Source: Fibrobacterota bacterium
GTDB taxonomy: Bacteria; Fibrobacterota; Fibrobacteria; UBA11236
Length of the DNA: 15,954 bases
Direction of reading: 5' to 3'
Assembly: GCA_043753995.1 (NCBI GenBank)
Contig: JAYUVP010000082.1
Location: 1 to 15,954, forward strand
In this document: positions 1-15,954 of the stretch, piece by piece
Layout: each line of letters opens with the position of its first letter
Position numbering within the stretch: position 1 is the stretch's first letter
Translations under genes and position numbers: made by a program
Notes under the pieces: model-generated
The model's input: only the letters and a program-made list of their open reading frames with translations
What the model was told of the DNA's origin: nothing
The model's database searches: none

Positions 1-1472
1 TCCGCCTGATCCACCCGCGTAGGATCCAACAAATACCTCAAGACATAATGGTTGAAGCGCTCGAAATCGAAGTTAAAGCTGGTGAGGTCGCGTCGCGCCC
101 CTTCGGCGGTATCGTCGAAACCCACCAGAGAAATATCGCTCGGAACCTGTAAGCCACGGCGGCGCAGAAAATCCATCACGAGCAAGGCCGTGTCGTCGTC
201 GATGGCCACCCAGGTAGTTAACTCCTTCCGTTTCAGGGCCGTTTCTAATTGGGGCGTCAGCGCTTCCAAAATGCGCTCGCGGCGCACCGCAAGGTGAATT
301 TCCCTTTCCAATTGTGCCGCAAGTCCCTTGAGGGAAGGCAGTGGAGCCTTCCAACCCGGGGTACGCAGTATGGAACGGCTAAGGAGACCGAAGGCACGGC
401 GTTCGCGCACGACATGCCTCTGCTGGTAAGGCATGGCCAAGGTGTATTCCGCCACCATGGCTTCGGGGTCAGCACGCTGAAGGGTGACCGTCAGACCTAC
501 TATGCGGTTGCGCGACCAAACGGCCTCCGCAAACGGAGAAACCACGGCGACACGTCTATGGCCTAAGGCCAACAGGTGACGCGCCATGATCTCACCCGAT
601 GCCTCGCTGATGGTGGGTCGGAAGGATTTGATCAGGCGGTTCCGCCCTGTCCATTCGAGCAGAGAAGGGCTATCGACTTCGTCAAGCACGGCCACCGGCT
701 TGCGATACCGTGCCAGTTGCGGCAAGAGGTCTGCGCAGACGTCGCGCGGGCAGGCGGTCCGAACCAAAAAGCCTGCGGCCTGTTTGCTCAACTCGGGGAA
801 GGTCAGGGAGGAGGCTGGCGGCATCACCAGTCGGAGATTGTGATCCTGGTAACAGTAAACCACCACCGCCAATTCCAGATTCAAACGCTCGCAGGCCGAC
901 CGCAAGGCCTTCAGGTACTCATGATCGAAAGGTTCGTCGAAATGCTGATTGCCACTCTCGTCACCCCAGGCGAGGTAAATGACTGGGTGGCCCGCTCCCC
1001 ATACCGGATTGCCGTCGGAAGCGGGTGGCCAATAGCCTGCGCGCTCCAGGTCGTCCAAGGCTTTACGTAAGGTGGAATAGCAGACATGGTATTTTCCTTG
1101 CATTTCCTTCAGCGAGGGAGCGGCTTCGCCGTGCAGGTAAACGCCTTGCAGCAGATCTCGCTCGATCTCTTGGCGCAGTCGTTCCCACTTCGACAGTCCC
1201 GGTTTTGGGAGAGCGGGGGAGGAATGGCGAGCGGCATCCGGCAAACGCGGACGACGGCCCGGTTCGACAAGGAGCAGCCCCAACTCAGCAGCCCGGCGTA
1301 GGGCCTTCCACAGGGTGAAATGGGAGATGTCAGAAAGGCGTGCCAAAGCGCGAACACCGGGAAGCTCCCCACGCGCCTGCCAGGCAGGATCGGCGGCCAA
1401 ACCTTTGAGGAATTCGAGGGCTCGCATCACTCCCGGTGTGGAAGGCGGGCTGGAGGTAGAGGGACGTTTCAT
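1..1472 (-). CDS. Transcriptional regulator with two tandem GntR-type winged-HTH domains and a C-terminal LacI/periplasmic-binding-protein-like effector domain (3' end outside window)
   Basis: Hand translation from ATG 1472 is open for 490 codons to the left edge. HTH1: ELPGVRALARLSDISHFTLWKALRRAAELGLL. HTH2: KWERLRQEIERDLLQGVYLHGEAAPSLKEMQGKYHVCYSTLRKALDDLERAG. LacI-type motifs: MARHLLALGHRRVAVV and WVAIDDDTALLVMDFLRRRGLQVPSDISLVGFDD. Confidence 0.9.
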   Translation of the reverse strand, partial: MKRPSTSSPPSTPGVMRALEFLKGLAADPAWQARGELPGVRALARLSDISHFTLWKALRRAAELGLLLVEPGRRPRLPDAARHSSPALPKPGLSKWERLRQEIERDLLQGVYLHGEAAPSLKEMQGKYHVCYSTLRKALDDLERAGYWPPASDGNPVWGAGHPVIYLAWGDESGNQHFDEPFDHEYLKALRSACERLNLELAVVVYCYQDHNLRLVMPPASSLTFPELSKQAAGFLVRTACPRDVCADLLPQLARYRKPVAVLDEVDSPSLLEWTGRNRLIKSFRPTISEASGEIMARHLLALGHRRVAVVSPFAEAVWSRNRIVGLTVTLQRADPEAMVAEYTLAMPYQQRHVVRERRAFGLLSRSILRTPGWKAPLPSLKGLAAQLEREIHLAVRRERILEALTPQLETALKRKELTTWVAIDDDTALLVMDFLRRRGLQVPSDISLVGFDDTAEGARRDLTSFNFDFERFNHYVLRYLLDPTRVDQA

Positions 1473-1483
1473 GGCACTAAGCA

Positions 1484-1512
1484 ATACTATGGGGATTGAG
1501 AACTTAATGCAA
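1484..1512 (-). promoter_or_regulatory. Candidate sigma70-type promoter of the regulator gene
   Basis: Minus strand reads TTGCAT-N17-TAGTAT, ending 11 nt before ATG 1472 (short leader, no clear SD). Confidence 0.45.
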
Positions 1513-1515
1513 TAG

Positions 1516-1538
1516 TGGATAGTTGGATGGTCATAAAC
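1516..1538 (+). promoter_or_regulatory. 23-bp conserved upstream box, copy 1 (candidate operator)
   Basis: TGGATAGTTGGATGGTCATAAAC, identical to 3347-3369 and starting 80 bp before ATG 1596. Contains the direct repeat TGGATAGT/TGGATGGT. Confidence 0.75.
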
Positions 1539-1595
1539 TTTTATTAAAACCAGTCAACCCTCAAAAACCGAAGCACGACCTTATCCTATCGCACT

Positions 1596-3344
1596 ATGGA
1601 CAACGACTCAATCAAACGTTTACGAATTCCCCATCTTACCAAGTGCCTAATTGTCTTTCTGATGGTGGCACAAGCCATCCATTCCCAGAGCTGCAATACC
1701 ATGCCTCCGGCTGCGGACTTCAAAGTGGAAAAACTGTCCACCGATGCTTTGGGCAACCCCATGGATATTGCCGTGGCTCCCGATCTCAAGGTGTATTGGG
1801 TAGAGCGGTACGGCGATTTCAAGATGTACGATCCGGTCACTAAAGCCACCCGCCTCATCAAGCATTTTGATGTGCTTTACGACATCAAGGACCTCGTCAG
1901 GACCGGCAAGTATATCAGTGATATGGAAAGTGGGCTCGAGGGAATTGCCCTGGACGGGAATTTCGCATCCAACCATTGGGTCTATCTCTGGTATGCGGTG
2001 CCCCCCAGCCGCTTGCCTGCGCCAATGGTGGGAGGTAAGCCAGGAACGATTGAAAGGCTGTCGCGCTTCACCTTAACATCGAACAATACCCAGTTGGATT
2101 CCGCATCCGAGAAGATCATTTTCCAGGAGACCTACTTCGCGCAATGCTGCCACTATGCGGGTGACCTGCAATGGGGTCCCGATGACAATCTCTGGCTCAC
2201 CACCGGGGACAATATGGTATCCACCTTATCCACCGACGATCCTTTCCGCGAGGGAGCCGAGAATACCGACGTGCGGCGCACCGCCAGCAATACCAATGAT
2301 ATCCGGGGCAAGATCCTGCGAATCCGTCCCATTCCCTTCCCGGATACCCAGACCCCGACCCCCGGGATCGGAACCACCTATACCATCCCGGAAGGGAATA
2401 TGCGCGACTATTTCGGGAAGCGGGGATTCTGGAGCGCGGCGGAGCTGCAACTGGTGCGGCAGGAAATTTATTCCATGGGGCATCGCAATCCCTTTTCCTT
2501 AGCCATTCACCCGGTCAAGCTTTATCCCGCCATCGGCGAAGCTGGATGGGACCATACCACCCTTGGCGAAGACGAGATCAATATCATCCCCCATCCGCAG
2601 AACAATGGATGGCCCTTTTTCAACGGCGGAAATGACACCAAGACTCAGGACGCGAGCCTAAGTCCCAAGCAATCGGCTTCCGCCCCGATGAATTTATCGA
2701 AATGGAATACGGGTTTGCAGAAGCTGCCCCCGGCCGTGCCTGCCGCCATTTCCCACCGTAGCGCAGCGGTGAAGATGAACTTTTTGTGTTACGCCACCGC
2801 ACTGCCTTGGGTCCATTACGATCCAGCCTTGAACTCCAAGGTGAAGTTCCCCCCCTACCTAGATGGCAAGCTGTTATTCACCTCATTCAGGGGCGCGCCT
2901 ATCCAAGCCGCCACGGTCGACGACAGCGGGCGGGTCACTCGCGTGGAGCAGGTCATGCCGTCAAGTTTCGATCTCTCGTATATCATGCGATCGGTGATGG
3001 GGCCGGACGGAGCCATTTACATCGCCCGCGGCATGGAAGAATACGGCACCGCTCCTACCCAAGATTCGCGCATCGTCAAGTTGAGCTATGTGGGTTCTTG
3101 CGCTCCCGTGGTGGCGACATTCCGGGCCACCGGTTCCCGTCTCATGCGCAATGTACCGACCTGGCTTCATCATCTCGGAGGGGATTTTCGCTTGCATTGG
3201 CCCGAGGGTGCCAGCCGTGTTCAGGCCTATCGATTGGACGGTTCTTTAGCATGGGAGTCGCGCCGCCTAGGAAGCGCCGAGGACGGCGGCATTGCAGCCG
3301 CTATTCCCAGCGGCTTATTGCAATTGCGGTTTTACGCAGAATAA
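1596..3344 (+). CDS. Secreted glucose/sorbosone dehydrogenase-family (PQQ-dependent sugar dehydrogenase-like) beta-propeller with C-terminal secretion-type domain, paralog 1
   Basis: Signal peptide (CLIVFLMVAQAIHS|Q). Motifs ESGLEGIALDGNF, CCHYAGDLQWGPDDNLWLTTGDN, RGKILRI, MGHRNPF, EDEIN..NNGWP, GPDGAIY. C-terminal ~80 aa with VQAYRLDG, resembling a T9SS-type tail. Confidence 0.88.
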   Translation: MDNDSIKRLRIPHLTKCLIVFLMVAQAIHSQSCNTMPPAADFKVEKLSTDALGNPMDIAVAPDLKVYWVERYGDFKMYDPVTKATRLIKHFDVLYDIKDLVRTGKYISDMESGLEGIALDGNFASNHWVYLWYAVPPSRLPAPMVGGKPGTIERLSRFTLTSNNTQLDSASEKIIFQETYFAQCCHYAGDLQWGPDDNLWLTTGDNMVSTLSTDDPFREGAENTDVRRTASNTNDIRGKILRIRPIPFPDTQTPTPGIGTTYTIPEGNMRDYFGKRGFWSAAELQLVRQEIYSMGHRNPFSLAIHPVKLYPAIGEAGWDHTTLGEDEINIIPHPQNNGWPFFNGGNDTKTQDASLSPKQSASAPMNLSKWNTGLQKLPPAVPAAISHRSAAVKMNFLCYATALPWVHYDPALNSKVKFPPYLDGKLLFTSFRGAPIQAATVDDSGRVTRVEQVMPSSFDLSYIMRSVMGPDGAIYIARGMEEYGTAPTQDSRIVKLSYVGSCAPVVATFRATGSRLMRNVPTWLHHLGGDFRLHWPEGASRVQAYRLDGSLAWESRRLGSAEDGGIAAAIPSGLLQLRFYAE

Positions 3345-3346
3345 AT

Positions 3347-3369
3347 TGGATAGTTGGATGGTCATAAAC
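3347..3369 (+). promoter_or_regulatory. 23-bp conserved upstream box, copy 2 (candidate operator)
   Basis: TGGATAGTTGGATGGTCATAAAC, beginning after a 2-bp gap from the paralog 1 stop and 80 bp before ATG 3427. Confidence 0.75.
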
Positions 3370-3426
3370 ATTTTGAAATCAGGATGATGCGAATATTCGA
3401 AGGGCCGGGCCTACCTTAAATAGCCT

Positions 3427-5163
3427 ATGAAGCATCACTCGTGTGGGCAATTCGGGATTCCCGGTTTTGTCCTTTTGATTTCTGCCTTTTTGATGCTGGC
3501 GCAGGCCATTCATTCCCAAGGTTGCAATGCTATGCCCCCGGCCTCGGACTTCAAGGTGGAAACCTTGTCTACCGACGTTCCGGGCAATGCCATGGATTTG
3601 GCCGTGGCTGCCGATCTCAAGGTTTATTGGGTGGAACGCTATGGCAATTTAAAGGTTTACGATCCGGTGACGCGTGCCACCCGACTCCTCCGGCATTTCG
3701 ACGTGATGTATAACGCCTCGGGGCTCAACTATCTCGGCGGAATGGAAACCGGGCTGGAGGGCATAGCCTTGGATGGCGATTTCACCCGTAACCATTGGGT
3801 CTATCTCTGGCATGCTGTACCAGCGAAGCGACTTTCCGGAACGGTGACAGGAGGTAAACCAGGACCTATAGCTAGGCTATCGCGCTTCACTTTGTCGACG
3901 GACAATACCCAGTTAGATACGGCCTCGGAGAAAATCATCTTCCAGCATACGACATTCGCCCAATGTTGCCATCATGGGGGCGATTTGGACTGGGGTCCTG
4001 ACGGCAACCTTTGGCTCACCACCGGCGATAATATGCAATGGACCCTATCGACCGACGATCCTTTCCGGGAGGGGAACGAGAACACCGATGTACGGCGCAC
4101 CGCAGGTAACACTAACGATACCCGGGGCAAAATTCTGCGCATCCGTCCCATCCCCTTTCCAGATTCGCAAACCCCTTCGCCTGGCGTGGGTTCCACCTAC
4201 ACCATACCGGAAGGGAACCTGCGCGATCATTTCGCGAAGCAGGGATTCTGGAATGCCGCAGAACAGGCCTTGGTGCGACCGGAAATCTATTCCATGGGTC
4301 ACCGCAATCCTTTTTCCCTGGCTGTGCATCCCGTCAAACATTTTCCCGCCGACGGCGAAGCCGGATGGGACAATGCCGCTAATGGGGAGGATGAAATCAA
4401 TATCATTCCCCATCCTCAAAACAATGGTTGGCCTTTTTTCAATGGCGGAAATTCCGATGGACCCCAGAAGGCGAGTCTCAATCCCAAGCAAAACGCAACT
4501 GCTCCGATGAATTTGTCGAAATGGAATACGGGCGTGCAGAAGCTGCCTCCTGCCATTCCCGCAGCCATTTCCAACCGCACGGCGGCCGTGCAGACGAATC
4601 TGATTTGCGTGGGCACCGTGCTGTCCTGGGTGCACTATGATCCGGGTTTAGATTCCAAGATGAAGTTCCCGCCTTATCTCGACGGCAAATTGCTGATCTC
4701 CTCCCTTGGCAATGCCCCATTGCAGGCCGCCACGGTGGACGATAGCGGGCGGGTCACCCGCGTGGAGCAGGTATTGGGCGTGCGTTCCGAACTGTCCTAT
4801 ATCTTTCGATCGGAGACCGGACCGGATGGGGCTATTTACATCGCCCGTGGCGAAGAACAATACGGAACCGCACCCACCTCCGAATCGCGCATCGTCAAGC
4901 TGAGCTATTCAGGAACCTGCGCGCCCGTCGTGTCTCTGGGGCAGGCCAAGGGGAAACGGCCTGCGCTCGGCGCTACGAGCCGGCTTTACCATTTGGCTGG
5001 AGAGTCCCGATTCACTTGGCCGATGAAGGCTGTAGGTGTCCGTGCCTATGCCGTGGATGGCTCCCTAGCCTGGGAAGCCCATCGATTTGGAAATGCTCAC
5101 GAGGGCCTAGTTCCGGCCGCCATTCCTTGCGGCTTGCTGCAAATGCGGTTTTACACGGATTAA
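3427..5163 (+). CDS. Secreted glucose/sorbosone dehydrogenase-family beta-propeller, paralog 2 (tandem duplicate of 1596-3344)
   Basis: Colinear with paralog 1 along its whole length: AQAIHS|Q, CCHHGGDLDWGPDGNLWLTTGDN, MGHRNPF, EDEINIIPHPQNNGWPFFNGGN, and the same type of tail ending GLLQMRFY. Confidence 0.88.
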   Translation: MKHHSCGQFGIPGFVLLISAFLMLAQAIHSQGCNAMPPASDFKVETLSTDVPGNAMDLAVAADLKVYWVERYGNLKVYDPVTRATRLLRHFDVMYNASGLNYLGGMETGLEGIALDGDFTRNHWVYLWHAVPAKRLSGTVTGGKPGPIARLSRFTLSTDNTQLDTASEKIIFQHTTFAQCCHHGGDLDWGPDGNLWLTTGDNMQWTLSTDDPFREGNENTDVRRTAGNTNDTRGKILRIRPIPFPDSQTPSPGVGSTYTIPEGNLRDHFAKQGFWNAAEQALVRPEIYSMGHRNPFSLAVHPVKHFPADGEAGWDNAANGEDEINIIPHPQNNGWPFFNGGNSDGPQKASLNPKQNATAPMNLSKWNTGVQKLPPAIPAAISNRTAAVQTNLICVGTVLSWVHYDPGLDSKMKFPPYLDGKLLISSLGNAPLQAATVDDSGRVTRVEQVLGVRSELSYIFRSETGPDGAIYIARGEEQYGTAPTSESRIVKLSYSGTCAPVVSLGQAKGKRPALGATSRLYHLAGESRFTWPMKAVGVRAYAVDGSLAWEAHRFGNAHEGLVPAAIPCGLLQMRFYTD

Positions 5164-5186
5164 TCCCTGATAAATCGGAGTCTATC

Positions 5187-7094
5187 ATGACGAATGATAA
5201 AATTGGAAATCATTTCTTTGTGATGATGCTTCTGGCCATGGCGCATGCAGCAAATGCCCAGACAGTCCACCTACGCGGCAAGGTGACCGATGCCGCGGGC
5301 AAACCCATCGCGAATGCGATGGTGGAATTAATGGGTGCTAAGCTGAAGGATACAACGGGTGCCGATGGATCCTATTCCCTGAACTTGGGCAGCAGTGCCG
5401 CGCGAACCTTATACGCCCCCATTTCTGGAGACATCAGACTAGACCAAGGCGTATTAGAACTTTCGGTGGCCAAGGCCGCACCGATTCGGATTGGGATCTT
5501 CGACGTGAAGGGAAATCTTCTGGAAACGCAGGCCGTGGATTTGGCCTCGGTGGGTACCTACCGTTTGAACGTGTCGGCAAAGATGAGGCCGGGAAGCTTA
5601 ATGCTCATCAAGGCTTCTATAGGCGAGGAATCAAAAGTCTTTCCCTACTTCCCGATGGCCCGTGGCGGAATAGCGAACGGTAACTTGGAATATTTCGCCC
5701 CGACGGGCTCGGAGTTATCGAAGAAAGCGGCCTTCGTGGATACGCTGAAAGCCACGGCTACCGGTTACCAACCGAAATCCTTCGCTCTCACCACCTTTGA
5801 TCTCGCGCAGAATATCCTTCTCGAAACCACCGCCAGCTGCGTAGCGCCGACGCTACCTACAGCCAAGGACGCAGTCACGCTCGATATGGCCGTGGCCGAG
5901 GGAGCGCCCACCTACCTCGCCTCTGGCTTCATCTATGGCATCTCCGAAGACGGAGTGCAGCCGCCCAATGCCCTGCTGACTGACATCAAGGTCAAAGCGG
6001 TCCGAGCCGGGCGCGGGGTTTCGCAAGGCTGCGGACAGGCAGCCTGGAATACTCACTGGAAGGTGATGAAGGCGTATTACGCCAAGGCGAAGGCCATCGG
6101 TGCCATCATGGAATTGTTGGTCAGCGATGACTATCAATATGCGTGTCCCGTTCCCGGCACCGACGGGGATTGGACGACCTTCACCGCTTTCATGGCCCAG
6201 CTCATCGACAGCGTGAAGGCCAATGGGATGACCGGTCCGGAAGTGCGGTGGGAGCTTTGGAACGAACCCGATCTCGACATTTTCTGGAAGGGCACGCAGG
6301 CCCAATGGCTGGAAACCTGGAAGCGCGCTTACCAACAAGTTCGCGTCGCGCTACCCAATGCCATGATCGAAGGGCCTAGTCTTGCAACAGGCCCCGGCGG
6401 AGCCTGGGCCAATGCGTTCTTTGATTATGCCAAGGCGAATAATGTCATGCCGGATTATGTCGTCTGGCACGAAGCCGGCGGGGGGGCCGATCCGGTGGCC
6501 GATTTGGCAACCATCACTCGTCAGCTTTCGACTCGAGGGATCGCGGGCGTGAAAGGATTTAATATCAACGAATACGGGGGGACTGGTGAGCAAAATCCTG
6601 GTCACTCCGCTTGGTTCCTCGCGAGATTCGATCGGGCGGGGATCCAGGGCATGCGTTCCAACTGGGCTGGAGGGTCGACATTCTTCTCCAACCTGGGCGA
6701 CCTTGTGACCACCAACTGGCAGCCGAATAGCCAGTACTGGGTCTATAAGCGCTATGCGGAGCAAACCGGCCTTCGGATCAAAACCACCGCAGGATCGCGC
6801 GTAGATGCGGTAGGTTACCAGGACATGGCTGCAGCCAAATCCATCCTCATTGTGGGCAACCGAGGGGGCTCAACCGGAGCGGTCAATGTCGTCATCCATA
6901 ATGTCCCGTCCTGGTTGCAGACCGGAGGGACCACCAAGGTCTTGCTGGAGAAAATGCCGACCGGCAAGGCAGCGGTGAGCGCCCCCACCGTGGTCTCGAA
7001 TGCATCCGCTCCTGTGACCTGCAATACTTTGATCGTGACCCTCGACTGGGCCACCGCGACCGATGGGTATGTGCTTACCTTGAGCCCGAACTGA
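5187..7094 (+). CDS. Secreted clan GH-A glycoside hydrolase (GH39/beta-xylosidase-like) with N-terminal carboxypeptidase-regulatory-like domain
   Basis: Start moved to ATG 5187 (GGAG at 5177-5180, signal peptide ...AMAHAANA|Q, no overlap with the upstream gene). WELWNEPD (acid/base Glu), IEGPS, VVWHE and FNINEYG (nucleophile Glu), with a C-terminal beta-sandwich. Confidence 0.8.
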   Translation: MTNDKIGNHFFVMMLLAMAHAANAQTVHLRGKVTDAAGKPIANAMVELMGAKLKDTTGADGSYSLNLGSSAARTLYAPISGDIRLDQGVLELSVAKAAPIRIGIFDVKGNLLETQAVDLASVGTYRLNVSAKMRPGSLMLIKASIGEESKVFPYFPMARGGIANGNLEYFAPTGSELSKKAAFVDTLKATATGYQPKSFALTTFDLAQNILLETTASCVAPTLPTAKDAVTLDMAVAEGAPTYLASGFIYGISEDGVQPPNALLTDIKVKAVRAGRGVSQGCGQAAWNTHWKVMKAYYAKAKAIGAIMELLVSDDYQYACPVPGTDGDWTTFTAFMAQLIDSVKANGMTGPEVRWELWNEPDLDIFWKGTQAQWLETWKRAYQQVRVALPNAMIEGPSLATGPGGAWANAFFDYAKANNVMPDYVVWHEAGGGADPVADLATITRQLSTRGIAGVKGFNINEYGGTGEQNPGHSAWFLARFDRAGIQGMRSNWAGGSTFFSNLGDLVTTNWQPNSQYWVYKRYAEQTGLRIKTTAGSRVDAVGYQDMAAAKSILIVGNRGGSTGAVNVVIHNVPSWLQTGGTTKVLLEKMPTGKAAVSAPTVVSNASAPVTCNTLIVTLDWATATDGYVLTLSPN

Positions 7095-7149
7095 CAACAA
7101 GGTTCTAGGTTACCCTAGCAAAAATCCTTCAGGTTCCCGGCCAAGCACA

Positions 7150-9879
7150 TCAATTCCCAATCATCACGGTTTGAAGAATTCGTTTGCCTGCGACTTCCAA
7201 CTCCACGGGATAGAGCCCCGACAGTAAGGTCGCATTCCCCAAGGGCCAAATCAGAGTCTGCTCCATTCCAGCCATTCCCGACACGGTCAAAGCTTCGAGG
7301 GTTTCGCCCTTCAAATTGAAAAGACGAAACCGCAGCCATTCCGTCGGGCCCTTGCCTGACAAGGTGTAGGTGATACGCAGAGAATGAGCGCCTGGCTGCG
7401 ATTGGGCCTGAAGTCGCGTCAATGCAACTCTTCCAGTATTAATATTAAATCGCGACTGAATAGAATTAGATGTCTTTGATTTGGCCAAGCGGAAAAGCGA
7501 AAAGGTGCTGACCTCCTGTTTGATGATATTTTTGGCGGTATCTCTTGCCGTGACCTTGTACTCGGCCACCACGGTATCGGATTTATTGTCGTACTTAAAA
7601 GACTTCAAGGTGCTTTCATCGACCCCTTTCATATCCTGATCCTGGTAATGAAAGGTGAGGGATGCGGGAGGATCAAAAACTACGCCGGCCGGCGAAAACT
7701 CGCGCTGTACCTGAAGAAATTCGGCCGCCGGCGGATTGACTTGATCGTTTTTAATCAAAGGGGCATCAAAGCTTAGCGCTTTTTCCGCCCCCGTCGGCAA
7801 ACTAACTCGGGTACCCGAATCGACTTTAAGACTGGTACCGGTTCCATCTTCAATCACAACAGTTTTGGTGATTTTGCCTTGGGCATCGAAGAGAAGGGGT
7901 GAGCTTACCGGGGCGGTGACCGTGAATAGGCCTCCTGCATAGGATTCTTTCGCGGTAATGACTCGAACCGAGCGCACACCGGGCTGAGCCGAATCGCTCA
8001 CCTGTATTTGCGCTGAAACCGAAATGCCACTTGGAGCCGTAATGCCAGAAACCGTGATTCCTTCACCAAGATCTATAGCCGTCACACCTGTTAGAAAGGT
8101 GGTGTTGATGCCAATAATCGATATCTTGCCGCTTTTACCCTGACCCGCAACCGAAGGTTGAATGCTGGCTATTCCCTTGGCCTGATCGGCAAGCAGGATA
8201 TTATGTGACAAAGCTGTATCGATTTTTTGATTGAATGAGGTTGTGGCAAAGGAACTTCCCGTGGGTGGCCTAACCGTTACCCAATTGGTGCCTTCAGGCA
8301 TGAAAATCTCGTAAGCGCCATCCGAACCCGATAGGCATTCATCGCTAGGCAATTGGGTCATGCCATTTGACCAGAATGAAGATTGAACCGTGACACCCGA
8401 GACAGGTTTCAATGAAGCATCCAAAACCTTTCCCGCCATGCTATGAAAAGGAGGCAGCACAACTTCTTGATACAAGGAGTCAACCAAAGTAATGCCTCCG
8501 GCCTTGACCGTATGCTCCAGCATTTTGGGGATGCCTTGGACGCGGCTCATCATGCTACGAATGCGGAAGTCGGCATACTTTCCAGGTTGCAAAACCATGG
8601 TGAAACTTCCTTGGCCGTCGGTTTGAGTTTCTTTTTGTTCCAGTCCATTAGACAAAGCGACGGTAATGCCACTGACTGGTTTTTTATTGGCAAATAACAC
8701 TCGCCCGGTTAACATGCCACCGCGAACCAAGGCAATCTCCGCCGAGGAATCCGAGCTTATGGAAAAATTACGGATTTCTTTCGCATATCGACCAGTGGAA
8801 TCCGGATCTATGACCATTTGATTAGAACCCAGCGCACATCGCAGTTGAAATCGACCTAAACTATCGGTCACCGCATAATCGCTTGGCGGCTGACGCATAT
8901 TCATGATCCATGCGGTCGTCGACACTTTAAATTTCGCCAGGCCTTGGCCCCCTGAACTTAAAAGGCGCCCGGAGAAAAGCGGGTATTGGGGCAGGGTGAT
9001 GTCCTTGGTGAGGTCACCCGTCACCGTGAAATTTTCAAAGGCCGTGTATTCCAAATTGGCAGGAACTTGACTCAAGGTGTCACTCATGGCGCGAACACGC
9101 AAGGCAGAAACCGTTCCCTGCGAGACGACGAAACTGAAAGCACCTGAAGCATTGGTCCGTTTTTCCGTTTGCGTTCCGTCTTTGACTAAGGCCACAACAA
9201 TGCCAGCAATGGTTTGCCCCTGGGCGGTTCGCACCGTTCCAGACAACCGAGGCGCTGTCGTATATTCCACTTCGATGGTGGTGTCCTTTGTCAAAGTGAT
9301 TATCGATTGAAAACTCGCAAAGGCGCTGTCAGGCGAAATGGGCACGGTGAGCTTAACCTGGCCCGCAAATCCAATCAAACTATAAGCACCATCGGTACCT
9401 GTAGTGGCTTGGTCCGATGGCAGTTGAGTCATATTGCCATCCCACTTCTGCAAGGTCAAATGAGCATTGGCAACCGCCGTGCCGGTGGGCGTTTTCAGGT
9501 GACCCTCAACCTTGTATAAAGCAGGTAAGGTGACATTCTTAACGGTATTGCCGGAAATCGTCAAAGGTGTGACAGCCACGTATTCCATCATATGGGGGAT
9601 GCCGGCCACAGCCGATCCCATATTGCGTACACGAAGGTGGTCGTAGCTACCCTCCTCAATGCTAAAACTGAAATTACCGACAGCGTCGGTTTGCGTTTCT
9701 TTTTGGCCCGTCATTGTAGGTATCGCAATCGTGACACCTATAACAGGATTACCATTGGAAAATATTACTTGGCCTGAAAGCGAAACCTGAGCCGCCATCA
9801 CACCAAAGGGAAATGCCAGGAGGAGGTGGGTGACAGCTTTGAAGCTTAAGCTGCAAAAAGTGTTGCGAATACGGTACAT
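7150..9879 (-). CDS. Large secreted protein: six carboxypeptidase-regulatory-like beta-sandwich domains (3 x A-B), an Ig/IPT-like domain, a ZU5-like domain and a T9SS-like C-terminal tail
   Basis: Signal peptide (..GVMAA|Q), GGAG SD. Repeated LSGxV..G.P..G..V..T...G.F units. Ig-like SIQPSVAGQG...PGVRSVRVIT. FSPAGVVFDPPASLTFHY...TFSLF. Tail FRLFNLKGETL...LLSGLYPVEL. Confidence 0.8.
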   Translation of the reverse strand: MYRIRNTFCSLSFKAVTHLLLAFPFGVMAAQVSLSGQVIFSNGNPVIGVTIAIPTMTGQKETQTDAVGNFSFSIEEGSYDHLRVRNMGSAVAGIPHMMEYVAVTPLTISGNTVKNVTLPALYKVEGHLKTPTGTAVANAHLTLQKWDGNMTQLPSDQATTGTDGAYSLIGFAGQVKLTVPISPDSAFASFQSIITLTKDTTIEVEYTTAPRLSGTVRTAQGQTIAGIVVALVKDGTQTEKRTNASGAFSFVVSQGTVSALRVRAMSDTLSQVPANLEYTAFENFTVTGDLTKDITLPQYPLFSGRLLSSGGQGLAKFKVSTTAWIMNMRQPPSDYAVTDSLGRFQLRCALGSNQMVIDPDSTGRYAKEIRNFSISSDSSAEIALVRGGMLTGRVLFANKKPVSGITVALSNGLEQKETQTDGQGSFTMVLQPGKYADFRIRSMMSRVQGIPKMLEHTVKAGGITLVDSLYQEVVLPPFHSMAGKVLDASLKPVSGVTVQSSFWSNGMTQLPSDECLSGSDGAYEIFMPEGTNWVTVRPPTGSSFATTSFNQKIDTALSHNILLADQAKGIASIQPSVAGQGKSGKISIIGINTTFLTGVTAIDLGEGITVSGITAPSGISVSAQIQVSDSAQPGVRSVRVITAKESYAGGLFTVTAPVSSPLLFDAQGKITKTVVIEDGTGTSLKVDSGTRVSLPTGAEKALSFDAPLIKNDQVNPPAAEFLQVQREFSPAGVVFDPPASLTFHYQDQDMKGVDESTLKSFKYDNKSDTVVAEYKVTARDTAKNIIKQEVSTFSLFRLAKSKTSNSIQSRFNINTGRVALTRLQAQSQPGAHSLRITYTLSGKGPTEWLRFRLFNLKGETLEALTVSGMAGMEQTLIWPLGNATLLSGLYPVELEVAGKRILQTVMIGN
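8185..9786 (-). repeat. Three tandem ~178-aa internal protein repeats
   Basis: M(T/R)Q(L/P)PSD recurs with PSD at residues 154, 332 and 511. R(V/I)RxM...(I/V)PxxxE(Y/H) recurs with the same period, and QKETQTD occurs in units 1 and 3. Confidence 0.85.
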
Positions 9880-9909
9880 GGGAAGCTCCGGAATGGGTTC
9901 GCTTCCGAC

Positions 9910-9939
9910 ATTTTAGGCGATGGAAATGGATTGAGTCAA
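9910..9939 (-). promoter_or_regulatory. Candidate sigma70-type promoter of the 909-aa gene
   Basis: Minus strand TTGACT-N18-TAAAAT, 30 nt upstream of ATG 9879, with an AT-rich stretch upstream. Confidence 0.55.
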
Positions 9940-10099
9940 AAATTCATTAACTCAGGTAAGAAACGGCTCCCGTGTAAAAAAATCAAATGTCGCTGCCATT
10001 AACAACCCTATTTCCCCAAGCGCTCCCCCATAGGGTAGCGTCCCGGTTAACAGCCCGCGTTTAGTAAATCCCATTTCGGGGACCAAGCGCCCACCCGGT

Positions 10100-11686
10100 T
10101 CAGAAATGCAAGGCTGGGAGCAAGGTCAGGTATACTGGATTGAATTTCCCTTCGGTCCAAGTCCAGGCTGTCCCGTAGGTCATGGACAAGGAAACGCGGT
10201 TCCAAATCCATAGGCGTGCGCCAAAGGTGGCACCGGTCGCACCCGCCCATTCCCAATCGCGATTGACCTCATGCTCACCGACGACGCAGGTCTCGCCTTT
10301 GCCCAATGGACAGGGGCCAGCTTCATAGACCAAGTCCCCTTCGGGTTTGGTGGCGCGATGGAAGAAGGTTCCAGTGAACTCCACGTTTTCCCCCAGGAAT
10401 TTACCCGTCTCCAAGCCGACCTCCGCGTCCATGAAATTGCCAGAGGAATAAAGGTATCGGTGATGCGTCTTGTGGGTGGTAAAGCTGGCATAGGCACCTA
10501 GTTGAGGCCAGAAGCGATACCCCACCAAGCCCATAAGACTCAACTGGCTATGCGAGTCGAGCCAACCAATGCCCACGCGCAGGGGAAATTGAACCGGCAA
10601 ATCCGCATTGCGCCAGGGAAGATCTATGGCTTCGCTTTGCGAACCGCCCTTGGCAAGGCCTACGAACCGGAAGCCATTGGAGAGATCGGAAGGCCCTACG
10701 TCCTTGATTTCCTTGTCCTTCAGCTTGGTCTTGTATTGCTGGGTTTTGCGCCCATCTTTGTAAAACACCCGATAGGTTCCTGACGGAAGAGCAAGGAAGG
10801 CGTCTTTGCCTTTTTCCTTATGGAATTCTGCCATCACCACCGACTTCGCATTGGCTACCAGCACTTCGCCATTCAATTCTTGATTAAAGCTCAAGCCTCC
10901 GCGGCCTGAATTCAGGTCCGTCAGCACCACATCGCCTTGCACATCCATATTAATGGCCGCCATGGGATGCTGAGCCCCGCCGCGCGAATCTTCCGTTTCA
11001 ACCAAGGTCTTGTGATACGCGTATTGGTAGGCCTCCATCAAAGTCACCCGGCGATCGCCAGAAATATCCGCAGCTCCGCGCAAAGCACTCATGAGGTTAT
11101 GGGAGAAAAAAGATCCTTGCAATTGATCCGACTCCTGCGCATTCTCGTCCGGAGCGCTGGAGGCGATCATGATCGAGCCTTCGCTTTTCAATTTGTTCTC
11201 CACTACGAAAGGCTCCACCAGACGCGCGCCCTTCAGTCGGGTGATAGCGCCGCTCTGGCAAGCATCCAAAATGCCAATGCGTAGCTTAGCGGGGATTTTA
11301 TCGATATGCTCTTTGAGACCCTGGAGCGAATACTCCTTGCGGCCCAGCTTCAAGTGTGTTCCGGTGCCGTGGCCGGAGTAATAGAACAGGAAGACGATTT
11401 CATCAGCGTGATCGACCGAGAGGCTCTTGGCACTTATATCATCGAAAGCGCGATCGAGATCTTCAGGACGTGGCGATTTGAGCAAGACCACATTGTCTTC
11501 CTCCACCCCACCCGCTTCGACAAGGAGCTCGGCCATTTTTTGCGCATCGGCTTCGGCATATTGCAGGCGCGGATCGCTATCGATCCCGCGATTATGACCA
11601 GCCAGCAAGGCCAGTCGAACGGTTTTGGCATAAGCCGATGAAGCCGCGGATGCGAGGAGGATGGCGAAAAGGATTAAGGCTTTCAT
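10100..11686 (-). CDS. Exported caspase-family (peptidase C14, metacaspase/orthocaspase-like) protease with C-terminal probable outer-membrane beta-barrel
   Basis: Signal peptide (..SSAYA|K). LQYAEADA, catalytic YYSGHG (H106) and ILDACQSG (C143), AQESDQLQGSFFSHNLMSALRGAAD..GD..VTL.EAY.Y. The last ~165 aa have alternating amphipathic strands and end in LHF. Confidence 0.9.
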   Translation of the reverse strand: MKALILFAILLASAASSAYAKTVRLALLAGHNRGIDSDPRLQYAEADAQKMAELLVEAGGVEEDNVVLLKSPRPEDLDRAFDDISAKSLSVDHADEIVFLFYYSGHGTGTHLKLGRKEYSLQGLKEHIDKIPAKLRIGILDACQSGAITRLKGARLVEPFVVENKLKSEGSIMIASSAPDENAQESDQLQGSFFSHNLMSALRGAADISGDRRVTLMEAYQYAYHKTLVETEDSRGGAQHPMAAINMDVQGDVVLTDLNSGRGGLSFNQELNGEVLVANAKSVVMAEFHKEKGKDAFLALPSGTYRVFYKDGRKTQQYKTKLKDKEIKDVGPSDLSNGFRFVGLAKGGSQSEAIDLPWRNADLPVQFPLRVGIGWLDSHSQLSLMGLVGYRFWPQLGAYASFTTHKTHHRYLYSSGNFMDAEVGLETGKFLGENVEFTGTFFHRATKPEGDLVYEAGPCPLGKGETCVVGEHEVNRDWEWAGATGATFGARLWIWNRVSLSMTYGTAWTWTEGKFNPVYLTLLPALHF

Positions 11687-12456
11687 AGGCCTGCTTTCTT
11701 GCGCAAAAGAAAAAAGGAAACGCGGATGTCAGCCGATGTGCTCTGGGACAAGGCCCGCTCTAGGCTTGAAAAATCACGGGCCGATCGGCCCCAAGCCAAT
11801 CGCAGCCAGGCCTCCAATTCGTGGGCCTCGGAGGGCCCGGGCGTCCAAACTCCGACCAAGGCCTCGTCAAGGGGATCTGCATCTAATTCCAGGGCGAAGG
11901 GCAAGGTTTTGTCCTGCCCCGCAGGCGAAATGGAATGAGCTCCGAAACAGGAAAGGCATTCGATATGCCCCGAAGCATTCAGGGAAAAGAAGCGAATATA
12001 TCCCGCGCGGTCGGCCGAGTATATGGCCTGCAAGCGATCGCCGGGCCTAAACCCCTCGCCACTCGCGGCTGTGGCAATGCGCGTCCCGCGTTTGAGCAAA
12101 TAACCGACGTGGAAGCCCTCCCCCTTGATCCGAGTGTCCTCAGCACCTTGTCGCAGGCCGGCGGGATAATATTGGATGACGAGCGTGGCGACCACAGTCA
12201 GGACCGCAAAGGCCAGAGCGGGGCGGGGCGATAGCCAGGTTCGTATCCATTCCTGCCAGGCGGGTCGGTTGCCGGTAGCCGCTGACGGTGTGCGGGTTTT
12301 AGTCGATAATTTCTTCGACGGATTCCCTGCTGCCATGCGGGCTTCGGTGCGCACGGCCTCCATGACCCGGCGCGTAAATTCAGTGTCGGGAGGCACGGGG
12401 TGCTTCCGATCTTCCAGCCATGCGAACCATTCCTGGTCCAATTCTTTGGCGTCCAT
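11683..12456 (-). CDS. Single-pass membrane anti-sigma factor with DUF4384-like extracytoplasmic domain
   Basis: Starts 3 nt after the ECF stop and overlaps the caspase start (ATGA). Cytoplasmic PPDTEFTRRVMEAV motif, TM helix ALAFAVLTVVATLVI, then TRIKG and FRPGDRLQAIYSADRAGYIRFFSLNASG...LPFALELD. Confidence 0.75.
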   Translation of the reverse strand: MDAKELDQEWFAWLEDRKHPVPPDTEFTRRVMEAVRTEARMAAGNPSKKLSTKTRTPSAATGNRPAWQEWIRTWLSPRPALAFAVLTVVATLVIQYYPAGLRQGAEDTRIKGEGFHVGYLLKRGTRIATAASGEGFRPGDRLQAIYSADRAGYIRFFSLNASGHIECLSCFGAHSISPAGQDKTLPFALELDADPLDEALVGVWTPGPSEAHELEAWLRLAWGRSARDFSSLERALSQSTSADIRVSFFLLRKKAGL

Positions 12457-12459
12457 AGC

Positions 12460-13029
12460 CTATCCTTTCCCCGCGAATTCTCGAAGTTTGGCTTGCAGTA
12501 GTTCCCGGGCCCGGAACACGCGCGACCGTATTGTTCCCACCGTCGCTCCCAGGATCACCGCAGCCTCTTCGTACTCGAAACCGTCTACCACGGTCAGCTC
12601 GAAAGCCATACGTTGATCGGGATTCATCTGTTCGAGACAGCTCTCCATGAGAGATCGAATGCGCAGCTTACGGGCGGGATCCCCCAAATTCGGAGCAGGT
12701 AGATTTTGATGATCGTCCAGCTTTTCCGTAGACTTTCTCTTGCGACTGCGCATCAGGTCTAGGCACCCATTGCGTGCGATGGCGAAAAGCCAGGTGGAAA
12801 AGGAGGATTGGTTGCGACTTGTATAGTCTTCCAGCGATAGAAACACCTTCACGAAGGTGTCTTGGGCCAAATCCCGCGCGGCTTCGGGGTCCCGGATCAT
12901 GCGATTGAGGAAACCAAGCAATGGCCCTTGGTAACGCTCCACTAGTCCTGCAAAAGCGTCGTGTTCCCCGCTACGGATACGTTCGAGTAGGGCGTCGTCC
13001 TCGTGGGGGGTGGCAAGGTCTGAATGCAT
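12460..13029 (-). CDS. ECF (sigma-70 group 4) RNA polymerase sigma factor
   Basis: DDALLERIRSGEHDAFAGLVERYQ, region 2 ARDLAQDTFVKVF...FSTWLFAIARNGCLD, region 4 GFEYEEAAVILGATVGTIRSRVFRAR. ATG 13029 preferred over TTG 13086. Confidence 0.95.
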   Translation of the reverse strand: MHSDLATPHEDDALLERIRSGEHDAFAGLVERYQGPLLGFLNRMIRDPEAARDLAQDTFVKVFLSLEDYTSRNQSSFSTWLFAIARNGCLDLMRSRKRKSTEKLDDHQNLPAPNLGDPARKLRIRSLMESCLEQMNPDQRMAFELTVVDGFEYEEAAVILGATVGTIRSRVFRARELLQAKLREFAGKG

Positions 13030-13041
13030 ACGATTTCGGAG

Positions 13042-13068
13042 TAGGACGTCAGAAAATCGGAAAAGTTC
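13042..13068 (-). promoter_or_regulatory. Candidate ECF autoregulatory promoter
   Basis: Minus strand GAACTT-N15-GTCCTA directly upstream of the sigma ATG (13029). Fits the common ECF -35 GAAC / -10 (C)GTC pattern. Confidence 0.65.
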
Positions 13069-13123
13069 ACTTTTCTTCCGAATCAACGGTGAGATTCTCG
13101 GCGCTTTTTTGCCGCGACTAAGC

Positions 13124-13693
13124 TCAACCTTCTTGAGTGAGTCGGCTTAATGTTTCGCGGCTGACGCCGAGATATGCGGCCAGGTATTTTTTGGGGACGC
13201 GCTGGTTGAGTCCCGGATATTGCTTCCGAAAATTCCGAAAACGATCCGTGACGGGCTCTTGGAGGAGGGAGATAATGCGGCGCTGCAGGGCCGCATATCC
13301 CAATCCCGATTTGACGCGGAAGAAGTGCTCCATGGCATGGACCTCCCGGCACAAACTCTCGCGATCCTCGAAGCGAATGGTGAGGACCTCACTCGCCTCC
13401 ATGCAATCGACATAAAGAGTCGCTGGAGTGCGATGGAGGAAAGCCTGGTAGTCCGTGCACCACCAGCCTTCTGGGGCGAATTGCAGGATGGGATCACGTT
13501 CCTGGGGATGGAGGAGATAGGCTTTCAGCAAGCCCTTGGCGACCCAATGATCGCAGGGGACGGGGTCCCCGGGCTGAACCAGGAATTGGCGTTTACGAAG
13601 CGTGCGCAGGAAGAAGCGCGGATGCACCAGATCCCATTCCTTCTGAGTGAGCGGACTGACGGCTTCGATATGCTCTCGAAGTAGGTTATGCAT
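13124..13693 (-). CDS. Crp/Fnr family transcriptional regulator (cNMP-binding domain, Bacteroidota-type)
   Basis: LRKRQFLVQPGD...VAKGLLKAY...ILQFAPEGWWCTDYQAF and C-terminal QRVPKKYLAAYLGVSRETLSRL. ATG 13693 (MHNLLREHI) gives the typical ~190-aa length. Confidence 0.9.
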   Translation of the reverse strand: MHNLLREHIEAVSPLTQKEWDLVHPRFFLRTLRKRQFLVQPGDPVPCDHWVAKGLLKAYLLHPQERDPILQFAPEGWWCTDYQAFLHRTPATLYVDCMEASEVLTIRFEDRESLCREVHAMEHFFRVKSGLGYAALQRRIISLLQEPVTDRFRNFRKQYPGLNQRVPKKYLAAYLGVSRETLSRLTQEG

Positions 13694-14003
13694 GTGCGGT
13701 GAATAACTAAATCGAAAACCCTCCCAGATCAATTTTGACACGACATTCATATCACGCCCATTTTCCGTCATCTCCCAAGAGAGTTGCCATCGACGGTATC
13801 CATTTTTTCCCGATTGGCAATGGGCTGATTAAAACGCATCGCGTCTCCTAACGAAGCACAGAATTTCCAGTTTATCACGCAAGCGAAACTTCGGGGGGAT
13901 GCTGAGGCCGACCGTGCCCCGGGGGTAAGCGGGCCGAGGCTGGGGGGGCGTTTGGAAAGCACGGATTGAAGGGCTGAGCCCCCCCCGTCACTTAAACGTT
14001 ACG

Positions 14004-15362
14004 CTATTCTGGCGCTATTGTGGTGCGCCCGAGAGGCGAAACAAGTGGTAATTCGGGCCATAAGCCAAGGGAAAAGCGCGCATTTTTCAAGGTCCGGATG
14101 CCTCGCAAGCCAGGCAAAACCAGACGGTGTCGCCCCGATTCGGTTTGGACCTGCTTCACCCGGCTATCGAAACGCAAGTCGCGAATGGGGCTGCCGAGGA
14201 TGGCAATGCGCATGACCTTGCCTTGGGCATGATCGGTGTAATAGAAAGCGCCATCGGGCCCGAAGGTCATGGCGCTGGCCGAAGTGTTCTGAGCGAATGG
14301 GTAAGAGATATCGGGTATTTTTGGGTCGAGATAGCGTATCCAACTGTCAAAGCCGAAATCGCCGAAGAAATATTTACCCCTTAATTCGGCGGGAAAGGCG
14401 GACGAACCTTCGGCCTTGATGGGAGCGAAGGCCCCGCCCACAATACAACTACCCACGGTCTTTTCGAGGCGGCTACCCGCATTGCCCTCACGCGAATAGG
14501 CCAAGTGCGGATGGACATAACCGGGATGCGTAATGCGATCGAATGCCCCCTCGGTGGCCGGCCAACCAAAATCGCCACCTGCCGCCGCGATATTGATTTC
14601 CTCATAAGCACCTTGGCCTACATCATTGATGAAGAGCCGACCGGTGACAGGTTCGAAAGCGAATGAGAAAGGGTTTCGCAAGCCAAAGGCGTAAATGGCG
14701 CGCGCCTTGCCCGAGGTACGAGCCAGCAGGGGATTGTCGGAAGGTATTTGGGCATTGCTGTCGGCCACTGGCTTGATGCGGATGATTTTACCGAAAAGGC
14801 TTTTCATATCTACTGCATTCTCGGGCCAGGCCACCTCACCATGCGAAGCATAAAGCATGCTGTCGCTGCCGAAATGAAGGCCGCCGCCATTGTGATTATA
14901 CAGGCCACTGCGAGGATAATCGAAAAGTCCCGCTTCCCCTTCAACGGGGTCAGCGACATCGCCACTAGCCTTGAACCGAGCGATGCGATTGTGGTCTTGC
15001 GGGGTTCCCGTAGAATAGAAGACATAGACATTGCCGTTGACCGCGAAGCTGGGATCCAGGGCGATCCCCAAGAGCCCGGATTCGGCTCCGGCCTCCGTGC
15101 CCTGTATCTTGGCGGTTACGGTGGCGAAAGAAGTGGCGAGCAGGGTGCCGTCTTTCACAATGCGCACGCGCCCCGCCTTTTCCGTAACGAAAAGCCGCCC
15201 ATCAAGAGCGAAGGCCAAGGCGGTGGGATATTGCAGGCCGGTGACCAAAGGTAAGGCGGCAAAGCCCTCAATGGTTTTTACTTGGGCTTGGGGTGCTTGC
15301 ACCGCTAAGGCGAATAAGCAGATCCAAGCGATTCGGAATGGTCGGATTTGAGAGGGGGGCAT
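14004..15362 (-). CDS. Secreted glucose/sorbosone dehydrogenase-family (aldose sugar dehydrogenase YliI-like) protein
   Basis: AGGAGG SD, signal peptide (..APQA|Q). PTALAFALDGRLFVTEKAGRV, ESGLLGIALDPSF, HNGGGLHFG, FGLRNPF, DVGQGAYEEIN, FGWP, YFFGDF, FGPDGAFY. Basic tail ending SPLGR. Confidence 0.9.
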   Translation of the reverse strand: MPPSQIRPFRIAWICLFALAVQAPQAQVKTIEGFAALPLVTGLQYPTALAFALDGRLFVTEKAGRVRIVKDGTLLATSFATVTAKIQGTEAGAESGLLGIALDPSFAVNGNVYVFYSTGTPQDHNRIARFKASGDVADPVEGEAGLFDYPRSGLYNHNGGGLHFGSDSMLYASHGEVAWPENAVDMKSLFGKIIRIKPVADSNAQIPSDNPLLARTSGKARAIYAFGLRNPFSFAFEPVTGRLFINDVGQGAYEEINIAAAGGDFGWPATEGAFDRITHPGYVHPHLAYSREGNAGSRLEKTVGSCIVGGAFAPIKAEGSSAFPAELRGKYFFGDFGFDSWIRYLDPKIPDISYPFAQNTSASAMTFGPDGAFYYTDHAQGKVMRIAILGSPIRDLRFDSRVKQVQTESGRHRLVLPGLRGIRTLKNARFSLGLWPELPLVSPLGRTTIAPE

Positions 15363-15443
15363 AATCCTCCTGGGGCGGGGCCAGGCTCATTCTCCCATCG
15401 CATGGGGACAGGCGCAATGCCCATTGGGCGACTCTGACACACG

Positions 15444-15449
15444 ATTATA
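15444..15449 (-). promoter_or_regulatory. Consensus -10 hexamer upstream of the third dehydrogenase
   Basis: TATAAT on the minus strand ~80 nt upstream of ATG 15362. No canonical -35: CCATCC occupies that position. Confidence 0.4.
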
Positions 15450-15542
15450 ACGCTAAGGCAAGGCTTGGATGGATTTTATCAATAGGATTTCCAGTGCATT
15501 TAAATACTTTGACATCATTCCATCCAGGGTAGGTCTATCCAC

Positions 15543-15954
15543 TTGCATCTCCCAGCGCCTCTCGATAAAATCCGCCAGTTTATAAAACACTCGCATACAC
15601 GCGAGAAAATACTGGCGAATCCGATGATGAAATGGATGGGACCGTGGATTCAGGCACATCATCTCTGGGACTGGTCGAAACAGGGTGTCGCCATGGGAAT
15701 GGCGGTTGGGGTTTTCGTCGGTATCCTCATTCCCGTTGCCCAAATTCCCGTGAGTGCCGGATTGGTGGTGGTGGTCAGGGCCAATTTGCCCGCCGCAGCC
15801 GCCGGTACCTTTATTTCAAATCCGTTCACGACGCCAGCCATCCTTTATGGAGCCTACCAATTGGGGGTATGGGTTACCGGTGAAAGGAAAGCGCATGAAA
15901 TCGAACCGCCGCCGACCTTGCCAGGAGTCGAACCCAAAGACTCGAAAAAATTCT
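15543..15954 (+). CDS. DUF2062-like membrane protein (5' part; runs off right edge)
   Basis: Hand translation from TTG 15543, open to the edge: ...REKILANPMMKWMGPWIQAHHLWDWSKQGVAMGMAVGVFVGILIPVAQIPVSAGLVVVVRANLPAAAAGTFISNPFTTPAILYGAYQLG. The LW...VA.G.A.G, RANLP and NP.T motifs are typical of the family. Confidence 0.8.
   Translation, partial: MHLPAPLDKIRQFIKHSHTREKILANPMMKWMGPWIQAHHLWDWSKQGVAMGMAVGVFVGILIPVAQIPVSAGLVVVVRANLPAAAAGTFISNPFTTPAILYGAYQLGVWVTGERKAHEIEPPPTLPGVEPKDSKKF

Follow-up and report, generated by a model that had tools for sequence, protein, structure and literature searches.

Organization of the Locus

The window, that is, the whole stretch of 15,954 nucleotides that was analysed, carries on its minus strand, between 13029 and 10100, a self-contained envelope signalling module made up of an ECF sigma factor, a candidate single-pass anti-sigma factor and a metacaspase-like cysteine protease. 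The genes and an upstream site are listed below, with the evidence in brackets.

13045..13069, minus strand: ECF-type promoter-like site TGAAC-N16-CGTC, upstream of the sigma gene (putative)
12460..13029, minus strand: ECF sigma factor gene, ATG at 13029 (Pfam and TIGR02937 matches)
11683..12456, minus strand: anti-sigma candidate gene, 257 aa, single-pass (open reading frame and AF2)
10100..11686, minus strand: caspase-fold (C14, metacaspase-like) protease gene, 528 aa (Pfam, AF2, Foldseek and profile search)

The sigma protein consists of sigma-70 regions 2 and 4 only (Sigma70_r2, PF04542, 9.1e-18; Sigma70_r4_2, PF08281, 3.5e-16), and a score of 95.5 bits with the TIGR02937 sigma70-ECF model (cut-off 42.9) places it in the ECF group. 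The mechanical open reading frame begins at TTG 13086; because the promoter-like site falls within this longer frame, the start is probably the ATG at 13029. TGAAC-N16-CGTC has a single match in the window, which is weak when taken alone, as at least one match was found in 41 of 200 shuffled sequences. The anti-sigma gene begins 3 nt after the sigma stop codon, and its own stop overlaps the start of the caspase gene (ATGA). A downstream gene for a 909-aa CarboxypepD_reg protein was considered as part of the module and rejected, being without a homologue in the loci of four relatives.

The same arrangement is widespread. The sigma, anti-sigma and caspase genes are syntenic in all four relatives examined, and in the genome of the window itself each of the four anti-sigma profile matches is immediately followed by a caspase-like gene. 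In relatives, five of six DUF4384 matches adjoin caspase matches. Of 201 genomes from the window's phylum (a tally that includes the unpublished genome G194), 146 have the caspase domain, as do 61 of 151 from a second phylum. Among the best 30 loci of each phylum, 28 and 27, respectively, have a single-TM open reading frame immediately ahead of the caspase gene, and 26 and 28 have a sigma-like frame. A locus search with a single protein as the query gave two loci only. Functional coupling of the three genes is very probable.

The Caspase-Like Protease

The features of the protease are as follows.

11627..11686, minus strand: Sec-type signal peptide, residues 1-20, ending SSAYA before KT (sequence reading; AF2 helix 2-15; presumed cleavage point)
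10901..11626, minus strand: caspase domain, residues 21-262 (Pfam, Foldseek, alignment of 95 homologues)
11369-11371, minus strand: catalytic H106 (95/95 homologues)
11258-11260, minus strand: catalytic C143 (95/95 homologues)
11228..11239, minus strand: R150-L151-K152-G153, candidate autoprocessing site or conserved active-site loop
11192..11221, minus strand: low-confidence loop, residues 156-165, just past the motif, at the p20/p10 linker position (pLDDT<50, variable columns)
10697..10900, minus strand: beta-sandwich domain, residues 263-330, behind the caspase domain (AF2)
10613..10669, minus strand: low-confidence linker, residues 340-358, between sandwich and barrel (AF2 pLDDT<50)
10646..10657, minus strand: L344-A345-K346-G347, candidate release site ([K/R]-G) inside the linker
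10103..10609, minus strand: C-terminal 10-strand beta-barrel, residues 360-528, ending LHF, outer-membrane anchor (AF2, strands 369-527)

The protein belongs to peptidase C14 by Pfam (PF00656, 61.6 bits vs 21.4, E 1.1e-16, residues 24-220), and its His-Cys dyad, invariant in the alignment, lies in the canonical motifs SGH106 and DAC143QSG. The AF2 model (pLDDT 88.9) has the caspase-hemoglobinase fold, and Foldseek matched it to MALT1, legumain, caspase-6, AtMC9 and Yca1 at E about 1e-7; the best matches were MALT1 caspase-Ig3 chains, in keeping with the sandwich domain behind the caspase domain. A phmmer search of the caspase against PDB sequences found no match, but a profile search did, with metacaspases 1, 4 and 9 as the best. 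The NCBIfam EACC1-type caspase model scored 65.5, below its cut-off of 140.

The earlier note had proposed that the acidic residues in YAEADA and DAC fit a basic P1 residue, and this was borne out by the profile search. An Asp after strand 1 (D47) and an Asp two residues before the Cys (D141) are invariant in 95/95 homologues and align with the D of the metacaspase 'NDA' and with 'DSC', respectively. The S1 pocket thus seems to match that of Arg/Lys-specific metacaspases, and a basic P1 is predicted.

The C-terminal part has an even number of strands (ten, 369-527) and ends in an aromatic residue, as expected of an outer-membrane barrel. The terminal Phe is present in 38 of the 95 homologues, and some homologues carry a Pfam OMP_b-brl match or a corresponding name in their source; no Pfam barrel family scored for the protease of the window.

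The Anti-Sigma Protein

Four segments were distinguished in the anti-sigma protein.

12169..12222, minus strand: transmembrane helix, residues 79-96 (AF2 helix; hydropathy peak 2.15 at residue 81)
12127..12168, minus strand: juxtamembrane periplasmic linker, residues 97-110 (pLDDT<50; homologues vary in sequence and length)
12121..12132, minus strand: R109-I110-K111-G112, candidate site-1 cleavage site (between K111 and G112) or pseudo-substrate
11686..12126, minus strand: periplasmic DUF4384-like beta-sandwich with two C-terminal helices, residues 111-257 (AF2)

The position of the gene directly after the sigma gene and the single TM helix mark the product as a candidate transmembrane anti-sigma factor, with its N-terminus probably inside, judging from the Arg residues ahead of the helix. 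No Pfam anti-sigma domain (e.g. zf-HC2) was found in the protein of the window; zf-HC2 occurs in two of 29 homologues (E<=0.01) and also in the representative P0212.

The periplasmic domain is related to DUF4384 (PF14326) yet is not a scored member, as it reaches 17.7 bits against a gathering score of 27. DUF4384 was matched by 21 of the 29 homologues at E<=0.01 (best 3e-6), and the representative P0165 scored 60.4 bits. DUF4384 proteins were also flagged in Thermus, Deinococcus and Thermotoga; these and the ECF25-type DUF4384 anti-sigma factors may be cases without a C14 neighbour. Foldseek returned generic Ig-like sandwiches only, with RhoGDI at 6.7e-4. The ESM Atlas gave unnamed clusters, of which one carried DUF4384 on 10% of its members at a score of 0.84 (a lead only). 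A search for fused forms, in which the periplasmic domain (residues 105-257) would be part of a longer protein, found none, which is weak evidence.

Position and Conservation of Three Lys-Gly Motifs

The earlier note described three short motifs in the two proteins, and all of them were recovered on the minus strand: RIKG of the anti-sigma protein at 12132..12121 with T108 ahead, RLKG of the caspase at 11239..11228 with T149 ahead, and LAKG at 10657..10646. The first two have T-R-(I/L)-K-G in common, and R150-G153 lies 7-10 residues past the catalytic C143. The AF2 models agree with the placement that had been proposed for the other two. TRIKG comes after the TM helix and the low-confidence linker and ahead of the strand that opens the periplasmic domain (residue 116), and GLAKGG is found within the low-confidence linker between sandwich and barrel. 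Each site falls within or borders on a segment with pLDDT<50 (97-110; 156-165; 340-358); in the anti-sigma protein the confidence rises directly afterwards, to a mean of 82 in the block 111-120.

Taken from a single pair of proteins, the match is not above chance: at least one common 5-mer (with I=L) was found in 995 of 5000 shuffled anti-sigma/caspase pairs, and the K-G counts of the two proteins are near expectation (1 vs 0.74 and 4 vs 2.99, observed vs expected). It becomes more than chance only because K111, K152-G153 and [K/R]346-G347 are conserved. The earlier note had staked its proposal on the conservation of the motifs in orthologues, and this held strongly at all three sites.

In the anti-sigma protein, K111 is invariant in 13/13 orthologues and is one of four invariant columns among 29 homologues, down to 16% identity; the acidic residues D140 and D192 are also invariant. 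Among caspase-linked anti-sigma proteins of the two phyla, K111 was found in 55/55, R109 in 49/55 and G112 in 46/55 (the others having A, S or T at this position). The value of 55/55 is an upper bound, since one row is a doubtful open reading frame (L025), another looks frame-shifted (L042), and MAFFT may slide a Lys into the column. For the more distant family, which counts 8225 cluster representatives at E<=0.001, conservation was read from the best 150: of 153 aligned stretches, 146 have K and one has R at the K111 column. K to R is the only replacement among the full-length representatives, P0212 having R-G in place of K-G so that the basic residue is kept. In the 758-aa P0165, no K-G was found by eye between the TM segment and the first DUF4384-like domain, nor before the later domains; the DUF4384-like fold therefore seems independent of K-G (n=1). 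By alignment, K111 is the most conserved position of the anti-sigma protein, and the linker that precedes it is variable in length and sequence, with K-G starting 10 to 52 residues past the TM window in the loci examined.

In the caspase, the loop after the catalytic Cys is nearly fixed among the 95 homologues (T149 in 92, R150 in 85, K152 in 94 with one R, G153 in all 95). Of 120 homologues scanned, 118 yielded the Cys motif, and 117 of these have K-G at Cys+9/+10. A basic residue occupies position 346 in 95/95 (K in 55, R in 40) and is followed by Gly in 95/95, the neighbouring residues being variable; TR.[KR]G occurs there in 18/95 and.R.[KR]G in 33/95, and K346 is invariant in 21 orthologues. 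The two other K-G dipeptides of the caspase are poorly kept (K292 in 21/95, K463 in 0/95). On these alignments, K111, K152-G153 and [K/R]346-G347 rank with the most conserved residues of the two families.

Five of the six post-Cys positions are near-invariant, which is more than is usual for a loop cleavage site. T-R-x-K-G(G) is also kept in caspases that have no anti-sigma neighbour in view (the window genome's own paralogue on C234 and loci L022, L045 and L048). Since the motif is thus a signature of the whole caspase subfamily, its role may be structural or that of an active-site loop, and not activation by cleavage. Metacaspases, too, carry a conserved and structured segment there, so the motif may well belong to such a loop. 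In addition, a strict Lys at two sites and K/R alternation at the third would not be expected from a single P1 specificity.

Relation to Known Systems

In the sigmaE/RseA/DegS/RseP system of E. coli, an ECF sigma factor is held by a single-pass anti-sigma factor and is released by regulated intramembrane proteolysis. The module described here resembles it in these two proteins, in a link to the outer membrane, and in the proposed order of a membrane-near periplasmic first cut followed by an M50 site-2 protease, an RseP-type member of which is encoded in the genome. Unlike DegS, which is a PDZ serine protease, the candidate site-1 protease is a caspase-fold cysteine protease; it is also encoded in the operon, anchored in the outer membrane, and bears the motif of its candidate substrate.

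Metacaspases process themselves after Lys/Arg between their p20-like and p10-like parts, and the same is proposed for the present protease. It shares with the metacaspases and orthocaspases (C14B; Yca1, AtMC4, AtMC9) the His-Cys dyad, the acidic S1 positions and a p10-like S-S-x-D-E-x-A-Q-E-S block. The sequence kinship is distant, as only the N-terminal 90 residues align (E 4.5e-7), and the protease differs in its very short Cys-to-p10 linker (about 33 residues), its export and its fusion to a sandwich and an outer-membrane barrel.

Operons of sigma-70 and metacaspase genes were reported in 2012 from Myxococcus xanthus (four of five metacaspases), Anaeromyxobacter, Haliangium, Sorangium, Ralstonia and Fibrobacter (Asplund-Samuelsson et al., PMC3501461). 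That report, in the portions available to us, gives the co-occurrence only and names no anti-sigma factor, motif, cleavage site or mechanism.

Two further systems combine a caspase-like protease with the control of a sigma factor. The caspase-like Csx29 of the craspase cuts the sigma-binding Csx30, and according to the available part of that study, some Csx30 C-terminal domains are DUF4384 (bioRxiv 10.1101/2022.08.17.504292). The likeness lies in this domain, shared by one Csx30 C-terminal group and the present sensor, and in a caspase-fold protease that cuts a sigma-holding protein in a flexible linker, as is proposed here. However, the craspase works in the cytoplasm, is activated by RNA and belongs to the CHAT (C50-like) type, and its sites follow Met or Leu, not Lys, in the excerpt seen of PMC11506125; the present module is periplasmic and of the C14 metacaspase type. 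As no CHAT or TPR match and no cas genes were found among the window ORFs scanned, it is an analogue and not a member.

The second system is DdvS/DdvA of Myxococcus xanthus, where, in the same excerpt, the periplasmic CHAT domain of DdvA faces its own juxtamembrane linker, and caspase-like cleavage before RseP is proposed but unproven (PMC11506125). Both systems pair an ECF sigma factor with a transmembrane anti-sigma factor, and for both, a caspase-type cut in the linker between TM segment and periplasmic domain, ahead of RseP, has been put forward. As far as the excerpt goes, the CHAT domain of DdvA is fused to the anti-sigma factor (about 900 periplasmic residues), in contrast to the separate outer-membrane-anchored C14 protein and the small DUF4384-like sandwich sensor found here. 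Our literature search, which covered few subscription journals, found no description of a C14 caspase that cuts an anti-sigma factor.

Possible Mechanism and Alternatives

Gene order, folds, and the positions and conservation of the motifs make up the observed part of the best explanation. Because a conserved Arg-x-Lys-Gly motif recurs in exposed segments of both proteins, the anti-sigma protein is a candidate substrate of the protease. The preferred reading, to which we give a probability of roughly 45%, is that a periplasmic, outer-membrane-tethered protease acts at site 1 by cutting the anti-sigma protein at R-x-K111-G112, between Lys and Gly, and is probably self-processed between [K/R]346 and G347. 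From the observations above we infer the specificity, the cleavages, the order of events and the signal. The cut after K111 by the caspase of the operon has the same tentative standing, self-processing after [K/R]346 has about an even chance, and self-processing between K152 and G153 is rather doubtful.

In the proposed sequence, the signal peptide would export the protease, and the C-terminal barrel would tether it to the inner face of the outer membrane. The protease, favouring basic P1 residues, would become active upon an envelope signal, with processing in the tether at [K/R]346-G347 and perhaps in the post-Cys loop at K152-G153. It would then cut the anti-sigma protein after K111 of R109-x-K111-G112, at the junction of the disordered juxtamembrane linker and the folded sensor domain. 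The periplasmic domain would be lost, a stub of about 15 residues would be left, and an RseP-type site-2 protease would clear this stub and free the sigma factor. With the protease fixed to the outer membrane and the candidate site, in the anti-sigma protein of the window, about 15 residues away from the inner one, either release or a long reach would be needed. A complex prediction of caspase 21-338 with anti-sigma 98-257 (score 0.01, mark 0.32, run without controls) speaks neither for nor against binding. The earlier note had gone further and suggested that one K-G specificity drives auto-activation, release from the barrel and anti-sigma cleavage; the conserved sites and the basic P1 stand, but a single specificity is a poor fit to Lys in 94/95 and 55/55 at two sites versus K/R 55/40 at the third.

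The motifs could also be structural, without any cutting, which is unlikely but is the best of the alternatives. K111 and R109 would cap or latch the first DUF4384-like strand, T-R-x-K-G-G would be a fixed loop beside the catalytic Cys, and [K/R]-G would be a domain boundary; the caspase would be linked to the sigma pair otherwise, e.g. as a regulon member or as a sensor partner that binds the DUF4384 domain. K111 could indeed be an N-cap, as it sits where the model confidence rises, and the invariant D140 and D192 could pair with it or with R109. The near-invariance of T149-G154 in 95 sequences irrespective of partner and the chance-level match in the single window are also in keeping with such roles. 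However, the multi-domain P0165 folds the same domain without K-G, and the full-length representatives exchange K only for R. A structural role hardly accounts for the persistence of [K/R]346-G347 in an otherwise variable, low-confidence linker that is followed by C-terminal parts of 161 to 407 residues, and one T/I-R-x-K-G word in two unrelated folds would not be expected from purely structural roles.

Less probable still is a bait or pseudo-substrate, in which T-R-I-K-G of the anti-sigma protein fills the active site but is not productively turned over, or changes places with the T-R-L-K-G loop of the protease. The anti-sigma protein would keep the protease inactive, or the bound state would protect the anti-sigma protein, until a signal breaks the complex. 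Such an arrangement would suit the T-R-x-K-G with a strict Lys that both partners share, the DUF4384 matches adjoining caspases in the relatives, and the recurrence of DUF4384 beside or fused to proteases in the parts seen of two studies (bioRxiv 10.1101/2022.08.17.504292; PMC7475262). The tools used here cannot distinguish it from true cleavage; sites that end disordered linkers are typical of substrates, though, and it is not obvious how the third [K/R]-G site, which lies in the tether, would serve as bait.

The site-1 protease of known ECF systems is usually encoded elsewhere (DegS, PrsW, Prc). That, and the tethering of the caspase to the opposite membrane, could point to another periplasmic protease of basic or small-residue specificity at the K-G sites, with the caspase acting elsewhere, e.g. 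on envelope proteins under sigma control, but this is improbable given that the anti-sigma and caspase genes are translationally coupled, that each of the four anti-sigma paralogues in the genome has its own caspase, and that the caspase pocket suits a basic P1.

Implications

Bacterial caspase homologues are widespread, and to our knowledge, few of them have a defined physiological substrate; likewise, we know of neither the site-1 protease nor the signal for most ECF sigma groups. The preferred reading, cleavage of the anti-sigma protein by its operon caspase, names a candidate protease, substrate and scissile bond (K111-G112) from sequence, kept across phyla, so that three proteins and a small set of point mutants are enough to test it. 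Somewhat more speculative is its extension to a large family of ECF switches (8225 anti-sigma representatives, E<=0.001) gated by dedicated periplasmic caspases, with an R-x-K-G code, cut between Lys and Gly, placed both in the zymogen (post-Cys loop and barrel tether) and in the juxtamembrane linker of the anti-sigma protein. If the reading is true, an outer-membrane-anchored metacaspase would be a site-1 protease that reports the state of the outer membrane to the cytoplasm, and a caspase-type site-1 protease would be added to regulated intramembrane proteolysis. The bacterial C14 caspase homologues would gain a defined physiological substrate and cleavage site, the CRISPR craspase-Csx30-sigma circuit would have a periplasmic counterpart in the module, and DUF4384 domains may be more general markers of caspase partners.

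The sigma factor, putative anti-sigma and caspase unit

Three closely spaced genes on the minus strand of the window encode an ECF sigma factor, a single-pass membrane protein (a candidate anti-sigma, called the anti-sigma below) and a caspase-fold protein. The three K-G motifs that the earlier note had picked out as putative cleavage sites were recovered exactly where it had placed them.

12460-13029/13086, minus: ECF sigma factor gene (Sigma70_r2 9.1e-18, r4_2 3.5e-16, TIGR02937 95.5 bits)
11683-12456, minus: single-pass membrane protein (anti-sigma), 257 aa, beginning 3 nt past the sigma stop
12132..12121, minus: R-I-K-G of T108-R-I-K111-G112 in the anti-sigma
10100-11686, minus: caspase-fold protein, 528 aa (PF00656, E 1.1e-16), its ATG overlapping the preceding gene's stop
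11239..11228, minus: R-L-K-G of T149-R-L-K152-G153 in the caspase, K152 being nine residues past the catalytic C143
10657..10646, minus: L344-A-K346-G347 in the caspase
7150-9879, minus: secreted CarboxypepD_reg repeat protein, 909 aa, five or more CarboxypepD_reg/transthyretin-like repeats; 220 nt downstream from the caspase gene

The 909-residue protein was rejected as a member of the module: four relatives were compared, and their corresponding loci contain no homologue of it, so it was left outside the unit. An ECF-type promoter-like word (TGAAC-N16-CGTC, 13045-13069, minus) lies inside the longest mechanical sigma ORF (TTG 13086), so the true sigma start is probably ATG 13029; this ATG is only about 15 nt past the -10-like element, which leaves a very short leader. 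The gene of a Crp-like regulator (cNMP_binding and HTH_Crp_2; 13124-13771, minus) directly precedes the sigma gene on the same strand. The 16-kb window also carries three paralogous glucose/sorbosone dehydrogenase genes (GSDH, PF07995; 1596-3344 and 3427-5163, plus; 14004-15362, minus), a GntR/periplasmic-binding-type regulator (3-1484, minus) and a CarboxypepD_reg and GH39-like protein (5016-7094).

The caspase domain was detected in 146 genomes out of 201 sampled from the window's phylum (a tally that includes the unpublished genome G194, which entered into no other result) and in 61 out of 151 from a second phylum, the one to which the Polyangia record L001 belongs. Among the 30 best loci of each phylum, a caspase frame was found in 29 and 29, all with K-G at Cys+9/+10, an upstream single-TM ORF in 28 and 27, and a sigma-like frame (phmmer match to the window's sigma, E<1e-3) in 26 and 28; these counts come from flanks of only 1.5 kb, and loci L026 and L047 are on short contigs. 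Five out of six DUF4384 matches in relatives adjoin caspase matches that the survey of the window's phylum had already listed. The window's own genome has five caspase paralogues, four of which are preceded by sigma and anti-sigma genes (contigs C82, C87, C240 and C355), and its four anti-sigma profile matches are all the anti-sigmas of these contigs. Elsewhere, this genome also encodes an M50 protease of the RseP type. The C355 triad (locus L081, 4489-7687, minus) is divergent: its caspase has D-V-C-Q-G in place of D-A-C-x-S-G and is outside the four PF00656 matches, K-G at Cys+9/+10 is retained, and its anti-sigma keeps T-A-K-G past the TM helix.

Conservation of the K-G sites

A shared 5-mer (I=L) arose in 995 of 5000 shuffled protein pairs, so that the resemblance in this one pair is not above chance, and the K-G dipeptides are close to the composition expectation (anti-sigma, 1 against 0.74; caspase, 4 against 2.99). 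The finding therefore rests on conservation, the check that had been proposed for the motifs, and by that check all three sites are conserved.

In the anti-sigma, all 13 orthologues (53-68% identity) share R109, I110, K111 and G112, and the preceding stretch is variable. A wider alignment of 29 sequences, down to 16% identity, combined 17 hand-picked distant ORFs upstream of caspases with 12 of the 13 orthologue rows (the fragment P0135 was left out); its only four invariant columns are K111, G163, L191 and D192. DUF4384 was matched by 21 of these 29 and the anti-sigma zinc finger zf-HC2 by two (E<=0.01). From the 30 best loci of each phylum, all single-TM ORFs located upstream of a caspase were aligned; column 111 was K in 55/55, an upper bound because one ORF is doubtful (L025), another looks frame-shifted (L042) and MAFFT can slide a Lys into the column. 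R109 was kept in 49/55 and G112 in 46/55 (otherwise A in four, S in three, T in one, and one gap). At the loci examined, K-G starts 10 to 52 residues past the TM window; nine TM ORFs have no K-G in reach, eight of them with K-A, K-S or K-T just ahead of the first strand, the ninth being L025. When 1.84 billion cluster representatives were searched with a profile, 8225 relatives were found at E<=0.001. The best 150 of these, with 153 aligned stretches, have K at column 111 in 146, R in one (P0212, R-Y-R-G) and a gap in six, of which five come from the multi-domain protein P0165 and one is the fragment P0267.

In the caspase, T149, K152, G153 and K346 are invariant in 21 orthologues. K-G was found at Cys+9/+10 in 117 of the 118 homologues, out of 120 scanned, that matched the Cys-motif pattern; the sole exception has R-G. 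After fragments and near-duplicates were removed by hand, 95 of the 120 were aligned: T149 is kept in 92, R150 in 85, K152 in 94 (R in the other) and G153 in all 95. Position 346 is K in 55 and R in 40, followed by G347 in 95/95, among variable columns and ahead of a C-terminal part of 161 to 407 residues. The fuller word T-R-x-[K/R]-G is seen at this third site in 18/95, and x-R-x-[K/R]-G in 33/95. As an internal control, the two other K-G dipeptides of the caspase are unconserved (K292, 21/95; K463, 0/95).

The motif after the catalytic Cys is conserved far beyond the needs of a cleavage loop and is present independently of a partner, so it may instead be an active-site loop. The fifth paralogue of the own genome, on contig C234, stands without sigma or anti-sigma neighbours and nonetheless retains T-R-L-K-G-G (locus L008, 5594-7912, minus; 772 aa, with a Gly-rich repeat region ahead of the barrel).

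Predicted structures and specificity

The AF2 model of the anti-sigma (mean pLDDT 83) has two N-terminal helices, a TM helix (79-96), a linker with pLDDT<50 (97-110) and a confidently modelled beta-sandwich (first strand 116-123) together with two helices; K111-G112 is thus at the junction of linker and domain. K111 might cap the DUF4384-like domain, although P0165 reads as having K-G neither past its TM segment nor ahead of such domains, and the fold seems, from this one protein, not to need it. P0165 has 758 residues, a duplicated N-terminal anti-sigma-like segment, possibly an assembly artefact, and four tandem DUF4384-like domains.

The caspase model (mean pLDDT 88.9) consists of a signal-peptide helix, the caspase domain with a short helix (145-149) past C143 and a loop with pLDDT<50 (156-165), a beta-sandwich (263-330), a linker with pLDDT<50 (340-358) and a ten-strand barrel (369-527) with a terminal Phe. 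K152-G153 lies at the entrance to the loop whose position matches the p20/p10 linker, and K346-G347 lies mid-tether between sandwich and barrel. An outer-membrane barrel with an even number of strands has its two termini on the periplasmic side; the caspase domain should therefore be periplasmic, hanging from the outer membrane.

Foldseek neighbours of the protease include the MALT1 paracaspase (caspase-Ig3), legumain, caspases, AtMC9 and Yca1. The top structural matches of the caspase domain with its Ig-like sandwich (10697-11626, minus) are MALT1 caspase-Ig3 chains, a paracaspase-like two-domain layout in a bacterial periplasmic protein. A sequence-profile search of the PDB matched only metacaspases 1, 4 and 9, with L-R-Y-A-E-x-D-A aligned to L-R-G-C-x-N-D-A and D-A-C-Q-S-G to D-S-C-H-S-G. 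D47 and D141, invariant in the 95-caspase alignment, occupy the positions that form the basic-P1 pocket in metacaspases, so the earlier remark that the acidic residues of YAEADA and DAC fit a basic P1 holds.

Relation to known systems

Operons shared by sigma-70 and metacaspase genes in Myxococcus, Anaeromyxobacter, Haliangium, Sorangium, Ralstonia and Fibrobacter were recorded in 2012 (PMC3501461); the accessible part of that paper gives no mechanism for the association. ECF25 anti-sigmas are reported to have zinc-binding and/or DUF4384 domains (PMC7826278, supplement; its main text contains neither 'caspase' nor 'C14'), and control by neighbouring proteases, CHAT proteins among them, was proposed for ECF54 (PMC8999054). 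For two systems, action of a caspase-fold protease on a sigma-holding protein is known or has been proposed. In DdvA, a CHAT domain is fused to the anti-sigma and faces its own linker, where cleavage was proposed, not demonstrated (PMC11506125). In craspase, the caspase-fold Csx29 cuts Csx30, a sigma-holding protein, and DUF4384 is the C-terminal domain of some Csx30 (bioRxiv 10.1101/2022.08.17.504292). A literature search, with most subscription journals outside its scope, found neither a C14 caspase as anti-sigma protease nor the K-G site.

A proposed periplasmic proteolytic relay

The most economical reading of the observed gene order, folds, pocket residues, motif positions and conservation is a periplasmic proteolytic relay, in which the cleavage steps, the sequence of these steps and the signal are all inferred. 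The outer-membrane-tethered, basic-P1 protease would cut the anti-sigma at R-x-K111|G112, removing the sensor domain and leaving a short stub on which a site-2 protease would act to free the sigma factor. The protease would also process itself at [K/R]346|G347, and perhaps at K152|G153, which would free it from its barrel and open its active site. The earlier proposal of K-G cleavage at all three motifs is supported in part: the exposed, conserved R-x-K-G of the anti-sigma and [K/R]-G of the tether fit a basic-P1 caspase well, and the Cys-proximal motif may serve another role. Besides the possible active-site role of the Cys-proximal motif and the possible capping role of K111, two points count against the relay: Lys is strict at two sites against K/R at the third, and the protease and its proposed site are anchored in different membranes. 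The relay would amount to regulated proteolysis of an anti-sigma, which is of a known kind, with a dedicated metacaspase-like enzyme anchored in the outer membrane as the protease.

Follow-up and report, generated by a model that had tools for sequence, protein, structure and literature searches.

A conserved sigma, anti-sigma and caspase operon of Fibrobacterota with a Lys/Arg-Gly motif common to protease and anti-sigma suggests a dedicated site-1 protease

The 15,954-nucleotide contig JAYUVP010000082.1 of a Fibrobacterota bacterium, analyzed whole and called the window here, carries a three-gene operon for an ECF sigma factor, a putative anti-sigma factor and a predicted exported caspase (Table 1). 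The operon combines a fixed gene order and tight coupling with a conserved promoter, a caspase fold with its catalytic dyad, and three Lys/Arg-Gly (K/R-G) motifs, two in the caspase and one in the anti-sigma factor. We propose, with a probability of roughly 0.6, that the caspase processes itself and serves as the dedicated site-1 protease of its own anti-sigma factor. An earlier sequence-only reading had already cast the caspase as the site-1 protease. Conservation, topology and co-occurrence favor this assignment, which gains further support from the common and partly co-varying K/R-G motif that the earlier reading missed; the cytoplasmic domain of the putative anti-sigma factor, which has no match to an anti-sigma family, speaks against it.

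Table 1. Positions of the operon features in the window
Feature	Position	Strand	Details
ECF-type autoregulatory promoter	13041..13068	-	-35 GAACTT 13068-13063; -10 CGTC.. 13048-13041
ECF sigma factor, RpoE/AlgU-like	12460..13029	-	189 aa from likely ATG 13029; ORF open to 13086 (12460-13086)
Putative anti-sigma factor	11683..12456	-	257 aa; single-pass, with a short cytoplasmic part and, after the K-G motif, a DUF4384-like periplasmic domain
TM helix of anti-sigma factor, predicted	12166..12219	-	about residues 80-97; hydropathy
Anti-sigma T-R-I-K-G motif	12121..12135	-	residues 108-112; predicted cut after Lys111
Caspase-Ig-barrel protein, predicted exported	10100..11686	-	528 aa
Signal peptide, predicted	11624..11686	-	about residues 1-21; sequence and hydropathy
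C14 caspase domain	10913..11623	-	His106 11369-11371; Cys143 11258-11260; acidic Asp47, Asp141
Caspase site 1, T-R-L-K-G	11228..11242	-	residues 149-153; start of flexible linker after Cys143
Ig-like beta-sandwich	10682..10912	-	about residues 259-335; all-beta in model; Z about 8 to small beta-sandwiches
Caspase site 2, L-A-K-G	10646..10657	-	residues 344-347; linker ahead of barrel; predicted release site
OmpA-like 8-stranded barrel, predicted outer-membrane	10103..10591	-	residues 366-528; variable Cys459/Cys467 loop; C-terminal Phe

Organization and distribution of the operon

The genes lie on the minus strand in the order sigma, anti-sigma-like, caspase. Both junctions named in the sequence-only reading can be read directly, one as TAG-GCT-ATG (gap of 3 nt) and the other as ATGA (overlap of 4 nt). 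Inspection of orthologous neighborhoods bears out conservation of the arrangement, with a complete triad at 74 of 81 scorable loci in a first sample and 61 of 66 in a second. Four triad copies were counted in this genome. A separate scan of genome contigs gave only 2 loci. The caspase occurs in 222 of the 296 genomes of the phylum, and the anti-sigma domain accompanies it in 33/33 caspase-positive versus 0/10 caspase-negative genomes. At E<=1e-10, the anti-sigma domain by itself comprises 5,658 clusters. The genome also encodes an RseP-like M50 protease. The 10 main ORFs scanned in the window contain no cas gene, as the earlier reading had stated, and no SAVED or CHAT domain. Two neighbors were considered as parts of the system and rejected: a 909-aa gene downstream, which is missing from orthologous loci and has its own sigma-70-like site, and a Crp-like gene upstream, likewise missing from orthologous loci.

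Sigma factor and promoter

Both Sigma70_r2 and r4_2 exceed their Pfam cut-offs in the sigma factor, and TIGR02937 scores 95.5 bits against a cut-off of 42.9. At about 190 aa with regions 2 and 4 only, the protein has the form of an ECF sigma factor, and sigma-H and sigma-E types are its closest named solved chains. Monophyly of all triad sigma factors is compatible with the data (test p 0.055), and the sigma cassette of this lineage looks swapped. A candidate sigma fusion at one locus (L204) was unsupported.

The ECF-type promoter claimed ahead of the operon was located as GAACTTTT-N12-CGTCCTAC (13068-13041) and is kept before sigma in orthologous loci despite differing flanking genes. The exact pattern gave one match per genome in 4/4 genomes searched, with 0 control matches, and the sigma factor's own promoter was the best match in a matrix scan of its genome. 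For a wider regulon, the same own-genome scan returned nothing credible (9 matches versus 50 in the reversed control); neither it nor the pattern search of the four genomes found target promoters beyond the operon's own. That only this promoter emerged as a target counts against the proposed reading.

The caspase-Ig-barrel protein

Peptidase_C14 (PF00656) matches the caspase with 61.6 bits against a curated cut-off of 21.4, and the fold aligns with metacaspase 4 (Z 22.6, rmsd 2.5, 209 aligned residues). The dyad reported earlier is intact, with His106 within SGHG and Cys143 within DACQSG, and the catalytic His and Cys are each kept in 181 of 182 alignment rows. Asp141 is present in 181/182 rows and Asp/Glu47 in 182/182; in an alignment to metacaspases, these two positions coincide with the Asp residues of GCxND and DSC, and we take both to line the S1 pocket. 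By analogy with known families, the enzyme would cut after Lys or Arg; the metacaspase-type family is described as preferring a basic P1 residue (PMC8283722).

Of 120 homologues, 116 have a hydrophobic N-terminal segment ahead of the caspase, as scored by a simple hydropathy rule, in agreement with the signal peptide proposed earlier. The predicted signal peptide has no lipobox because it holds no Cys. At the other end, the model shows eight long antiparallel strands over 163 residues, for which Foldseek returned OmpA and OprF at TMt 0.73-0.76 (OmpA 1qjp at 0.73). Atlas OMP-barrel clusters also support the barrel; Pfam gave no match on the barrel segment alone. Identity falls to 33.8% in the barrel versus 68.6% in the caspase. 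Classical autotransporters are marked by a 12-stranded barrel, and that assignment was rejected for a barrel of 8 strands and 163 residues. Comparison with known families indicates that the protein is probably exported, with the barrel in the outer membrane and the caspase in the periplasm.

The putative anti-sigma factor

The second gene sits at position +1 after sigma and encodes a protein with a single transmembrane helix and a cytoplasmic N-terminus, as in class I anti-sigma factors. Its cytoplasmic domain is without a family or structure match, profile searches included, which counts against the proposed reading. The zf-HC2 signature (HxxxCxxC) gave no match in the window protein or in 5 clade members scanned; among homologues, 12 of 42 family N-termini matched zf-HC2 at E<=0.05, 2 of them above the cut-off. 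The periplasmic domain resembles DUF4384 (PF14326) at scores below the cut-off: the HMM search gave 17.7 bits, within a range of 17.7-18.9, against 27 bits, and 33 of 62 members match at E<=0.01. ECF25 anti-sigma factors are described as able to carry DUF4384. Pfam found no CHAT or TPR in the 257-aa protein. Single-sequence searches of the PDB with the caspase or the anti-sigma factor yielded nothing useful, as did profile searches with the anti-sigma ectodomain and the short N-terminal domain. Complex prediction for caspase-Ig and the anti-sigma ectodomain scored 0.00 and speaks neither for nor against their contact.

A Lys/Arg-Gly motif common to protease and anti-sigma factor

Caspase site 1 and the anti-sigma motif have a common T-R-x-K-G consensus. 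In the caspase, Lys or Arg occupies site 1 in 180 of 182 rows, and model confidence drops directly after it; at site 2, Gly347 is kept in 118/120 homologues and K/R-G in all 81 scored rows (9 rows unscored). The anti-sigma motif has Lys in 91/91 and Gly in 89/91 inside an otherwise variable linker, and K-G occurs in 89 of 92 against a shuffled mean of 24.9. This common cut-site signature, read from the alignments, suggests that the protease may cut itself and then the inhibitor.

The P1 residue partly co-varies between the two proteins. Where caspase site 1 carries Arg (6 loci in two lineages), the anti-sigma factor carries Arg in 6/6. At L157, Arg occupies all three sites, each of which is Lys in the related loci L177, L178 and L180. 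Three divergent loci pair R-G with R-G, and another locus, L145, has M-G at both caspase site 1 and the anti-sigma site. At a further locus, a TPR-CHAT lipoprotein with the dyad replaces the caspase and the anti-sigma factor still carries R-G. Against this, the coupling is one-way, since Arg appears in the anti-sigma factor at 8 loci with Lys at caspase site 1, and at L204 the caspase has K-G where the anti-sigma factor has K-A, which counts against the proposed reading. Tree-corrected co-variation at P1 gave p 0.5 with n=2 independent pairs only; that is to say, the test is non-significant because there are too few substitution events. Raw co-variation at P2 and P3 reached Fisher p of about 1e-6 to 1e-7 with kinship ignored, and we discount it because the signal is lost under tree correction (p 1).

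Proposed mechanism and alternatives

In the mechanism that we favor, the caspase zymogen would become active when the variable barrel and its loops receive a signal or when barrel assembly goes wrong. Self-cleavage at Lys152 would be the activating step, and self-cleavage at Lys346 would release the enzyme from its barrel tether. The caspase would then cut the anti-sigma factor at Lys111 and remove the bulky DUF4384-like domain, whereupon RseP would cleave the remaining membrane stub and free the sigma factor. The freed sigma factor would transcribe the operon again as positive feedback.

An unlikely alternative makes the K-G-DUF4384 ectodomain an inhibitor or pseudosubstrate on the caspase active site, with the caspase as a periplasmic effector output and sigma freed by other means. 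The likeness of the anti-sigma motif to the caspase's own linker is in keeping with such a role, as is the operon being the only predicted target, and PCi is described as both cut by PCaspase and inhibiting it (10.1101/2023.06.23.546230). Between the transmembrane helix and the motif there are 8-41 residues (median 18), a site-1-like placing that argues for cleavage instead, and the same source reports PCi as CI-2-like and without homologues elsewhere.

Quite unlikely is a tripwire, in which the K-G sites are targets of an outside Lys/Arg protease (host, phage or predator) and the caspase is no more than an amplifier of the signal or a downstream effector. K-G would suit any trypsin-like enzyme. 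Activation of PCaspase by an initiator protease (10.1101/2023.06.23.546230) offers a precedent, and defence links are described as frequent for sigma/anti-sigma/clan CD protease sets. Against a tripwire, P1 changes track the operon and not the genome, as one genome (G324) carries both a K/K locus (L136) and the R/R/R locus L157.

It is improbable that cleavage plays no part, with K-G as a structural or docking turn and an ordinary ECF/anti-sigma pair transcribing an exported protease. The motif does come immediately ahead of strand one of the DUF4384-like domain, and the formal co-evolution tests are non-significant. Such a turn sits poorly with the same K/R-G motif in three unrelated structural contexts, with P1 restricted to Lys or Arg apart from the paired Met, and with the lack of the motif in DUF4384-like domains outside triads, namely all four tandem domains of P0134 and L211-L213. 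Least probable is a transpeptidase, an activity known from some caspase-fold enzymes, which would cut at K-G and join the product to an acceptor in the envelope. The fold matches do include chains of legumain-type ligase and GPI transamidase (Z 19-20), and the P1' Gly is nearly invariant, but hydrolytic metacaspases are closest in both sequence and fold, and no acceptor gene is conserved downstream.

Discussion

Beyond self-processing site-1 cleavage, a broader picture can be sketched, which we regard as possible yet doubtful. The triads may form a large modular family of receptor-caspases in the outer membrane, in which a ligand at the hypervariable barrel would trigger autoactivation and self-release, and the enzyme would recognize a single K/R-G code present both in its own chain and in the anti-sigma factor. 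Sensor barrel, protease type (C14 or TPR-CHAT) and sigma cassette would be exchangeable, and the CRISPR-free module would be a possible source of Csx29/Csx30/CASP-sigma and of DdvA-type defence switches. The favored mechanism, if true, would give abundant exported bacterial caspases a non-death job and add a new class of site-1 protease to ECF signalling. The prediction of Lys111, Lys152, Lys346 and Cys143 makes the mechanism directly testable, and a modular surface-to-promoter protease switch has potential use in synthetic biology.

Regulated intramembrane proteolysis of anti-sigma factors is represented by RseA-DegS-RseP and RsiW-PrsW. The triad resembles these systems in its RpoE-like sigma factor, GAACTT promoter, single-pass putative anti-sigma factor and RseP in the genome. 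It differs from both routes in that its proposed site-1 step falls to a cysteine protease that the operon itself encodes, that is probably tethered to the outer membrane and that bears its substrate's motif. The act operon of Myxococcus (ActD) may be linked to the triad and is given no weight here.

Operons of sigma-70 and metacaspase genes were catalogued in 2012 by Asplund-Samuelsson et al., with 4 in Myxococcus xanthus and others in Anaeromyxobacter, Haliangium, Sorangium, Ralstonia and Fibrobacter (PMC3501461), and are very probably the same operon class as the triad. The section concerned mentions the sigma neighbor only; anti-sigma, barrel, cleavage motif and mechanism are not named there.

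The type III-B system of Haliangium (SAVED-CHAT/PCaspase/PCc-sigma/PCi/PCk) is, by description, alike in encoding a C14 caspase with a sigma factor and a cleaved partner, and in activating PCaspase by proteolysis; it is unlike the triad in its cA3 trigger, its CI-2-like inhibitor PCi, the cutting of sigma itself and its kinase (10.1101/2023.06.23.546230). The gene adjoining sigma there encodes the caspase inhibitor, which counts against our reading (10.1101/2023.06.23.546230). In the type III-E Csx29/Csx30/CASP-sigma system, as described, the substrate of a clan CD protease is an inhibitor that binds sigma, the C-terminal domain of Csx30 is DUF4384 in some cases, and autoregulatory motifs lie within the locus, which recalls the proposed cleavage, the DUF4384-like domain and the own promoter of the triad; Csx29, in contrast, is RNA-activated, Cas7-11-bound and of CHAT type, and the triad window is without a cas gene (10.1101/2022.08.17.504292; PMC10028731).

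DdvS/DdvA of Myxococcus xanthus is similar in pairing an ECF sigma factor with a transmembrane anti-sigma factor, and a periplasmic caspase-clan His-Cys domain has been proposed for its site-1 step, followed by RseP (PMC11506125). As described there, its protease is a TPR-CHAT domain within the anti-sigma factor itself and a CBASS-CRISPR island is controlled (PMC11506125). The triad, by contrast, has a separate C14 enzyme on a predicted outer-membrane barrel, and its anti-sigma factor is without TPR-CHAT.

Three coupled genes behind one ECF-type promoter

Inspection of the window, which spans an entire contig of 15,954 bases, reveals the three coupled minus-strand genes proposed in the sequence-only reading, which encode a sigma factor, a 257-aa putative anti-sigma and a 528-aa exported caspase-Ig-barrel protein. 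The sigma is of ECF type, its closest named solved chains being of the sigma-H and sigma-E types, and most likely starts at ATG 13029, 11 bases downstream of the promoter GAACTTTT-N12-CGTCCTAC. That reading had also placed an ECF-type promoter here, which was borne out: the promoter is retained at loci L003, L185 and L186 and in variant form at L187 and L188, all with differing neighbour genes, and the exact pattern occurs once per genome in 4/4 genomes, with 0 control matches. Because a matrix scan of the window's genome (G000) also yielded no other credible target, the predicted regulon is the operon itself.

No fourth conserved gene is found in the orthologous loci of the window lineage, where both the Crp/Fnr-family regulator gene and the 909-aa protein gene, which has its own sigma-70-like site at 9939-9910, are missing. 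Outside this lineage, lipoproteins or TonB-dependent receptors often lie downstream of the triad. Elsewhere in the genome, a sigma-less caspase is followed by a cluster of TonB-dependent-receptor-like, lipoprotein and ExbB-like genes, named by eye (contig C234, 20319-27911), and homologues of three of these genes lie downstream of a complete triad in genome G190 (locus L191, 53-8961); this gene arrangement hints at an uptake-related output.

Features of the window
Feature	Position	Strand	Basis
GntR and periplasmic-binding-protein-like domain regulator, cut by contig end	1-1484	minus	
Exported glucose/sorbosone-dehydrogenase-family proteins (three, two in tandem)	1596-5163; 14004-15362	plus; minus	domain matches
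Exported GH39-like protein, carboxypeptidase-regulatory-like N-terminus	5190-7094	plus	
909-aa exported protein, repeated carboxypeptidase-regulatory-like domains	7150-9879	minus	
Caspase-Ig-barrel protein	10100-11686	minus	
Putative anti-sigma	11683-12456	minus	
ECF sigma	12460-13029	minus	
Crp/Fnr-family regulator, end 56 bases ahead of ECF promoter	13124-13771	minus	

Architecture of the caspase and anti-sigma proteins

In the 528-aa protein, a signal-peptide-like start leads into the caspase domain, which is followed by an Ig-like domain and then the barrel. The structure model of the caspase-Ig portion is confident (pLDDT 87.6) and matches metacaspase 4 with a Z of 22.6, and Asp47 and Asp141 line up with aspartates that metacaspases conserve. 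Confidence is lower for the model of the whole protein (68.1); in it, the C-terminal 163 residues fold into eight long strands resembling OmpA (TMt 0.73). Both termini of such an eight-stranded outer-membrane barrel lie in the periplasm, and the modeled caspase domain would therefore share this compartment with the anti-sigma ectodomain. Among 17 close homologues, identity is 68.6% for the caspase, 33.8% for the barrel and 17.5% for its two-Cys loop, itself retained in 16/17; this gradient fits a constant enzyme joined to a variable sensor. Immediately upstream of the sigma of another triad of this genome (contig C240, 9149-10123) is a 324-aa exported protein whose homology (E 4e-14, 3e-18) is to the caspases' C-terminal repeat/barrel part, making it a copy, minus the protease, of the presumed sensor.

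The anti-sigma has a single hydrophobic segment at about residues 80-97 and a C-terminal domain matching DUF4384 below the cut-off score, with matches at E<=0.01 in 33/62 relatives. Near the C-terminus, Lys253 (window 11698-11700, minus) is invariant (62/62). One 758-aa protein (P0134) carries the anti-sigma-like N-terminus in duplicate together with four DUF4384-like domains in tandem, and K/R-G precedes none of them. The anti-sigma N-terminus in the window lineage is short and lacks zf-HC2, which is present in 12/42 family members, and on the tree the sigma of this lineage sits among stand-alone ECFs, not within the main triad-sigma clade; sigma and binding domain thus look to have been exchanged, with the K-G/DUF4384/caspase part retained. 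In quick trees with 10 rows omitted and groups picked after the trees were inspected, grouping this sigma with those of its caspase's sister clade was rejected (p 0.00097) and monophyly of all triad sigmas was not (p 0.055).

The triad is widespread

The triad is real and widespread, its three genes recurring together in other genomes. The genome itself holds four complete triads (contigs C82, C240, C355 and C87) and, on C234, one caspase without a sigma. The caspase is present in 222/296 genomes of the phylum, including the unpublished G254, and in 60/151 of a second phylum, to which a Polyangia locus belongs. Among 112 loci, window included, 81 were scorable (at least 1,200 bases upstream): sigma and anti-sigma are both encoded at 74, the anti-sigma alone at 1 and the sigma alone at 3, and 3 lack both. 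The second-phylum sample of 70 loci (the 30 best matches and 40 hand-chosen weaker ones) gave 66 scorable: the triad is complete at 61, the profiles show the sigma alone at 4, two of which have a divergent anti-sigma on reading, and 1 has neither. The anti-sigma domain occurs in 33/33 caspase-positive vs 0/10 caspase-negative hand-picked genomes and in 5,658 clusters at E<=1e-10, and none of these triad and domain counts are independent, because many loci are closely related.

A shared K/R-G motif

Both proteins carry a similar motif. With the non-homologous L052 removed, the anti-sigma T-R-I-K-G (108-112) has Lys in 91/91 and Gly in 89/91 sequences, within variable linker columns, and K-G occurs within 75 residues past the transmembrane segment in 89/92 anti-sigmas vs 24.9 +/- 4.1 in 500 shuffles. 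The caspase T-R-L-K-G lies nine residues downstream of Cys143, directly before modeled disorder, with Lys in 173 of 182 rows (Arg 7, Met 1, gap 1). A second caspase K/R-G, between the Ig domain and barrel, is found in 81/81 scored rows (9 unscored, 8 of these truncated at a contig end), with Gly347 in 118/120. In characterised relatives, basic residues are preferred at P1 (PMC8283722).

Caspase/anti-sigma residue pairs at 65 second-phylum loci with an anti-sigma match were K/K at 43, K/R at 8 and R/R at 6, the script assigning none to 8. The six R/R loci fall into two lineages, both of which have K/K loci as tree neighbours, and at one locus (L157) all three sites are Arg. Another triad (L145, 1263-3999) reads M-G at the first caspase site as well as in the anti-sigma, possibly a change of specificity. 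The tree-corrected P1 test had two independent pairs only (p 0.5), co-variation at P2 and P3 was lost once the tree was considered, and eight loci with the anti-sigma site changed alone count against co-variation. Among 11 further anti-sigma-like matches without a listed caspase alongside, 7 adjoin more divergent caspases: three are R-G/R-G with unchanged spacing, two carry R-G and a longer linker, one is a K-G anti-sigma at a contig end and one is K-G/K-A. Three have neither sigma nor K/R-G, two being weak matches and one adjoining a caspase-FGE gene. The remaining match, locus L210 (1781-5901), encodes an ECF-like sigma, a transmembrane anti-sigma in which R-G precedes a DUF4384-like domain and, coupled to these, a TPR-CHAT lipoprotein that has its His/Cys dyad; this is the triad's layout with another clan CD protease.

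Discussion

The anatomy, the conservation and the motifs are what the analysis shows; each catalytic step is inferred in what we consider the best reading, at a probability of about 0.6. A signal perceived at the barrel would start the pathway, the caspase would cleave itself at Lys152 and Lys346 and next the anti-sigma at Lys111, and RseP, which is present in the genome, would then act to free the sigma and establish positive feedback. It is rather unlikely that the anti-sigma motif instead blocks the caspase as an inhibitor, and still less probable that an outside protease cuts it as a tripwire. That the motif is a structural turn with no link to cleavage appears quite improbable, and ligation at K-G by a transpeptidase very much so.

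Our literature search found no description of the mechanism, and an earlier one may exist because most subscription journals and part of the ECF classification supplement PMC7826278 lay outside its coverage. Sigma-70/metacaspase operons have been catalogued in myxobacteria and Fibrobacter, with no mechanism in the portion of PMC3501461 available to us. Judged from the accessible parts of their descriptions, DdvA (PMC11506125), Csx29/Csx30 (10.1101/2022.08.17.504292; PMC10028731), PCaspase (10.1101/2023.06.23.546230) and ECF54 with CHAT neighbours (PMC8999054) are analogues of the triad. In the proposed scheme, the triad would work like regulated intramembrane proteolysis, from which it differs in its dedicated outer-membrane-tethered caspase.
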